From Candidatus Latescibacterota bacterium (lineage in GTDB: Bacteria; Latescibacterota; UBA2968; GCA-2709665): 64,000 nt of DNA. Under the pieces are notes generated by a model that made no database searches, was not told where the DNA came from, and saw nothing but the letters and a program-made list of their open reading frames with translations. The stretch spans positions 832,001-896,000 of the forward strand of contig OZ242358.1 in NCBI GenBank assembly GCA_965208835.1, read 5' to 3'. Of the stretch, positions 1 through 64,000 are shown in pieces. A program made the position numbers and the translations under genes. Every line of letters begins with the position of its first letter. Positions within the stretch are counted from its first letter, which is position 1.

Positions 1-1337
1 GCGCTACCCGGCACTGGACGCGCAGCCTGAAGCACACGTCGGCCCTCAGCCACTACAAGACCAACTGGGATCGCGAGCAAATGTCGGTTGAAGCCACGCG
101 GGGCGGCGTCGTTGGCTTGCCCGGTGGCGCAGGACATCCGGACAGCGACACCAACCTGCTTAATCGCGCTATTTACGACAACGAGATCTTCTATCGCGAG
201 ACGACGATGCGTCACGACCTGAGCTACAAACAGGAGCGGGGCGCTCTGCGGCATACGCTGTTGTTGGGCGTGGCACTCTCCTTCTACAAAGAGCGTGAAG
301 TGCTCGGCGATCGTGTCCATCGCGAGGGCACGCCGGAAGCAGCGGATGCCGATGCGCTTAAAATCGACATCTACGATCCGGAGCCGTACTACGGGCTGAC
401 CATACCCCAGGATTTCGCCCTCTTCCGCAACCGCGAGCGCGAAGAGACCAGTTGGGGCATGTATCTGCAAGACCTGGTGGAACTCGGCGACCAATGGGTT
501 CTGCTGGGGGGGTTGCGCTATGACGGGGTCGACTTCGACGAACGCACGAATCAGCGCGGCAGCTACAGAACCCACGGCCGCAGTAACGGGAGTTTGAGCC
601 CACGCCTTGGCGTCGTCTACAAGCCAGGTGGTGGTTTCTCCCTCTACTCCAGTTACAGCCGCTCTTTCAGACCGAAGTCGGGCGAGAAGATCCTCAATGA
701 ACCGGAGGACGGCGCCACACAGATAACTCCCGATATGGTCGGACCGGTCGACCCCGAGCTGGCAACGCAATTTGAGGTGGGAGGGCGATGGACCGATGCC
801 GACAACCGCTTGAGCGCGACCCTGGCGCTTTACGATCTGGCGCGCACCAATGTCGTCGAAACCAATCCCCGCAACCGCATTTACCGAGTTCAGATCGGGC
901 GCCAGCGCAGCCGGGGCGTCGATCTCGACCTGACCGCGCAGCCGATCCCCCAACTGCGCGCTATCGCCAGCTACGCGTATGTGGACGCGCGCGTCGAAAG
1001 GGACGCTGACCGCCCCGCGTGGGAGGACAACCAACTCGACAATACTCCCGAACACAGCGCCAGTGTGTGGTGCAACTACCGCCATACAGTTGGCCTTGCT
1101 GTGGGTCTGGGCGTAATCTATACGGGAGAGCGTCAGGGCAATCTGGACAATGACTTCATCCTCGACGACTACGTGCGGGTCGATGCCACCGTCACCTACC
1201 GGCTGCAGACCCTGAGAGTGGATCTGAGCGTCAAGAATTTCACCGATGTGGGGTACTACCAGAACGCCTGGCGTCGTGACCGGATCATGCCGGGAACGCC
1301 CAGGAACTATCTGCTGTCACTCGGCTATAGCCTGTGA
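1..1337 (+). CDS. TonB-dependent receptor (siderophore/metal type), C-terminal barrel; 5' end probably outside the window
   Basis: ORF 81..1337 has TBDR barrel motifs (LSPRLGVVYKP, GRQRSRGVDLDL, LSVKNFTD..YY, PGTPRNYLLSLGYSL) but no plug domain or signal peptide. Confidence 0.9.
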   Translation, partial: ATRHWTRSLKHTSALSHYKTNWDREQMSVEATRGGVVGLPGGAGHPDSDTNLLNRAIYDNEIFYRETTMRHDLSYKQERGALRHTLLLGVALSFYKEREVLGDRVHREGTPEAADADALKIDIYDPEPYYGLTIPQDFALFRNREREETSWGMYLQDLVELGDQWVLLGGLRYDGVDFDERTNQRGSYRTHGRSNGSLSPRLGVVYKPGGGFSLYSSYSRSFRPKSGEKILNEPEDGATQITPDMVGPVDPELATQFEVGGRWTDADNRLSATLALYDLARTNVVETNPRNRIYRVQIGRQRSRGVDLDLTAQPIPQLRAIASYAYVDARVERDADRPAWEDNQLDNTPEHSASVWCNYRHTVGLAVGLGVIYTGERQGNLDNDFILDDYVRVDATVTYRLQTLRVDLSVKNFTDVGYYQNAWRRDRIMPGTPRNYLLSLGYSL

Positions 1338-1363
1338 ATGGGTCCATTGAGGAGACAAGATCG

Positions 1364-2137
1364 ATGAAGGAGAGCACGGACAGGGGCCGCCGGCAAGTGA
1401 AGGGACGCTACAAGAAAGGGGTTCGCCGTTGGCATGCCTGGACCTCCATCTTCGCACTGGTCTTCACAATTCTCGTGTGCGTGACCGCGATACTGCTGGA
1501 GCATCTCAGTGGCTGGGGCCTGGGCAGCGTCGGAGTGCCCAGCCGGTGGTTTCCCGGCTACCAGACCACCGCCAGTCGCCTGGGACAGATCAAGTGCGCC
1601 CTTCTGACCGGCGATGAGGAGGTGTACATCGGGACGCGCAAAGGGTTGCTTCACCTGAGTGGGAGCGAATACCGCAGCGTTCCGGAACTGGAGGGCCTTG
1701 ACATCTTCAACATCGACCAACAGGGAGAGCGCATCCTGGTCGGCACGCGGGAAAGCACCTGGCTCTTTGAGGCGGAGCGGTGGAAGCGCATCTCCGACTT
1801 CAGGGGGGCAGCAACCTTTGCCGAAGATGGTCGCATCGTCCACATCCAGGGCAGCAACGGTCTCTTCGTTACAGGGGATCTGGGCGCGACGTGGACGGAG
1901 CTGGCCGCCGCGAACGCAACCATGGCGGAAACCCCCCTTCCCGAGGTCGTCAGCTTCAGCAAGTTGGTTCTGGACCTGCACACCGGCAAAGCCCTCTTCG
2001 GCCCAGAGGGTGAGTGGATCTATGTGGACGCGCTGAGCATCGCCGTCCTGGCGTTGGCGATAACGGGCTTCATCATCCGCCCCGCCTATGTGAAGTTGCG
2101 CACGTACCGGCGTAAATCCAGGGTGGAACAAGCATGA
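1364..2137 (+). CDS. PepSY-associated TM helix domain protein
   Basis: N-terminal RRWHAW + TM helix, C-terminal VLDLHTG + TM helix ending in ITG; directly follows the TBDR; RBS GAGGAG before ATG 1364. Confidence 0.8.
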   Translation: MKESTDRGRRQVKGRYKKGVRRWHAWTSIFALVFTILVCVTAILLEHLSGWGLGSVGVPSRWFPGYQTTASRLGQIKCALLTGDEEVYIGTRKGLLHLSGSEYRSVPELEGLDIFNIDQQGERILVGTRESTWLFEAERWKRISDFRGAATFAEDGRIVHIQGSNGLFVTGDLGATWTELAAANATMAETPLPEVVSFSKLVLDLHTGKALFGPEGEWIYVDALSIAVLALAITGFIIRPAYVKLRTYRRKSRVEQA

Positions 2138-2429
2138 TCCTTAGCGTCATCCACCCGGGCGCATTCCCAAACACAGGGTGGCTGGGGATCGTCCACCGCC
2201 TGCGGTTCCATTCCGTAGAGCGTTCGCCAGACACCTGGGGCGATGTTGCGCTGATCAATTGGCAGACCGACCGATCATCTTTCGCAATCGCATTCAATCA
2301 TTGCTGAGAATCCAACAGGTGGCGCCCGAGACCAACGCCACACGCCCTGCCGCTCAAACATGAAGCCGCCTGTAATCGCGTCACACCTGGTGGACTTGAC
2401 CAATCCTCAATTCGGCCGCAGAGGAATCA

Positions 2430-3533
2430 ATGGCTGAAATTCAAGACTTGAAAGAACCTATTCCAGTAACAATTATCAGCGGCTTCCTGGGCGCGGGCAA
2501 GACCACCCTGCTCAACCATATTCTCAAGGCCGACCACGGGTTGCGCGTGGCGGTATTGGTCAACGATTTTGGAGAGATTAACATTGACGCCGCGTTAGTC
2601 TCCGGCGTCTCCGGGGAATCAACCATCAATCTGTCCAACGGTTGTATCTGTTGCTCGATTCGCAATGACCTGCTTGAGGCAGTGGTTCAATTGATTCAAC
2701 GCCCGGACCCGCCGGAGTATATCGTCGTTGAAACAAGCGGCGTATCCGACCCCGTGGCGGTTTCATTGACCTTTATGGCTACCGAATTGCAGTCTCGGAC
2801 GCGAGTGGACAGTGTGCTGACCGTGGTTGATGCCGAGCAGATTTATCAGGTGAATGAAAAGCATCGTCGGCTCGCGGTAGACCAGATCGCCATGGCAGAT
2901 ATTCTGGTACTGAACAAGCTTGACCTGGTCAATGATGAAAAGCGGGAGGAATTGGCAGACTTTGTCAGAGATCTCGTTCCGGGAGCGCGAATCCTCCAGG
3001 CTACATATGGAAAGGTTCCGCTCGATCTGGTACTCGGCGTCGGGAAATACGACCTCCAGCGCTTTTCGGGGAAATCGGGTTTGGATGTTCACGTTCATGC
3101 TGACGGCGAGGCGCATGAACACGACAATGGTGACGTGAATCATCACGAACACCATGCCGACCATACGATTGTTTTCAACACGTGGCGCTATACGACTGAC
3201 CGACCTCTGTCACGTGGGGCCGTGCGTAATGCGATGAAAAACCTGCCTGCGACTATCTATCGCGCCAAAGGGTTTGTTTACCTCAACGATATTCCCGGCC
3301 GCAAGGGAATCGTCCACGTTGCCGGCCAACGGGCGCGTCTGATCATGGGTGAGCCGTGGGGCGACGAGAAACCGGAAACACAGTTGGTTTTTATCGGTGA
3401 GGCAGGTGGAATCGACGATTGCGAATTGCAATCGCGCTTTGATGCGTGCCAGACGGAAAAGGATACCCGCCAGGATACAACGCCTGATGAGGTTTTTGAA
3501 TTGCTTCGGGGGCTTGGGATTACAGCGAAATAA
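2430..3533 (+). CDS. COG0523/CobW-family G3E GTPase metallochaperone
   Basis: GFLGAGKTT Walker A, GCICC metal motif, ETSG, NKLD, His-rich linker, C-terminal RAKG and LVFIG motifs. Confidence 0.95.
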   Translation: MAEIQDLKEPIPVTIISGFLGAGKTTLLNHILKADHGLRVAVLVNDFGEINIDAALVSGVSGESTINLSNGCICCSIRNDLLEAVVQLIQRPDPPEYIVVETSGVSDPVAVSLTFMATELQSRTRVDSVLTVVDAEQIYQVNEKHRRLAVDQIAMADILVLNKLDLVNDEKREELADFVRDLVPGARILQATYGKVPLDLVLGVGKYDLQRFSGKSGLDVHVHADGEAHEHDNGDVNHHEHHADHTIVFNTWRYTTDRPLSRGAVRNAMKNLPATIYRAKGFVYLNDIPGRKGIVHVAGQRARLIMGEPWGDEKPETQLVFIGEAGGIDDCELQSRFDACQTEKDTRQDTTPDEVFELLRGLGITAK

Positions 3534-3584
3534 ACCGTGTATGGGAAGACCGACAACCCATTCACAGGTTCCAATCGAATCTAA

Positions 3585-3769
3585 GAAGCCGTTTTAAAAT
3601 TACCGGTGAGTTCCCGAGCGTGAGCGAAAAAGTGGCGGTCAAGGCGGGAAAACCCGCCTATGAGAGGCGAGCAAGCGCAGCCTCGATCTCGTAAGACGGG
3701 TGGGTTTGACCAACGCTGACCGGCGCCTTTGCAGCCGCGCGAAGACCGCTGGGAATTTTGAACGGCTTC
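3585..3769 (+). mobile_element. MITE (non-autonomous IS-derived element), full copy 1
   Basis: Terminal inverted repeats GAAGCCGTTTTAAAATT...AATTTTGAACGGCTTC, flanked by TAA on both sides; homologous inverted copy at 32735..32922. Confidence 0.85.
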
Positions 3770-3799
3770 TAAGCTCCAGCAGTCAATTTCCAGTGGGGC

Positions 3800-4285
3800 G
3801 GCGCCCCAATAACCGCTCCACGCTCCGTTTCCACGTCCCGCTCATCGAACCGGACGTGAGATTTCCCGCATCCGGCTCTCGGACCTGGAGGTCTCAGGTT
3901 CATACCAGCCTCACGGTTCTCGCTCCTTTGACGTTGCCCTTGAACCTGAACCACTTCCCTCCACCGGCGTTACCCGGCTTCAACGTTCCTACGGGCCTCT
4001 CCGCCATCTCACACACCCCGGCCTGACCCTCGCGGAATGCCGGTTGGTGTCTCCACACCACCGCCCGGGACCTCCTGTGTTCTGTCGGATCTCCCTGTGT
4101 ATGCATGCCGTCGCCATTACCCAGGCCGGACCAATGGATGCACGCGTTGCTGTCTTTTTGCCAACCACGGCTGCATTCCCCGATCGAAAGAAGAGTCGGC
4201 TCCCGAATTCCCTTCTTCGCGGCCTGCTGTAGCGTTCACGACGCGTTACGGCCTGCGTACTCGCGAGGCGCGTTGCGTCCTGACC
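3800..4285 (-). mobile_element. ORF-less, truncated group II intron remnant
   Basis: Minus strand has domain V (GAGCCGGATGCGGGAAATCTCACGTCCGGTTC, 3847..3878) followed by the start of domain VI, and a domain III-like segment (GCGGAGAGGCCCGTAG..GAAGCCGGGTAACGCCGGTGGAGGGAAG). No RT ORF lies between them. Confidence 0.8.
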
Positions 4286-4294
4286 TTGTGAAAT

Positions 4295-4425
4295 ACCTCC
4301 TCACGGTTCAGGGAGTTAGACGCCGTCTGCCGTAAGACACCCAACCGTCGGGCAATCCGTGCCTTCGGAACACCGCCTTCACGCAAATGCTTGATTTGCA
4401 TGGCCGTCTCCCGTAATATTATGAA
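4295..4425 (-). pseudogene. IS21-family transposase (IstA) N-terminal HTH fragment
   Basis: ILRETAMQIKHLREGGVPKARIARRLGVLRQT resembles IstA N-termini; no DDE domain follows. Confidence 0.6.
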
Positions 4426-4576
4426 TACGAGCCCTTCTGTGCTTTTTGGGATATCGTCGTATGGATACCCCTGGTATAGGCACACGCAGGGCTTCGCTTC
4501 GTATTGCTGCGATCTCTCCCCCCGGCCCCCTCGGAAGAAGCGATCAGCTATTGGCCGTCAGCCTAAAGCGGTCCAG

Positions 4577-4650
4577 CTCGTGCCGGAGGCAAGGAAGAAT
4601 AACATACCGGGCAAGGATCTATTCTCCCGTCTCCCGGCTACCCGCCTTCA
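4577..4650. repeat. Palindromic intergenic repeat family B, partial copy
   Basis: CTCGTGCCGGAGGCAAGGAAGAATAACATACCGGGCAAGGAT closely matches the sequence starting at 45790. Confidence 0.75.
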
Positions 4651-4737
4651 CGAGAGAAGTCAATGGAGTGGGGTCGTTTGGGAGTGGTGAGATTCTATTT
4701 AACGGACGTCTAAACGCAACCGGGAGGTTGATATCAG

Positions 4738-5712
4738 ATGAAGGTCTTGTACCTGAACGTACCAGGTATGCTCCAGCCATGGTACGACGATTTGAGAACG
4801 GCGGTTGGTGAAGTGCATGCCGTTTGCCTGTACGATCCCGCGAAACCCATGGCCGGGCAGTTCGATGGTGTGGACGTGGTGGTGGACCAGGGTGGTTCGG
4901 CAGGCACGCGGGCTCTTATCGACGCCGCGCTGGCTGCCCGCGTGAGGCTGTGGCAGGTGCTTGGAACCGGGGTGGACCACGTGGACGTGGCGTATTTCCT
5001 CGAAAAAGGCCTGATGCTTGCCAATACGCCCGGCCCGTTCAGCGCGGTGGCGCTGGCGGAGCACGCGATGTTTCTGATGCTTTATTTCGCGAAACAGTTC
5101 GACGAGCACGTGCGGAACCTCCGGGCGAAGGTGTTCTACTTTCCGGTGAGCGAGGAGCTGGAGGGGAAGACGCTCGGGCTTGTCGGGCTGGGCGCGAGCG
5201 GACAGGCGCTGGCGGCGAGGGCGAAAGCCATGGGAATGCGGGTAGCGGCCGTAGACGCTGTGGACGTCCCCCGGGAACGGCTGGATGAACTGGGGGTGGA
5301 AGTGTTTGCCGCGCCGTCGGAACTGGAATCGGTGCTCACGCAGGCCGATTACGTGTCACTGCACGTGCCGCTGACGTCGAAAACGCGTCACATAATCGAC
5401 AGACAGGCGCTGGCGGCGATGAAGCCAACGGCGGTGCTGATCAACGTGGCGAGAGGGGAGATCGCGGAAGAGGCCGCGCTCGTCGAGGCGCTGCAGAACG
5501 GGGGGATCAGGGGCGCCGGGCTGGATGTGTACGCCGAAGAGCCGCTGCCCGCGGACCATCCGTTTCAGCAGCTGCCGAACGTCGTCGCCACGCCCCATAC
5601 CGCGGGACAGACGTATGGCACATCCAGGAGGCGCGGGGAGGCCTGCGCGGAGAACGTGGAGCGGATCGCGAATGGGCTGGAGCCGTTGTACAGGATTACG
5701 GACGTAGGGTGA
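4738..5712 (+). CDS. D-isomer-specific 2-hydroxyacid dehydrogenase
   Basis: GLVGLGASG Rossmann motif, SLHVPLT, INVARG, LDVY..EP and TPHTAG motifs. Confidence 0.95.
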   Translation: MKVLYLNVPGMLQPWYDDLRTAVGEVHAVCLYDPAKPMAGQFDGVDVVVDQGGSAGTRALIDAALAARVRLWQVLGTGVDHVDVAYFLEKGLMLANTPGPFSAVALAEHAMFLMLYFAKQFDEHVRNLRAKVFYFPVSEELEGKTLGLVGLGASGQALAARAKAMGMRVAAVDAVDVPRERLDELGVEVFAAPSELESVLTQADYVSLHVPLTSKTRHIIDRQALAAMKPTAVLINVARGEIAEEAALVEALQNGGIRGAGLDVYAEEPLPADHPFQQLPNVVATPHTAGQTYGTSRRRGEACAENVERIANGLEPLYRITDVG

Positions 5713-5780
5713 GGTCGGCGACGGGATGTTGACTCCGGTCCGCGACCTTACTTACAGCCGCTCGTACCGCTAATCATGGA

Positions 5781-6413
5781 CTTGACCCGTTCTGTGGATG
5801 TGCCACAACGTTGGAGGCGGCGCACAGGCTGAAGCGTCGTTGGATAGGCATTGATATTGCGATCCATGCCATTAAGCGGGTTGCCGCCCTTCGGTTGCTT
5901 GACAAACTGGGACTTGTCGAGGGTGAAGACTATGCAATCGAAGGCGTTCCTCGTAATCTTGAGGGGTGTAGGGATCGGTGGCGACGGGATAAGTATCACT
6001 TTCAGAAGTGGGCGGTTGAACAGGTGGACGGTTTTGTGACGACAAGGCGTACGGGGGACGGCGGCATAGATGGCCGCTTGTATTCCGATTGTCCGGGAAA
6101 GCCAGACCTGCAATGCATGACTATCGAAGTTAAGGGTGGCGAAAATCCGAACATTACCGTTATGCGGGCTTTGCTCGGGGTCGTGGAAAACGGTCGCGCT
6201 ATGCTCGGCGGGCTGATTCTTCTGGAACCGATAGGTACGATTAAAGAGCGGAATTTCCGGAGGTTCATGGCCCAGGATGGCGAAGTGAAAATCGGCAATG
6301 TCGTTTATCCGAAACTGCAAATGTTGAGCACTCATGAGATCCTGGAGGGGAAACGCTTCGACACGCCTGGGGCGGTCGGTCGCGGGCTAAAACAACCACA
6401 ACTCCGATTATAG
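5781..6413 (+). pseudogene. 5'-truncated N4/N6 DNA methyltransferase fused to an Mrr-like restriction endonuclease domain
   Basis: In-frame LDPFCGCATTLEAAHRLKRRWIGID (SAM-binding motif I) from 5781, then DGGIDG...IEVKGG nuclease motif. The catalytic DPPF/Y half is absent and an in-frame stop lies at 5730. Confidence 0.75.
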
Positions 6414-6424
6414 GGAGCGAAGCA

Positions 6425-6724
6425 ATGAACGCGGATCAAATCAAGCAAATTATCGAATCCAATTTCCCCGAAATACGGTCAAAACGCCTCAAATATGGAT
6501 GGTCCTTTTTCTACAAAGAGATTGTAATCGGTCCAAACCCCTCTCGCATCGCTCGTGTCGAACAGAAGAGCTCAAATCGAAAAGTAGACTTCAAGCCTTC
6601 TATTACCGCCCGAAGGAAAGAAGACGAGACAATCAGGGAAGAGATAACCGACCAAGAGAGCCAGATTTGCGAAATAATAAGACGAGAAATAGATCTTTAT
6701 CTGGAGTATTATGCGAACCCGTAA
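6425..6724 (+). CDS. Hypothetical protein, 99 aa
   Basis: RBS GGGAG, AT-rich ORF directly after the methylase remnant; no recognised motif. Confidence 0.6.
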   Translation: MNADQIKQIIESNFPEIRSKRLKYGWSFFYKEIVIGPNPSRIARVEQKSSNRKVDFKPSITARRKEDETIREEITDQESQICEIIRREIDLYLEYYANP

Positions 6725-7153
6725 GCCCATAACTACTGATTCCGAATTTTAATTTAGGCCCCCCTTTACAAGAACTCTTTTGTCCGCTCTCCCAGGTCGC
6801 CTCCCGCCACCCTCAGAGGATCGCATACCTCGCCGACTTCCGTATATGGGAGCACCCGGTGGTGCTGCGGCCCGAAGCCGTTCTTTTTGAACTCCGCTCC
6901 AATGGCCTCGCCAGCCGGGTTGTCTTCCGTTTAGCCCTGCGACACCGCCGAACGCATCACCGCTCCGATTCGCCATCTGCACCGACGCGCCGTCTTCCGC
7001 TTCTCGTTCCAGAACGGGAGTATCACGTCCAATGTGTTAATCCGGTTCGCCGCCTCCCCCCGGAGTCGACCCCGAAGGAAGCCAGCCCCAGGATTCTACG
7101 AGCATCGCGTCTACGCAACACCTCGGGTCATGTACCGACGCAATACTGCACAT

Positions 7154-7182
7154 TTGCGCAGTTTCATGCAATGTGTTATATT
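7154..7182 (+). promoter_or_regulatory. Putative sigma70 promoter of the Ubl operon with an overlapping imperfect palindrome
   Basis: TTGCGC-17 bp-TATATT with a TG extension; overlapped by the inverted repeat CACATTTGC...GCAATGTG. Confidence 0.5.
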
Positions 7183-7210
7183 AAATGAGTGTTCGTGGCG
7201 GGAGCGAGAG

Positions 7211-7480
7211 ATGTCGGAAAAGGAACACAACGACATCAAGGAAGCGGCAAGCATGTCGTTATCGGCGAATGCGACGGATCTGGCATCGATGCGGGCGATA
7301 GTTGAGCCCATCACCGAATTGACACAAATCGTCGACCCTGATTCATCCGTGACGGGTACAATCTCCCGCGCCGGGATCATCACGCACGCCATTCGACAGG
7401 TTGGTCATCTGGTTCAAACACCGGCAGGACGGCGGTTGTTGACCGTAAGTGCAGGAATAGAAACCGACACAGAGACGTAG
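7211..7480 (+). CDS. Small hypothetical protein, possibly a ribbon-helix-helix regulator
   Basis: RBS GGGAG then ATG 7211; strand-helix-helix-like pattern (SMSLSAN...DLASMRAI...ISRAGIITHAIRQV); first gene of the operon. Confidence 0.5.
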   Translation: MSEKEHNDIKEAASMSLSANATDLASMRAIVEPITELTQIVDPDSSVTGTISRAGIITHAIRQVGHLVQTPAGRRLLTVSAGIETDTET

Positions 7481-7504
7481 TTACACCTAAAGGAGGAATC
7501 CAAC

Positions 7505-7798
7505 GTGGTGCAAGAACCTGGAAACGGCCATGGACCCGTCGGGCCGACGGGGATCGTAAAGGAATTGACCATTTTCATCAATGCTCGGTCGGCGCTTTGG
7601 GACAAGCCGACCATTAGCTTTGCGCAAGTGGTCGAACAGTGGAATAAGCTCGATCCGGATCGACGCGTGATAGGTGATCTTCCGGGCATCGACTGGACGG
7701 CGAAGGACGGAACGAAGGGGATTTTCTATCCGTCCGATAAACCAATGGACGTGGTTGATGAACTGTCGTTCACGATTGACGACTCGTACCTAGCGTAG
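7505..7798 (+). CDS. Ubiquitin-like beta-grasp protein (Multi_ubiq type)
   Basis: LTIFINAR...TISFAQVV...G.F.P...V.D.LSFTI pattern of multi-ubiquitin domains; strong RBS AAGGAGG; immediately upstream of an E1-like gene. Confidence 0.7.
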   Translation: MVQEPGNGHGPVGPTGIVKELTIFINARSALWDKPTISFAQVVEQWNKLDPDRRVIGDLPGIDWTAKDGTKGIFYPSDKPMDVVDELSFTIDDSYLA

Positions 7799-7806
7799 GG
7801 AAGACT

Positions 7807-8943
7807 GTGTCAGAACATGAGTCACGGGCACGTTATGAAGCGGAGCGGCGCGAATGGAAAATCGAGCGTCGAGACTTAGAAATAGGTGCATTAGGAGTAC
7901 CATGTTTTATCGCACCGAATGTCGCAGGTGAGTGTCACATCTGGGTAGGGACTGCATCTGACTCAGACCAACTCGAAGCGAACCATGAATGGCAGCAAGG
8001 TGCTTTACATACAGCAGATATACGAGGTCTTTCCGACGGAAGATTGTTCGACCGATCTGGAACGGAGTTAAAAAAAGGCGTGATTGGGCGTTTTCATTCC
8101 AGCCTTGTTCTATCGATCAAGATAAAAGGTCGAGAATATGAGAATGCATGGGAAGCACTAAACAACTACGTCAAACGGATATACGCGCTGTTCCTTGGCG
8201 GATCCGCATTGAGCGGGGAATCGGCGCCACGCCCTTATACATTCGATGTGCTTGGTGACCATCTGCCGGAAGCAGTCGAGTGGAGGGCTCTGGTAGCTCA
8301 AGAGCGTGTTGCGATTGTCGGACTTGGCGGTGTCGGCGCGTGGATAGCAGACTTTGTTGTCAAGGCCGATCCTCGTGAGGTTCATGGTTGGGACTACGAC
8401 TGCATAGAACCCAAAAACATACTTCGCATGCCAGGTGGACTCGATCCGAACGTCTGGATCGGTAGACCAAAGGCCGAGTGGTTCAAAGAGACCTACTCCC
8501 TCATCCATACGAACGTGCACGGCCACAATGTAAAGGTACTCCCTGAAAATGTGCAGGAGGTCATTGAAAAAGCGACTTTCGCTTTTTTGGCCGTGGACGA
8601 CGCTGATGACCGGATGATGGTGTGTGACACGCTGGCCAATGCGGCAATCCCGTTCATCGTGGCAGGACTCTCACCAGTGCGTAAGGACAAGAGAGTCAAG
8701 GTTTCCATGCGGATAGTAACCGCCCATGTCGGCGTGTCCTCTTGGAGAGAGGCTATCCCTCAAGTTGGCCAGGCGGGACAGGACGACTACGGCAGCCTTG
8801 ACTTGCCCGACGTCTACTCAATTGCTGCGGGTTGGGCGATTCAGTCGTGGCGAAAGATGCGCGGCCAATTCTGGCAGGAGAAAAGGGAAGAGTGCCTAGT
8901 CTATCGTGCTCGTGAGCAGTCTCTCATAGTGAGAGAGGTCTAA
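7807..8943 (+). CDS. ThiF/E1-family adenylyltransferase with N-terminal DUF6791-like (E2-like) domain
   Basis: VAIVGLGGVG, WDYDCIEPKNILRMPG, FAFLAVDD and C-terminal AIQSWRKMRG motifs; ~150-aa N-terminal domain ending SIK...YENAWEALNNYV. Confidence 0.85.
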   Translation: MSEHESRARYEAERREWKIERRDLEIGALGVPCFIAPNVAGECHIWVGTASDSDQLEANHEWQQGALHTADIRGLSDGRLFDRSGTELKKGVIGRFHSSLVLSIKIKGREYENAWEALNNYVKRIYALFLGGSALSGESAPRPYTFDVLGDHLPEAVEWRALVAQERVAIVGLGGVGAWIADFVVKADPREVHGWDYDCIEPKNILRMPGGLDPNVWIGRPKAEWFKETYSLIHTNVHGHNVKVLPENVQEVIEKATFAFLAVDDADDRMMVCDTLANAAIPFIVAGLSPVRKDKRVKVSMRIVTAHVGVSSWREAIPQVGQAGQDDYGSLDLPDVYSIAAGWAIQSWRKMRGQFWQEKREECLVYRAREQSLIVREV

Positions 8944-9019
8944 AGTGTGCTTTTGGAGATGGAGAAAGGAGGGGAAACGTGATTCTCATCCTAACTATGG
9001 TATTAGGAACCGAGAATCA

Positions 9020-9340
9020 ATGGAAATGAAGCCAGTGTTTGTTGAAACAATCCCACAAATACCCGAAATGGAAGAGGGGACACTTTACGTCAGCATGAGG
9101 TTCGCCGTCCTTTCCCACTTTTGTCCATGCGGGTGTGGTCGTTTGGTCGACGTGACGCTGAATCCTGCGACGCGTAGCCTGACCTACGATGGTGAGTATC
9201 TGACTTTAGAACCTTCAATCGGGGTCAAGTTCCCCTGTAGAAGCCATTACTCAATTATTCGGAATGCGATCATGTGGTACCCGCCCATCTCGGAACCGCA
9301 ACTCAGATGGTACAAACGTGTTTGGAATAGATGGAGGTAG
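9020..9340 (+). CDS. DUF6527-like metal-binding protein
   Basis: FVETIP...EEGTLYVS...HFCPCGCG...TLEPSIG...CRSHY.I.RN.I.W signature. Alternative GTG start at 8945. Confidence 0.85.
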   Translation: MEMKPVFVETIPQIPEMEEGTLYVSMRFAVLSHFCPCGCGRLVDVTLNPATRSLTYDGEYLTLEPSIGVKFPCRSHYSIIRNAIMWYPPISEPQLRWYKRVWNRWR

Positions 9341-9437
9341 TCAAGAGAAATGTCACTCTCTTTTTCCGGCAGATTTAGTCAGGACTCCGCCGCTCTCACT
9401 GTCTGTCCTCTCAGCATCTTGATTCGACAGGAAATCC

Positions 9438-10478
9438 ATGTCACTGAATGAAAACTTGCGAAAAGCCAGGCGGCAAAAGAACGACGAGTTCTACACACAG
9501 CTTTCCGACATCGAGAACGAGCTGCGCCACTACACCGGACACTTCCGGGGCAAGGTCGTGTACTGCAATTGCGACGATCCCCGCGTCTCCAGCTTCTTTC
9601 ATTACTTCTCGTACAACTTCGAGCACCTGGGCCTCAAGAAGCTTATCACCGCGTGCTACAGGAACCAGGAACGCGACCTGTTCAGCCGTCACGATTCGGA
9701 GCGGGCGATATGGCTAGAATACAAGGGGAACCCGAAGGGCGGCAGGGTGCCCGATGTTGGGGATATTGGAATCCGTGAGTTTGAAGGGGACGGGGATTTC
9801 CGTAGCGCGGAATGCATCGAGCTTCTGAAGCAGGCGGACGTCGTGGTGACCAATCCGCCGTTTTCGCTTTTTCGCGAGTACGTCGCACAGCTCATGGACC
9901 ACGCCAAGACGTTCCTGATTATTGGAAATGTTAATGCTATCACCTACAAGGAGATATTCCCATTGATTAAGGATAACAGGATGTGGCTTGGCCCGAGTAT
10001 CACGAGTGGGGATCGGGAGTTCGGGGTTCCCGATCATTACCCGCTTACTGCCGCGACGCACAGAATTGACGAGAACGGCAATAGGTTTGTTAGGGTCAAG
10101 GGAGTCAGATGGTTCACCAATCTAGACCACTCGAAGCGCCACGAGGACTTGATCCTCTACAAGCGGTACTCGCCGGAGGAATACCCGGCCTACGACAATT
10201 ACAATGCGATCAACGTGGACAAGACCGCCGACATCCCGATGGATTGGGACGGCGCAATGGGGGTGCCGGTCACGTTTCTAGACAAGTATAACCCGGAGCA
10301 GTTCGAAGTCCTGGGGATAACAGACAGGGACAACAACTCCGGTCTGAAAACGAAAGAATATACCTTGGCAGATGTGCCCAACCCCGGCGATCTGAATAGA
10401 AGGGGCGTTACGAGAGTTGGGGGCAAGCGTAAACCCACTTATGTTCGCCTTCTGATTAAGAGAGTGGTGCCCCAATGA
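9438..10478 (+). CDS. Adenine-specific DNA methyltransferase, EcoRI family
   Basis: KNDEFYT, VVYCNCDDP, GDGDFRS.EC, VVTNPPFSLFREY and MGVPVTFLDKYNPEQF motifs. Confidence 0.93.
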   Translation: MSLNENLRKARRQKNDEFYTQLSDIENELRHYTGHFRGKVVYCNCDDPRVSSFFHYFSYNFEHLGLKKLITACYRNQERDLFSRHDSERAIWLEYKGNPKGGRVPDVGDIGIREFEGDGDFRSAECIELLKQADVVVTNPPFSLFREYVAQLMDHAKTFLIIGNVNAITYKEIFPLIKDNRMWLGPSITSGDREFGVPDHYPLTAATHRIDENGNRFVRVKGVRWFTNLDHSKRHEDLILYKRYSPEEYPAYDNYNAINVDKTADIPMDWDGAMGVPVTFLDKYNPEQFEVLGITDRDNNSGLKTKEYTLADVPNPGDLNRRGVTRVGGKRKPTYVRLLIKRVVPQ

Positions 10479-11564
10479 AAATTGATCTGAACGAAATCAC
10501 AGTCCGCGACCTTGTGGACGAATACCATGACGACGGCGATGGCGGGGTGCGCGGCTATGGCGGCAAGCTCGACATCCGCCCGCCTTTTCAGCGCGAGTTC
10601 GTTTATAAGGACAAGCAGCGCGATGCGGTGATCGAGACGATCAACAAAGGCTTCCCGCTCAATGTGATGTATTGGGCCTTGCGCCAAGACGAAACGTATG
10701 AGGTTATCGACGGCCAGCAGCGCACGATCTCAGCCGCGCAGTATGTGATGGGCGACTTCTCCCTTGACGGGCGGTACTTCCACAACCTGCAAGACGACGA
10801 GCAGGAGCGGATTCTCAATTATGGGTTGCAGGTTTATATCTGCGAAGGGAACGCCAGCGAAAAGCTGGCCTGGTTCAGGATCATCAATATCGCGGGCGAA
10901 AGGCTGACCGACCAAGAGTTGAGAAACGCGGTCTATGCTGGAACGTGGGTGTCCGACGCGAAACGGCATTTCAGCAGGCCGAGGAGTCCGGCTTATTCAG
11001 TCGGAAACAAGTATGTGAAGGGCTCGCCGATCCGACAAGATTATCTTGAAGCCGCGATCCAATGGATCAGGGACGACGGCCAGACGGTCGAGGAGTACAT
11101 GGCCGCGCATCAGCACGACATGACCGCTACCGCCTTGTGGAGTCACTTCCAGTCGGTAATCAACCGGGTAGAAGCGGTCTTTCCGAACTACCGCACGCCA
11201 ATGAAAGGAGTGGATTGGGGCGGGCTTTACGGGCAACTCAAAGACGAGAGCTTGGACCCCGTAGCGCTTGAGGCCAAAGTTGCCCGACTGATGCTGGACG
11301 ACGATGTAACAAAGAACGCGGGCATCTACCCGTATCTGCTCACCGGCGAGGAGAGGCATCTCAATATCCGCGCCTTCTCCAACGCCATGAAGCAGAAGGC
11401 GTTTGAAATGCAAAACGGCATCTGCAAGTCATGCGGGGTGGCGTTTGAGATATCGGATATGGAGGCCGACCACATCAAACCTTGGTCGGAGGGAGAGCAA
11501 GACTGACGAACAGAACTGTCAGATGCTGTGCAAGCCGTGTAATCGCAGAAAGTCCAACAAATGA
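10475..11564 (+). pseudogene. DUF262 (ParB-like/GmrS) plus HNH endonuclease, with a +1 frameshift inside the HNH domain
   Basis: RPPFQREFVY and VIDGQQR DUF262 motifs, then CKSC...[11 protein letters not shown]. ORF stops at 11506, but the +1 frame continues [21 protein letters not shown] to a stop at 11564. Confidence 0.85.
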
Positions 11565-11751
11565 GCACGTTCGGATCTTGCCGGAGCGCAAGTGATTACC
11601 GGGCTAGAGCGCGTTCCAGACTGGTGCATTTTACCTTTACTTTTGTGACAAGGTCAAGTATATTTATTGGGAATATATCTTGGATTTTCTCTTATAGGCA
11701 AAGAACGGCGCTCTCCAATTGCGCTAAAACATAATTGGAAGTGGGGTTCGG

Positions 11752-11824
11752 TGGAACTGACGGGATTCGAACCCGCAACCTTACGCCTCCCAAGCGCACG
11801 CTCTACCAATTGAGCTACAGCCCC
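11752..11824 (-). tRNA. Atypical tRNA: anticodon GGG (Pro) on an Ala-type acceptor stem
   Basis: Complete cloverleaf: GGGGCTG TA GCTC AATTGGTA GAGC G TGCGC TTGGGAG GCGTA AGGTT GCGGG TTCGAAT CCCGT CAGTTCC A, followed by CCG (full CCA not encoded). Confidence 0.88.
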
Positions 11825-11840
11825 ATTGCTTTCTTTGCAG

Positions 11841-11871
11841 TCCCGAAGGGTGTTTAGGCCACCCTTCGGGA
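11841..11871. other. Perfect 12-bp stem-loop between the wHTH gene stop and the tRNA 5' end
   Basis: TCCCGAAGGGTG-tttaggc-CACCCTTCGGGA; no U-tract on the minus strand. Confidence 0.6.
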
Positions 11872-11874
11872 TCT

Positions 11875-12390
11875 TTATTTATCTGCTTCTCCCTCCATCT
11901 CTGGAATAAAACCAGGTGGTTCCAACTTGATTAATTCATCGGCCGATAACGAGTATTGACCATAGCCGTGTTTAACAAGAACGCCTTCTCGTACTAAACG
12001 CCTTAGGAACGTCCCTGAATATTGAGGCTTAAACTCAGAAGGTTCAATGCCATTTGCTATTGCGTATTCACGAAATCCCGCAGGAGTTATGGGTCTGCCG
12101 CCGTTAATTATCGCAGGACCAACAAGAAGTCGAAGTTTGGTTGCTAGACCTCGTGAAGGCTTTTTCTCGGGTTTGGCAGCCTCCAAAGGGGCGTCACCAT
12201 AGCTTTTTGGGTTTTTCCGCACAACCGGGACCATTAAAGAAGAGAATTCTTGTCCATACATTCCTTTGACAAGTGAATGGATTATCCTTTCCATTAGTAC
12301 GGCTTCCTTTAACCGACTTCCACGGATCTTAAATTCAAATTCCACGTTACCTGAAGAAATTGCGATTTTAATATCAGGGGAATCTTCCAT
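11875..12390 (-). CDS. Hypothetical protein with a probable C-terminal winged-helix domain
   Basis: Low-GC ORF; GRPITPAGFREYA...YSGTFLRRLVREGVLVKHGYGQYSL fits a wHTH recognition helix and wing. Start uncertain (12390 or 12450). Confidence 0.6.
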   Translation of the reverse strand: MEDSPDIKIAISSGNVEFEFKIRGSRLKEAVLMERIIHSLVKGMYGQEFSSLMVPVVRKNPKSYGDAPLEAAKPEKKPSRGLATKLRLLVGPAIINGGRPITPAGFREYAIANGIEPSEFKPQYSGTFLRRLVREGVLVKHGYGQYSLSADELIKLEPPGFIPEMEGEADK

Positions 12391-12826
12391 GTCCGTCTCC
12401 GATGGTTTTGATTGTCCGTCTATGTCCGTCCAAAAATACAAAAACAACAATCCAGGCGCAAGTCTTTTTTGATGCTGTCCGTGGTTTCACCAAAATCCCG
12501 CGTCCAAGTTACAAGATTTCCGGAGGGTTATTGTAAAAGCCCTGTATCCGACCATCCCTTCGCACACCTCACGCGTCGTATCCGGGCGTTCCGCCGTCCA
12601 ATCCCGAAAGCTCGACCGGAACCCCGTGCGGCACCGCACCGAAGGGGACGCCAGTCCCGAGCCCTCCTCGAGTCTCCAGCCACCGCATTTGCTTCCTTCT
12701 TACTTTGATTCCAAACATCCCTCACCCCCCGGACAAAAACCATCGCCCCGGGCGGTACGCCGGGTCACGATTCTCTTATGACGAGCCTGGATCGTGAACT
12801 ATGATCATGTTGCCCCGGTGCACTTG

Positions 12827-13206
12827 CCCTGAGCGTGTCGAAGGGTGGCGAAGAGAGGTGAAACGCTGGCACTCGGACAAAGGCGTACCGAGGACCTCGC
12901 AGTAAACGACACATCGAGGCCGTATGTTGCGGCGGATGCTGGGTGATGATTGTCCGACGCAGGGCACCCTGGGAGGGGGTTTTTGTCGCGAAGGCAGGGT
13001 TGACACCGTGAGGCGCAGCTCTCGGCAGGTTTGGGAGACGAGTTATAATCTATTCCCATTTGGAATATAATCTATTTCGACTATTCGCTTTTGTATTGAA
13101 TTGGATTTGGCTTAATTGAGTCCGGCTGTTCTGCGGTATTGCACGAATTGCGAAGTTGCCGCACCTGGTCGAAGAGTATCTGAACGTGGGCATTTCGACA
13201 AGCTCA
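12827..13206. repeat. REP-like motif family C (TGAGCNTGTCGAAG), two copies in opposite orientation
   Basis: CCCTGAGCGTGTCGAAGGG at 12827 and TTCGACAAGCTCA at 13194; further copies at 46394 and 46460. Confidence 0.55.
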
Positions 13207-13489
13207 ATGGCCACGCATTGAGACCGTTTCTTCGACAGGATAGGCACAGGCAGAGACCGAATCTCGACGTACACAACGCATTGAAGGCTTTTTGAACTCT
13301 TCGGGACCTTGGTCTGATTCTACGTGACAATTCCCATGAAGAGTTCACTAAGACAATTCTCTTCAACGTTAGATGAATCGTACACCGAGCGTGTCATGAA
13401 GTCATTCAGTGTGCTTCGCATGCAGTTGTCTGAAAACGTGGCCAGCAGGATGATCGTATTCTGAGGTCGAACATGATTGAGAGGCTTTC

Positions 13490-14104
13490 ATGACTGAGGA
13501 CGACTGCCTGCCCGCGGGGCTTATTGGGTTTGACACTCGTGGGTTTTTCGAGGAAACTGCGAGTCTCACCGTCGATTTGGCTGAAGGAATTCGCAAATCG
13601 AACGTGACGTTGCTTTGGCTCGTTATTCTTTCTCATAATATGCTCCAGAGTGCAATGGCAAATGTGCTGCGTGGAAGCGCCAATATTGGTGCCCTGGACG
13701 AAAAATCGCAAAAGGATCAGATCAGATGGTTGAATGAAATCCGCGCCGGAAATGACACTGCTGAACCGGAAAGGCTGCCTCATCTCGCTGACTTTAAGAC
13801 CCTCCTAAAACGTGTTCGAGATAGGCAAAGCCTATGCCCACCATTGCAATTGAATCAGCAACAGTTAAAGGATCTGGATTCACTGAACAAATTCAGGAAC
13901 GACTTCATTCACTTTATCGACTCCATCTGGACCGTGCATGTTGACGATCTTCGACAACCCATCCTCGCTGCCCTTCAAGTCACTGGTGAAATCATACAAC
14001 ATCCTGAATGCAGGCGCTGGACATGGGATGAGTGCTTTCGAGATCGGGTCAACGGGTATTTGATGAAGATAAGGAACCACGTTGATAGTATGGATGAGTG
14101 CTAA
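13490..14104 (+). CDS. HEPN-motif protein (putative RNase)
   Basis: Mostly helical ~200-aa ORF with an RxxxxH motif (LNKFRNDFIHF) in the usual C-terminal position. Confidence 0.6.
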   Translation: MTEDDCLPAGLIGFDTRGFFEETASLTVDLAEGIRKSNVTLLWLVILSHNMLQSAMANVLRGSANIGALDEKSQKDQIRWLNEIRAGNDTAEPERLPHLADFKTLLKRVRDRQSLCPPLQLNQQQLKDLDSLNKFRNDFIHFIDSIWTVHVDDLRQPILAALQVTGEIIQHPECRRWTWDECFRDRVNGYLMKIRNHVDSMDEC

Positions 14105-17100
14105 TCTGTGAGGAAAGTGAATTGAACCGTGAAATAGAACTGGATCGGAAAGACGTATGGCCCGCGGGGCGTGAGCCCACGGCGCTGGGTGAACTGGCCC
14201 GGATGGAGATTGCGAAGCACATCTGGGACAGCCGCCAGAGTTCCAAGCTGACCGGATTCGAGTACGCAAAGCGCCGGGGAACGCGAAATATGATGGATCC
14301 CTCCCGCCCTCATCTGGATCGGCCGCGGGGACGTACGCGCGTCTCCGCGTTCTGGACCCGTGAGGCGCTGGTGGTTTCGGCGGCATGCGAAGGTCGGACA
14401 GATGGTGAAGACCGCATTGTCGTGGCGATGGTGACTGCGGGAGACCGGCTTCTGCAGTTGGAGTGTCTTTCAGATGGGACCGTCCGGTTACCCGACGGCG
14501 CGGCGCGGGCGGAATTCGATACGGATCAGGCAGACAACGGCTGGTCGGCGCGTCTGACGGTGCCCTGGGGCCTGCTCGGCATTCGTCCCCGGCCCGGGCT
14601 GCAGATTCCCCTGAACGTCGCCCGGTTTACGGATTGGACGGATACCCCGCCTCCCGCGATGTTACCCGACGGATTCGTGGTCAACGGTCTCTCGCGCATC
14701 CGGCCCGGTCTGGAAGTGAGTACGCTGAGCCGGGCGGTACGGTATCCGATCGTCGGCGATCCGCTTCGGGCCGAAAGATTGGGCCGCCTGGTGTTGAGTC
14801 CGCGATTGAAGATCGAGAACCTGAGCCTTCGCGACGAGGGTCTGGCACGGAAAGAAGTGGTGATGAATCTGCGACCTGCGGGCCGGCGGCCTGAATTGCT
14901 GGACGTACGCGTCGCGCTTTCGGATCCCTGCGGACGCGAGACCGTTTTCGTGGACCAGGCACGGGGCGAGGGCGAAACGCGGATTCGGTTGGACTGCCTG
15001 TTCGGTGCGTTCAGGGGCTTCCTGTATCCATACCGGCTCGCGGTCTCGGTTTCCGATCCAGACACCGGCGCGATGCTGGCGGAAGCGCAATGCGAGTTCA
15101 TCCCGCCCCGGCGGATCCGCCTGGACCCGCTGCGCCTGGGCAACGATCAGCGTGGACGCTGCCGATTCCGGATGGCCGGGAACGGTCTCTGGGGCACGCG
15201 GTGGCAGGCGTCCCTGGTGAACGACGCGGGCGAGACGCTGGACAGGGGCAGGGTCGTTGCGGATTCGGACGAGACGGACTTTGATATATGTATCGGTGAA
15301 GTGCCAAGGGGACGTTACAGGCTGCGCCTCGTGCCCGTCGGAATGGGCGCGACGGCCGGTATCGAATGCCCCTGCAACGTCATGGGTACCAGTCCGCACC
15401 CACGCGTTCTGCTGCGCCGCGGGAACGTCGATCGGCTGAGGGCGCAGGCAAAGGAAGGGGGCCTGAAGCCGCACTATGACGCGATGAAGGCGCAGGTGGA
15501 CGAGGTGCTTCGGCGCGGGACAATTAAGGAGTGCAGCCTCACGCCCGATGCGACGGAGATCCGCGAGATCGCAATCGACGACCTGCTCGCCGGGAACGAC
15601 CTGCTGATGCAGGGTCACGCGGAGGATACGCTGTTTCAGCGGGACCCTCACCAGATGATGGCTGCGTCGCTGGTCTATCTGATCGAGGGAGACGACCGGT
15701 ACGGGCTGCTCGCCCGAAAGATGGTCCGGATACTCGTGGAGCACGTGCTCTGGGGAGACCCGAGGGTGTACGGTGCGGACCCTGACCTGATGTGGAAGGC
15801 GATGTACTGCGCGCTGGCGATGGACTGGCTGGGCGACCTGATCCCGACGGATGAACGCAGGGTACTCAACGATCGGCTGATCGAGAACGGGCTGCTGGTG
15901 TACCTGTGGGCCATGGAAAACGACCAGGCCTACTGGAAGGGGAGGATTGCAAATCTGACGCCGATTTCGGACAGCGTGGCGACCGTGCTGGCGCTATGCC
16001 TCCGGGATGAAGCGTTGGACGCGGAAGCCGTTCTCAGGATTGCCCGGGAAGACATCGGAACGCCGATGCGCGCGTTTCCGCCCGATGGGTCCTGGCCGGA
16101 ATCCGTCAACTACTGGGCGGTGTTCCTGCGCGGGGTCATACTGCACGGCGCGGCGATGGAGTCCGCAACGGGCGCGGACGACGGCGTATTTTCATTGCCG
16201 GGCATGCGCGACGCGGGCTATTTCCCCATCTATTTTACCCCGCGCGGTGTTCCGGCGGGGTTCAACGACGGCATGAACACCGGGGCGGCACCTTTTCTGC
16301 ATCTGCTGGCGCGCCGGTATGACGAACCCATTTTCTCGCTCTACGCCGACGCGTACGGCGGCGCGGGCGAAAACAGGCGTTCCGACTGGAATACGATAAT
16401 CTGGCGTTCCCCCGGGATTCCCTATCAGCACCAGGCGCCGCGCACCGACGTGGGCGACAGGCCGACGCCGGCGTTGTTGAGTTCCATAATGACGGGTTTG
16501 AAGCGCCTGCGGGTCTACGAGGAGATCCGGTGGGCCGCGCTCGCCTCGGAATGGCCCGATCCGGAGCTGTACGTGTCGTTCAAGAGCGGATACGCCGCTT
16601 CCGGTTTCGGACATACGAGCCGGGACCTGAACGCGATCCAGGTGGTGGCCGGAGGAGAACCGCTGATCCGGCGCAGCCACGACTACAGTACGCCGCCGGA
16701 GGGATACAGCACCACGCTGGTGGACGGCAAGCCGCAGGGGCCGGGAACGGGGACGTTTCTGTATTGGGAGGAGGCGCCCCGGCATCTGGCGATCGCGGCG
16801 GAAGCGGACGGATCGTTCGGAGAGGATGTCGGGCGGGCACGGCGCCACGTCGTCATGGTCGACGGGCGGTACCTGGTGGTAATGGACGAAGTAAGTAGTG
16901 ACCGGCCGGTCCGGGTGACGTTCATGGCGCATACGGCCGGAGAAGTCGCCAACGCGGATCGGGGTTGCGAAATCAGGGGAATCAAGACAAGACTGTCTCT
17001 GGCGTTTTCGGGAACGGATGTGACGCTGGACCGCGTCGCGTCTCCGGACTGCGTGATGACGCAGCTCACCGACGGGGCGCTGCACGCCACCACTGATGTG

Positions 17101-17274
17101 ACTCGTGAAGTTGAATTGCTGACGGTCATCTGGCCGGATACGCGTGAAGCAGGGGCGCCCGCGTGCCGATGGGACGGTGAACGTCTGGAAGTCCGTCGGC
17201 CGGACGGAGCGAAGGACGAATTAATATTCGGACGCGAGAATTCCGAACTGCGATTTCTGCGCGTCGATGGATGA
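14098..17274 (+). CDS. Heparinase II/III-like lyase with N-terminal CBM9-like and Ig-like regions
   Basis: [16 protein letters not shown]9-like motif, alpha-toroid region, [19 protein letters not shown] and STTLVDG motifs. Start uncertain. Confidence 0.7.
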
Positions 17275-17333
17275 TGAAATCCGAGGCCCGTTTCGCGCCC
17301 GGTTATTCAATCATGGGAAGGAGAGGACAGCAA

Positions 17334-19562
17334 ATGGCGACAGCCAGAATCACGTGGACAAAGATCGACGAAGCGCCCGCGCTGGCCACCAGCGCGCTGC
17401 TGCCGGTTGTTCAGGCGTACACACGGGGGTCCGGCATCGAAGTCGAACTCAGCGACATCTCTCTTGCGGGCCGGATCATCGCCAACTTCCCCGACAAACT
17501 GACCGAAGCGCAGCGGATTCCGGACTGCCTGGGTGAACTCGGCGTCCTGTCCCGGAAACCCGAGGCAAATATCCTCAAACTGCCCAACATCAGCGCGACG
17601 GTCCCGCAGCTGAAAGCGGCCATCGAGGAACTCCAGGGCAAGGGATACGACATACCGGACTATCCTGACGAGCCGCAAACCGACGCTGAGAGAGATCTGC
17701 AGGCCCGATTCGCCGTGATCCTTGGGTCAGCCGTCAATCCCGTCCTGCGCGAGGGCAACTCCGACCGGCGGGCCGCCGCTTCGGTAAAGGCATTCTTCCG
17801 GAGAAATCCGCACAGGATGATGCGGCCGTGGCCGGAGTCGGGGTCCAGGGCGCGTGTCGCCCACATGACGGCCGGGGACTTCTTCGAGAGCGAGAAATCG
17901 ACCACCGTGAGCTCAGCGGTCCGGGTCCGGATCGAGTTCGCGGCCGCCGACGGTCGGGTCACCGTGCTCAAGGACGGGGTACCTCTCGAAGCCGGCGAGG
18001 TGGTCGATACCGCTGCGATGAACGTGAAAGCCCTCAGACGGTTCTTTGCCGAGCAGATGGACGACGCGAAGCGGGATGGAGCGCTGCTGTCGCTGCATCT
18101 CAAGGCCACGATGATGAAAGTCTCCGATCCGATTATGTTCGGTCACTGCGTCTCCGTCTATTATCGGGAAGCGCTGGAAAAACACGCCGGTACGCTGGAG
18201 GCGATCGGGGCCGACGTGAACTACGGCCTGGCCGATGTCCTGTCGCGGCTCGACCGCCTTCCCGACGGTAAACGGGCGGAGATCGAGGCCGATATCGCCG
18301 CCGTTTATGACAGTCGCCCCGGCCTGGCGATGGTCGATTCCGACCGCGGCATCACGAATCTTCACATGCCGAACGACGTTATCATCGATGCCTCGATGCC
18401 CAATGTGGTTCGGGACGGCGGGAAGATGTGGAACCGTAACGGCGAGCTGCAGGATACGATCGCCATGGTACCGGACCGGTGCTACGCGACCATGTATAAA
18501 GAGATTCTGGAAGACGCGAAGGCGCGCGGACAGTTCGATCCCGCCACGATGGGCAGCGTGTCCAACGTGGGTCTGATGGCGCAGAAGGCGGAGGAATACG
18601 GGTCGCACGACAAGACCTTCGAAGCCCCCGAGGACGGTGAGATCCGCGTTGTGAACGCGTCCGGAAACGTGATGCTCGACCAGTCGGTTGAAACCGGAGA
18701 TGTCTTCCGGATGTGCCAGACGAAAGACGCCGCGATCAGGGACTGGGTCGGGCTGGCCGTGAGGCGGGCGAGGGTCTCCGGAACACCGGTCGTGTTCTGG
18801 CTCAACCGTCAACGGGCGCACGATGTCGAGATAATCGGGAAGCTGAACGCCTGCCTGTCCGAACACGACACCGCGGGCCTGGACGTCCGCGTGATGAAGC
18901 CACGGGACGCAATGCGGTTTTCGCTGGAGCGGATACGCAGGGGGGAGGATACGATCGCGGCGACGGGCAACGTGCTTCGCGACTATCTCACGGATCTGTT
19001 TCCAATACTCGAACTCGGGACCAGCGCGAGGATGCTGTCGATTGTCAGGTTGATGAACGGTGGTGGGCTCTTCGAGACCGGGGCGGGCGGATCGGCGCCC
19101 AAACACGTCCAGCAGTTCCTGCGGGAGGGGCACCTGAGGTGGGACTCGCTGGGAGAATACTGCGCCCTGGTGCCTTCGTTTCGCCTGATCGCGGAGACCG
19201 CGGGAAACGCGAAGGCCACGGTATTCGCGGACACGCTGGACCGGGCCATTACGAAATACCTGGAGCACTCGCGGTCGCCCTCCCGAAAGGTGAACGAGAT
19301 CGACAACCGGGGCAGCACCTTCTATCTCGCGATGTACTGGGCCCAGGCCCTGGCGGCACAGGAAAGCGACGCGGAGCTGAAAGCCAGGTTCGGGAACGTT
19401 GCGGGAAAACTCGAGGAGAATGAGGATCGGATAAGCGCGGAGCTGCTGGCCGCCCAGGGTGAGCCGGTGGAACTTGGCGGCTATTACGCACCCGATCCGG
19501 GCCTGACCGCCGGCGCAGTGCGTCCCAGCCGGACACTCAACGCCATTATAGACGCCGTGTAA
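17334..19562 (+). CDS. icd: Monomeric NADP-dependent isocitrate dehydrogenase
   Basis: [46 protein letters not shown] and [15 protein letters not shown] motifs. Confidence 0.97.
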
Positions 19563-21042
19563 ACTGCGATCTGAGCGGCCTGCGCTGGCTGAGGAGGGCG
19601 GGATCGGCCGGTTCCGGCGCGGCCGCGCCGTTTTTTCCTTCGTACACCTTGGCGGCGCTCACCGCTTCCTGGAAGGCAGCCAGCGGCTGGTCGGCGCCAG
19701 GGTACCGGTCGGCGTGCGTGGACCCGTTTTCCAGCTTGAGTACGCCGCGCGGGCAAACGGCGGAGCAGATGCCGCATCCCACACATGAAGCACGAACGAT
19801 GTTCTCGCCGCGCTGTGCGTACGCCCGGACGTCGATGCCCATTTCACAGTAGGTGGAGCAGTTGCCGCAGGACATGCACTGGCCGCCGTTGGTGGTGATC
19901 CGGAAGCGGGAGAAGAAACGCTGGAAGATGCCCAGGATCGCGGCCATCGGGCAGCCGAAGCGGCACCAGACCCGGCTGCCCATCAGCGGATAGAAACCCA
20001 CGCCGATGACGCCGGAAAACAGGGCGCCGATGTAGAATCCGTACGCGCTGGCAAGCGGTCCCGACAGGCGGCCGAAGACGCGCCCTTCGGTGGCGGAGTT
20101 GATCCAGAGCGCGATTGTGGTTACGGTGATGAAGATGAGGACCGAGTAGATGATGCCCCGTTCAATTCTCCATGAGCGGGTCGTCTTGCTCGAGAGCTGG
20201 CGGAAGGGATCGCCCAGCGTCTCGGCGAGGCCGCCGCACCCGCATACCCAGGAGCAGTACCAGCGTTTTCCGTAAAAGTAGGTGAGCACGGGCGTGGCGA
20301 TGAATGTCGCGACGGCGCCCCAGAAGACCATAAAGACGCCGAGCGCGCCGGGATGGCCGGTCAGGCTGCCCACGGTTGAGGGAAAAAGGTAGTCGTATTT
20401 GAGCGGCCAGAAATAGGTGAAATAGAATTCGGGCTGGTTGAAGCTCTTGAGCATCTGAGGAATGAGAAAAGCGAAGCCGAGCTGGAAGAACATCACGGAA
20501 GCTGTGCGGATGATCTGGTAGCGGTTGTGGCGGTACTTCATGAACATGCGGACGCCGAACACGAGGATGGCGAGCGTGTAGAGGAAGCCGTAGAAGAACC
20601 ATCGGTCCGCCGGACCCCCGGCGAGCGCCAGGGATAGAGGATCCACCAGGCGGACGCCGCGTTCCAGGTATTCGGGAAACCAGTAGAGCACGACGTAAAA
20701 TCCGGTGATGACAATGCCCAGGGCCCATCCGATGAGCCCCAGATGGGTCGTGCTGCCGAACATGATACCGTCGTGCTTAATGCCCGGGACGGTGTTCCTG
20801 TAGGCGAACCAGAAATACGCGGCCGATCCCAGCACGATCAGGCCGAAGCTGAGCAGGATGCCGGCCCAGGTACCGGAAAGCGGACCGAGCAGGGTGACGA
20901 TGAGGGCCAGGAAGCCGAGCGAGATGGCCGCAATCGAGAGCCTTTCGGGCCAGGATGCAGGCGGCGCCGGCTGCTCGGGCGGTTCCTCGAAGCCAAGCGT
21001 TTCCTCGTCGAAGTCGTAGTTTAGGGTGGCGGTATCGATCAT
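19546..21042 (-). CDS. Membrane 4Fe-4S-binding protein (NapH/RdxA-like polyferredoxin)
   Basis: Multiple TM helices, [14 protein letters not shown] and two CxxCxxCxxxC ferredoxin motifs. Confidence 0.9.
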
Positions 21043-22307
21043 GACAGTTGCTCCCTGAGGGCGGGTACGATTTCGGATTCGTGCTGGTCGAAGAACTCGG
21101 GGTCGAAGTTCGCCTCCGCCAGGTGGTCCAGCACGAAGTCGACCGGGCGCTGTTCCGAAATCCAGCGTTCGCAGACTTCGTGGCGGTAGCGGATACCCAT
21201 GAGGTTGATGCCGATCACGTCCGGTTCGGTGTGTACGATACGTACGGACTGGCGCTGCGCGGGGTGTTGCCAGTAGAGGTTCTTTTCGCCCGGCACATTG
21301 AGATTGACGCGGCCGTAGACCTGGTATTCCAGGTCCAGGAACTTGGCGGAGTTGAACCAGATGCCCGGGTCATAGGTACAGTCTTCGCCCGCGATGACGT
21401 CCCCCGCGACCGCACCCTGTTTCTTGCCGGTGTACCAGACCTGCTGCAACAGATTCCGCTCACCACCCGTGACGATTTCTGCGCAGTCGCCCGCGGCATA
21501 GACATCCGGAACGCTGGTCTGAAAACTGTGGTCGACCAGGATCCCCCTGCCGGTTTCGATATCGGAATCCCTTACGAGGTCTATATTTGGAGACACGCCG
21601 GCGGTCAGGCCCACAAACTGGCATTCCAAAGTCTCGCCGTCTTCCGTCACAACACCGCATGCCCTGCCGTTCCCGTCGTCCAGAATTTCTTTCAGGCTGG
21701 TCCGGAGTCTCAGACCAAGCCCCTGTTCCCGGATGATCTCGTTGATCATGCCGGACTCTTCCATCGGGAGGATGTTGTTCCAGTAAGACGGTTCGCGCAC
21801 GAGAAAGGTGACGTGAATGTTGCGCGAATGCAGCATTTCGGCCAGTTCGATGCCGATGAGGCCGCCCCCTACAATGACGGCGTGTCGCGTGTGCTGCGCG
21901 TTGTCGTACAGGGTGCGGAGGTCCTGCAGGGAATAGAGGCCCTGAACGCCTTTGAGGTCTTGTCCCGGCCATCCGAACTTGTTGGATTTCGAGCCGGTGG
22001 CGATGAGCAGTTTGTCGAAATGAAAGTCTCCGCCGCGGTGGAGCGAAAGGCATTTGGCGGAAGCGTCGATCCGGGTGACCCAGTCACGGCGCAGATCCAG
22101 CCGGTTGACGGACCAGAAGTCGTCTTCGAAGGGCTTGGTGCCGTTATAGGTCATATGGCCCATGAAGACGTACATCAGGGCCGGCCGCGAATAGTGGAAT
22201 CTGGATTCGCCGGAAATAAGGGTGATGCGCCAGTCCGGCTGTTTTCGCCGCAGCCGGATCGCAGCGGTAACACCGGTGACGCCATTGCCGATTATGGCGA
22301 CGTGCAC
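21039..22307 (-). CDS. FAD-dependent pyridine nucleotide oxidoreductase (rubredoxin reductase/NirB-N-like)
   Basis: IIGNGVTG, LIATGS, IVGGGLIGIE and YAAGDCAE motifs; overlaps the ferredoxin gene by 4 bp. Confidence 0.9.
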   Translation of the reverse strand: MHVAIIGNGVTGVTAAIRLRRKQPDWRITLISGESRFHYSRPALMYVFMGHMTYNGTKPFEDDFWSVNRLDLRRDWVTRIDASAKCLSLHRGGDFHFDKLLIATGSKSNKFGWPGQDLKGVQGLYSLQDLRTLYDNAQHTRHAVIVGGGLIGIELAEMLHSRNIHVTFLVREPSYWNNILPMEESGMINEIIREQGLGLRLRTSLKEILDDGNGRACGVVTEDGETLECQFVGLTAGVSPNIDLVRDSDIETGRGILVDHSFQTSVPDVYAAGDCAEIVTGGERNLLQQVWYTGKKQGAVAGDVIAGEDCTYDPGIWFNSAKFLDLEYQVYGRVNLNVPGEKNLYWQHPAQRQSVRIVHTEPDVIGINLMGIRYRHEVCERWISEQRPVDFVLDHLAEANFDPEFFDQHESEIVPALREQLS

Positions 22308-22595
22308 GGATGCGCCTCCTTGATTTCCCCCTGACCGACGAGGACGGATTTCGCTGATTCCGTCTGACTATCGGGGATCCCAACGTTCGGTCTGACGATC
22401 GGGCGCCGGGGATCGAACGGAAATTAACCAATGCCGCCGGAAAGTCAAGGACGTATAACCCTTCGGTCACGACGGTCGCCCTGCGTACCCCACTGACGAA
22501 CCTGGCCGGGCGAGGGTTCCATAAAACCTTGAGCCGGACGGTCACCCCTGCAGCAACGGCGGTCGTCCGCGAATTGATATCGCCAGGCCGTATCG

Positions 22596-23810
22596 TCAAT
22601 GTGAATCAGCTTTTTCCCCGGCAAGATCGTACACCCTGAAGGCGCCCCAGCGTACGATCGACGTGGATACCTCCTGCGGCTTGAGACCGTGGCGCTTCTG
22701 CATCAGACTGCGCCTCGCCCGCGCGTCTCCGGGATGGAGCGTGATGGTATCGATCCCTTTGTCCGGAAAGTTGGCGAAGGAGAACGCGTCCGACCCTCCG
22801 TGCGTCATCGGTTCGCCGTCGATCAGCAGACGAACCGCTCCGTTTCGCATATCCCATTCAACCCGGAACGTGTACACCCTGTCGTTCACGGCTTCGACGG
22901 TCTGATCGAATTCAGTGATGCCTTCGGCGGTGCAGATGATTATCTTGCCCCCGAGCAAACCGAACTGGATATTTCCGTATTTGATGATGCCCTGGTTTTC
23001 CTCCAGGATGAGGCAGGACTCCAGCTCCGCGTCGGACGGCTTCATTTCGAATTCCACGGCGCCTGCCTGAAGCGGCGGGATGCGGACCTTGACATATCCG
23101 TATCTTGTGGTCGTCTCGAGCCACCGGTAATCCACGGGGCGCATGAGCGTCTCGCAGACGTTGTCGTCCGGCATGCCGTCCGGCGGAGGAGCGACCGGCT
23201 CCCAGTGCAGGGGAAAGGTCTCCCTGCATGAGATGAATTCATCCCTGCGCTCGGCATACTCCTTCAGCCGGATGAGGCTGCCGGTTTCAACGGTCTCCGT
23301 GGCCAGTTCGATCGTGCGTATTTCGTCGATGTCCTGCCCGATGCATCCGGAAATCTCGACGGGGTCGCTATTGTCGAGGGTGAACTTGAATGTGCCCGTT
23401 TCGAGATCGAATCCCGAAAGGGTCAGGCAATGTTCGTCGGACGGCACGACATAGGGTGGGCGAATGGCCGGATCGGTGTAGGGTTTGCCGTAGTGAAAGG
23501 TCAGGGACTCTCCGGCGTCGACGGTTCCCCGTTCTCCGTTAAGCTGGATTCGACCGTCGGCGTCAATCCGGCAATCCAGCGCAATCCGGTTGTCCGCGCC
23601 GTAGAAGAGGATGTGGTAGCATTTTCCGAGGGCCACCCGGAGTTTCAGCGCGATCGCATCCTCCGTGCGCCGGATGGGGTTTTCGATTCGCCGGGAACAG
23701 CGCGCGCGGCCGCGTGAACCGTCGATCGTGAGGTAGCCGTCCTCTCCGAAGACGTAGACGCTTCCATCACCGCGGTCGTGCCAGCGGAAGTCCTGTGAGG
23801 CAACCAGCAT
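22596..23810 (-). CDS. Hypothetical beta-rich protein
   Basis: 404-aa ORF with host-like GC; no recognised motif. Confidence 0.6.
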   Translation of the reverse strand: MLVASQDFRWHDRGDGSVYVFGEDGYLTIDGSRGRARCSRRIENPIRRTEDAIALKLRVALGKCYHILFYGADNRIALDCRIDADGRIQLNGERGTVDAGESLTFHYGKPYTDPAIRPPYVVPSDEHCLTLSGFDLETGTFKFTLDNSDPVEISGCIGQDIDEIRTIELATETVETGSLIRLKEYAERRDEFISCRETFPLHWEPVAPPPDGMPDDNVCETLMRPVDYRWLETTTRYGYVKVRIPPLQAGAVEFEMKPSDAELESCLILEENQGIIKYGNIQFGLLGGKIIICTAEGITEFDQTVEAVNDRVYTFRVEWDMRNGAVRLLIDGEPMTHGGSDAFSFANFPDKGIDTITLHPGDARARRSLMQKRHGLKPQEVSTSIVRWGAFRVYDLAGEKADSH

Positions 23811-23930
23811 GTATCCGTTTCCTGGTCCGTGGATAATCGAGGGTTATCTCGCTTAGCGAAAATAGGTGGATGTGGCGGGCCGATCAAGCAGGATTGTTCC
23901 GTCGCCGCGACACAATGAGGAGGAACGGAC

Positions 23931-26612
23931 GTGAGCAAGGGCAGCTTGTTCTATCCGGCGGAGTTGATTGAAAAAGCGAAGCGCAACGCGGAGAACCACG
24001 CGTGGGCGAAGCGGGCAAGGGACAGAATCGTCGAGGCGGCTCAGCCGTGGGTGGCGTTTTCCGACGACGAGCTGTGGGACCTGATGTTCGGCAGTACCAT
24101 CAGGAGATCATGGATGGTCTGGTCGAACGGACACTGCCCGGCGTGCGGGGAGGGCGTGCCCATGTACAACTGGCGTATCCAGGCGCTGCGCCTCCCCTGG
24201 AAGCTTCGATGCCCGCACTGCGAAGAGCTGTTTCCCAAGAACGACTTCCACGCGTTTTACCGCTCCGGTCTGGATGAAAACGGGGTGTTTCAGCACCGCC
24301 TTGCCAACCGTTCGCTGTTGTTCAATGCGGAGCATCCCGATCCTGCGGATCCATTGCACCTGTTCGGGGTGGACGACGGCGAGGGGTACCGCGAAGGAGA
24401 GAATACATGGTGGTTCGTTGGGACGTACCTGGTATACGGACAATGGAAGCAGATCGTACACGGAGGGATCAAGGCGCTGGCGGCGGCCTACGCGGCAACA
24501 GGAGAGCCCGAATTCGCCCACAAGGCGGGCGTGCTGCTCGACCGGGTGGCGGACCTGTACACGACGTTCAATTTCAAAGACCAGGCGATGATGTACGAAG
24601 GTCCCGCCCACGCCGGGTACGTTTCCACCTGGCACGATGCGTGCGAGGAAGCGAGGGAACTCGCGCAGGCTTACGATCAGGTACGGGACGCGTTGGGAGA
24701 GGATGAGGCGCTGGCGGAATTTCTGAGCGGTAAGGCCGCGCAGTACGGCATTGAGGGGAGCAAGGCGTCGCCGGCGGACGTAACGCGGCATATCGAGGAG
24801 GGTATCCTCCGGGATACGGTCGTAAATCACGATCGGATCCGGTCCAACTATCCCCGCAAGGAAATCGCGTTGATCACAATTCACTCGGTCCTCGACTGGG
24901 AGGGAAACCGGGAGAAGGTGTATGGATTGATCGCCGAGATGATGGAACGCGCCACGGCGGTCGACGGCGTGACGGGGGAAAAGGGCCTCGCGGGCTACTG
25001 TTCGGGGGTGATACAGAGCCTGGCGCAGTTCCTGGCGCGGTTCAGCAGGGTCGACCCCGGTTTTCTGGGCGACATGCTGGCAAGGCACCCGAAGCTCCGG
25101 CAGACCTATCGGTTTCACATCGATACGTGGTGTCTGCAACAATACTATCCCCAGGCGGGCGACACGGGCGCCTACGCGGGGAAGGTGGAAAACTACGTGG
25201 GGGTCGCCTTTTCCCGGGATTCCGGTCTGGAGCCGTCGATGTACGCTTTTCTGTGGCATCTGTACCGGGAAACGGGCGATGCGGCCTACGTCCAGGCTTT
25301 ATTCCAGGCCAACGGAAGTACGGTTGACGGGTTGCCGCACGACCTGTTTTCGGAAGATCCGGAAGCATTTCAGACCGGGGTGCAGGCAGTCATCGACGCC
25401 CGCGGGACGGAGATCGAGCAGGCCGGCGCCAACAAGACGGAGTGGCGTCTGGCCGTCCTGCGTTCGGGCCGGGGCGACGGCCGCCGCGCAGCGTGGCTCG
25501 ACTACGACTCGGGCGGACCTCACGGACACGCCGACGGGATGAACCTCGGACTCTTCGCAATGGGTCTGGATCTGATGCCGGACTTCGGATATCCGCCGGT
25601 ACATTTCGGAGGGTGGAGCGGGCCGAAGTTTCACTGGTACGTGAGTACCGCCGGTCACAACACCGTGGTTGTAGACGGAAAGGACCAGGAGCGTCCTTCG
25701 GACGGCGAGTCCACGTTGTGGGCGGACGGCGAGGGGTTTCGGGCGATCCGGGCGAACGGTTCAGCCCTGTACGGGATACCGCGCTATGAACGGACCGTGG
25801 TAATGGTGGACACATCGGACAACAGCAGCTACCTTCTGGACGTATTCCGCGTTGCAGGCGGACGAGACCACGCGAAGTTCATGCACAGTCATTTCGGGAA
25901 GATTTCAACACGGGGGCTCGCGCTGGTTCCGGCCGCCGATTATGGGTACGAAACGCAGATGCGCAGTTTTATGAGTGATGAACAACCGGCGCCTGGATGG
26001 CACGCGGACTGGAAGGTGGAGGACCGGTACGGATATCTGGACGCAAACCGCGATATCCATCTTCGGTATACCGACCTGACCCAAGGCGCGCAGGCCTGTA
26101 CTGCCGAGGCGTGGGTTGCGCTGCGGGGGTTTGGAGGCAATGAGACGGACTGGATCCCGCGGTTGATGGTGCGGCGCGAGTCGGATACGGGTCCGCTGGC
26201 TTCCACGTTCGTGGGTGTAATCGAACCCTATGAGGATAAGCCGGCCATCTCCGGAATACGACGTCTTTCTGTGGAACGCGAAGACGGGCGGGTACCTTCG
26301 GATTCGGACGTTGCCGTGGAAATCGAACTCGCCGATGGTCGCCGGGACGTGATCCTGGCGATGGACGCGGAAGACACGGGGCGGGAAGGCAGGTGGATGC
26401 TCCAGGAGGACACGAACATCCGGACCGACGGCGAACTGTGTATGGTTCGACAGGGGCCCGACGGCGAATTATTGTCCGTCGCGATGTGCAACGGCAAGAC
26501 CGCGCACGTCGGCGGTACCGCACTCGATCTGGTCGAAACGGCAGACTACGTGGAGGTCAGGTATGGCTCTGGCGTACCGGCCATCGTCGCCGGAAACGGG
26601 ATTCCGGCATAA
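23931..26612 (+). CDS. Heparinase II/III-family protein with N-terminal Zn-ribbon
   Basis: CPAC...CPHC, FPKNDF, DDGEGY, HGHADGMNLGLFA...D.GYP and GHNTVVVDG motifs. Confidence 0.85.
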   Translation: MSKGSLFYPAELIEKAKRNAENHAWAKRARDRIVEAAQPWVAFSDDELWDLMFGSTIRRSWMVWSNGHCPACGEGVPMYNWRIQALRLPWKLRCPHCEELFPKNDFHAFYRSGLDENGVFQHRLANRSLLFNAEHPDPADPLHLFGVDDGEGYREGENTWWFVGTYLVYGQWKQIVHGGIKALAAAYAATGEPEFAHKAGVLLDRVADLYTTFNFKDQAMMYEGPAHAGYVSTWHDACEEARELAQAYDQVRDALGEDEALAEFLSGKAAQYGIEGSKASPADVTRHIEEGILRDTVVNHDRIRSNYPRKEIALITIHSVLDWEGNREKVYGLIAEMMERATAVDGVTGEKGLAGYCSGVIQSLAQFLARFSRVDPGFLGDMLARHPKLRQTYRFHIDTWCLQQYYPQAGDTGAYAGKVENYVGVAFSRDSGLEPSMYAFLWHLYRETGDAAYVQALFQANGSTVDGLPHDLFSEDPEAFQTGVQAVIDARGTEIEQAGANKTEWRLAVLRSGRGDGRRAAWLDYDSGGPHGHADGMNLGLFAMGLDLMPDFGYPPVHFGGWSGPKFHWYVSTAGHNTVVVDGKDQERPSDGESTLWADGEGFRAIRANGSALYGIPRYERTVVMVDTSDNSSYLLDVFRVAGGRDHAKFMHSHFGKISTRGLALVPAADYGYETQMRSFMSDEQPAPGWHADWKVEDRYGYLDANRDIHLRYTDLTQGAQACTAEAWVALRGFGGNETDWIPRLMVRRESDTGPLASTFVGVIEPYEDKPAISGIRRLSVEREDGRVPSDSDVAVEIELADGRRDVILAMDAEDTGREGRWMLQEDTNIRTDGELCMVRQGPDGELLSVAMCNGKTAHVGGTALDLVETADYVEVRYGSGVPAIVAGNGIPA

Positions 26613-26654
26613 CAGTTCGTCACAGATAACGCCGATAGGAGGAGCCGAAAGAAC

Positions 26655-28574
26655 ATGAACCGGGAACCGGAATACGGCGTCGTCATTGCCACCGACGTCA
26701 TGGTGCCCATGCGCGACGGGGTGCGGCTGGCGACGGACGTCTACCGTCCCGCCGTCGACGGAGAACCCGCGCCCGGCAGATATCCCGCGATTCTGGGGCG
26801 GACGTCCTATGACAAGAGCAGTCCTCAGATGTGGGTGGAGCCCGTCGGGATGTATTTCGCCCGGAGGGGATACGTGGCGGTGATCCAGGATCTGAGGGGC
26901 CGGCACCGGTCCGAGGGCACGGGTCAGTACTTCCACACCGCCAATCCCGGCGAGGGCAGGGACGGATACGACACGGTGTCCTGGATTGCGGATCAGTCCT
27001 GGTCCAACGGGAGGGTGGGCACGGTGGGAAGTTCGCACGGCGCTATCGTTCAGGCCGTGATGGCGCTGTACCGGCCGCCGAATCTCGCGGCGATGTGGCA
27101 AGACGTGGGGCCGACCAACATGTACGCGCATTGCTCGCGCGAGGGCGGCGCGATGGCGCTGCACATGTTCGGCGCCATGTTTCTGCACGGGCACGATGCG
27201 CAGGAGATCGGGGACGACCCCGCCGCGGCGCAGGCGTTCGTGGAGGCCATGGAGCGGATGAGGGAACTGGTCCATGCCACGCCGTTCAAGCCGGGGGACA
27301 CGCCCCTGGCCCTGGTGCCCAATCTCGAACGGGTGCTGTTCGACTACTACCATCGCGGCGAGTACGACGAATTCTGGCAGCAGGACTGCTGCGACCAGGA
27401 GCGCTATTTCGACCGGCACGGCGACATTCCTTCGGTCTTCAGCGGGGGCTGGTACGATCCGTTCGCGGGGGCCACGACGAACTATTTCGCGGCGATGTCG
27501 AAACAGAACCGGACGCCTCAGCGGCTGCTGATGGGTCCGTGGAACCACGGCGGCATACGTGGAGAGGGCGATTCGTTCGCCGGCGACGTGGATTTCGGAC
27601 CCGACTCGGCGTGGGGCGACGACGTGTACAACCGGGAGCGCCTGCGCTGGTTCGACCGCTGGTTGAAGGGTATCCGCACCGACGTGGAAGATGATCCACC
27701 GGTTCGTATCTTCGTGATGGGAGGGGGCGATGGCCGGCGCAACGGAGCCGGCCGTCTCAACCACGGCGGTTCTTGGCGTTCCGAGCAGGAATGGCCGCTT
27801 GCCCGCACCCGGTACACGCCGTACTATTTTCACGGCGGCGGCGGCCTCAGCCCGGAATCCCCAGCGAAGGACGGCCCGCCGGCCGGATACGCTCACGATC
27901 CGGAACACCCGGTGCCCACCATTGCCGGAAACGTGACCGGCTTCTACGAAATGGTGCCGCCGGGAGATGGGATGGTGGAGCGGTACACGCCTCCGAGGGC
28001 CCGGATGCGCAGCATCGTGCTGGACGGAGCGGCCCACCAGAAGGAGGCGCCCGGCATCGTCGGCGCCCGGCCGCCGTACCGGACGCTCGCGTCCCGGGAG
28101 GACGTGCTCGTCTTTCAGACGGAGCCGCTGGTCGAGGACATCGAGGTCACCGGTCCGCTATCCGTGAATCTCTGGATCTCTTCAACCGCGGCAGACACGG
28201 ACTTCACGGCCAAGCTGATCGACGTCTACCCGTCCAGCGAAGACTATCCGGGTGGATATCACATGAATCTGGTGGATTCCATTATCCGCACGCGCTATCG
28301 GAACGGGTGGGAGAAGCCCGAGATGATGAACCCCGGCGAGGTGTATTCCGTCAGGATCGATCTGACGCCAACCAGCAATCTGTTCGTACGCGGCCACCGG
28401 ATCCGCGTGGACGTCTCCAGCAGCAATTTCCCTCGTTTCGACGTGAATCCGAATACAGGCGAACCCATGGGACGGCATACGCACTCCGTTGTTGCCCGAA
28501 ATACAGTTTACATGGACCTCGCGCGGCCATCTCACATTGTTCTGCCTATTGTTCCGCCGGCGGATGAAGATTGA
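26655..28574 (+). CDS. CocE/NonD-family hydrolase
   Basis: MRDGVRLATDVYRP, QDLRGR..SEG, VGSSHG nucleophile elbow, GWYD, GPWNH and SSSNFPRF motifs. Confidence 0.95.
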   Translation: MNREPEYGVVIATDVMVPMRDGVRLATDVYRPAVDGEPAPGRYPAILGRTSYDKSSPQMWVEPVGMYFARRGYVAVIQDLRGRHRSEGTGQYFHTANPGEGRDGYDTVSWIADQSWSNGRVGTVGSSHGAIVQAVMALYRPPNLAAMWQDVGPTNMYAHCSREGGAMALHMFGAMFLHGHDAQEIGDDPAAAQAFVEAMERMRELVHATPFKPGDTPLALVPNLERVLFDYYHRGEYDEFWQQDCCDQERYFDRHGDIPSVFSGGWYDPFAGATTNYFAAMSKQNRTPQRLLMGPWNHGGIRGEGDSFAGDVDFGPDSAWGDDVYNRERLRWFDRWLKGIRTDVEDDPPVRIFVMGGGDGRRNGAGRLNHGGSWRSEQEWPLARTRYTPYYFHGGGGLSPESPAKDGPPAGYAHDPEHPVPTIAGNVTGFYEMVPPGDGMVERYTPPRARMRSIVLDGAAHQKEAPGIVGARPPYRTLASREDVLVFQTEPLVEDIEVTGPLSVNLWISSTAADTDFTAKLIDVYPSSEDYPGGYHMNLVDSIIRTRYRNGWEKPEMMNPGEVYSVRIDLTPTSNLFVRGHRIRVDVSSSNFPRFDVNPNTGEPMGRHTHSVVARNTVYMDLARPSHIVLPIVPPADED

Positions 28575-28743
28575 GCGTTTTCGAAAAGAAGATAATTTAT
28601 CTAATGTAAAAATCGCAATTTCTCGACCAACGCCCGGCATCCGGCCGTCAGACCCTTCAGCCGGAACCATGGGTGGGTCGGAAACGGGTAAGCTGACAGT
28701 TGAGAGCCGAAGGCTGAAAGCTTTCTGTATCAAGGAGAATAAA

Positions 28744-29541
28744 ATGGCGGCAAGCGAACCGACGGTACAGAGACTGTTCGATTTGAGTGGAAAGGTGGCG
28801 CTGGTGACCGGAGGTACGGGGTTCCTTGGGACGGCGTTCGCCACTGCGCTGGCCGAGGCGGGGGCCAGGGTCGTCATCAGCAGCAGGGAGCGCAGCCGCG
28901 CCGAGGCGGCGGTCGCGAAGTTGCCCGGCGACGCCGCGCACGTGGGTGTGCGGCTGGACCATATGGATGGGGGGTCCATCGAGGCCGGTTTTGTCGATGC
29001 GGTGGAAGCAGCCGGACAGATCGACGTTCTGGTCAACAACGGGAACGAGGGCGTGCTGAACGACTGGACGGACGTGACCCACGAGCAGTTCGCGTGGCAG
29101 CAGGGGAACGTGGCCGGATATTTCACGCTTGCCCGGCTGGTGCGCAATGACGCCGTGGAACGCGGCGCGCCCGCGAGCGTTGTCATGCTGGGTTCCATGT
29201 ACGGACAGGTGGCGTCCTATCCGGATGCGTACGCGGGGGTGTGTCCGGCCAGCCCCGCGGCATATCACGCGCTGAAAGGCGGTATCATCCACGTGACGCG
29301 CCACCTGGCGGTCTACTGGGCGGCGGATCGGGTGAGGGTGAACTGTCTGAGCCCGGGGCCCTTTCCCAACATGAGCACGGCACCCACCGAAATGGTGGAC
29401 CGGCTGTGTACGAAGAGTCCGATGGGACGTATGGGAGAGCCGCACGAACTGAAGGGGGCGATCGTGTTTCTCGCCAGCGATGCAAGCAGCTACATGACCG
29501 GGCAGAATATGACCATTGACGGTGGATGGACCGCGTGGTAG
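28744..29541 (+). CDS. SDR-family oxidoreductase
   Basis: TGGTGFLG, YHALK (YxxxK), RVNCLSPG and IDGGW motifs; RBS AAGGAG. Confidence 0.93.
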   Translation: MAASEPTVQRLFDLSGKVALVTGGTGFLGTAFATALAEAGARVVISSRERSRAEAAVAKLPGDAAHVGVRLDHMDGGSIEAGFVDAVEAAGQIDVLVNNGNEGVLNDWTDVTHEQFAWQQGNVAGYFTLARLVRNDAVERGAPASVVMLGSMYGQVASYPDAYAGVCPASPAAYHALKGGIIHVTRHLAVYWAADRVRVNCLSPGPFPNMSTAPTEMVDRLCTKSPMGRMGEPHELKGAIVFLASDASSYMTGQNMTIDGGWTAW

Positions 29542-29607
29542 AAGGGCGATCCACGGCGCGTGGCGCGTCATCTTCGCGGTGACCCTGACCTATCGGGAGG
29601 ACAGGAG

Positions 29608-30960
29608 ATGGGTGCAAAGGAAGAATTGCATGCGACACATTCGGTTGCGCGTTCGATGGCCGTGTATGAACGCGCCCAGGCGGTGATACCGGGCGTGACG
29701 CAGTTGCTCAGCCGCCGTCCCACGCAGGCGGCGCTGGGCGTGAGCCCGGTTTATGCCGCGAGGGCCAAGGGTTGCCGGATATGGGACGTCGACGGCAACG
29801 AGTACGTCGACTGGATGAGTGGTGTGGGTCCGATCATATTGGGATACGCCGATGAGGTCGTCGACGCGGCCGTCAGGCAGCAGATCGAAAGAGGCGGTAT
29901 CTGCAGCATTGTTCACGAAAGCGCCGTGGAACTGGCGGAAGAACTGGTCCGCCTGATTCCCTCGGCGGAGATGGTGCGTTACGCGAAGGGCGGAGGCGAG
30001 GCCTGTACCGTGGCGGTACGGATTGCGCGGGGGGTGACGGGGAAGGACCGGGTGCTGTTTTGCGGTTACCACGGATGGCACGACTGGTACCTGGCCGCGA
30101 ATCTGGGAGAGGAGCGGCTCGACGGTCACCTCAGGCCGGGAATCGAGCCGATCGGCGTGCCGGGAGTGCTGGAAGGAACGACGATACCGTTCGAGTACGG
30201 CGATCTGCAGATGCTGGAGGATCTGCTCAAGGCGAACCGGAACGAAGTGGCCTGCATCATTATGGAGCCGATGCGCACGGAGTTGCCGCCACCGGGATAT
30301 CTGGAGGGGGTGCGCGCGCTGGCGACGAAGTATGGCGTGGTACTTATTTTCGACGAAGTGTCCTGCGGTTTCCGGATTTCGCTGGGCGGTGTACAGGAGT
30401 ACACGGGCGTGGTGCCCGATGTGTCCGTATTCGCGAAAGCGATCTCGAACGGGTATCCGATGGCTGCCGTTGTTGGCAAACGGGAGGTGATGGCGCCGGT
30501 TTCGCGTATGTTCATTTCGAGCGCCTACTGGGACGACCCGATCGGAACCGTAGCCGCGTTGACCACAGTCAGGGAACTGGAACGGCGGGACGCCGTGAGC
30601 CATTTCGAACGGATCGGGGCGTCGTTCAAGGAGAGGATCAACCGGGCGGCGGGGGATGTGGGTGTGGACGCCGAATGCGTGGGGGTTGCGGCCCATCCGG
30701 GCATCCGCTTTCACGTTGACGACCCTGAGACCGCCAGAAAGGTGACCACGCTCTTCATTCAGGAGAACGCGAAACGCGGCCTGATCCTGTCAACCGGCTT
30801 CTTTTTCAACTGCGCGCACGACGATGCGGCGCTGAACCACACCGAGGCGGCGGTGAGGGAAAGTTTCGCGGTGATCAGGGATGGACTGGAGAACCGGCGG
30901 CTGGATGCGTTGCTGCATTGCGAGATGCGCGAGGACCTGTTCAGACGCCTGGTGAGATGA
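29608..30960 (+). CDS. Class III PLP aminotransferase (glutamate-1-semialdehyde aminomutase-like)
   Basis: WDVDGNEYVD, GYHGWHDW, LIFDEVSCGFR and FAKAISNG motifs. Confidence 0.9.
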   Translation: MGAKEELHATHSVARSMAVYERAQAVIPGVTQLLSRRPTQAALGVSPVYAARAKGCRIWDVDGNEYVDWMSGVGPIILGYADEVVDAAVRQQIERGGICSIVHESAVELAEELVRLIPSAEMVRYAKGGGEACTVAVRIARGVTGKDRVLFCGYHGWHDWYLAANLGEERLDGHLRPGIEPIGVPGVLEGTTIPFEYGDLQMLEDLLKANRNEVACIIMEPMRTELPPPGYLEGVRALATKYGVVLIFDEVSCGFRISLGGVQEYTGVVPDVSVFAKAISNGYPMAAVVGKREVMAPVSRMFISSAYWDDPIGTVAALTTVRELERRDAVSHFERIGASFKERINRAAGDVGVDAECVGVAAHPGIRFHVDDPETARKVTTLFIQENAKRGLILSTGFFFNCAHDDAALNHTEAAVRESFAVIRDGLENRRLDALLHCEMREDLFRRLVR

Positions 30961-31009
30961 CGTCCGCACGGACGTCCCGCGGCAACTTGCGCGGTGAAGA
31001 TCTTCCGCT

Positions 31010-32614
<1,605 letters not shown>

Positions 32615-32734
32615 TTAATCAGTGCTTCGGTCGGTGACGGGACGATTCTGAGGTCGCCCCCTTCATTGTTTCAGATGGGTGCTCCGCGTGGATCTGTTGT
32701 CGTTATCACGCCCATTCGTTGGCAAACCTCCTTA

Positions 32735-32922
32735 GAAGCTGTCGTAAAATTCCCAGCGGTCTTCGCGCGCCTGCAAAAGAGCCGGTCGGCGTTGGCCAAA
32801 CCCGCCCGTATCCAATGTATCGAGGCTGCGCGCCCCTCGCCTCTCTTAGGCGGGTTTTCCCGCCTTGACCGCCACTTTTTCGCTCGCGCTCGGGAACTCA
32901 CCGGTAATTTTAAAACAGCTTC
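32735..32922 (-). mobile_element. MITE, full copy 2 (inverted relative to copy 1)
   Basis: GAAGCTGTCGTAAAATT...AATTTTAAAACAGCTTC flanked by TTA on both sides; interior aligns with the reverse complement of 3585..3769. Confidence 0.85.
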
Positions 32923-33075
32923 TTAGCAGTAACCTTCACAGATCTCGATCCGGTGTTCGAATTGATGTTCTCGCGGACGAAATATCATTTATCAAATCAC
33001 CGCGACTGCCGCAAGTGTGTGCAAAATACAGCTAAAAAATAGCTATTTAAAGATTATATATTATATAATTTTCAT

Positions 33076-33116
33076 TTGACAAATAGCCGATATTTCATTA
33101 TTATACTTTGTATAAT
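33076..33116 (+). promoter_or_regulatory. Sigma70 promoter with a palindromic operator
   Basis: TTGACA-17 bp-TATTAT, overlapped by the perfect inverted repeat ATTATAC-ttt-GTATAAT (33100..33116). Confidence 0.65.
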
Positions 33117-33145
33117 GTTCTGCCGGCCAAAAGGGGGATGGATTG

Positions 33146-33358
33146 ATGCGTACCAAGAGGACGATGACACTCAACCTCACAGACGCTGAGATGGGGGTGC
33201 TGGAGGCGCTGAGCGAGAAGAAGGACTTAAGCAAGACAGCACTTTTGCGTCAGGCGCTGCGTATATATCAGTTGATTGAAGCAAGGCTTGAGTGTGGCGA
33301 AAAGCTGTTCTTCGAGGATGAACAAACCGAAAAGAAGGCCGAGGTCATGTTGGTATGA
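33146..33358 (+). CDS. Ribbon-helix-helix (CopG-like) regulator or antitoxin
   Basis: RTMTLNLTDAEMGVLEALSEKKDLSKTALLRQAL is a typical RHH pattern. Confidence 0.8.
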   Translation: MRTKRTMTLNLTDAEMGVLEALSEKKDLSKTALLRQALRIYQLIEARLECGEKLFFEDEQTEKKAEVMLV

Positions 33359-33990
33359 CAGTACCGGTTTCGGTTGTCCATCTCTTGAACGTGTCGACGG
33401 GTGAATCAGAAGCAGCCAAACTCACGCACGCCATTACGGAACAACACCTTGCAGATTGGGAGGGCGAGTGGCTGCCGGCGTTGTTCATCGCGATACAGCG
33501 CCTAAAACGTGACGGGATCGCGAGGCGGCATTGGCCGCAAAGCCGCCATTGGAATTGGCGGAACAAGGTAAACGCGCTTCAGGGATTGCTGGCCAATCCG
33601 GGATTCGCCATTGTCTGTGATGGGCTGACGCAGGGCATGATGATTGTTGACACGGCGACGCGCAGATGCGGGATTGATGGCCAGAAAGGACAACATCTCG
33701 TGTACGTAAAGTACGTAGAGAACGCGCCCTGGAACCGCCCCGAGTTGTTCACCCCGCCACGATACCGTGGCGTAGGTAGTATTCTCATCAGGGCTGCTGT
33801 AGCACTGAGCGAGGAGCTGGAGTTCCGTGGGCGCATCGGGCTCCATTCGCTGCCACAGGCGAATAGCTTTTATGCCAATACCTGTGGCATGACCGATCTT
33901 GGGACCGATCCCAAACAGGAGAATCTGCGTTACTACGAGATGACGCCTGAACAGGCCAGGGCTTTCGTCACGAGGGGGAAGAGGCCATGA
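33355..33990 (+). CDS. GNAT-family acetyltransferase (toxin-like)
   Basis: LVYVKYVENAPWN, RYRGVGSILI acetyl-CoA motif, GLHSLPQANSFY; ATGA overlap with the RHH gene. Confidence 0.85.
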   Translation: MTVPVSVVHLLNVSTGESEAAKLTHAITEQHLADWEGEWLPALFIAIQRLKRDGIARRHWPQSRHWNWRNKVNALQGLLANPGFAIVCDGLTQGMMIVDTATRRCGIDGQKGQHLVYVKYVENAPWNRPELFTPPRYRGVGSILIRAAVALSEELEFRGRIGLHSLPQANSFYANTCGMTDLGTDPKQENLRYYEMTPEQARAFVTRGKRP

Positions 33991-34469
33991 AAGTAAGAAT
34001 CAGTAAGGAGTGGTGCATGTGGATGGCAAAGCTGGAGGGCGACAGCGAAATCGGAGCCGGTCACTTGGCGATTGATCCGGCGTTTGACGATGAGACTGCC
34101 CCGTCACTCGATCGAGAAGGCGAACCGAACATCGCCTTCGGACGTTTAATCAACCTTATGCGCAGACAGCGAAGGATCAGCCTTGAGCAGCTTGCCGCAG
34201 ACGCGGATGTGACTCCAACCGAACTTGCCGGAATTGAAAGCGACATGCACTATAGACCTGCGCTTCGTACGACCTATCAGCTTGCCAACTTCTTCCATAT
34301 GCCACGAACCGGTTTCCTGGAGTTGGCTGGATTAACCGATCAGAAGAATGCACGGCTGGCAGAAGGTGCAGTTCGCTATGCAGTCCCTGCGGAGTCGACA
34401 GCGGAACTAACTCCTGAAGAGACCGCGGATCTGGAAGCGTTTGTTGCTGTTCTCAGCAAGCAGAAGTAG
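33987..34469 (+). CDS. XRE-family HTH regulator
   Basis: FGRLINLMRRQRRISLEQLAADADV...LAGIES...P...TYQLANFF; ATGA overlap with the GNAT gene. Confidence 0.8.
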   Translation: MKVRISKEWCMWMAKLEGDSEIGAGHLAIDPAFDDETAPSLDREGEPNIAFGRLINLMRRQRRISLEQLAADADVTPTELAGIESDMHYRPALRTTYQLANFFHMPRTGFLELAGLTDQKNARLAEGAVRYAVPAESTAELTPEETADLEAFVAVLSKQK

Positions 34470-34551
34470 CGGGAACGAGCCAAGTGTGGCGAGAAGTCGC
34501 ATAATTGCTGCAAAGACGGCCGATGATATTGACATGTGTGTCGAGCGTGAT

Positions 34552-35643
34552 TTACTGTGTACGCTCCCGCTCTTTCAGATGGATGCTTCCGTTCATGCTC
34601 CGCAGCTTGACTACGACGTCGCTGCCGCTGCCGATGACTCCCTTAACGCGTTTCCTGCCTTTGCGCTCTGCGGCCACGGGAAAATCGCATCGGACGCGTC
34701 CATTGTTCGTTTTGGCGTCGATCCGGCCTGAAAAATCTGAACCAAGCGTCATTTTTACGGCGCCGTTGTTGGTCCTGGCGGTCGCCGAAGCCGCGCATTG
34801 GTCCACGTCCAGGTCAATCGATCCATTGGTGGTATGAAAGGTCGCCGCGTTGACGAGTCGTCCGATTTCCGCCCTGATCTTCCCGTTGACGGTTTGTGCT
34901 TTGAAGGGACCGGTATCGCCCTCCATTGCCACGACGCCGTTTACGCTTTCGGCGTCGATCGCGCCGTCGATTCCCTGAACGCTGATCTTGCCGTTCACGG
35001 TGTGTGGACGCACAGCCATGGCACGCGGCGTTTCGATTTCGTAGTGAACAGCGAGATTCACGCCGCCGGGCGGACTGGGATGCTCGGCGAAGACGCGGAG
35101 AACATCGCCCGCCTGCTCGGCGCGCACCTCGACTTCGCGGTCGAACGCATCCCTTAAGGCGCGTTGTCCGTGAACTGATTTCCAGGCACGGACGACGATC
35201 TTGTCGCCATCGGCGCTTTTGATCGAGATCGAGCCGTTGACGGTCCTGGCGTCGATCGTCGCAATGCCGGCCGCATCGAACGTCCATTCCTGCTGTTTCC
35301 CTGCCCGGCGTCGTCCCGCGCCCCTTTCCCATGCATCGGATGTATCGGCGATGGAGGAAGTCGCCTGATTGACTGCCTCGTTCACCATCTTCCCGATGTC
35401 CTGCCAGCGGACCGAGTCCATCGCTTTGGCTACCTCGTTCTCGATCTCTTTTCCGACTTCGCTGAAGACCTCCGTGAATCTGTCGTAGGGCCTTTTGCCC
35501 TTCTCACGCCGGCCCTCCTCGGATTCAGTTTCCTCGTCCGGGCCGGATGGCTCGTCGAGCGCACGCAATAACAATTCGGCCTCTTCGGGGTTGATCTTCC
35601 CTTCGGAGAGCATTTTGAGAATTTCCAGTCTTTCCGTACTCAT
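34552..35643 (-). CDS. DUF4097 beta-strand-repeat protein with N-terminal SHOCT-like domain
   Basis: ERLEILKMLSEGKINPEEAELLL followed by repeated TVNG/TTNG.I motifs. Confidence 0.85.
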   Translation of the reverse strand: MSTERLEILKMLSEGKINPEEAELLLRALDEPSGPDEETESEEGRREKGKRPYDRFTEVFSEVGKEIENEVAKAMDSVRWQDIGKMVNEAVNQATSSIADTSDAWERGAGRRRAGKQQEWTFDAAGIATIDARTVNGSISIKSADGDKIVVRAWKSVHGQRALRDAFDREVEVRAEQAGDVLRVFAEHPSPPGGVNLAVHYEIETPRAMAVRPHTVNGKISVQGIDGAIDAESVNGVVAMEGDTGPFKAQTVNGKIRAEIGRLVNAATFHTTNGSIDLDVDQCAASATARTNNGAVKMTLGSDFSGRIDAKTNNGRVRCDFPVAAERKGRKRVKGVIGSGSDVVVKLRSMNGSIHLKERERTQ

Positions 35644-35645
35644 CG

Positions 35646-36035
35646 CTATTTCCTCCCAAGTTGCTTGATCAGTTCGGCTGCTTCCGTTGCTGAAATCTCA
35701 CCATTGTCGAGCTGCTTCAGGATATCGCCGCGCTTCTCCGCCCGATCGTCCACCGGGGTCGGCTCCGCCCCCACATCGTAGCCAAGCTCGGCGATGACCG
35801 CATTCAGGCGGTTGCGAACCGTGGGATAGGAAATGCCCAGTTCGCGTTCCATTTCCTTGATATTGCCCCGGTTTTTGACGAAAATCTCGATAAAGTCGAG
35901 GCTTTGCTGTTGCAGACGACAAAAGGGGCACGTCGAATACTGGCTTTCGATTCTCGTGTGGCAGGCGTGACACTGTAATCCCGATATCGTCAGTTCGCCG
36001 CCGCACGTCGGACATCCTTCCAGTACTTTCCGCAC
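35646..36035 (-). CDS. DUF2089-family protein (Zn-ribbon, HTH, SHOCT)
   Basis: CPTCG...CHAC, GNIKEMERELGISYPTVRNRL and GEISATEA motifs. Confidence 0.9.
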   Translation of the reverse strand: MRKVLEGCPTCGGELTISGLQCHACHTRIESQYSTCPFCRLQQQSLDFIEIFVKNRGNIKEMERELGISYPTVRNRLNAVIAELGYDVGAEPTPVDDRAEKRGDILKQLDNGEISATEAAELIKQLGRK

Positions 36036-36415
36036 GGTTGAGTTACTCCTTTATGAGTTAGCGCCGCTGATGTGAGCAGCGCGATCAGGCGCTGGGGCCG
36101 TGTAGTTCATCGAACGCGCTTGCGCCCGTTGGGGGCCCGGGGTATCTTGGACTCCTGCGTACCGCATGCACGAGGGAGACCGGACGAACGCCCTCCGTTC
36201 CCACACGAGGGTCTGGCCACGCGAACCCTTGCTGAGCAATTGAATGGCTACGGAAAAAGGATACCATGATAAAATTAAATTGTCAACATATAATTACAAA
36301 TTTATTGATAAATACGTAATAAAAATTAACAATTATAAAATATAAATGAAATATTTAATCTGCGCGTTTTGATTTGCGACGCATCTTGACCCGTGACTCA
36401 CCAAGGGGCGGAAGG

Positions 36416-37597
36416 GTGAAACCATCGGGCGATCTTGAATACGCGATGTTCTCGCGGCAGGAGATGGACCGGCGGTATGCCCGCGCGCGTGAGGAGATGG
36501 ACCGGCGCGGAATGGACGCGCTGTTCGTCACCGGCGAGGAGAACTTTCAGTATTTCGCCGGCACGGCGGCGAGCGCCGCTCTCCACGCGTCTCTGACCCG
36601 GCCGTCGGTCTTCATCCTGCCTCTGGAGGGAGAGCCGATCGTTGTCACGCAGGGCCGGGACAACCTGGCGCTGGGTTCCTACGTGACCGATGTGCGCGGG
36701 TACACCGACCTGTTCGGGTTTCCACATACCGTCGCGATCCAGGCGCTTCGTGACGCGGGGGCGGCCGCGGGGTCCGTGGGCGTGGAGTTGGGGCTGGAAC
36801 AGCGCTTGGGAATCCCTGCAGGCGCGTATCAGGACCTGACTTCGGCCTTGCCTGACGTCGCTTTCGTGGACGCCGCAGAAGTCATCGTGAAGTTGCGGAT
36901 GGTAAAGTCGAGCGAAGAAACCGCGTATATCCGTCAGGCGGGAGAAGTGACGGCAAGAGCCCGCCAGAGGCTGTTCGGGATGCTTCGACCGGGCATGACG
37001 GAACGTGAGACCGCGCGCCTTTTGCGGCGGCTGATTCTGGAAGAGCGCGGCGACGGGACGTCGTTCGTCATGCTGCTCCTGGGAGTCCCGGGATCGCGGA
37101 ACCCGTTCGCTTACGACAGGCCGCTGGAAGCAGGCCAGGTTGTGGGTGTGGATACCGGCGCCCGCGTGGGCATGTATACGATCGACTATACGCGGTGGGG
37201 TGTCCTGGGCACCGCGACGGATGCGCTGAGACGCTTGTATGACGCGCTTCTGGAGTTGAACCGAAGGATGGCCGCGGCTCTGGGTCCCGGGGTGCCGTGT
37301 TCCGAGATCTATCACGTCGGGAACGACGCGATCGACAAAACCTGTTCGCGGATGGAAGGGCTGGAGCGATTCGGACCTTCCCGTATGGGACACGGGCAGG
37401 GCATGCTGATTACCGAACCGCCGAGCATTCATCCTGATGATGAGACGCCACTGGCGCCGGGGATGGTCCTCAGCGCCGAGCCCGGATTGGCCGCGGAAGG
37501 CGTTCAGATGCTATGGGAGGATGTCTTCGTGATCACGGACAACGGAAGCGTGCAGATCACCGCAGAGAGCGATAAACTTCACGAGGTTCTGTATTGA
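36416..37597 (+). CDS. M24-family Xaa-Pro peptidase/creatinase-like protein
   Basis: LRMVKSSEE, D.G....D.TR, GHGQG, EPG and ED motifs. Start uncertain. Confidence 0.88.
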   Translation: MKPSGDLEYAMFSRQEMDRRYARAREEMDRRGMDALFVTGEENFQYFAGTAASAALHASLTRPSVFILPLEGEPIVVTQGRDNLALGSYVTDVRGYTDLFGFPHTVAIQALRDAGAAAGSVGVELGLEQRLGIPAGAYQDLTSALPDVAFVDAAEVIVKLRMVKSSEETAYIRQAGEVTARARQRLFGMLRPGMTERETARLLRRLILEERGDGTSFVMLLLGVPGSRNPFAYDRPLEAGQVVGVDTGARVGMYTIDYTRWGVLGTATDALRRLYDALLELNRRMAAALGPGVPCSEIYHVGNDAIDKTCSRMEGLERFGPSRMGHGQGMLITEPPSIHPDDETPLAPGMVLSAEPGLAAEGVQMLWEDVFVITDNGSVQITAESDKLHEVLY

Positions 37598-38155
37598 ACG
37601 GCCGTTGTCTGTTGATATTCCTGACGCGATGGCTTAGAATCTGGCTAACAGCTAACAGCTAACACCCAAAGGCGGGACCTCTCCCCCCGGCCCCCTCTCC
37701 TAAAGGAAAGGGGGAGAAAAGTCAGAAAAGCGGCCTCACACGAAGACACAAAGAAAAGCAGTCAACGTTCAACAAGAGCCGGTACGAACGCGAATCCCAG
37801 CCGGGATCCTTGCCTTAAAGACTCACGACCGTCCGGTGGTGGAGCGGGGGGTTTTCCCACGCTATTCCGTTCAGCACCATCGCGACGTGTGTCCCATTGC
37901 GGTCGCAGGACGCAGTCGCCAGTCTATGCCACTGAGGGAATTCGTGGAAAAACCGGCCCCCCGCCGAGGGGCGCCGTTCTTTTTGGCCCTTTTTCTTTGG
38001 CGAGAAAGAAAAAGGGCATAAAAAATTAAAAAACAATATGTTGTAAAGAAAACACTAGGTGGTAAAGGTGAAAAAGCCTGTTATTATATGTCCCAGGCGA
38101 CATCAGATTTAGGTGCGGATTTTGCGTCACATTAATAAATAAAAGGACTGAATTA

Positions 38156-39196
38156 ATGCCAGATGCCGCGTGGGCAAGCGTGATCGAAGACGATCGCAGG
38201 ATCCGAATCGAAACCGCCGAACTCGAAGCCGCGATTCCGAAGCGAAACCCGAAGCAATGGATGACGGGGATCGAAAAGGGATCGTTCGTCGACAGGAAGA
38301 CCGGCTTCCGGGAGGCGGGCGACGGCCTGATGGTTGTCGACTGGCTGATGGAGGCGGGCAGCGACGAATCGTACAGCGGTAGCGTGATTGCGGATGACGG
38401 ACACGGTGTGGGGCGATACCGCTGGCATGAGAACGAGCCTGACCCCGGGAGCAGGGAATACGCCATCCTGTCGCACGGAAGCAGTCATCGGAAGCGAATG
38501 ATCGAGGGTCCGCAGCTCTGCCACAGGATGAAGCCCGTGCAGCCGGATGTGACTCGCGGGAAGGACTTTATCGCCGTGAGGACCCGGTACCGTTTCGAGT
38601 ACTCGGCGCCGGGCCGAAACACGGGGTCCTGGTGGACGCAGTTGATCGTGTTTCCCAAAGGCGAGCGGTATTTCGTGTTGATGGACAGGATCGACAGCGT
38701 GAACGACTCTCCGGAGATGTTTCTCAGGAACGACACACCGGGCTGCGTCCGGCATAGAAGGGGCGATACGTTCAGCGAAATCTATCTCAGCTATCTGAGC
38801 GGACCCCATGGCCTGCGCATACCGTCGAGTGAATTCTTCGAACCATTCCCGCCGGACCGGAAGTATGGATATCGCCGCGACCTGAACAGAACGCCCGAAC
38901 ATTTCATCCGGGCGTACCGCCTGCGGGATCCTGAAACGGGCGCCGACGGTCCCTGGCTCGGCGGCATTACGCTCGATCCCTCCGTCGTCTACGAGGCCTG
39001 GTGCAGCCAGCGGCCGGGAGATATCATCGTGATGATCCTTGAAATGCATGGCTTGCCCGTAAAAGCCGGCGATACGTTCAGCGCGGCGCACATCGTGGGC
39101 TACTTTGACAGCATCGATGAAATGCACGCGGTGTACCATCGCTACAGGGGGCACAGGAAGCTGGCGGTCGACGCATCGGGCTGGGCGCTGAGTTAA
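38156..39196 (+). CDS. Hypothetical protein
   Basis: 346-aa ORF with RBS AAGGA and host-like codon usage; no recognised motif. Confidence 0.7.
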   Translation: MPDAAWASVIEDDRRIRIETAELEAAIPKRNPKQWMTGIEKGSFVDRKTGFREAGDGLMVVDWLMEAGSDESYSGSVIADDGHGVGRYRWHENEPDPGSREYAILSHGSSHRKRMIEGPQLCHRMKPVQPDVTRGKDFIAVRTRYRFEYSAPGRNTGSWWTQLIVFPKGERYFVLMDRIDSVNDSPEMFLRNDTPGCVRHRRGDTFSEIYLSYLSGPHGLRIPSSEFFEPFPPDRKYGYRRDLNRTPEHFIRAYRLRDPETGADGPWLGGITLDPSVVYEAWCSQRPGDIIVMILEMHGLPVKAGDTFSAAHIVGYFDSIDEMHAVYHRYRGHRKLAVDASGWALS

Positions 39197-39258
39197 CCTC
39201 TCTTGTTCAAAACCCCAAACTTACATGGATGGACAGGATAGGCAGGATAAATGCAAAA

Positions 39259-39390
39259 AACGACCAGGATTAACAGGATTAAAAGCCAGGAGCAGGATCA
39301 GAACCGATCAGGATTGACGGGATTAGAGACCGAGAGCAGTATCAAGAACGACCGGGATAAACAGAAATAGAAATAAGGAGCACGATCATT
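39259..39390. repeat. Three degenerate ~44-bp tandem units
   Basis: Units start AACGACCAGGATTAACAGGATT, AACCGATCAGGATTGACGGGATT and AACGACCGGGATAAACAGAAAT, and each ends GAGCA..ATCA. Confidence 0.55.
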
Positions 39391-39609
39391 ACCTGATCCG
39401 GAAAAAAGGCCAGGAACAGGACACGTGCTCACTTATCCGGACCAAAGCGATGAGTCATCAGCTCTGTTAACCGCGCAACATCACAATGAAGCATCAGATT
39501 CCGCATTTCAACAGATGACGTCGCAAAGGACTTCGCCGGGATTATCGAAATAAAACCGGCTATACGGAAAATCGCGGCTGCGTCGAATCTCTATCCGGGA
39601 GAAACCGAT

Positions 39610-40551
39610 ATGAGCAACGTGGTGAAGGGCCCCGACTGGGTTTGCGTGACGGAGAAGGCGGAATGGCAGGCGCGCGACTCGCAGGGGGAGATGGTGTGGG
39701 ACGGTCATATGTGGATTTTTGGGGGCTGGTTCACCCCGCAGACGCCCAATCCGCGCGACGTCTGGAAGTCGTCCGACGGGGTGAACTGGACCCGAACCGT
39801 GGAGGTTGCGCCGTGGGAACACGGCGACCTGCCGGCAACCATGCCGTTCAGGGGCCGGATATGGCTGATGGGGGGACGGAAACTGCCCGGTGCGGAGAAT
39901 ACGAACACGGTATGGTCGTCGTCCGACGGCGCCGAGTGGGTTCTGGAAACGGATGATCCGGGGTGGTGCCCCAGGGTATCGCCGTCGTTCGTCGTGTTCA
40001 GGGACAGGATGTGGATCATGGGCGGGACCGAGAATTTCTATCAGGACGATGACACGAACCTCAAGAACGACGTCTGGTCCACCGCCGACGGCAGGAACTG
40101 GAGATGCGACGTCGAGCATGCGGCATGGTCGAAACGGACGCACGCCCAGGCCGTGGTTTTCAGGAACAAAATCTGGATCATGGGCGGCGGCGCATGGCAG
40201 CCGGAAACCATCCCGCTAAACGATGTATGGTGCTCTGAAGACGGCGCGAACTGGACGCAGGTAACTTCCGAGGCGCCCTGGAAGAAACGCATGTGGTTTT
40301 CCCTCGTCGTCTACCGGGACCATATGTGGGTCCTGGGTGGATGGTCCCGCAAGGACGGCGACTTCGGCGACGTGTGGTACTCGAAGGACGGCGCGAACTG
40401 GACGGAACTCAAATCGGACGTGATCTGGACAAATCGCCACGAGCATTCGGCCTATGTCTTCAAGGACAGGATCTGGCTGGCCGGCGGGCATGCCCGGCCC
40501 TTGAACAGCGAAGTCTGGTCCCTGGAGCTCCCGCCGGATTGGCAGGGGTGA
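39610..40551 (+). CDS. Kelch-like beta-propeller protein
   Basis: Six repeats of W(I/L/V)xGG...VWxSxDGxxW, the last one partial. Confidence 0.85.
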   Translation: MSNVVKGPDWVCVTEKAEWQARDSQGEMVWDGHMWIFGGWFTPQTPNPRDVWKSSDGVNWTRTVEVAPWEHGDLPATMPFRGRIWLMGGRKLPGAENTNTVWSSSDGAEWVLETDDPGWCPRVSPSFVVFRDRMWIMGGTENFYQDDDTNLKNDVWSTADGRNWRCDVEHAAWSKRTHAQAVVFRNKIWIMGGGAWQPETIPLNDVWCSEDGANWTQVTSEAPWKKRMWFSLVVYRDHMWVLGGWSRKDGDFGDVWYSKDGANWTELKSDVIWTNRHEHSAYVFKDRIWLAGGHARPLNSEVWSLELPPDWQG

Positions 40552-40617
40552 ACAGAAAACAGCAGCGCCGCCGACACTCGGGCGGCAGGCGATTTCGTTC
40601 CCGGGAGGAATCTCAAG

Positions 40618-41805
40618 ATGAAAATCAAGTCCATCCGCGCGGTGAACGTGAACTTTCCCGAAACGTACGGACGCGCGAAGCCCGGCGCCGAGCAATACAA
40701 GACGGCGCGCCGCCCGTCGTGGGCCGCTCAGGGGCCCGTTGCCAACCCCATGACGCGCTATCCGCGATACGCCGCGTTCCGTCCGTCCTGGTTGCCGGGA
40801 TGGGGCGGCTTCGGCTGTGTCGTCGAAGGCGAAGACGGCACCCTGGGTTTCGCCACGGCCAGCCACGGGCGTCCCGTTGCGGCCATCATCGACGACTTTC
40901 TCGGGCCCCGACTGGTGGGCGAGAGTTGCCTGGCAACCGAAAAGTGCTACGACATGATGGTGCGGATGGGGGCCCCATACGGAGCGACCGGCCTGCATGC
41001 GTACGCGGTGAGCGCCATCGACCTCGCGCTGTGGGATCTGAAGGGCAAACTGCTGGACAGGCCGGTATACGAACTTCTGGGCGGACCGGCGCGCGACGAG
41101 ATGTTCTGCTACGCCACGGGGGGCGACGCCGACTGGTACCTCGAACTGGGCTTTGAGGCCATCAAACTGCCGTGCCCGTACGGTCCGGCGGACGGGCTGG
41201 AAGGTCTCAAGAAAAACGTGGATCTCGTGGCCGGCACGCGGGATCTCGCGGGCGACAACGTGGAACTGATGCTCGACTGCTGGATGGCGTTCGACGTGGA
41301 ATACGCCGTTCGCCTTGCGGAGGAACTGCGCCCGAGCAAGCTCAAGTGGATGGAGGAAATGCTACGCTCGGAGGATCTCGACGCCCATGCCGAATTGCGC
41401 CGCCGGCTTCCCTGGGCAACCCTGGCCACCGGCGAACACTGGTACACGACCGTTCCGTTCCAGCGCGCGGCAAGCCGGCACCTCCTGGACATTTTCCAGC
41501 CGGACATCAACTGGGTGGGCGGGATGACCGCGGTCGTCAAGATCTGCGCAATTGCCGAGGCGGCCGGCATATCGGTCATTCCCCACGGCGGTGGCAATAC
41601 GCCATACGGACAGCACGTTTGTTACGCGATGCCGGCAATCCCGTGGACAGAATGTTACATCGCCAGCCCACCTGGCGTTGACCCGGACGAGGCCGCGCGG
41701 CCCCCCGGTGTTGCCTCACCCCGGAGCGGCCGAATGAAGCCTCTGGACGGGCCGGGGTTCGGGGTGGAAATCACGGAAGCGCAGGTGTCGCCGTTTCAGT
41801 ATTAG
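40618..41805 (+). CDS. Enolase-superfamily sugar-acid dehydratase (L-rhamnonate dehydratase-like), copy 1
   Basis: VANPMTRYPRY, SAIDLALWDL, LMLDCWM, KWMEE, TGEH, QPDI.W.GG and IPHGG motifs. Confidence 0.88.
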   Translation: MKIKSIRAVNVNFPETYGRAKPGAEQYKTARRPSWAAQGPVANPMTRYPRYAAFRPSWLPGWGGFGCVVEGEDGTLGFATASHGRPVAAIIDDFLGPRLVGESCLATEKCYDMMVRMGAPYGATGLHAYAVSAIDLALWDLKGKLLDRPVYELLGGPARDEMFCYATGGDADWYLELGFEAIKLPCPYGPADGLEGLKKNVDLVAGTRDLAGDNVELMLDCWMAFDVEYAVRLAEELRPSKLKWMEEMLRSEDLDAHAELRRRLPWATLATGEHWYTTVPFQRAASRHLLDIFQPDINWVGGMTAVVKICAIAEAAGISVIPHGGGNTPYGQHVCYAMPAIPWTECYIASPPGVDPDEAARPPGVASPRSGRMKPLDGPGFGVEITEAQVSPFQY

Positions 41806-41828
41806 AAGCTGTTTTAAAATTACCGGTG
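41805..41828 (+). repeat. MITE left-end remnant
   Basis: TTA then GAAGCTGTTTTAAAATTACCGGTG, matching the MITE end; overlaps the enolase stop codon. Confidence 0.75.
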
Positions 41829-41904
41829 CACTGGCAGGGGTAATGCAAAGGCGCGAGCGCCGCCGCACGGCTGGCGGCGACGTGGCAATCGGGAGGAATT
41901 CAAA

Positions 41905-43092
41905 ATGAAAATCAAGTCCATCCGCGCCGTAAATGTAGACTTTCCCGAGACGTACGGACACGCGAGGGCCGACGCTGTGAAATACAAGACGGCCCGCCGT
42001 CCGGCGTGGAAATCGCAGGGCCCTGTTGCCAACCCGATGACGCGGTATCCGCGTTACGCCGCGTTCCGTCCGTCCTGGTCGCCGCGATGGGGCGGCTTCG
42101 GCTGTGTCGTCGAAGGCGAAGACGGCACCCTGGGTTTCGCCACGGCCAGCCACGGGCGTCCCGTTGCGGCCATCATCGACGACTTTCTCGGACCGCGTCT
42201 CGAGGGCGAGAGTTGCCTGGCAACCGAAAAGTGCTACGACATGATGGTGCGGATGGGGGCCCCATACGGAGCGACCGGCCTGCATGCGTACGCAGTGAGC
42301 GCCATCGACCTCGCGCTGTGGGATCTGAAGGGCAAACTGCTGGACAGGCCGGTATACGAACTTCTGGGCGGGCCGGCGCGCGACGAGATGTTCTGCTACG
42401 CCACGGGCGGCGACGCCGACTGGTACCTCGAACTGGGCTTTGAGGCCATCAAACTGCCGTGCCCGTACGGTCCGGCGGACGGGCTGGAAGGTCTCAAGAA
42501 AAACGTGGATCTCGTGGCCGGCACGCGGGATCTCGCGGGCGACAACGTGGAACTGATGCTCGACTGCTGGATGGCGTTCGACGTGGAATATGCCGTTCGT
42601 CTTGCCGAGGAGCTGAGGCCGAGCAAACTCAAGTGGATGGAGGAAATGCTACGCTCGGAGGATCTCGACGCCCATGCCGAATTGCGCCGCCGGCTTCCCT
42701 GGGCTACGCTGGCCACCGGCGAACACTGGTACACAACCGTGCCTTTCCAGCACGCGGCCAGTCGGCACCTGCTGGACATCTTCCAGCCGGACATCAACTG
42801 GGTGGGCGGGATGACCGCGGTGGTCAAAATCTGTGCAATCGCCGAAGCGGCCGGCATATCGGTCATTCCACACGGGGGCGGCAATACGCCATACGGACAG
42901 CACGTGTGTTATGCAATGCCGGCGATTCCATGGACCGAGTGCTCCGTGATCAGTCCACCGGGCGTCGATCCGGAGGAAGCCGCCCGGCCGCCCGGCGCTT
43001 CCGTGCCCAGGGGCGGACGAATGAAGCCCGTGGAAGGACCGGGATTCGGTGTGGAAGTCACGGAAGCGCAGGTGTCGCCGTTTCAATATTAG
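41905..43092 (+). CDS. Enolase-superfamily sugar-acid dehydratase (L-rhamnonate dehydratase-like), copy 2
   Basis: Same length (395 aa) as copy 1 and nearly identical to it. Confidence 0.88.
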   Translation: MKIKSIRAVNVDFPETYGHARADAVKYKTARRPAWKSQGPVANPMTRYPRYAAFRPSWSPRWGGFGCVVEGEDGTLGFATASHGRPVAAIIDDFLGPRLEGESCLATEKCYDMMVRMGAPYGATGLHAYAVSAIDLALWDLKGKLLDRPVYELLGGPARDEMFCYATGGDADWYLELGFEAIKLPCPYGPADGLEGLKKNVDLVAGTRDLAGDNVELMLDCWMAFDVEYAVRLAEELRPSKLKWMEEMLRSEDLDAHAELRRRLPWATLATGEHWYTTVPFQHAASRHLLDIFQPDINWVGGMTAVVKICAIAEAAGISVIPHGGGNTPYGQHVCYAMPAIPWTECSVISPPGVDPEEAARPPGASVPRGGRMKPVEGPGFGVEVTEAQVSPFQY

Positions 43093-43177
43093 ACCATGGG
43101 GAAGGTTGCGTGACTGCAACGGGCATCGTCGACAGCACCGTCGGCCGGACGTCAGATTTGACGTTTCCCATCCTTAA

Positions 43178-43210
43178 GAAGCTGTGTTAAAATAACCGGT
43201 GAGTTCCCGA
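43178..43210 (+). repeat. MITE left-end remnant
   Basis: TAA then GAAGCTGTGTTAAAATAACCGGTGAGTTCCCGA, matching the first ~33 bp of the MITE. Confidence 0.75.
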
Positions 43211-44934
43211 TGAAGATAACGGCTTGCATCCTTGTGGTCGGGCTGGTAATCGGCAACACGATCGGCAATCCCTCGCCTGCGGCGGCGGGCAATGCCGTTG
43301 ACAGAGCAACCGCGAAGTGCTGGCGGTCGGCAAGTGGGCACTGTGTCTCGCGGCTGACGCTCCAGGCCGCAAGGGCTTTCGATGCGAGATCCGATTGGGA
43401 ACTGGAAATACGTGCCGGCGCGTTTGCCGCCGGCGCGGCGGCGCTGGCCCTTGCGGGCAATGCCGGGGATGCCAGGACAAACTTCGATCTGGCGGTGGCG
43501 GCGGCCAGGACCGTAAAGAGCGGATATGCGCGTGCGCGCGCGTTGCGAAACGTCGCGTCCGTGCAGGCTGAAGCCGGAGACGTGGAATCCGCGCGCGAGA
43601 CGGCCCTGTCGATCGGAGACGCTCAGGGCCGGACCGATGCGCTGGTTGGCGTAGCGTCCGCATCGGCCAGGAAAGGGGACCTTGGGTCCGCCCTGGAGAG
43701 TTTCCGGATTGCCGTCGCGACTGCCCGCTCGAATGGAACCGGCGATCGTCGCACGAGAAGTCTGAACATGGTCGCCCTGGCCCAGGCGGCGGTCGGATAC
43801 ACGGCTTCCGCCCGGAGTACAGCCAGGTCAATTGAAGATATTCAGGGTCGAATCGATGCGCTGGTCGGCGTGGCGTCGACGCTGGCGCGGCAGGGCAAGC
43901 GCGAGGACGCGAGGAGATTCTTCGATTTGGCAGTTGAGGATGCCGGTACCATCAACGACGGATATCGAAGGGCAATCGCGCTCGGAAAGGTCGCCTGGGC
44001 ACAGGCGGAAGCGGGAGAAGAAGCGGACGCCCGTAAGACGCTGGACAGAGCCCTGCAGGCCGGCGGGCAGGAGATGGACATCTACAGCGCCGGCGCGACG
44101 ATTGCTTCGCTGGCCGACGTCGACCCTTACGTTTTGATTCAGATCGCCGGGGCACAGATGAAGGTCGATGACCTGAATGGCGCCCGGAAGACCCTGGACC
44201 GGGCCTGGCAGTCCGTCAGCGAGGATGCGTCGCCGTCGCAGGTGAAATGGTTATTCAACATCGCGTCGGCACAGAACGCGGCCGGGGACGCAGAGGGCGC
44301 GAGGCGGACCATTGATACGGCCAGGAAACGCCTCATGTCGGCCGGGGATGACGAACTCGCTCAGAAACTCGTCAACCATATCGCGGCGGACCAGCTCGAG
44401 ACGCTGCTCGAAATCGCCGTTTCGAAAAACCCCGGCGATATCGAGGGAAAGAGAATTCTGGTCTATCACGTGGCGATGCGCCAGGCGCAGACGGGCGAGA
44501 CCCGTCGCAGCCTTCACCATGCGGGGATGATCGACCGGGTATCGAGGCGGGATGCCGTATTGATGGAGATCGCAAACGCCCAGGCCCGTGCCGTGCGATT
44601 CACGGCGGCAACCGAAACCGCCGTGTCAATCAGAGATTCGAACAAGAGGATCAGAGCGCTTGCTGAGATTGCGCGGGCGCAGGCCCAATCGGGCGACCTC
44701 TCCGGTTCCCGAAGGACGCTCGGAACCGCGACGGTGGAAACGACCGGATCGGGTGCGGCGGGGATCACCGCGTGGACCTTTACGGACCTTGCCAGGGCGC
44801 AGGTTGCGGCGCGTCAGACGGGTGAAGCGAAAAAGACCCTGCGGGCTGCCCTCTTGAAGCTCAAGTCCGCTTCCAACCTTGCCCGCGCCACCTGGCTCCC
44901 AGCAATACAGGAGGTGATCCTGAAGATAGAGTAG
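43210..44934 (+). CDS. Exported alpha-helical (TPR-like) repeat protein
   Basis: Signal-peptide-like N-terminus; repeats of R..AL..(V/I)A.AQA..GD...AR.T. Confidence 0.75.
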   Translation: MKITACILVVGLVIGNTIGNPSPAAAGNAVDRATAKCWRSASGHCVSRLTLQAARAFDARSDWELEIRAGAFAAGAAALALAGNAGDARTNFDLAVAAARTVKSGYARARALRNVASVQAEAGDVESARETALSIGDAQGRTDALVGVASASARKGDLGSALESFRIAVATARSNGTGDRRTRSLNMVALAQAAVGYTASARSTARSIEDIQGRIDALVGVASTLARQGKREDARRFFDLAVEDAGTINDGYRRAIALGKVAWAQAEAGEEADARKTLDRALQAGGQEMDIYSAGATIASLADVDPYVLIQIAGAQMKVDDLNGARKTLDRAWQSVSEDASPSQVKWLFNIASAQNAAGDAEGARRTIDTARKRLMSAGDDELAQKLVNHIAADQLETLLEIAVSKNPGDIEGKRILVYHVAMRQAQTGETRRSLHHAGMIDRVSRRDAVLMEIANAQARAVRFTAATETAVSIRDSNKRIRALAEIARAQAQSGDLSGSRRTLGTATVETTGSGAAGITAWTFTDLARAQVAARQTGEAKKTLRAALLKLKSASNLARATWLPAIQEVILKIE

Positions 44935-45151
44935 AAAACGACGGGAGGACGGAGATCCCGTCGTAACGCGAACCGCTGGATTGCGCGACGTAGACAGAGA
45001 CGCCTGGCAGCAATAGCGCATTTTTTTACGGCGAACCGCCAGTTCGCGGTACGGGGGTGTGTGGCAGTTTACGGTACGGACGGATTGGCCGCGCCGCGAT
45101 ACGACTCCGGTTTGGTCGCGCGAGATGGTATTTCACGGCCTGTTGCACAAT

Positions 45152-45185
45152 AAAAAAACGGACGCCGACACGTCGGCGTCCGTTT
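45152..45185 (-). terminator. Rho-independent terminator of the cold-shock gene
   Basis: AAACGGACGCCGAC/GTCGGCGTCCGTTT inverted repeat with a U7 tract on the minus strand. Confidence 0.8.
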
Positions 45186-45209
45186 GTACGTACGAAATCT
45201 CCGTTTACC

Positions 45210-45410
45210 TTATCGTTTCGTCACATTCGCCGCCTGGAGCCCCTTGGGACCCTCGACGATATCGAATTCGACCTCATCACCCTCGGCCAGAGACTTGAAA
45301 CCCTCAGCCTGGATTGCCGAAAAATGCACGAACACGTCTTCTCCGCCGTCCTGCTCGATGAAACCAAAGCCCTTGGCGTCGTTGAACCACTTCACTCGAC
45401 CGTCAGCCAC
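45210..45410 (-). CDS. cspA: Cold-shock protein
   Basis: [15 protein letters not shown]...[17 protein letters not shown]; 66 aa; GTG start. Paralogue identity not resolvable. Confidence 0.95.
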
Positions 45411-45736
45411 TGCTAATTCACCACCTTTCTACCTTGAACTGAATGTGCAGGCAATTAAAAAAGGCAAGGACCGAAAATTCTGATCCTTGCCGCATCGTTT
45501 TTTTCGACTGCACAGGAGACAGAAACAACGTCCTTCTATTTACAACGTCACAATCAAAGTTAATACCTTCCAGTTCGAATGTCAACTCATTTTTTCGCAT
45601 TTTGCTGATTATTCGATTGCCAGCTTATTCCGTCCCGGCAACAGGTTAACTGGATTCGGCCGATCAGAAGCAGCAAAAACAGCTATCAGTTCTCAGCCGT
45701 CAGCTAACATACCCCCCATCCCCCCGTCAGCCACCG

Positions 45737-45866
45737 GGTGAGACGGGAGAGGGGAGAGGGGAGAGATTGCCTGCCCTGTCAGGTTTCTTCTCGTGCCGGA
45801 GGCGAGGAGGAATAACATACCAGGCAAGGATTTCTTCTACCGTCTTACGTCTACCGTCTCACCGTC
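45737..45866. repeat. Palindromic intergenic repeat family B, full copy
   Basis: GGTGAGACGG...TTGCCTG...TTCTTCTCG..CCGG..CGAGGAGGAA...CAGGCAA...CCGTCTCACC forms a nested inverted repeat. Confidence 0.75.
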
Positions 45867-45984
45867 TCTGGAAAATGCGCAAGGGAATGGGGGACGTTAA
45901 GGGGTTGGGGGAAATTGTCTAAGATGAAGTTGCGATTCACCCGCGTGCCGGCCTGGACGAATCAACCAGGTGGATTCCAGTGAA

Positions 45985-46311
45985 TCAGTGCGTCGAGTTG
46001 GACAGATGCAGGCCGGTCACGCCGCCGACAATCAACGCGATGGAGAGCAGCTTGACCGCGGTGACCGGCTCTTTGAAGTACCAGAAACCGATGACGCTGA
46101 TGATAGCCGTTCCCAGGCCGGCCCATACAGCGTATGCAATACTGACCGGGATCTGTTTAAGCGCCATCGTAAGGCCCGCCAGGGAGGCCAGATAAAAAAC
46201 GGCGACCCCGATAGAGGGCAACAGACGGGCGAATCCATCCGAGAGTTTCATGCACGTCGTCCCTGCCACCTCAAGAACGATGGCGAGAAAAAGATAGAAC
46301 CAGCTGGCCAT
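45985..46311 (-). CDS. SMR-family (EmrE/QacE-like) efflux transporter
   Basis: WFYLFLAIVLEV (conserved Glu), K.SDGF and IPVSIAYAVWAGLG motifs; four TM helices. Confidence 0.93.
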   Translation of the reverse strand: MASWFYLFLAIVLEVAGTTCMKLSDGFARLLPSIGVAVFYLASLAGLTMALKQIPVSIAYAVWAGLGTAIISVIGFWYFKEPVTAVKLLSIALIVGGVTGLHLSNSTH

Positions 46312-46393
46312 TGACAGGTCTCCTTCAGTGCTCAGTCTCGAAAATATCTCACCATTCGGCCGCTGCCTCATCCTGTCTCGCTGCGTTGCTTGT

Positions 46394-46476
46394 GCTGAGC
46401 TTGTCGAAGTGCCCTCGCTCGCCGACCTTGTCCAGGTCGCCTGCGTTCAGACGCTGGTTCCTGAGCCTGTCGAAGG
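46394..46476. repeat. REP-like motif family C, two direct copies
   Basis: GCTGAGCTTGTCGAAG at 46394 and CCTGAGCCTGTCGAAGG at 46460. Confidence 0.55.
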
Positions 46477-46645
46477 ATGCGAGCCGGGCGACTCGGCGGC
46501 CGAATTCAGCCAACCTATTTCCGCGACAGAACACCTGGGCTGGTGGTTGAGGTTGACTTTCCCGGGGTACGTTGGCATTTTAGCCACGTTCTGCGGGCGA
46601 GGCAAACGCAATTGAGCGGGTTTATTCAACGGAAGGGGCAATTGA

Positions 46646-47512
46646 ATGGCATTACCGATCATTATGCACGTGAATTATTGTGAACAGGGACAGACGATCC
46701 CGGAGATGTGCCGGAAGGCAGTGGGCTGGGGGTACGACGGGATCGAGTTCCGCCGTCATCGCAGGGGTGAAGAGGAGACGCCGGAACAATACCTGGATAC
46801 GATCGCCTCGGCCGCGGAAGCCTCCGGGTTGAAGCACGTGCTGTTCGGTGGCCCCGGGGTGGAACTGACGCAGGAAGACGCCGCCATCCGCAGGGCGCAG
46901 GTTGAGGAGGGGATCCGGTTCTATCGACTCGCTGGCGAACGGCTGAATCTCACGGTCTGCAATATCATGGCCGGGACGCTGCGAAGTTCGAACCCCAATG
47001 CGGGGTCGGCCCATCATCTGCACGGGTCCGGCGCCGCGTCGGCGCATCATTACACGTGGGCGGCCGAGGGGTTCAGGGAGCTCGGCGCGGTCGCCGAGGA
47101 GATTGGATTCAGGCTCGCCTTCGAGATCCACATGGGCTATGTTCACGACCTGCCGGCGCCCACGATGAAACTTCTGGATATGATCGGCTCCCCGTTCGTG
47201 GGGGCGAACCTGGACTATGGGAACATGGTGTATTTCCCGGCCTGTCCTTCAATCGGCGAGACTGTTTCCGCACTGGGAGAGAAGCTGTTCATGGTGCATC
47301 TGAAAAACTCGATGCCCGCCGGAGACGGAAGAAACGCCGTGGGATTGGGCGACGGGATTATCAACCACCGGGAGTATCTGCTGGCGCTGATGCGTGCCGG
47401 ATTCAGCGGTCCCTTGTGTATCGAAGCCCCGAGGGCGGGCGACCGGGAGTGGTTCGCGCAGCAGGATATCGCATATCTGAGGTCGGTATTGAAAGATTTG
47501 GCGTGGGAGTAA
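46646..47512 (+). CDS. Sugar phosphate isomerase/epimerase (xylose isomerase-like TIM barrel)
   Basis: GYDGIE, LAFEIH, NLDYGN, MVHLKN and LCIE motifs. Confidence 0.88.
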   Translation: MALPIIMHVNYCEQGQTIPEMCRKAVGWGYDGIEFRRHRRGEEETPEQYLDTIASAAEASGLKHVLFGGPGVELTQEDAAIRRAQVEEGIRFYRLAGERLNLTVCNIMAGTLRSSNPNAGSAHHLHGSGAASAHHYTWAAEGFRELGAVAEEIGFRLAFEIHMGYVHDLPAPTMKLLDMIGSPFVGANLDYGNMVYFPACPSIGETVSALGEKLFMVHLKNSMPAGDGRNAVGLGDGIINHREYLLALMRAGFSGPLCIEAPRAGDREWFAQQDIAYLRSVLKDLAWE

Positions 47513-47565
47513 CGGCGGTGTCCGGTTGTGCGTTCCGGCCGATCGGGAATTTGAATATCGTTTGC

Positions 47566-48540
47566 TTACTTCAGCACCAGGCATGACGCACCCAGGACGC
47601 CTGCGTCGTTGCCCAGTTCGGCGGGCAGGATCCGGGTGTGATCGAACATCCCTTCAAGGGTGTATTCCCGCGCCGCGGCGTCGATGGGGTCGAGAAGAAC
47701 GCGTCCGGCCGCGGAGATTCCGCCGCCGATGGCGATTACGTCAGGGCTGATCACATTAATAACGTTGGCAATGGCAATGCCGAGATAACGTGCAACGCGG
47801 GCAACGGCTTCACAGGCGAGGCCGTCGCCGTTTTTCGCGGCCGTGCAGATGGTTTCCGGTGAGAGGGGTTCCGTGTCCGAGAGAGAAGTGGACACCGCTT
47901 CCGGCAGGCGGCCGCGAACGTAGCGGACCATCGCGGGGCCGGCGGTGAAGGCTTCCAGGCATCCCTTCTTTCCGCATCCGCAGACCGGGCCGTCGGGGTC
48001 CATGCACATGTGCCCGATTTCCCCCGCCGCGAAGGAGGCGCCGTGGTGAATGCCGCCGCCCAGTACGAGTCCCCCGCCAATGCCCGTCCCAAGGGTGATG
48101 AGAAAGAGGGACTCGCATCCCCGCCCCGCGCCCAGGCGGGCTTCCCCGATCGCGGCGACGCTGGCGTCGTTGTCGATTTCAACGGGCAGCCGGATCCTTT
48201 CCTCGAGGATCCGCTTGAAAGGGACGTGGCGCCAGTGGAGGTTCGGGGCGATGATGACGTCGCCCTCCGACGTCGTGACGCCTGGCACGCCGATACCGAC
48301 GCCCGCGATGTCATCGTTCGACAGGCCCTGTCCATCGCGGAGGGATCCGAATAGCGCCGCAATCCGGTCCGCCACGCCGTGTTCACCACTCTCCACGTCC
48401 GTAGGACAGCGGTCTTTGGCTTCGATTCGACCGTCGGCCGCGATAAGCGCGCCTTTGATGCTGCCGCCGCCGAGATCGATGCCGACCGCATGTTGAGGTT
48501 GACCGGCCAATGTGAGTCCTTCCGGCTGGCGCCTGTCCAC
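47566..48540 (-). CDS. ROK-family sugar kinase (glucokinase-like)
   Basis: GIDLGG, IDNDA, TLGTGIGGG, GEIGH, CGCGKKGCLE and LGNDAG motifs. Confidence 0.93.
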   Translation of the reverse strand: MDRRQPEGLTLAGQPQHAVGIDLGGGSIKGALIAADGRIEAKDRCPTDVESGEHGVADRIAALFGSLRDGQGLSNDDIAGVGIGVPGVTTSEGDVIIAPNLHWRHVPFKRILEERIRLPVEIDNDASVAAIGEARLGAGRGCESLFLITLGTGIGGGLVLGGGIHHGASFAAGEIGHMCMDPDGPVCGCGKKGCLEAFTAGPAMVRYVRGRLPEAVSTSLSDTEPLSPETICTAAKNGDGLACEAVARVARYLGIAIANVINVISPDVIAIGGGISAAGRVLLDPIDAAAREYTLEGMFDHTRILPAELGNDAGVLGASCLVLK

Positions 48541-48609
48541 GACCCCGTCCGTATCAGAAAGAACGAGGGAAATGGGTCGTCGCTGCGCGGGCAGGATCGG
48601 AGACGCGGA

Positions 48610-48930
48610 TCAGGCGTTCTCGGCGATCCAGTTCAGGTAAGGCGGGAAACCCTGGTGGATGGGAAGCGCGATGATCTCCGGCACCTCGTAACTGTGCAGT
48701 TCGTTCGCACGGTCGATCAGCGCGTCGAGGCTGGCCAGTGACGTTTTGAGGACCATCAGGTATTCGGCATCGTCTTCGATGGCGTCCTGCCAGCGGTATA
48801 TGGACCGGACCTGTCCAGTGATATTGGCGCACGCGGCCAGGCGTTCTTCAACCAGCGTGCGGCCGATCCGGGCAGCTTCCGCTTCGCTCGGGGCGGTGAC
48901 GAAAACGACGTAATTCCTTACCTCAGACAT
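48610..48930 (-). CDS. cutA: Divalent-cation tolerance protein CutA
   Basis: LVEERLAACANI, SIYRW and HSYEVPEIIALP motifs. Confidence 0.95.
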   Translation of the reverse strand: MSEVRNYVVFVTAPSEAEAARIGRTLVEERLAACANITGQVRSIYRWQDAIEDDAEYLMVLKTSLASLDALIDRANELHSYEVPEIIALPIHQGFPPYLNWIAENA

Positions 48931-49157
48931 GGAATGAACTCCGAAAGTGGAAGCCCGTACAATAAGCTTTGCGACACGGTCTGCGGGCAGGCTCCAAATT
49001 GGATCCGGCACCATGCCGCCGGGACAGTTCCGTCAATTCGCACCGCTGAAGATATGCAGAAGGATGGGAAAGTCAAGGCGAGAATGGGCTTGAATTGACG
49101 TCAGGAAAGCAGGCTTCGCCGGCGGCTCTCTGCGCGAATTTGAGGTATTCAGACGAA

Positions 49158-50255
49158 ATGGAATCGGTACGAACTGACCGCTGTGACGGTCTCGATCCGC
49201 AGCGTCTGATGCGGGTCCGCGAGGTGCTTGAACGCCACGTCCGGGCGAAAAGTACGCCAGGTGCTGTTGGCCTCGCGGTGCGAGGCACGGGTGAGGTTGC
49301 GTGCTGGACGGCGGGGCGGCACACGTACGAGCCGGACTCACCGAGAGTGTGTGAGGACGACCTGTACGATCTCGCGTCGCTGACCAAGGTGGTCGTGACA
49401 ACGTCGATCTGTATGGTGCTTGAACCTCATCTGAACCTGGATGAGCGGGTGGACAAGCACCTGCCGGCGTTCCAGGGGGACGGTAAAGATGGCGTGACGA
49501 TCAGGCATCTTCTGGCTCATTGCGCGGGACTGCCTGCCCACCAGCGTTTTTTTGAGACTTTCACGGGCAGGGACGCGGTACTCTCGGCGGCGTGCGGAAC
49601 GCCTCTCGCGTACCCCCCGGGGACCAGGACGATTTATAGCGATCTCAGTTTTCTGTTGCTTGGCGCGGCCGTCGAGCGCGCGGGCGGGGCGCCGCTGGAG
49701 GTACTTGCCCGGCGGTACGTCCTGGGTCCTGTCGGGATGGCAGAGACGATGTATCTGCCATCCCGAGAGCTGGTGGGCAGGATTCCGCCAACGGAATTTC
49801 AGGCCGAGCAGCGCAGGGGGCTGATTCATGGCCAGGTGCACGATGGAAACGCCTGGGCGATGGGCGGGGTGGCGCCGCACGCGGGACTCTTCGGGACCGC
49901 GGCTGACCTTGGGCGTTTCCTGGAGGTGATCCTGAATGGAGGGAAAGTCGCGGGAACCCGCGTGTTTTCCGAAGCTGCGATCCGCCGGTTCACGTCGCGG
50001 GCCGGATTGGCGCCCGGCAGTACCCGCGCGCTCGGCTGGGATACGGTATCGACGGTGGGGAGTTCAGCGGGCCGGCATTTTTCCGTCCGGTCGTTCGGGC
50101 ATACCGGATTTACGGGGACTTCCGTCTGGGTGGATCCCGAACGAGGCGTGGGCGTGGTACTTCTGACGAATCGGGTGCATCCTACCCGCGAGAACGAGGG
50201 GATTCGGAGATTGCGCCCCGAGTTTCACGATGCGGTGATGGAAGCGGTTATATAG
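49158..50255 (+). CDS. Serine hydrolase, beta-lactamase family
   Basis: DLASLTK (SxxK), YSD, VHDGNA, HAGLF, GHTGFTG and LLTNRVHP motifs. Confidence 0.92.
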   Translation: MESVRTDRCDGLDPQRLMRVREVLERHVRAKSTPGAVGLAVRGTGEVACWTAGRHTYEPDSPRVCEDDLYDLASLTKVVVTTSICMVLEPHLNLDERVDKHLPAFQGDGKDGVTIRHLLAHCAGLPAHQRFFETFTGRDAVLSAACGTPLAYPPGTRTIYSDLSFLLLGAAVERAGGAPLEVLARRYVLGPVGMAETMYLPSRELVGRIPPTEFQAEQRRGLIHGQVHDGNAWAMGGVAPHAGLFGTAADLGRFLEVILNGGKVAGTRVFSEAAIRRFTSRAGLAPGSTRALGWDTVSTVGSSAGRHFSVRSFGHTGFTGTSVWVDPERGVGVVLLTNRVHPTRENEGIRRLRPEFHDAVMEAVI

Positions 50256-50321
50256 TAAACGCGGGAGCCCGGGTCGGTATCGACTGGCGGAAAAATGGTC
50301 CGTAAGTCTCGAACCGGGACG

Positions 50322-51875
50322 CTATTGCACCACCTGGTTGAGGTAATCCAGGTCCAGTTCGGGGTACGCAGGGTAGCGTTCAAGCAGGTGCGCCACCGCC
50401 TCGCGGGCTTCCTCGAGCGCCGCCGGGCGGGTCCTGAAACGCGCCTTGCTCGGCTTTCCGGTGAGTGCGCCTTTCTTGATGCGGACTGGCCGCGTGTTGG
50501 AAAGCACAAGGCGCAATATAGCGGCGATCTTCCCCATATCTTCCGCTCCCATACCCAGCGTCGTAAGGGCGGGTGTGCCGAGCCGAAGGCCGCTCGTATA
50601 CCAGACGCCGTTCGTATCGAAGGGCAGGGCATTGCGGTTGAGGGTGATCCGGGCGGCACGAAGGGCGGCTTCCGCCTGTCTTCCGGTCAGGCCGAGTGGC
50701 GTCACGTCGATGAGTACCATGTGGTTGTCCGTGCCGCCTGTGAGTACGCCGAGCCCTTCCGCGACGCAGGCTTCGGCCAGGTCTGCGGCGTTCTCCACAA
50801 TGCGGCGCGCGTAGTTCTTGAATGTATCCGCTCCGGCCTCCTGAAAGGCGACGGCCTTGGCCGCGATCGCGTGCGGCAACGGACCGCCCAGCACCATCGG
50901 GCACCCCCGGTCCACGTGTTCGGCGTATTCTTCCTTGCAGAGAACCATGCCGCCCCGCGGGCCTCTGAGGGTCTTGTGTGTCGTGGTCGTCACAACGTCG
51001 GCGTGGGCAACGGGATCGTAGTCGCCGGTGAAGACCTTGCCCGCCACCAGACCGGCAAAGTGCGCCATGTCCGCCATGAAGACCGCGCCGACCTCATCCG
51101 CGATTTCCCTGAAGACCCGAAAGTTGATCTTTCGGGTGTACGCGCTGTACCCGGCCAGCAGAATCAGGGGTCTGAACGCCTTGGCCTGGCTGCGGATCCG
51201 TTCGTAATCGATGAGTTTTGTCTCCGGGTCCACACCGTAGGTTTCTACGTGGAACATCTTGGCAGAGACGTTTTGCCGGTATCCGTGGGTGAGGTGGCCG
51301 CCAGAGTAGTAATCGAGACCCAATAATTTCTGGTTGCCCAGCGCGGTTCTCAGTTCCCGCCAGTCGTCTTCGGAAAGGGCCGAGGGATCAGTGTGTCCCG
51401 TTCGTTCCATGAACGGCGCCTGAATGCGAGCGGAAAGGATGGCCCAGAACGCCACTAGGTTTGCGTCGGCGCCGGAATGAGGCTGTACGTAGGCATGGTC
51501 CGCCCCGAAGAGGTCTCGGGCCAGGGAAGCGGCGTGTTTTTCTACGGTGTCGACGTTGTCGCAGCCGGCGTAGAAGCGACGTTCGGGCACGCCTTCGGCA
51601 TACTTGTCGGTGAAGAGATTGCCCTGCGCGAGCTGTACGGCCAGCGAGCAGTAGTTCTCGCTGGCGATCATCTTCAGGTTGCCGCGCTGGTCCTCGAGTT
51701 CGGAAACGATGGATGCCGCCACCTGGGGCGAGACTGCGTTGATCTGTTCGAGTGACGCGAGGCAGGCCACAAACCCGGGATCCGCGGGATTGCCATTGGC
51801 GGCGGATTCGGAAAGATACCTGGCAAGCGGCGATGTCGAGCGTTTCATATCGGCTGTAGGTGTTGCCTGAACCAT
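50322..51875 (-). CDS. glyA: Serine hydroxymethyltransferase (long form)
   Basis: [41 protein letters not shown] and [14 protein letters not shown] motifs. Confidence 0.97.
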
Positions 51876-52220
51876 TCTCTATCTCCCACACACGGTTGAT
51901 GGACCGTCCACGTCCGGCGGCGACCGGACACAATAAAACCCGGGCGGGAAAACAGTACGGCAAGCCCGGGGACTGACTCGTTTTCAGACTCGGCTTTCTC
52001 CAGTTGACGGTGGTTTGCGGCGTCTATCCGCCCCACCGTCGCATGGTGCCGCGCGGCACATCAATATATCGGACTTCCGGTGTCCGGTCAACCCATTTCT
52101 GGCAGAGTCACGAGGTAGGAGACGGTCCCGCAGGTTGTCGTGCCACAACGACTCTCAGGGGCCGGCGGGATTTGCAAATCCGCATGCATTGCCCGCTGAA
52201 TCCGCTCCGAAAATTTCCAC

Positions 52221-52249
52221 TTGCAAACGTCGTGCGGCCGGACTATATT
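52221..52249 (+). promoter_or_regulatory. Putative sigma70 promoter of pyrB
   Basis: TTGCAA-17 bp-TATATT. Confidence 0.6.
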
Positions 52250-52259
52250 TGCCCTCCAG

Positions 52260-52334
52260 ATGGGAATCTATTCTATACGAAATCGAATTTCCCGGATTTC
52301 CGGCTCCCCGGCTGCTGTCATTCAGCTCCCCTGA
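52260..52334 (+). CDS. Candidate 24-aa leader peptide (pyrL-like)
   Basis: MGIYSIRNRISRISGSPAAVIQLP; its TGA lies in the loop of the terminator hairpin. No SD sequence. Confidence 0.4.
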   Translation: MGIYSIRNRISRISGSPAAVIQLP

Positions 52335-52349
52335 CGGGGAGTTTTTTTT
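52324..52349 (+). terminator. Intrinsic terminator (attenuator) in the pyrB leader
   Basis: CTCCCC-tgac-GGGGAG followed by T8, ending 17 bp before the pyrB ATG. Confidence 0.8.
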
Positions 52350-52366
52350 GTGAGAAAGGGTGCTCG

Positions 52367-53293
52367 ATGGACAGCCTGTTCCACGTGGTCGAGGCGCAGC
52401 AGTTCAATCGGGAATTGCTGACGGAGATTTTCGCGGTGACCAAGGAGATGGAGGAAGTGGTGAGCGTCTACGGGTCCAGCATTCTCAACCGCCGGATCAT
52501 GGCCACGCTGTTTTACGAACCCAGTACCCGCACCCGGCTGTCTTTCGAGTCGGCCATGATTCGTCTGGGGGGCAGCGTCGTAACGACGGAGTCAGCGCGG
52601 GAGTTTTCCTCGGCGGCGAAGGGTGAGACCCTCGAGGACACCATCCGGATTGTGGAAGGATACGCGGACGTGATCGTGCTTCGGCACTACGAAGGGGGAT
52701 CCGCGAAGCGGGCGGCAGAGGTGGCGTCTGTGCCGGTCCTTAACGCCGGCGACGGTCCCGGCCAGCATCCCACACAGGCCTTGCTGGACGTCTATACCAT
52801 CCAGAAGGAGATCGGCCGGCTGGACGGGATTTCAGTAGCGATGGTGGGAGACCTCGCCAACGGCCGAACGGTGCGTTCGCTGGCGTACCTGCTCACCCGG
52901 TACAAAGACGTCAAGCTGTATTTCGTCGCGCCCGAACTGGTACGGATGAAGGCCGACATCAAGGAATACCTGAGCCGCAACGGGGTGTACTTCGAGGAAC
53001 GGGAAGACTTGATCGAGGTCGTGCGGGAGGTCGACGTGGTGTATCAGACGCGGATCCAGAGGGAACGGTTCGGCGACCGCACGGTGGACTACGAAGCGGC
53101 CCGGGGGCGATACATCATCGATACGAAGGTGATGGAGGCACTCTCCGATAATGGCCGCGTGATGCACCCCCTGCCACGCGTGGACGAGATCGACCCCGTT
53201 GTGGACACGGACCCCCGTGCGGCCTATTTCCGGCAGGCGCACAACGGCCTGTACATTCGAATGGCGCTGCTGAAGATGGTGTTGGCCGCGTGA
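52367..53293 (+). CDS. pyrB: Aspartate carbamoyltransferase catalytic subunit
   Basis: FYEPSTRTRLSFE, KGETLEDT, NAGDG..QHPTQALLD, TRIQRER and MHPLPR motifs. Confidence 0.97.
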   Translation: MDSLFHVVEAQQFNRELLTEIFAVTKEMEEVVSVYGSSILNRRIMATLFYEPSTRTRLSFESAMIRLGGSVVTTESAREFSSAAKGETLEDTIRIVEGYADVIVLRHYEGGSAKRAAEVASVPVLNAGDGPGQHPTQALLDVYTIQKEIGRLDGISVAMVGDLANGRTVRSLAYLLTRYKDVKLYFVAPELVRMKADIKEYLSRNGVYFEEREDLIEVVREVDVVYQTRIQRERFGDRTVDYEAARGRYIIDTKVMEALSDNGRVMHPLPRVDEIDPVVDTDPRAAYFRQAHNGLYIRMALLKMVLAA

Positions 53294-53303
53294 TGGTTTG
53301 CAG

Positions 53304-54043
53304 CTAACTCCGCGTCGCGATCAAGGCGGCGAGAGGTTTCTGCGCCAGGAAGTTGTCCCAGAAGGCCGCCTCCGGCTCGGCGGGGTCGAGGGAGGCGTCG
53401 ATCCAGCGGAAGTCGGTGAATCCGCTGTCTCGCATCGCCCGCTCATAGGTGGCGGGCGCCAGGTGGAAATTGTCGAACTCGAACACCTGGCCGTCTGGGT
53501 TGGTGATGCGATAGCGGATGATGTCGCCTTCCAGTAACGGATAGCGGCAGGTCCTTTCCAGGCCGTACTTCGACAGCGACTGACCCGGCTGAGGGGGCTC
53601 GCGTACGTTGTGGTTGAACCCAACCAGCATCCCGTCCGGAGGCAGGGCGCGGAAACAGGCGCGGCAGAAGGACGCCAGTTCGTCAGCCGTCCGTGCGTAG
53701 TTGAACAGATAGATGGCCGTAACGATATCCACCGGCGCTTCCGGTTCGTACAGGGCGGCGTCCTGGCAAACGAACCGGCAGCCGATCGGGTCCGCCCGCT
53801 CCTCGGCCTCGGCCAGCGCGATCATCTCCGGCGAGACGTCGACCCCAGTTACCGAGGACGCGCCGGCACGCTTGAACTGACGCGCATAGATCCCCTCCCC
53901 GCAGGCCAGGTCCAGCACGGTCTTCCCGCGCAGATCGCCCAATAGTTGGTACACCGTATAACGCTCGATGGCGTGACGGAACGGGAGAAGCTTCGATCGC
54001 GGTATTGCTCGGCGATGTCGTCATAAGGCTTCCGAGATGTCAT
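53304..54043 (-). pseudogene. Class I SAM-dependent methyltransferase with an N-terminal frameshift
   Basis: ATG 54043 gives MTSRKPYDDIAEQYR; a 1-bp loss near 54000 shifts to RSKLLPFRHAIERYTVYQLLGDLRGKTVLDLACGEG. A shorter intact ORF starts at GTG 53954. Confidence 0.75.
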
Positions 54044-54053
54044 GGAAATGACC

Positions 54054-55826
54054 CTACTGAAACGGCCCAATGTCCGGCATGGTCAACACCCCGGGCGCGG
54101 GGATGAGTCCCAGGCGACGCGCGAGCGTGAAGATCGGTTGAAGTCTGCGCATTGTATGGACGTATGCGGACGCGGCGACGGACTCACCGCTGCGGACAAT
54201 GCCGTGTTCCAGGAGATATTCCCAGGTGGATTTCGCCCTGGGAAAGACCCTGAACCGGAGTTCGGCATCCGGCGATAACTGTGCCGCCTCGCGAACGTGT
54301 TTCATCGCTGTCTGAAAACCCCCTAGTGCGTCCACCAGCCCCAGCTTTCTGGCGTCCTCTCCGGTCCAGATCCGGCCTCTGGCGATGTCGAGCACCTGCT
54401 CCTTCGGCAGCGAACGCCCCTCGGCCACCTTGTCGGTAAAGTCCTCGTACACCGTGTCCAGCCAGTTCTGAAACAATGTCCACTCTTCGTCGGAGAAGTC
54501 TTTGGTGCCCGTCCACATCGTGGAATGTGCGCTCGTGTGGACTTCATCCCACGAGATCCCGGTTTTCTCCCACAGCCCCGACGTGAGCATCTTGCCCGCC
54601 ACCACGCCTATCGAACCGGTAATCGTCCCCGGCTGCGCTACGATTTTGTCAGCGGCCATGGCCACGAAGTACCCGCCGGAGCCCGCCACGTCGCCCATGG
54701 ATACGACCACCGGTTTGCCGGCTTCGCGGGCACGGACGGTCTCGCGCCATATCGCGTCCGAGGCCACGTAGGATCCGCCGGGACTGTCCACACGGAAGAG
54801 GATCGCTTCGACCTCGTCGTCCCGGGCCGCATTCCGGAAGGCCCTGGCGACCGTATCCGATCCCATCGTGGTCTCGCCGGAGGCGGGGTCGAAATCGCTC
54901 TTGCCACGCGTCACGCTGCCGACACCGTAGATCAGCGCCACTGTCTCGGCCTGTTCGTGGTCGTCCTCTAGCCGGTTCAGGTATTTTCGCAGCGTCAGAA
55001 ACTTCGCGCCGGCGTCGACCTGTTCCTTCACGCGCTCGTAAACCTCGTCCCGGTATGCCAGACCGTCAATCAGTCCGGCCTCGAGCGCATCTTTCGCGAA
55101 GAACGGACCCCGATCGAAGAGGTCGCGGACAGCCTCCGGCAATAGGCCGCGCTTGTCCCCGATTCCCCGGACCAGCTGATCGAATTGCGAGTCCATCACC
55201 GCCTGCGTCGCTTCTTTGTGGGCGGGCGTGTACTGGCGTTCGGTGTAGACATTTTTCGCGCTCTTGTACTCATCCCGATGGTCCATACGGGGGACGATAC
55301 CCAGCTTTTCCAGCATTCCGCTGATGAATGGGGTCTCTGCGATCAGACCGGTCAGCCCGACGACGCCGGAAGGCTGAAGATAAATCTCGTCGAACGCGGA
55401 CGCGAGATAATAGGCGCCGTTGCCCGGACCGAACTCGCCGAATGTCTCGGCGTAGGCGACCGCCGGTTTGCCGCTCTCACCGAAGGCGTGGACGGCGTCT
55501 CGCACCTCCTGCAGCCGGGCGAGACCCATACCGCTGTTCCCGGCCCTTGCCAGAAGCGCCACGACGCGCTCGTCCGACGCGGCCCGGTGGAGGCCTTCCA
55601 CCAGATCGCGCACGGTTACCGCATCGGGGAACAGGATTTCGGCGATCGGATTACCCGGTACGTACTCGGGAAGATTCCGTTCCAGGTTTATTTCCAGGAT
55701 CGTGAATCGCGGGACCTCTTCACCTTGCCTGTAGATCAGCGCGACGGCGACTGCCGCAAGTACGATGACGAACAGTGTGGCCACGCCGCCGATAATGGCA
55801 AAGACCTTGATTGCGATCCGCTTCAT
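54054..55826 (-). CDS. sppA: Signal peptide peptidase SppA (67K type)
   Basis: N-terminal TM helix, YYLASAFDEIYL, YKSA, RVDSPGGS, SMGDVAGSGGY and TITGSIGV motifs. Confidence 0.95.
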   Translation of the reverse strand: MKRIAIKVFAIIGGVATLFVIVLAAVAVALIYRQGEEVPRFTILEINLERNLPEYVPGNPIAEILFPDAVTVRDLVEGLHRAASDERVVALLARAGNSGMGLARLQEVRDAVHAFGESGKPAVAYAETFGEFGPGNGAYYLASAFDEIYLQPSGVVGLTGLIAETPFISGMLEKLGIVPRMDHRDEYKSAKNVYTERQYTPAHKEATQAVMDSQFDQLVRGIGDKRGLLPEAVRDLFDRGPFFAKDALEAGLIDGLAYRDEVYERVKEQVDAGAKFLTLRKYLNRLEDDHEQAETVALIYGVGSVTRGKSDFDPASGETTMGSDTVARAFRNAARDDEVEAILFRVDSPGGSYVASDAIWRETVRAREAGKPVVVSMGDVAGSGGYFVAMAADKIVAQPGTITGSIGVVAGKMLTSGLWEKTGISWDEVHTSAHSTMWTGTKDFSDEEWTLFQNWLDTVYEDFTDKVAEGRSLPKEQVLDIARGRIWTGEDARKLGLVDALGGFQTAMKHVREAAQLSPDAELRFRVFPRAKSTWEYLLEHGIVRSGESVAASAYVHTMRRLQPIFTLARRLGLIPAPGVLTMPDIGPFQ

Positions 55827-56027
55827 GGCAGACCTCCATCGGAAAGGTACGGAAGAAAGCACGGACGCATTTAAACCGACGTCCAGGTTCTCGATATCGG
55901 AAAAGACTGTTATCCCATTCAAAGAGAAAACCGGAAACCGCCGCCTGCGACGATGAACTATCCATCGCCCAGGCCGACACTTCCGGCTGCGCGGATCCGG
56001 GGTTTCCGTGAGAGATGAGAGACCGGA

Positions 56028-56288
56028 TCAGGCGCCTGCTCGCAGTTCCACCTCCCAGCCCGGGAACACCAGGACGGCCGGATGGCAGGTTAACGCTCGT
56101 GCCAGTACCTTGGCGCGCTCAACGCCAAGCCGGATTCGTCCGTTTTCGATGGCCGAAATTGTCGGCTGAGGGATTCCGGTGCGCCTGGCAAGTTCATTCT
56201 GGCTGAGTTTCTGAAGTTCGCGGATTGTGCGGACCGATTCTCCTACGGAGACAGCCGCGCGCTTCTTCGCATTGCGGTGATTTCCCAT
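56028..56288 (-). CDS. XRE/HigA-like antitoxin
   Basis: GESVRTIRELQKLSQNELARRTGIPQPTISAIENG...HPAVLVFP; downstream of a RelE-like gene. Confidence 0.85.
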   Translation of the reverse strand: MGNHRNAKKRAAVSVGESVRTIRELQKLSQNELARRTGIPQPTISAIENGRIRLGVERAKVLARALTCHPAVLVFPGWEVELRAGA

Positions 56289-56305
56289 CTCGTTATCTCC
56301 CGTAC

Positions 56306-56566
56306 TCACTGTCCGCGTATGGCCCTTACACGGATTTCCCGTTTCTTGACTCTGTAGACAACGCGCCATCCGCCGTCCAGCCAGGACTGTCGCCGGCCCT
56401 TCTTCTTTCCCGGACGCGATTCGTCACGAAAACCCTCAATGCCTCTGACGCCTTCCGGGCCCGATAGGAATACCACGTCCTTCCAGGTCTCGTAGCGTTT
56501 TAGGGCCTTCGCGGGGATCGAATCGACCTGCCTGCCGACCCTGCGATGTTCGACGACGGTCCACAT
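56306..56566 (-). CDS. RelE/HigB-like mRNA interferase, possibly degenerate
   Basis: MWTVVEH...KRYETWKDVV..SGPEG.R...GFRDE...WRVVYRV; toxin-first gene order. Confidence 0.7.
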   Translation of the reverse strand: MWTVVEHRRVGRQVDSIPAKALKRYETWKDVVFLSGPEGVRGIEGFRDESRPGKKKGRRQSWLDGGWRVVYRVKKREIRVRAIRGQ

Positions 56567-56610
56567 ATTAAATAATATATAGTCTAAAAATAATATAAAA
56601 ACAAAAAATC

Positions 56611-56735
56611 GGTGAGACGTAAGACGGGAGAGGGGAGAGATTGCCTGCCTTGTGAGGTTTCTTCTCAAGCCGGGTGCAAGGAGGAATCAAACATCGGGCA
56701 GGGACTTCCTCTACCGGCTTCCCTCTACCGTCTGC
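56611..56735. repeat. Palindromic intergenic repeat family B, diverged copy
   Basis: GGTGAGACG...GGGAGAGGGGAGAGATTGCCTGCCTTGTGAGGTTTCTTCTC matches the 45737 copy. Confidence 0.75.
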
Positions 56736-56836
56736 CTGGTGGCTTCTTTTTTGCCATTTTCTGTTGACAAAGGACGATGGTACCGTGCATGTTTATTGTT
56801 GAATCGGGAAGTGCGGTTTTCGACGTTGAGGTCCAA

Positions 56837-57808
56837 ATGGGCGATGTACTCAAGGTGGAGCATATCGAGGCCGAGCCGGGGCAGCGGCGGGACGGCTATC
56901 TCAAGGTCGGAGAGATGCAGGATAACTCCCCGTCACGCCTTCCCATGGTGCTGGTGAACGGTGCGGAGCCGGGACCGACGCTGTACCTGCAGGCCGCAAG
57001 CGACGGAGACGAACTGAACGGAATCGCCGTGATCAGACGCGTGTTGAAACGGCTGGACCCCGCGGTTCTGAAGGGCAGGTTGATTGCGACCCTGATCGTC
57101 AACTTCCACGCCTTTCACGCGGGGGAGTCGCTGAATCCCGTTGACGGAAAGAAGATGAACCGGTGCTTTCCAGGTCGCAAGGAGGGCACGTCGAGCGAGC
57201 GTGTGGCGTATAGACTCTTCCATCGTGCCGTGAAACAGGCGGACTATTGTATCGATCTGCACCAGGGCGGCGTCCGGCCCATGATCGACGAAGTCCGCGT
57301 GAGGGTGGACCGGCGGAAACGCATCCATCGGGCGTGTATGGAAATGGCCCGTATTTTTGGCATTGGGTACATTCTGGACTGCCGGGGTCCGGAAGGTCAG
57401 CTGGCGCGCGCCGCGCCGGATGAAGGGATTCCAACGATCGATCCGGAGCTGGGAGGCTGTCTCGGTTGGGATGAAGACAGCATAAAGAAGGGCGTGACGG
57501 GGGTGGAGAATATTCTGAAGTACTACGGATTTATCGAGGGCCGCCCGCAAACTCCGCGTCGTCAGATCGTTGTGGACGGCTTCCTGTCGCTCCTGGCCGC
57601 CCGCGGCGGCTTTCTGGATTACCGGGCCGCACTATACGATCATCTGCAGAAGGGCGACCCCGTAGCGGACGTGACCGATCCTTTCGGCAGGGTTCTCGAG
57701 ACCGTTTACGCCCCTCAGGATTCCATATTCTGGGCGAGGTCGCTGCGGCCGATGGTCGCCACCGGCGAAGCACTGGCCATGCTCGGGAAGAATATACGCT
57801 ACGTGTAA
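56837..57808 (+). CDS. Succinylglutamate desuccinylase/aspartoacylase-family protein
   Basis: DGDELNG, MNRCFPG, IDLHQG and PELGG motifs. Confidence 0.9.
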   Translation: MGDVLKVEHIEAEPGQRRDGYLKVGEMQDNSPSRLPMVLVNGAEPGPTLYLQAASDGDELNGIAVIRRVLKRLDPAVLKGRLIATLIVNFHAFHAGESLNPVDGKKMNRCFPGRKEGTSSERVAYRLFHRAVKQADYCIDLHQGGVRPMIDEVRVRVDRRKRIHRACMEMARIFGIGYILDCRGPEGQLARAAPDEGIPTIDPELGGCLGWDEDSIKKGVTGVENILKYYGFIEGRPQTPRRQIVVDGFLSLLAARGGFLDYRAALYDHLQKGDPVADVTDPFGRVLETVYAPQDSIFWARSLRPMVATGEALAMLGKNIRYV

Positions 57809-57834
57809 ACAGAAGTCGCGGTGTTGCAGGGTGA

Positions 57835-58098
57835 TTATCCGCGGGCGGATCTTACGGCGTCGATGCGTTCGCGAACGACGGGGCGGATGTACACCTCCTC
57901 CAGCGATAGCTGTGCGAATTCCCGCGTGAAAATCTCATTTCGTGTTCTTACCTCAGCGCTTCGGTTCAGGATAAAGCGTCGCTTGCCTTTCACCATGCAC
58001 AGGCCGCCGTTGCCGCCTTCGAGATTCGCGTACGTGACGGGGATGTCCATGCGCTCGGCGAGGGCTTCGAATTCCTGCAATAGCTGGGTATCGGTCAT
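57835..58098 (-). CDS. Conserved-looking small hypothetical protein
   Basis: LLQEFEALAERMDIPV...GGLCMVKG....ILN...YIRPVVRE; 87 aa. Confidence 0.7.
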   Translation of the reverse strand: MTDTQLLQEFEALAERMDIPVTYANLEGGNGGLCMVKGKRRFILNRSAEVRTRNEIFTREFAQLSLEEVYIRPVVRERIDAVRSARG

Positions 58099-58356
58099 AA
58101 CGGTCAGGAAACAAGCTTTAAGCCGTCAGCCATTAGCCGTCCGCTAAACCGGTTAGCGATACGGACGCGCGACGCCAATCAGTTGGAAATATAAACAACA
58201 AGGTACGGATATACAACGGTACTGTAATGAACTCGAAGTACCCTTCGGAGATGACTCGAATGGGACCTCAGATGGACGTTGAGCGAATGGAGAGCGATTA
58301 CCGAGGCGTATGGTACTGTTGCGGAACCGGTCCGGAAGCCGTACAGGTGCATCTGT

Positions 58357-59166
58357 ATGACAACAATCGAACTTCATACGTTTACTGGCCCGAAAGCCTT
58401 CGGCAGGGCATACGGGGCTATGCTCGACAACGACCCTCATGCCGAAGGAAGCGTTGACCGCACGATCATGTCGGGCATGATCAGGCTTTGCAGCAAAACC
58501 GTGGCGTACCTTTACGAGGATTTCACGGACCTGGCGACAGGTTATGTTGAAAGTTCCCGACCGGTCCTGGAAGCATTGCTCGCGCAGGCTGAATTACCCA
58601 CTGGCGATCAGGAGCGGCAGGTTACCCGGATCGCTGAACTCACTCGAGGACTGGATCACGAAGATGCGCCTGGCAAGTTGGCCGATCTGAAGTTCGGTGG
58701 AACCGAAGAGGAGATCATTGCGAGGGGCACGGACTGGTGTACCGACGTGGCGCGCGTGGGGTGCACGTTGTATCAGGTTGCCGGCTTCCCCAGCCGAATT
58801 GTGAATCTCTTCAATCTCAATGCTGCCTACAGCTGACACGTGATCGTCGAAGTCCATCGACTGGGAACGTGGGGCGCCGTCGACACGAATTCGGGGATCG
58901 TCTATCGGAAGGACGACGGCCGGCCGGCAACGACGTGGGACCTGATGAACGACGCTGAATTGGTTATGCGGCACGAGGGTCCTGAAGGCCGGCATATGCG
59001 GCCGTCCCAGTTTACATCAGCCGGAATCGCCAACTACAATGTGTGTGATTCGGACACCTATGACTATACCGTAAGCGGATTGAACGATTACTATCGCGCA
59101 ATCCTGACCATGGCAAAAAGGGGCTGGCCTGGCGGGCTTCGATGGCTGCATGGCGAGGCCGATTAG
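58357..59166 (+). pseudogene. Transglutaminase-like protein interrupted by an in-frame TGA
   Basis: WCTDVAR (Cys) ... AYS-TGA(58834..58836)-HVIVEV (His) ... WGAVD (Asp) all lie in one reading frame. Confidence 0.75.
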
Positions 59167-59167
59167 A

Positions 59168-59782
59168 ATGAAAAACGAAAACCCTCCTCGCTGTATCATC
59201 TTCGATCTGTCTGAAGTTTTCATCGCCGGGCTTCCCGGAGTCGAGAAGCGTATCTCGACAGCGCTCTCCATTCCCGAAGAAGGTCTGCTGGAGTGCTTTG
59301 GGGGAGAACCGGTGATGCAGGTCCTGAGAGGGGAGATATCGGAGGATTCCTATCTGGGCGGGATTCTGGAGCGAACGGGCTGGGACCTGGGTCTGGCGCC
59401 GCTCAAACGCATGCTCAGGGACAACTTCCACGTCCGGATCGATGGTTCTCTCGATATTCTTCGCGAAGTTGAGAAAACACATCGTGTTGCCTTGCTGTCG
59501 GACCACGTGCGGGAATGGGTTCGATACATCAGGTCGATCCATCCGTTTCTGGGCATATTCGACGATCGGTTCTACTCGTTCGAGCTGGGCAAGACCAAGT
59601 CCGACCCGACGGTCTTCCCGGTAGTACTCCGTTCGCTGGGGTACCAACCGCAGGAGTGTCTGTTTATCGACGATCGAATCCGGAACGTGAGGAGTGCGGA
59701 ATCGATCGGCCTGCCGTCCATTCACTTTCGAAACGCGGGGCAGTTGAGGGCCGATCTGAGAAGACGACGGGTACTGCCCTGA
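59168..59782 (+). CDS. HAD-family hydrolase
   Basis: IIFDLSEV, LLSD, K.DP and LFIDD...NV..A motifs. Confidence 0.85.
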   Translation: MKNENPPRCIIFDLSEVFIAGLPGVEKRISTALSIPEEGLLECFGGEPVMQVLRGEISEDSYLGGILERTGWDLGLAPLKRMLRDNFHVRIDGSLDILREVEKTHRVALLSDHVREWVRYIRSIHPFLGIFDDRFYSFELGKTKSDPTVFPVVLRSLGYQPQECLFIDDRIRNVRSAESIGLPSIHFRNAGQLRADLRRRRVLP

Positions 59783-59908
59783 CGTCGCAAGACCCGAACA
59801 GACACGACGCATGACGTCGCGTACAACGGGACCCCGAAATGGCGGCCGCTCCGGAATCAGGCCGCAATCAGGCGAACCACCGGGTCCATGTGAAAAAGGG
59901 ACAGAACA

Positions 59909-60796
59909 GTGATCGAGATATTGTCTCACGACCGTGCCGAGGACCTGATTTCCAATACCGCCGCGTACCTGGAAACGCGCGAGAGCGAACACAATCTTCC
60001 GCTCGGCCTCATGTACGGGCTTGCCGGAAATCCGCAGCGCTACGGCGTCGAGCCGCCCGTGATGCTGAGTGTCATGGATCGGGGCCGGGCCGTCGGAATG
60101 GCAATCCTGACGCAGGGAAGAAAACTCATCCTCAGCAGATTCGAAGCGAAGACCGAGGATGCGGTGATTCCATTGGTACGCCATCTGCGAATGAATGAGG
60201 TCCCCATACCCGGTGTCGTCGGGCCGGAGGATGAAGCCCGCGTCTTTTCCGATCGCTGGGCCGAAGCCGTGCCCGGCGGTTCAGCCACTCTGACCATGCG
60301 AATGCGCGCCTTCGAAATCAGGGAGGTCGCCGACGTGCCGCTTTCCGGAGGGGTAATGCGCCTGGCGTCAATGGATGATCACGCGCTGACGGCGCGGTGG
60401 ACTTCGGAATTCTCGGAGCAGATCGGCGAGCCAATGGATCCGGACGCGGCAGCCGGCGCCGCCGAGCGGTACATTCAAACTGAACAGCTGTACATCTGGG
60501 ACCGCGGCGGCCCTGTTTCCATGGCGAAGACTTCGCGTGCGACCAGAAACGGTATCACCATCAATGGCGTGTATACGCCTGCTGAGCATCGCAATAAAGG
60601 ATACGCGACGTCCTGCGTGTGGTCGCTGACGAAGAAGCTGCTCTCGGACGACTATTCGTTCTGCAGCCTGTTTACGGATCAGCTGAATCCCACGTCCAAC
60701 AGCATCTATCAGAATATCGGCTACAGGCCGGTGGGGGATGCGTTGACCTATGATTTCGTGTATTTCGATCAGGGTGAACCCAACGTATCCCCTTGA
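59909..60796 (+). CDS. GNAT-family acetyltransferase
   Basis: INGVYTPAEHRNKGYA...LFTDQLNPTSNSIYQNIGY. Confidence 0.9.
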   Translation: MIEILSHDRAEDLISNTAAYLETRESEHNLPLGLMYGLAGNPQRYGVEPPVMLSVMDRGRAVGMAILTQGRKLILSRFEAKTEDAVIPLVRHLRMNEVPIPGVVGPEDEARVFSDRWAEAVPGGSATLTMRMRAFEIREVADVPLSGGVMRLASMDDHALTARWTSEFSEQIGEPMDPDAAAGAAERYIQTEQLYIWDRGGPVSMAKTSRATRNGITINGVYTPAEHRNKGYATSCVWSLTKKLLSDDYSFCSLFTDQLNPTSNSIYQNIGYRPVGDALTYDFVYFDQGEPNVSP

Positions 60797-60868
60797 TGAG
60801 TTAATGAACCGGATGCACGGTGGAATTGAAACGGAACTCGAACGCGAATCCTGAGGACGGAGTCTGCC

Positions 60869-62023
60869 ATGAAGTACGATCTGCTTATCAAGGGAGGGAC
60901 GCTGGTCGATCCCGCGCAAGGCCTCAGCGGCGAGCGGGACGTGGGGTTCGCGGCGGGACGGGTGGCCGCTGTAGGCGAATGTCTCGATAAGGACGACGGA
61001 CGCGAGGTGATCGACGCGGCGGGTTGCGTGGTTACGCCCGGGTTGATCGATCTTCACGTTCATGTATTCGCCGGCGTCAGTCACTATGGCATCGAACCCG
61101 ATCCCACGTGCCTGGCTCGAGGAGCGACGACGGTGGTCGATGCGGGGTCCGCGGGCGCCGATACCTTTCCGGGTTTCCGGAAATACGTGATCGACGTGAG
61201 CGAGACCCGGATACTGGCCCAGATGAATATCTCCTCGCAGGGCATGCTCACCGAAGAGATCGGCGAGTTCGAGATTCCCGAATACGCGGACGTGGACAAG
61301 GCGTGCCGTATGATCGAGCGGCACCGGGACGTCGTCCTCGGCGTAAAGGTCAGGCTGACGAGGAATACAATCGTCAGCGAACGGTCCGGAATGCTCCCTC
61401 TTTACAGGGCAAGAGAGGCGGCGGACGCGGCCGGGTTGCCGATTATGGTGCATCCGCAGGACGCGTGGTGCGAATCGATAGACGATATTCTGAACGTCAT
61501 GAACGGCGGAGATATTCTAACGCATTGTTATCACGACTATCCCTGTGGGATTCTCAATGGCGAGGGACGGATCCGGGATTCGGTGCTGGAGGCGATTGAA
61601 CGGGGTGTCGTGTTCGACGTGGGTCACGGCGCCGGGTCGTTTTCTTGGCAGATCGTCGAGAAGGCGCTGTCGCAGGACGTGCTTCCGACGACGATTTCAT
61701 CGGACCTGCACATTTACAATGTCAACGGTCCCGTTTACGACCTGGCCTCCGTGGTGACGAAATTTCTGCACCTGGGTCTGTCGATTGAAGAATCGATCTC
61801 GCGCGTGACGTCCGTGCCTTCTGCGATAATCGGCATGGAGGGCGAGGTGGGGACGCTGTCCCCAGGCGCGTTCGGGGATGCGGTTGTGTTTGAGCTGCGG
61901 GAAGGGGACTTTCGTTTCGAAGACTCGAGGGGGGAGGTCCGGACGGGTAAGCGGAATCTGGTTCCCATGACTGTCGTCAAGGGCGGCCGGGTCTATACGC
62001 GCCGTCACACAGGTGACAGTTGA
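60869..62023 (+). CDS. Amidohydrolase/deacetylase-family metallohydrolase (dihydroorotase-like)
   Basis: PGLIDLHVH, DAGSAG, GVKVR, THCY, FDVGHG and ISSDLH motifs. Confidence 0.9.
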   Translation: MKYDLLIKGGTLVDPAQGLSGERDVGFAAGRVAAVGECLDKDDGREVIDAAGCVVTPGLIDLHVHVFAGVSHYGIEPDPTCLARGATTVVDAGSAGADTFPGFRKYVIDVSETRILAQMNISSQGMLTEEIGEFEIPEYADVDKACRMIERHRDVVLGVKVRLTRNTIVSERSGMLPLYRAREAADAAGLPIMVHPQDAWCESIDDILNVMNGGDILTHCYHDYPCGILNGEGRIRDSVLEAIERGVVFDVGHGAGSFSWQIVEKALSQDVLPTTISSDLHIYNVNGPVYDLASVVTKFLHLGLSIEESISRVTSVPSAIIGMEGEVGTLSPGAFGDAVVFELREGDFRFEDSRGEVRTGKRNLVPMTVVKGGRVYTRRHTGDS

Positions 62024-62037
62024 CTCGAAATTGAGGG

Positions 62038-63978
62038 ATGCATATGTCGTCGCCAATCAAGCCCGAGCATACGTACGATCTGGTTGACGTATCGGACGTG
62101 GAGATTGCGGGAGACGGTTCCGCCGTTGTTTTCGTGCGTCAGGAGATCAACAGGAAGACGATGAAGCGGGAGTCCCGAATCGTGATGCAATCGCTTGCGG
62201 GCGGTACAGCCGTCGATGTGACGGAGGGTCCGCGGGACGGGGCGCCAAGGCTATCGGCAGACGGGAAGACGCTGGCCTTCTTACGTTCAGGAGAGGACGA
62301 CAGGAGGCAGGTCTGGGTGATGCAGGTCGGTGGCAACGGCGCGAGCCAGTTGACGACGCTTCCGGACGGTGTGAAGGACTTGGCGTGGTCACCCGATGGA
62401 ATGGAATTCGTCGTTGTCTCACGGGTGGACCCGGATCGCGCTCCCGACGATCACGATGAAGACACGATGCCGAGGACACGGGTCGCTCGTCGCGTGCGAT
62501 ACCGTGATGACGGCGACGGCTGGAGGGGTGATGCCTTTACGCAGTTGTTCCTGGTGGATGCCGCGACCGGCACGGCGGAACAGATAACGGACGGGGAGGG
62601 AAATCACGGGGCGCCGGTGTGGTCTCCGGATGGAGGCCGAATTGCGTTCGTGACCGACTGCATAGAGGCGCGTGACTTTGTTCTGGGTTTCGAGGTGCAT
62701 GTATTGGAGTTGGCCACCCGGACATCGTGTTGCTGGTCGGCGGGACTGAGTCGTGCGGAATCCGTAGGTTGGTCACCGGAAGGCAAACGCCTGGCAGTTG
62801 CAGGCTCTCACGACCCGGACGTGTGGGATTCGAGGCAGTCGTGGCTGTACGTACTGGATGAGACCGGGAAGCCGGTGTGCGTGGCGGGTGGTGAATATAC
62901 CGTGGTACAACCTCTTGCGTCACGGTGCTGGACGACGGGCGGCGGGATATTGTTCATCGGTGACAGGAATGGCGAGTCGTTCCTGTGCGAGGTGTATTGC
63001 AGTGGGTCCGCCGGGCGGACGCAGGTTCTGGACGGCGGCGGGCGGGAGTTCACCGGCCTGTCGGTTGACCGCGGCGGCGCGAAGGCGGCTGTGGTGACGT
63101 CGTCACCGGACTGTCCGTGCGACGTGGCGGTGCTGGAAGTGGCTGCGAAGCGGCAGCGGGCGGTAACGGCCGTAAACGCCGGGTTTTTGGAGGCCCATCC
63201 GGCTGGACGCATGGAGAAGCTCGTGTTCAAGCGAAAAGGCGAGGCGATTGAGGCGCGGGTGCTGTTTCCCTGCGATTTCACTGAGGCGAGGTCCTATCCG
63301 CTGGTGCTGGATATCCACGGTGGGCCTCACGGGCGATTTTCGGACTCTTACGACGTCACCCATCAGATTCTGGCAGGCGCGGGGTATATCGTTCTCGCTG
63401 TGAATCCAAGGGGATCCTCGTCATACGGACCGGGATTTCTGAAGGCGGTGCTGGCGGACTGGGGCGGGGAAGATTTCCTGGATCTGATGGCGGGTGTCGA
63501 CCTGCTTTGCGAACGGTCCTACGTGGATTCGGATCGTCTGGGGGTCCACGGATACAGCTACGGCGGCTTTATGAGCAGCTGGATTATCGGTCACGACCAC
63601 CGTTTCAAGGCGGCGGTGATCGGCGCGCCGTGCATCAACTTGCACAGTATGTACGGAACGTCGGATGTCGGGGTTTCGTTCGGCGAGAATCAGTGGCGTG
63701 GTTCGGTGTTGGAGAACGTGGAAGCGCTGGTGAGACGGTCGCCGCTGACCTATGCGCCGGAGGTGCGTACTCCGGTGTTGCTGATGCACGGCGAGGAAGA
63801 CTACCGATGTCCGATTGAGCAGGCCGAGCAGTTCTTCGTCGCGCTGAAGCGGCAGGGGAAGACCGCGGAGTTTGTGCGCTTTCCAAAGTCGTCCCACGGC
63901 TTCAGGAGGAGCGGCCACCCGGCGCTGCACGTGGAATACCTGGACAGAATGGTGTCGTGGCTGGAGCAGTACGTGTAG
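62038..63978 (+). CDS. S9-family peptidase (acylaminoacyl peptidase-like)
   Basis: WSPDG propeller repeats, IHGGP, GYSYGG, HGEEDYRC and SHG motifs. Confidence 0.95.
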   Translation: MHMSSPIKPEHTYDLVDVSDVEIAGDGSAVVFVRQEINRKTMKRESRIVMQSLAGGTAVDVTEGPRDGAPRLSADGKTLAFLRSGEDDRRQVWVMQVGGNGASQLTTLPDGVKDLAWSPDGMEFVVVSRVDPDRAPDDHDEDTMPRTRVARRVRYRDDGDGWRGDAFTQLFLVDAATGTAEQITDGEGNHGAPVWSPDGGRIAFVTDCIEARDFVLGFEVHVLELATRTSCCWSAGLSRAESVGWSPEGKRLAVAGSHDPDVWDSRQSWLYVLDETGKPVCVAGGEYTVVQPLASRCWTTGGGILFIGDRNGESFLCEVYCSGSAGRTQVLDGGGREFTGLSVDRGGAKAAVVTSSPDCPCDVAVLEVAAKRQRAVTAVNAGFLEAHPAGRMEKLVFKRKGEAIEARVLFPCDFTEARSYPLVLDIHGGPHGRFSDSYDVTHQILAGAGYIVLAVNPRGSSSYGPGFLKAVLADWGGEDFLDLMAGVDLLCERSYVDSDRLGVHGYSYGGFMSSWIIGHDHRFKAAVIGAPCINLHSMYGTSDVGVSFGENQWRGSVLENVEALVRRSPLTYAPEVRTPVLLMHGEEDYRCPIEQAEQFFVALKRQGKTAEFVRFPKSSHGFRRSGHPALHVEYLDRMVSWLEQYV

Positions 63979-64000
63979 TCGAACCGCCCACCGATATTGC

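Follow-up and report, generated by a model that had tools for sequence, protein, structure and literature searches.

A diverged, probably intact Type II Bub operon with an alanine-terminated ubiquitin-like protein in a Latescibacterota genome

Four tightly spaced genes in a 64,000-nucleotide stretch of a Candidatus Latescibacterota genome (contig OZ242358.1; hereafter the window) very probably represent a Type II Bub operon that has diverged while remaining intact, consisting of bubA, bubBD and bubE preceded by an additional gene, orfX. Type II Bub operons, formerly classified as 6E.2 or DUF6527, encode the ubiquitin-like protein (Ubl) BubA, followed by the E2-E1 fusion BubBD and then by the DUF6527 Ser-His protease BubE; a JAB gene is typically missing (Ye, Gong, Chambers and Corbett; bioRxiv 10.1101/2024.11.21.623953, available in part). 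From the same source, Type II BubBD conjugates BubA in an ATP-dependent manner and BubE removes the conjugates. The gene set and gene order at 7505–9340 match this definition, including the missing JAB. Literature searches on DUF6527, Bub/BubE and BubBD/oxyester conjugation found Bub treated only in two preprints from the Corbett laboratory. No ubiquitin-like pathway other than Bub is known to operate without thioesters.

Gene layout and assignment to Type II Bub

The reading frames were present as described in the first-pass annotation (Table 1), with intergenic gaps of 24, 8 and 1 nt. That annotation had read the cassette as a JAB-less Ubl/E2-E1/DUF6527 conjugation operon with DUF6527 as a possible deconjugase. 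The first part fits Type II Bub and the second agrees by analogy with the activity of BubE in the homologues, while the remark that such operons had no established function is outdated, as Bub operons have since been named and both conjugation and cleavage by BubE demonstrated (bioRxiv 10.1101/2024.11.21.623953, available in part). The absence of a JAB gene was borne out: no JAB-family match occurred among the 18 ORFs of window positions 1–22300 scanned with Pfam, and the sole Prok-JAB (PF14464) match in the genome lies ~750 kb past the end of the window.

Table 1. Features of the orfX-bub cassette, in window positions.
Feature	Coordinates	Strand	Description
orfX	7211..7480	+	89 aa, counted from in-frame ATG; clade-specific accessory gene, shortened in the source genome
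bubA (Ubl)	7505..7798	+	97 aa; predicted disordered N-terminus (1–19) and beta-grasp core; tail FTIDDSYLA
bubBD, N-terminal E2-like domain	7807..8256	+	residues 1–150; putative catalytic S103, accessory H68/K105
bubBD, E1 adenylation domain (C-terminal half; ThiF fold)	8257..8943	+	Pfam ThiF, E = 5.6e-14
bubE (DUF6527)	8945..9340	+	131 aa; ...SHFCPCGCG...FPCRSH; Pfam DUF6527, E = 2.6e-16

The four-gene arrangement is not due to chance, since an identical cassette recurs in 9/9 related metagenome loci and in one congeneric genome (G013); at each of 89 related loci, bubBD was followed by bubE. The copy is divergent, as had been suspected, with only 10 of 562 representative matches at E ≤ 1e-30 and an N-terminal BubBD domain that escapes Pfam DUF6791. 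It adds to the Bub systems a compact, diverged example with a single-domain Ubl of 97 aa.

The conjugation core: BubBD, BubA and BubE

The E2-like/ThiF fusion BubBD (7807–8943, 378 aa) was aligned with 109 family representatives; it is 48% identical to the closest and 17–29% identical to all the others. Column counts from a MAFFT alignment of 110 sequences showed strong conservation in both halves, covering H68 (110/110), S103 (105/110, with Cys in 5), K105 (87/110) and Y121 (107/110) in the E2 half, and R207 (110/110), K222 (110/110) and the crossover-loop Y328 (108/110) in the E1 half, which additionally carries a G172-x-G174-G175-x-G177 loop and D264. By these columns, H68, S103, K105, R207 and Y328 correspond to the published catalytic (oxyester) set, which appears to be retained in the source BubBD. 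For E. coli BubBD, the substitutions S106A, R219A and Y342F are each described as abolishing conjugation (bioRxiv 10.1101/2024.11.21.623953, available in part). One family member carries the aligned residues at exactly S106, R219 and Y342 in the published E. coli numbering, and S103 is probably the equivalent of E. coli S106, judged from the columns of the 110-sequence alignment.

An alternative active site, a catalytic cysteine within the motifs VPCF or GECH, had been suggested in the first-pass annotation and was rejected because these columns are not conserved (C33 column: Tyr 84/110, Cys 7/110; C43 column: Gly 94/110, Cys 11/110). The fusion has cysteines at 33, 43, 199, 273 and 363 and, as noted earlier, no CxxC; across the family, a CxxC beyond residue 200 is seen in only 2/110 sequences. 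The best PDB match to the BubBD family profile was Citrobacter BubCD (E = 8.3e-12), with the E1 half matching MoeB at E = 0.0035. Assignment of the N-terminal domain was less direct. It had no Pfam DUF6791 match, compared to 101/110 family members that did, and an hhalign comparison of the source-clade domain with DUF6791-type N-domains, made with a shallow query profile, was non-significant (probability 0.37%, E = 0.16), so that the E2 assignment rests on a weak transitive link (source N150 to P0084, E = 6.6e-10; P0084 to DUF6791, E = 2.2e-4), on the MAFFT columns and on domain position. An Atlas feature search with the N-domain placed DUF6791 clusters in its top three positions (0.80–0.81), which serves as a lead only. 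The nucleotide-binding loop reads GGVG or GGIG in the 10 clade loci, compared to Thr at that position in 101/110 representatives.

For BubA, an AF2 model (mean pLDDT 84.1) has the order beta-beta-alpha-beta-beta-beta, and its top Foldseek match in the PDB was 9cd2_A, the Type II BubA of E. coli ZDHYS365 (E = 2.2e-3, probability 1.00, TMq 0.56). These predictions support a beta-grasp protein, a point on which the first-pass reading of the 97-aa product depended, and make E. coli BubA its nearest solved structure. The match to Pfam Multi_ubiq (PF14452; E = 2.9e-4, 21.4 bits) fell under the 24.5-bit cut-off, and phmmer searches of PDB sequences with BubA and with BubE returned chance-level matches only. 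The predicted complex of BubBD(150–378) with BubA scored 0.72, compared to 0.00 for the best of three controls; this mark was reached by 58/80 solved complexes and 2/110 mismatched pairs, a rough calibration since own alignments were used. Agreement between runs was 74% of contacts or better, with a partner pLDDT of at least 80. In the model, BubA residues 92–97 contact the Gly-rich loop (172, 174–177) and residues 261–264. Because like complexes have been solved (Citrobacter BubCD-BubA), the prediction indicates likeness rather than binding.

The last glycine of BubA is G72, leaving no Gly in the final 25 residues, and the alanine end reported in the first-pass annotation is confirmed; alignment with the tails of Type II BubAs runs end to end. 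Within the source clade the tail ...IDDSYLA occurs in 71/79 homologues and a Ser end in 4/79. Among 80 other Type II loci, retrieved by a pattern requiring GGTG, a Ubl gene was found upstream in 74, of which 72 end in Ser and one in Ala, the remaining one having an atypical Gly tail. Ser is also the last residue (...TDKS) of the E. coli BubA for which conjugation was demonstrated (PDB 9cd2). A missing C-terminal Gly, JAB and CxxC, previously regarded as peculiarities of this locus, are usual in Type II Bub operons and are not anomalies here. Further, one ordinary Type II Ubl (locus L028) ends in Ala at a locus with a GGTG loop and 4/79 clade tails end in Ser, so the Ala and Ser ends look interchangeable. 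Whether the C-terminal residue covaries with the Thr-to-Val/Ile change in the nucleotide loop was considered, and no such link was established, given the Ala/GGTG combination of L028 and a retrieval pattern for the 80 loci that itself requires GGTG. A C-terminal Gly or Ala is described as conserved among the CD-NTases of Type II CBASS (commentary PMC10449767, available in part). The main text of the Corbett-laboratory Bub preprints was not found to state the near-universal Ser end of Type II BubA or the Ala end of the source clade. The Ser-ending Type II BubAs and the Ala-ending clade would widen the range of C-termini that E1-like enzymes accept.

In BubE, the zinc cysteines C60, C62, C64 and C98 are conserved in 89–91 of 91 sequences and H101 in 90/91. 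The S91 column holds Ser in 74/91 and Pro in 15/91; the displayed Pro rows have a Thr one residue on, and these rows are taken to reflect a one-column alignment offset. The spacings from Ser to Cys (7) and from Cys to His (3) are identical to those of Citrobacter BubE, for which the residues are S92, C99 and H102 (bioRxiv 10.1101/2024.11.21.623953, available in part). Together, the conserved positions argue for a zinc-binding DUF6527 Ser-His protease (S91/H101) and a putative deconjugase. An in-frame ATG at 9020 offers an alternative bubE start, yet residues 3–25 are conserved in relatives.

The mechanism rests on biochemical work with the E. coli and Citrobacter homologues and may be extended to the source locus by analogy. 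In a BubBD dimer, the E1 half would bind BubA and adenylate its free C-terminal carboxylate (Ala97 here, Ser in most Type II BubAs), after which the acyl group would pass to the crossover-loop Y328 as an oxyester, then to S103 of the E2 domain, aided by H68 and K105, and lastly to a lysine of the target protein. BubE, stabilised by zinc, would cut the conjugates through S91 and H101 and restrain the pathway. Since the reactive end of BubA is already exposed in the translated protein, the pathway would require neither a JAB nor pre-processing. A role of the operon in antiphage or stress defence is likely but is offered as conjecture, since phage protection was found for no Bub operon tested, as described in the available part of the preprint (bioRxiv 10.1101/2024.11.21.623953).

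orfX, selection and alternative readings

orfX lies directly upstream of bubA in 9/9 close metagenome loci and in G013, and was present in 0/80 of the other Type II Bub loci. At 89 aa in the source genome, compared to ~136–142 aa in most relatives, and 83 aa in the congener with a different C-terminal end, the gene has lost ~50 residues. The longer form has 85 homologues, mostly of 136–142 aa, with near-invariant H100, C105, C126 and C129, and it is this block that the source gene lacks. Neither orfX nor three full-length relatives matched Pfam, even at E ≤ 10; no Atlas score exceeded 0.78, an RHH_1 cluster came no higher than rank 8 (0.76), and the AF2 model (pLDDT 63, pTM 0.40) was too poor for a fold search. 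The N-terminal half gives the impression of a ribbon-helix-helix-like sequence. orfX is an accessory gene specific to the clade, with a possible regulatory role, and such a partner could give a handle on regulation or targets.

Compared to G013 (dS ~0.2–0.25), dN/dS was 0.12 for BubA, 0.23 for BubBD and 0.29 for BubE, indicating purifying selection on all three genes, and 0.67 for orfX, indicating relaxed constraint. As orfX is both truncated and relaxed, regulation, or any function that depends on orfX, may be impaired in the source genome. The conjugation core would not be strictly dependent on orfX, because the genus has lost the Cys/His module while the core genes remain under purifying selection. 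The orfX deletion and its high dN/dS, together with the different C-termini of the congeners (89 vs 83 aa) and a truncated methylase/Mrr-like ORF at the island border, could be read as a decaying or inactive remnant, with the cassette being lost from the source genome and conjugation gone. This reading is highly improbable, as none of bubA, bubBD and bubE is shortened or lacks a catalytic residue, internal stops are absent and the core ratios remain low over that dS.

A functionally distinct third Bub lineage, in which the Ala-ended Ubl, a remodelled E2 domain and orfX (as a sensor, adaptor or E3-like factor) alter the chemistry or the choice of targets, would draw on the confinement of orfX to the clade and its conserved His and Cys residues, the BubBD N-domain that escapes DUF6791, the GGVG/GGIG loop and the almost invariant ...IDDSYLA tail. 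It is decidedly unlikely, given that all catalytic residues of the ordinary pathway are kept, that Ala and Ser ends occur on both sides of the clade boundary (L028 and the 4/79 clade tails), that the core three genes are still under purifying selection in a genus without the orfX Cys/His module, and that orfX gave only a low-confidence AF2 model. Also unlikely is that the ...SYLA clade forms a separate Bub lineage in which orfX (~138 aa; N-terminal half helical, followed by a conserved H-x4-C...C-x2-C module) links conjugation of the Ala-terminated Ubl to some signal or target; if so, the source genus would be a natural experiment, with the orfX module deleted and the conjugation core kept. 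On the preferred reading of a diverged but intact Type II operon, the locus is a further Bub member and opens no new category. What is new in the source clade is the diverged BubBD, the C-terminal Ala and the clade-specific orfX, shortened in the source genus.

Comparison with known systems and genomic setting

The Type II Bub of E. coli ZDHYS365 is like the source operon in gene order and content, without JAB, and shares the Ser/Lys/His/Tyr residues in place of Cys in the E2-E1 fusion, the DUF6527 Ser-His protease with its C4 zinc site, an exposed non-Gly Ubl end and an accessory or defence-like location. E. coli BubA has three beta-grasp domains (222 aa) and a Ser end, whereas the source BubA has one (97 aa) and an Ala end; the source operon also has the extra upstream orfX and an E2-like domain missed by Pfam DUF6791, and, as a further difference, no CapW/BrxR or CapH+CapP regulator was seen. 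The Type I Bub of Citrobacter sp. RHBSTW-00271 (BubAB/BubCD/BubE; PDB 9ea4, 9ea5, 9ea8) has a homologous E1 domain, by the profile match given above; BubE, the E2 Ser and the crossover-loop Tyr are common to both. In Type I, a JAB domain fused to E1 cleaves a Ubl-E2 pre-protein behind a conserved Gly, whereas the source operon has no JAB, no such Gly and another fusion pattern.

Bil and Type II CBASS are E1/E2-type conjugation systems linked with phage defence, and both use catalytic cysteines and JAB, unlike the source operon. Compared to Bil as defined by Ye et al. (bioRxiv 10.1101/2024.11.21.623953, available in part), the source locus lacks both a JAB and a conserved Cys, and its one ThiF domain is fused to an E2-like domain. 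Cap2 of Type II CBASS is an E2-E1 fusion, like BubBD, but CBASS conjugates a CD-NTase and not a beta-grasp Ubl; no CD-NTase or JAB was found among the source neighbours, which sets the locus apart from Type II CBASS (Cap2/Cap3). PADLOC E1-E2 models matched BubBD weakly and only in the ThiF region (residues 155–288, best E = 6e-8). The pairing of a ThiF-fold adenylation domain with a beta-grasp protein whose C-terminus it modifies is shared with ThiS/ThiF and MoaD/MoeB. The ThiS and MoaD carriers end in Gly-Gly, and their E1 has CxxC zinc motifs, no E2 domain and no DUF6527 partner. With a ...SYLA tail and no CxxC, the source pair differs from these carriers as usually defined.

The operon is placed in a low-GC accessory segment, with GC of 0.51–0.54 compared to ~0.62 in the flanks, and a close orthologue was found in 1/30 related genomes searched. 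No convincing direct repeats flanked the segment and no integrase was seen around it. A promoter/terminator scan of 6700–11900 returned sites no more frequently than in shuffles, with none upstream of orfX, and a BubA scan of viral contigs for a phage origin found no relative. Downstream of bubE, in the position given by the first-pass annotation, are an EcoRI-type methylase (9438–10478, E = 1.7e-142) and a GmrSD_N/HNH enzyme (10475–11506; PADLOC REase_II, E = 8.8e-133). This pair is kept in the syntenic congener G013 and is absent from 9/9 close metagenome loci, so its inclusion in the Bub system was rejected; the Type II R-M pair is a neighbour only, unrelated to the Bub operon. On the other side, the island border is occupied by the truncated methylase/Mrr-like ORF, at 5811–6413.

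Assignment and architecture of the cassette

Four ORFs in the same direction span 7211–9340 of the window, with intergenic gaps of 24, 8, and 1 nt (Table). [quoted passage not shown] The cassette is genuine, intact, and diverged, and belongs to this known, recently characterised type; the ‘anomalies’ ascribed to it by the first-pass annotation turn out to be traits that define Type II Bub. The underlying observations were accurate: the four-ORF layout and the quoted motifs are all present, no ORF neighbouring the cassette matched a JAB family in Pfam (the sole Prok-JAB match of the whole genome lies ~750 kb past the end of the window), CxxC was not found in the ThiF-bearing BubBD (cysteines only at 33, 43, 199, 273, and 363), and an adenine methylase and a GmrSD_N/HNH enzyme, the adjoining restriction-modification (R-M)-like pair, lie directly downstream.

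Table. Features of the cassette and its surroundings
Feature	Window coordinates	Strand	Size	Matches and remarks
Short overlapping ORFs only	3600–4700		~1.1 kb	No Rfam match at gathering thresholds
ORF	5811–6413		200 aa	Weak Mrr_cat match, E = 0.035
ORF	6425–6724		99 aa	No family match
orfX	7211–7480		89 aa	No Pfam match
bubA	7505–7798		97 aa	Ends FTIDDSYLA; Multi_ubiq E = 2.9e-4, 21.4 bits, sub-threshold (cut-off 24.5 bits)
bubBD	7807–8943		378 aa	Pfam ThiF E = 5.6e-14, residues 165–289
Nucleotide-binding loop of bubBD	8320–8337			
bubE	8945–9340		131 aa	Pfam DUF6527 E = 2.6e-16
EcoRI-type adenine methylase	9438–10478			PF13651 E = 1.7e-142
GmrSD_N/HNH enzyme	10475–11506			PADLOC REase_II E = 8.8e-133
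tRNA-Pro(GGG)	11750–11824	minus		Rfam, 66.9 bits
Terminator-like hairpin	11840–11872		13 bp	
ORF	11875–12450	minus	191 aa	No family match
ORF	13490–14104	minus	204 aa	Weak Cthe_2314-like HEPN match, E = 0.0014, under cut-off

For E. coli ZDHYS365, ATP-dependent conjugation of BubA by BubBD has been demonstrated and is abolished by R219A, S106A, and Y342F. The same work shows BubE to be a Ser-His protease, bearing a C4 zinc site, that strips conjugates, and states that tyrosine and serine oxyesters replace cysteine thioesters in the Bub enzymes (10.1101/2024.11.21.623953). The mechanism raised in the first-pass annotation, conjugation with DUF6527 as deconjugase, has already been published. Of modest interest are the family-wide Ser/Ala C-terminus of the Ubl, a clade-specific orfX partly lost here, and the role of Bub systems.

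BubBD and the predicted E1–Ubl complex

A phmmer search of the whole library with the 378-aa BubBD returned 562 representatives at E ≤ 0.001, only 10 of them at E ≤ 1e-30. The window sequence was aligned with 109 matches of 360–430 aa from the best 150 of these 562. Conservation was complete for H68, R207, and K222 (110/110) and high for Y328 (108/110), Y121 (107/110), S103 (105/110), and K105 (87/110). One aligned member has these residues at exactly S106, R219, and Y342, and the rest fall within a few positions, so the columns agree by residue number with the numbering published for E. coli BubBD. The predicted catalytic residues S103/K105/H68 and R207/Y328 match the published Type II BubBD set. 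Catalytic cysteines had instead been proposed in VPCF (C33) and GECH (C43); neither column is conserved (Tyr 84/110 and Cys 7/110; Gly 94/110 and Cys 11/110, respectively), and this cysteine hypothesis does not hold. The C43-type Cys marks a sub-group of 11/110, including the window and ...EHVS-type relatives, within which it is conserved, in place of the Gly of the main family. Separately, Cys replaces the E2 catalytic Ser (S103 column) in 5/110 representatives, so a thioester may serve the E2 step in some Type II-like systems.

The solved relative best matched by the BubBD family profile was Citrobacter BubCD (E = 8.3e-12). Pfam DUF6791 spans the N-terminal, putatively E2-like domain in 101/110 family members; the window domain had no DUF6791 match in Pfam, and an hhalign comparison of the window-clade domain with DUF6791-type domains was not significant (probability 0.37%, E = 0.16). 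Residues 1–150 match the sequence P0084 (E = 6.6e-10 after scaling to the full library), which in turn matches DUF6791 (E = 2.2e-4, under the cut-off), a weak, transitive link that makes the E2-like fold a tentative assignment beside the conserved catalytic residues. The best three Atlas feature matches of the domain were DUF6791 clusters (0.80–0.81), graded by the tool as a lead only.

The identification of the 97-aa protein as a beta-grasp Ubl was borne out by an AlphaFold2 model built on a 101-sequence alignment (mean pLDDT 84.1; residues 1–19 disordered), with the beta-grasp core order strand-strand-helix-strand-strand-strand. Its best PDB match by Foldseek was 9cd2_A (E = 2.2e-3, prob 1.00, TMq 0.56, 75 columns), the E. 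coli ZDHYS365 multi-ubiquitin protein, a Type II BubA, and beta-grasp proteins made up the next matches. The predicted complex of BubBD 150–378 with BubA scored 0.72, compared to 0.00 for the best of three controls. The 0.72 mark was reached by 58/80 solved complexes and 2/110 mismatched pairs, though this calibration is only rough because custom alignments were used for the model. Runs shared at least 74% of contacts, with partner pLDDT of at least 80. The model resembles an E1–Ubl adenylation complex. On the earlier question of whether the Ubl tail meets the E1, BubA 92–97 is predicted to lie against BubBD 172 and 174–177 (the Gly-rich loop), 261–264, and 286–291. As like complexes are already solved (Citrobacter BubCD-BubA), the model shows likeness to this type of complex, short of binding by this pair.

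The Ubl C-terminus, BubE, and orfX

Of the 79 proteins found at E ≤ 0.001 for the BubA subfamily, the window's own among them, 70 end in SYLA, one in SFLA, and four in SYLS, and four have aberrant or truncated tails. The wider family was sampled from 80 other Type II loci, obtained by a contig search with the BubBD alignment and a GGTG-requiring pattern; Ubl ORFs were located by an HMM of upstream tails, with seeds picked by a Ser-ending pattern, though the HMM search itself was blind to the last residue. A Ubl was directly upstream in 74/80 loci, ending in Ser in 72, Ala in one (L028), and an atypical Gly-ending tail in one (L010); four of the six loci with no upstream Ubl were cut by a contig end. 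The crystallised E. coli BubA, whose chain ends ...TQTDKS, is the protein shown to be conjugated (10.1101/2024.11.21.623953). Together with the 72/74 Ser tails, this makes a non-Gly, unprocessed C-terminus the Type II norm, of which the Ala terminus is a minor variant. The lack of a C-terminal Gly was thus correctly observed, but is no oddity. The alignment with Type II BubA domains runs to the very last residue, with Ala where those have Ser. The phrases ‘C-terminal serine’ and ‘terminal serine’ are both absent from the main text of Ye et al. (10.1101/2024.11.21.623953). A precedent for Ala is found in Type II CBASS, where, according to a commentary (PMC10449767) on Jenson et al., the conserved last residue of CD-NTases is Gly or Ala. 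The nucleotide-binding loop of BubBD reads GGVG/GGIG in the Ala-terminated clade (L082–L090, L097) and GGTG in 101/110 representatives; it is against this loop that the predicted complex places the BubA tail. L028 contradicts a coupling of the loop change to the Ser-to-Ala tail change, itself a speculative idea.

bubE lies downstream of bubBD in 89/89 related loci. C60, C62, C64, and C98 are kept in 89–91 of 91 aligned BubE and H101 in 90/91, and the spacing is identical to that of Citrobacter BubE S92/C99/H102 (Ser-to-Cys 7, Cys-to-His 3). The S91 column holds Ser in 74/91 and Pro in another 15/91, mostly from the ...EHVS-Ubl clade (L002–L005, L009, L011, L013, L016, L021, L025, L026, L036, L041, L048, and L056). 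Displayed Pro rows carry PTGG compared to PSIG in the window, so the Pro is read as a one-column offset with Thr standing for Ser; BubE of the ...EHVS clade seems to have Thr at the site of the proposed catalytic Ser, a residue called invariant by Ye et al. (10.1101/2024.11.21.623953).

orfX precedes bubA in 9/9 close metagenome loci and also in G013, a congener, and was found in 0/80 of the other Type II loci. Its long form (137 aa in L086) has 85 homologues, mostly of 136–142 aa, and no Pfam family was found for it. About 50 residues are missing from the window copy, among them H100, C105, C126, and C129, which are nearly invariant; the G013 copy is likewise short (83 aa). The orfX structure model was poor (pLDDT 63), and the Atlas yielded weak leads only.

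Genomic setting and selection

The cassette segment has a GC content of 0.51–0.54 compared to ~0.62 in the flanks, and is bordered on one side by the gene for a 2-hydroxyacid dehydrogenase together with a truncated methylase/Mrr-like ORF, and on the other by the R-M pair and tRNA-Pro(GGG). The Type II R-M genes, which overlap by 4 nt, are retained beside the cassette in G013 and missing from 9/9 related metagenome loci. A search of the viral collection turned up no relative, and no att-like direct repeat of the tRNA-Pro end was found across 4500–15000.

The 200-aa ORF opens with a methyltransferase-like C-terminal motif and is followed by the 99-aa ORF. The stretch 5768–7055 has no counterpart at the syntenic G013 locus and is possibly a remnant that marks the edge of the island. 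The hairpin adjoins the tRNA, past which both minus-strand ORFs lie in a low-GC stretch. The region of short overlapping ORFs separates the cobW-like and dehydrogenase genes.

A close BubBD orthologue (89% identity) occurred in one of 30 related genomes, G013, at the syntenic site and with the R-M pair. Pairwise dN/dS was 0.12 for BubA, 0.23 for BubBD, 0.29 for BubE, and 0.67 for orfX, values that, as a single comparison against G013, are only indicative of constraint on the conjugation core and of much less on the orfX remnant. Distant BubBD-like or ThiF-only matches occurred in four further genomes of the 30. Further, distantly related BubBD-type E1 genes were present in G013 (C2:86529–87137, minus), in addition to its orthologous cassette, and in two other related genomes, G003 (C31:32775–33407) and G027 (C1:2280547–2281161), with 26–28% identity and open frames of 396–411 aa.

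What the first reader, a model, noticed from the sequence alone, without database searches (positions are those of the whole stretch)
11752..11824. Hybrid tRNA: alanine identity elements with a proline anticodon, a candidate Pro-to-Ala mistranslator
Seen: a fully paired 73-nt cloverleaf with G1:C72, G2:C71, G3:U70, an extra G4:U69, A73, anticodon GGG (11791..11789) and A37. Known: G3:U70 is the dominant AlaRS determinant and AlaRS does not read the anticodon; bacterial tRNA-Pro has C1:G72 and G37 (m1G37, which suppresses +1 frameshifting). The opposite case (Pro inserted at Ala codons) is known from Streptomyces. Inference: if matured it would insert Ala at CCC/CCU codons and might be frameshift-prone. 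Its position in a defence-like island suggests a stress or anti-phage role, a decoy for tRNA-targeting toxins, or relief of polyproline stalling. A drifted tRNA-Ala(GGC) pseudogene is the null hypothesis, but all four stems are intact.
Basis: partly seen in the sequence, partly recalled or inferred. Interest (0 to 1): 0.85.

Follow-up and report, generated by a model that had tools for sequence, protein, structure and literature searches.

The report
Alanine-type tRNA with proline anticodon
A foreign gene island in this bacterium carries an intact tRNA built like an alanine tRNA but reading proline codons, most likely a one-letter anticodon mutant that is little expressed rather than an evolved mistranslation device.

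Summary
Window 11752-11824 (- strand) is a 73-nt tRNA with all 21 stem pairs standard (Rfam 66.9 bits; ARAGORN Pro-GGG). It has G1:C72, G2:C71, G3:U70, G4:U69, A73, anticodon GGG and A37.

Its acceptor stem matches the genome's own tRNA-Ala(GGC/CGC) at 14 of 15 positions. Isotype models built from the phylum's tRNAs give 76.2 bits for Ala and 58.4 for Pro.

The anticodon loop UUGGGAG is the CUGGCAG loop of virus-borne tRNA-Ala(GGC) with C36 changed to G. G4:U69 and the missing CCA are ordinary in such tRNAs.

The gene sits in a low-GC island of about 7.3 kb that three close relatives lack. No second example was found in 185,579 species genomes, viral contigs or a metagenome sample.

It lacks the TTGACA-type promoter seen at half of the host's tRNA genes. 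The host ProRS has the editing domain that clears Ala from tRNAs bearing G35/G36.

Verdict: an alanine acceptor that decodes proline codons by chemistry, probably an incidental, weakly expressed singleton. Expression and charging are untested.

The parts
11752..11824 (-). 73-nt tRNA gene: alanine-type acceptor, anticodon GGG, no encoded CCA
   Evidence: Rfam RF00005 66.9 bits; ARAGORN; cloverleaf minimum-energy fold; Ala model 76.2 bits against Pro model 58.4 bits
11789..11791 (-). Anticodon G34 G35 G36 (reads CCC/CCU). A37 is at 11788 and G38 at 11787
   Evidence: Sequence; Rfam alignment. The loop UUGGGAG compares with CUGGCAG in 118 of 120 viral tRNA-Ala(GGC) pattern matches
11821..11822 (-). 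G3 and G4 of the acceptor stem
   Evidence: Sequence
11755..11756 (-). U70 and U69, pairing with G3 and G4. G3:U70 is the main AlaRS determinant
   Evidence: Sequence. In this genome only the three tRNA-Ala genes share a true G3:U70. The role of G3:U70 is from review passages
11752..11752 (-). Discriminator A73
   Evidence: Sequence
11840..11882 (+). 13-bp hairpin with a T-rich tail, terminator-like on the + strand. It lies 15 nt upstream of the tRNA on the - strand, where it has no U tail
   Evidence: It implies that + strand transcripts from the restriction-modification genes can run antisense across the tRNA gene (inference)
11875..12390 (-). 171-aa orphan ORF directly upstream on the tRNA's strand. 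It is the only plausible source of read-through transcription
   Evidence: No Pfam or PHROG family. No relative in 167 other genomes of the phylum, in viral contigs or in the 5.8-billion protein set, where it found only itself
9438..11506 (+). Type II restriction-modification pair: EcoRI-like methyltransferase (9438-10478) and GmrSD_N/HNH restriction enzyme (10475-11506), convergent with the tRNA
   Evidence: Pfam PF13651 1.7e-142 and PF03235; PADLOC MTase_II 6.3e-126 and REase_II 8.8e-133
5771..13036 (.). Low-GC inserted island that carries the tRNA
   Evidence: GC is 0.44-0.57 in all but one 500-nt bin, against 0.58-0.66 in the flanks. In relatives G009, G011 and G006 the flanks align up to about 5770 and resume at about 13037. 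No tRNA lies at the syntenic site in those three

Best explanation
This is an accessory, horizontally acquired tRNA-Ala gene of the mobile-element/phage type, a tRNA-Ala(GGC) derivative. Its anticodon has shifted from GGC to GGG by a single C36-to-G change. The rest of the alanine identity set and the whole cloverleaf are intact.

By the known identity rules the transcript would be matured by RNase P and CCA addition, charged with alanine by the host AlaRS, and would read CCC/CCU. That makes it a Pro-to-Ala missense suppressor by chemistry.

In this genome its output is probably small or nil. It has no host-type promoter and faces convergent transcription from the restriction-modification genes. 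It competes with three canonical tRNA-Pro. The host's ProRS editing domain recognises G35/G36 and should hydrolyse its Ala ester.

It is most likely an incidental, recent, neutral-to-mildly-harmful variant in a redundant passenger gene, not an evolved mistranslation system.

Shown: structure, identity elements, Ala-like body, island location, uniqueness, lack of promoter match. Inferred: charging, editing, decoding, low expression.
For: Structure and identity:
- The tRNA is real and intact.
- The acceptor plus discriminator is 14 of 15 identical to the genome's own tRNA-Ala(GGC) and (CGC). The next best isotype reaches 10 of 15.
- The Ala model gives 76.2 bits (own Ala 90.2-102.3, own Pro 51.4-65.3). 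The Pro model gives 58.4 bits, inside the non-cognate range (own Ala 53.7-60.0) and far below own Pro at 95.4-98.0.

Normal tRNA-Ala features:
- The same D-loop occurs in metagenomic tRNAs: 112 of 116 pattern matches carry Ala anticodons.
- 118 of 120 viral tRNA-Ala(GGC) pattern matches have the loop CUGGCAG, so the hybrid's UUGGGAG is that loop with C36G and C32U.
- One viral tRNA-Ala(GGC), L221, has the identical acceptor stem including G4:U69. 9 of 113 have G4:U69 and 47 of 113 lack encoded CCA.
- 19 of the 25 listed phage BLAST rows are annotated tRNA-Ala.

Foreign and unique:
- The island is foreign.
- The tRNA is absent from 40 relatives.
- There are no true hits to a GGGG..TAGCTCA..AGAGC..YTGGGR pattern in one genome each of 185,579 species, and none in viral contigs. 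The same pattern with GGC hits at least 120 viral stretches.

Expression and clearance:
- 24 of 47 other tRNA calls have a sigma-70 match of 9/12 or better within 120 nt upstream, mostly with an exact TTGACA. Only 68 of 2000 random sites do. The hybrid's best is 7/12.
- No promoter-like site lies on its strand upstream as far as 13600.
- The host ProRS is the bacterial type with an inserted editing domain. That domain needs G35/G36 and not the acceptor elements (abstract of PMC3973320).
- Maturation without encoded CCA is feasible. Five essential tRNAs also lack it, and a PolyA_pol-family enzyme is present.
Against: - There are no expression, charging or proteome data. No RNA run was available.
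- All 21 stem pairs and the conserved tertiary nucleotides are intact, which a long-dead pseudogene would not be expected to keep. That keeps an active role open.
- Promoter scoring used a simple sigma-70 consensus. 23 of the 47 other tRNA calls also score below 9/12, many of them inside operons. Lack of a match therefore does not prove silence, and read-through from the upstream ORF is possible.
- Overall sequence identity does not single out Ala. The genome's own Asp, Gly and Ala tRNAs all fall at 53-56 of 70 positions, so the Ala assignment rests on the acceptor stem, the loop type and the two covariance models. Other isotype models were not built.
- The closest tRNA-Ala found is only about 80-82% identical, so the GGC parent is inferred and not observed.
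- The database patterns demanded exact D-arm motifs, so hybrids with other D-arms would be missed.
Confidence: 0.55

Rival explanations
1. An evolved, used mistranslator or missense suppressor. The island-borne tRNA is expressed constitutively at low level, or conditionally by read-through from the upstream 171-aa ORF. It inserts Ala at CCC/CCU to diversify the proteome under stress or phage attack, or to suppress an Ala-to-Pro mutation.
For: The cloverleaf is perfect and the Ala identity set complete. C72 removes the ProRS acceptor element. The gene sits among defence genes. The hairpin upstream has no U tail on the tRNA's strand, so read-through from the ORF is possible. The mirror-image case, tRNAProX in Streptomyces, is documented (PMC10404621, passages). 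Engineered tRNA-Ala with proline anticodons do mistranslate in yeast (PMC10543346, passages). Four divergent virus-borne tRNAs pair G3:U70/A73 with a UCU anticodon, which hints that mobile elements may carry such hybrids more often.
Against: It is a singleton: no homologue keeps both features in any collection searched. No promoter match was found. There is no dedicated partner enzyme in the island. The host ProRS editing domain should clear Ala from a G35/G36 tRNA. [quoted passage not shown]
Confidence: 0.17
2. A working extra tRNA-Pro, or a dual Ala/Pro acceptor. ProRS charges it through G35, G36 and A73 well enough that it mostly delivers proline.
For: G35, G36 and A73 are three of the four main bacterial ProRS elements (abstract of PMC3973320). 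The anticodon arm resembles phage tRNA-Pro(UGG) arms.
Against: C72 replaces G72, A37 replaces G37 and G1 replaces C1, although all three are invariant in 15 of 15 tRNA-Pro of the phylum. The Pro model score of 58.4 bits equals that of non-cognate Ala tRNAs. G3:U70 is reported as sufficient for AlaRS (review passage).
Confidence: 0.08
3. A non-translational element: a decoy or target for anticodon nucleases, an integration site, or a regulatory tRNA-like RNA of the defence island.
For: The neighbours are defence genes, and a weak HEPN-like ORF lies at 13490-14104.
Against: The tRNA lies inside the island, not at its edge. Its 3' end is not repeated in the window, and no flanking repeats were found. 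No integrase or other RNA family is present. The HEPN match is below the Pfam cut-off (19.2 against 27.1 bits). No conserved association exists because no homologues exist.
Confidence: 0.05
4. A sequencing or assembly error at position 36, with the true gene being tRNA-Ala(GGC).
For: A single base separates GGG from GGC.
Against: Contigs from three runs of one sample (summed depth 32-86) carry the window sequence with 0 differences across 11400-12500. These runs are probably the assembly's own source, and contigs hide minority variants.
Confidence: 0.03

Closest known systems
Natural tRNA-Ala anticodon variants (human population variants such as tRNA-Ala with a Gly anticodon; tRNA-Ala(CAG) of the yeast CUG-Ala clade)
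   Same: An alanine tRNA body with G3:U70 keeps its AlaRS identity while a changed anticodon reads another amino acid's codons. This is possible because AlaRS ignores the anticodon (review PMC11415595, passages).
   Different: Those cases are eukaryotic. This one is bacterial, reads proline codons, is carried on a foreign island, and is a single occurrence with no expression data.
[quoted passage not shown]
   Same: They have the same predicted outcome: Ala at Pro codons. The proline-anticodon tRNA-Ala variants were the group with the largest growth impact (PMC10543346, passages). C70U tRNA-Pro suppressors were selected in yeast (PMC5389508, abstract in the listing).
   Different: Those are laboratory constructs or selected mutants in a eukaryote without a bacterial-type ProRS editing domain. 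This one is a natural bacterial gene.
Streptomyces/Kitasatospora tRNAProX family (tRNAProA, ProT, ProN) with ProRSx
   Same: These are natural bacterial tRNAs whose identity elements and anticodon disagree, so annotation by anticodon is wrong (PMC10404621, passages).
   Different: The polarity is opposite: proline identity with Ala, Thr or Asn anticodons. That family is conserved across several genomes and has a dedicated ProRSx and unusual features (G21, A33, A34, A15:A48). None of these apply here.
Allo-tRNAs with G3:U70 (8/4 and 9/3 cloverleaves)
   Same: These are metagenomic tRNAs with non-Ala anticodons and G3:U70 that inserted alanine in E. coli (PMC5389517, passages).
   Different: They have non-canonical 8/4 or 9/3 acceptor/T-stem geometry and long variable arms. 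This tRNA is a canonical 7/5 class I cloverleaf.
Phage and mobile-element tRNA-Ala(GGC) genes
   Same: They share the acceptor stem (identical in L221, including G4:U69), the AAUYGGUAGAGC-type D-loop, the YUGGNAG loop with G38, and frequent lack of encoded CCA. The best database hits are phage tRNA-Ala.
   Different: Position 36 is G here, not C. The best identity is only about 80-82%.

Membership tests
tRNA (Rfam RF00005) | Cloverleaf with conserved D- and T-loop nucleotides, scoring above the gathering threshold | tested here: met
   66.9 bits against a threshold of 29, full-length match, no non-standard pairs. ARAGORN agrees.
tRNA-Ala (substrate of AlaRS) | G3:U70 wobble pair in the acceptor stem | tested here: met
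   G at 11822 and U at 11755. U70 is invariant in 22 of 22 phylum tRNA-Ala.
tRNA-Ala (substrate of AlaRS) | A73 discriminator with G1:C72 and G2:C71 | tested here: met
   Sequence. 14 of 15 acceptor positions equal the genome's own tRNA-Ala(GGC/CGC).
tRNA-Ala (substrate of AlaRS) | Best-scoring isotype model is Ala | tested here: inconclusive
   Ala 76.2 bits beats Pro 58.4, but the score is 14-26 bits below the cognate Ala tRNAs. Only these two isotype models were built. Overall identity to the genome's Asp, Gly and Ala tRNAs is similar.
tRNA-Ala (substrate of AlaRS) | Anticodon NGC | tested here: not met
   The anticodon is GGG.
tRNA-Ala (substrate of AlaRS) | Actual alanylation by AlaRS | not testable with these tools
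   This needs in vitro charging or acid-gel/tRNA-seq analysis. One AlaRS gene is present in the genome.
Bacterial tRNA-Pro (substrate of P-type ProRS) | Anticodon with G35 and G36 | tested here: met
   GGG. The elements are named in the abstract of PMC3973320.
Bacterial tRNA-Pro (substrate of P-type ProRS) | C1:G72 with A73 | tested here: not met
   The pair is G1:C72 here. C1 and G72 are invariant in 15 of 15 phylum tRNA-Pro.
Bacterial tRNA-Pro (substrate of P-type ProRS) | G37 (the site of m1G37) | tested here: not met
   A37 at 11788. G37 is invariant in 15 of 15 phylum tRNA-Pro.
Bacterial tRNA-Pro (substrate of P-type ProRS) | High score with the Pro isotype model | tested here: not met
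   58.4 bits, against 95.4-98.0 for the genome's tRNA-Pro and 53.7-60.0 for its tRNA-Ala.
tRNAProX/ProRSx mistranslation system (Streptomyces) | Proline identity elements with a non-proline anticodon, plus a dedicated second ProRS | tested here: not met
   The polarity is opposite. Only one tRNA_edit-bearing ProRS was found in the genome. A second ProRS without an editing domain was not searched for.
Allo-tRNA (8/4 or 9/3) | Non-canonical acceptor/T-stem lengths and a long variable arm | tested here: not met
   Canonical 7-bp acceptor, 5-bp T stem and 5-nt variable loop.

The most novel reading that the evidence does not exclude
The tRNA is a natural, horizontally transferable Pro-to-Ala missense suppressor. 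It would be transcribed conditionally with the upstream orphan ORF and be active in translation. It would also be one member of a broader, unrecognised class of mobile-element tRNAs that keep the AlaRS acceptor identity while carrying non-alanine anticodons. The four divergent virus-borne G3:U70/A73 tRNAs with a UCU anticodon seen would belong to the same class.
Probability: 0.12. Interest if true: 0.75.

Novelty: new member of a known kind. Interest (0 to 1): 0.4.

Why it matters
Natural tRNAs whose charging identity and anticodon disagree are the clearest genetic route to programmed mistranslation. In bacteria the documented cases go the other way: proline identity on Ala, Thr or Asn anticodons.

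A bacterial alanine-identity tRNA that reads proline codons would be the mirror case. I found no report of one in four literature searches.

It would also give a ready test of how a bacterial ProRS editing domain deals with an Ala-tRNA that has the proline anticodon but not the proline acceptor stem.

It is a practical warning for annotation as well, since anticodon-based tools name this gene tRNA-Pro.

As it stands it is a single gene with no sign of selection or expression, so its weight is that of a good test substrate and not a discovered system.

Tried and rejected
Integration-site idea: rejected. The tRNA's 3' 22-mer is unique in the window, no flanking repeats were found, and the island edges (about 5770 and 13037) are far from the tRNA.

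Close homologues:
- None in 40 relatives.
- No viral contig matches either tRNA half exactly.
- Phage and plasmid BLAST gave at most 82% full-length identity, and the hits are ordinary tRNA-Ala or tRNA-Pro.
- The two genome contigs pattern hits (L011, L012) are tRNA genes with insertions in the anticodon region. ARAGORN does not call them as tRNAs.

Context through the upstream ORF: it is an orphan, with no Pfam, PHROG or convincing PADLOC family. No phage-family hit was found for 10 island ORFs.

Other RNA families in 5500-14300: none at E up to 1.

Expression: no RNA holder was listed among the sequencing runs. This says nothing either way.

Sponge-metagenome run X5: it holds pieces about 95% like 11445-11734 and 12049-12499, but no contig covers the tRNA. 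The tRNA's state in that relative is unknown.

The high-depth pieces at 11512-11570 in X1-X3 come from other organisms. The stretch is single-copy in the genome.

Overall-identity ranking against the genome's own tRNAs did not discriminate isotypes.

My script flagged tRNA-Lys(UUU) and a 94-nt 'tRNA-Arg(GCG)' call as G3:U70. The first is a one-base register error in the ARAGORN boundaries: U8-A9 fit only the register that gives G2:U71. The second is a doubtful ARAGORN call. I did not count either.

Supplementary files of the papers were not consulted. The tRNAscan-SE 2.0 supplement listing isotype/anticodon disagreements (cited) could hold similar bacterial cases that I could not see.

Full report
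**What is there.** Window 11752-11824 on the - strand is the only tRNA in the 64-kb window. It matches Rfam's tRNA model end to end at 66.9 bits with every stem position a standard pair. Its minimum-energy fold is a cloverleaf. Read from the sequence, the acceptor stem is GGGGCUG/CAGUUCC, which gives G1:C72, G2:C71, G3:U70, G4:U69, C5:G68, U6:A67 and G7:C66. The discriminator is A73. The anticodon loop is UUGGGAG, so the anticodon is GGG at 11791-11789, with A37 and G38. CCG follows A73, so CCA is not encoded.

**The genome's tRNA set.** The window lies in a 5.18-Mb, 59.5% GC, single-contig genome with 48 ARAGORN tRNA calls. It has a full canonical set: tRNA-Pro GGG, CGG and UGG, and tRNA-Ala GGC, CGC and UGC. 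This tRNA is therefore an extra.
- In 15 of 15 distinct tRNA-Pro sequences taken from genomes across the phylum, C1, G72, G37 and A73 are invariant.
- In 22 of 22 tRNA-Ala, G1-G4, C69, U70, C71, C72 and A73 are invariant.
- The hybrid's acceptor plus discriminator equals the genome's tRNA-Ala(GGC) and (CGC) at 14 of 15 positions, differing only by C69 to U. The next isotype reaches 10 of 15.
- Apart from a register artefact and one doubtful call, only the three tRNA-Ala genes and this gene have G3:U70.

**Isotype test.** tRNAscan-SE was not available, so I built two covariance models from the phylum's tRNAs and scored the hybrid and the genome's own six Ala and Pro tRNAs with filters off.

| Model | Hybrid | Own Ala tRNAs | Own Pro tRNAs |
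|---|---|---|---|
| Ala | 76.2 bits | 90.2-102.3 | 51.4-65.3 |
| Pro | 58.4 bits | 53.7-60.0 | 95.4-98.0 |

Despite its GGG anticodon the hybrid looks non-cognate to the Pro model and intermediate to the Ala model. Two caveats apply:
- Only these two isotype models were built.
- Whole-sequence identity does not separate Ala from Asp or Gly tRNAs of the genome (53-56 of 70 positions).

The Ala assignment rests on the acceptor stem, the loop type and the models.

**Origin.**
Of these, 112 carry Ala anticodons and none carries GGG. The D-loop, which has U20 instead of G20, is therefore a normal tRNA-Ala variant.
- In viral contigs a pattern for the Ala-type 5' half with anticodon GGC hit at least 120 stretches. 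118 of 120 have the loop CUGGCAG. The hybrid's UUGGGAG is that loop with C36 to G, plus C32 to U.
- Among the 113 of those with a fully paired acceptor, 9 have the tandem G3:U70/G4:U69 and 47 lack encoded CCA.
- One of them (L221) has exactly the hybrid's acceptor stem. Vibrio phage nt-1's tRNA-Ala(UGC) also has G4:U69.

G4:U69 and the missing CCA are thus ordinary for mobile-element tRNA-Ala. They are not extra signals, and they are not signs of decay. The nearest sequences found are phage tRNA-Ala genes at 78-82% identity. The GGC parent is inferred, not seen.

**Rarity.**
- No relative of the hybrid exists in 40 related genomes. The best hits, at 76-77%, are their canonical tRNA-Ala.
- A pattern requiring the Ala-type 5' half and YUGGGR in the loop found only two stretches in one genome each of 185,579 species. 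Both are tRNA genes with insertions in the anticodon region that ARAGORN does not call.
- The same pattern found nothing in 2.9 million viral contigs.
- These patterns need exact D-arm motifs, so hybrids with other D-arms would escape.

**Context.**
- The gene sits in a low-GC stretch. The flanking genes, a 2-hydroxyacid dehydrogenase and monomeric isocitrate dehydrogenase, are syntenic in the genus.
- Alignment with three close relatives shows homology ending near 5770 and resuming near 13037. This defines an insertion of about 7.3 kb.
- A second variable piece lies at 13110-14130.
- None of the three relatives has a tRNA there.
- The island holds a weak ubiquitin-like ORF, a ThiF/E1 protein, a DUF6527 protein, an EcoRI-like methyltransferase and a GmrSD_N/HNH restriction enzyme.
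- It also holds a 171-aa orphan ORF immediately upstream of the tRNA on the same strand.
- No integrase, phage family or other RNA family was found.
- The tRNA is internal to the island and is not an attachment site.

**Can it work?** Maturation is feasible. Five essential tRNAs of the genome also lack encoded CCA, and a PolyA_pol-family enzyme is present. Charging follows from published rules. G3:U70 is reported as sufficient for AlaRS, which does not read the anticodon (review passages). Bacterial ProRS needs G72/A73 and G35/G36 (abstract), and G72 is missing here. So alanine is the expected amino acid, and CCC/CCU the expected codons. Those codons are 44% of proline codons in 2663 long ORFs.

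**Factors against a large effect.**
- 24 of 47 other tRNA calls have a sigma-70 match of 9/12 or better within 120 nt upstream, mostly with a perfect TTGACA. Only 68 of 2000 random sites reach that. The hybrid reaches 7/12, the background mode.
- No promoter-like site lies on its strand up to 13600.
- The hairpin 15 nt upstream is terminator-like only on the + strand. Transcripts of the restriction-modification genes can therefore cross the tRNA in antisense.
- The host ProRS is the bacterial type with the inserted editing domain. That domain recognises G35/G36 and is indifferent to the acceptor elements, so it should deacylate the Ala-charged hybrid.

**Reads.** Contigs of three runs from one sample carry the stretch with no differences. 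They are probably the assembly's own data. A sponge-metagenome run holds pieces of the neighbouring ORF and intergenic DNA that are about 95% identical, but no contig covers the tRNA. No RNA run was listed.

**Verdict.** The gene is an anticodon-shifted, horizontally acquired tRNA-Ala. By chemistry it is a Pro-to-Ala missense suppressor. By context it is a lone, promoter-less passenger whose product would also be edited. I put 0.55 on the incidental, low-activity reading and 0.17 on a used mistranslator. Smaller odds go to proline charging, a non-translational role or an error.

It is a new member of a known kind, natural tRNA-Ala anticodon variants and hybrid-identity tRNAs. I found no report of a natural bacterial example in four searches.

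A side observation may widen the topic. Four divergent virus-borne tRNAs called Arg(UCU) carry G3:U70 and A73.

Noticed in passing
L324:112-182 (+), L361:8354-8429 (+), L364:4744-4817 (-), L425:10305-10376 (+): Four divergent tRNAs in viral contigs are called tRNA-Arg(UCU) by ARAGORN but have a fully paired acceptor stem with G3:U70 and A73, the alanine identity set. L364 and L425 have clean 5-bp anticodon stems; L324 and L361 have a 31:39 mismatch. They may form a virus-borne class of alanine-acceptor tRNAs reading AGA.
   Followed up: partly
L041:244-317 and 1007-1080 (+), L097 (-), L111 (-): Metagenome contigs carry tRNA-like genes with a GGGGAUG...CAUCUCCA acceptor (G3:U70) but 74-75-nt bodies and odd anticodon loops that look 8 nt long. 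ARAGORN gives ambiguous calls such as Ala|Cys (tgca) and Arg|Ala (acgc).
   Followed up: no
window 7505-9340 (+): An operon encodes a 97-aa ORF with a weak multiubiquitin match, a ThiF/E1-like protein (378 aa; PADLOC E1-E2 hits) and a DUF6527 protein (131 aa). It resembles bacterial ubiquitin-like conjugation defence operons.
   Followed up: partly
window 9438-11506 (+): A type II restriction-modification pair: an EcoRI-like adenine methyltransferase, and a restriction enzyme with a GmrSD_N (DUF262-type) domain and a C-terminal HNH.
   Followed up: partly
window 13037-13109 and 13110-14130: A 70-nt intergenic segment is conserved in three relatives. It contains the repeated motif ATCTATTCC...GGAATATAATCTATTTC and lies upstream of the 1058-aa heparinase-like gene. 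In this genome it is separated from that gene by a second insertion of about 1 kb, which carries a 204-aa ORF with a sub-threshold HEPN match. The site is an insertion hot spot: G009 has a different 1.1-kb insert and G011 has none.
   Followed up: partly
G000:C1, upstream of tRNA genes genome-wide: About half of the genome's tRNA genes have an exact TTGACA -35 box, 16-17 nt spacing and a TAnnnT -10 within 120 nt upstream. It is a clean promoter signature, usable for annotating this genome.
   Followed up: partly
G000:C1:168721-168799 and 2026995-2027088: The only tRNA-Asp is 79 nt long with an enlarged D-loop. ARAGORN also reports a 94-nt 'tRNA-Arg(gcg)' that looks like a false call.
   Followed up: no
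L012:5950-6035 (-) and L011:5518-5600 (+): A proteobacterial MAG has a tRNA-Gly(CCC)-like gene with an insertion of about 30 nt in the anticodon arm. A Nomurabacteria MAG has a GGGG-start tRNA 5' half followed by a long insertion, probably an intron.
   Followed up: no
window 11445-11734 and 12049-12499: A sponge-metagenome run (X5) holds short contigs about 95% identical to parts of the island around the tRNA. A related element therefore exists in another sample, but the tRNA itself is not covered.
   Followed up: partly
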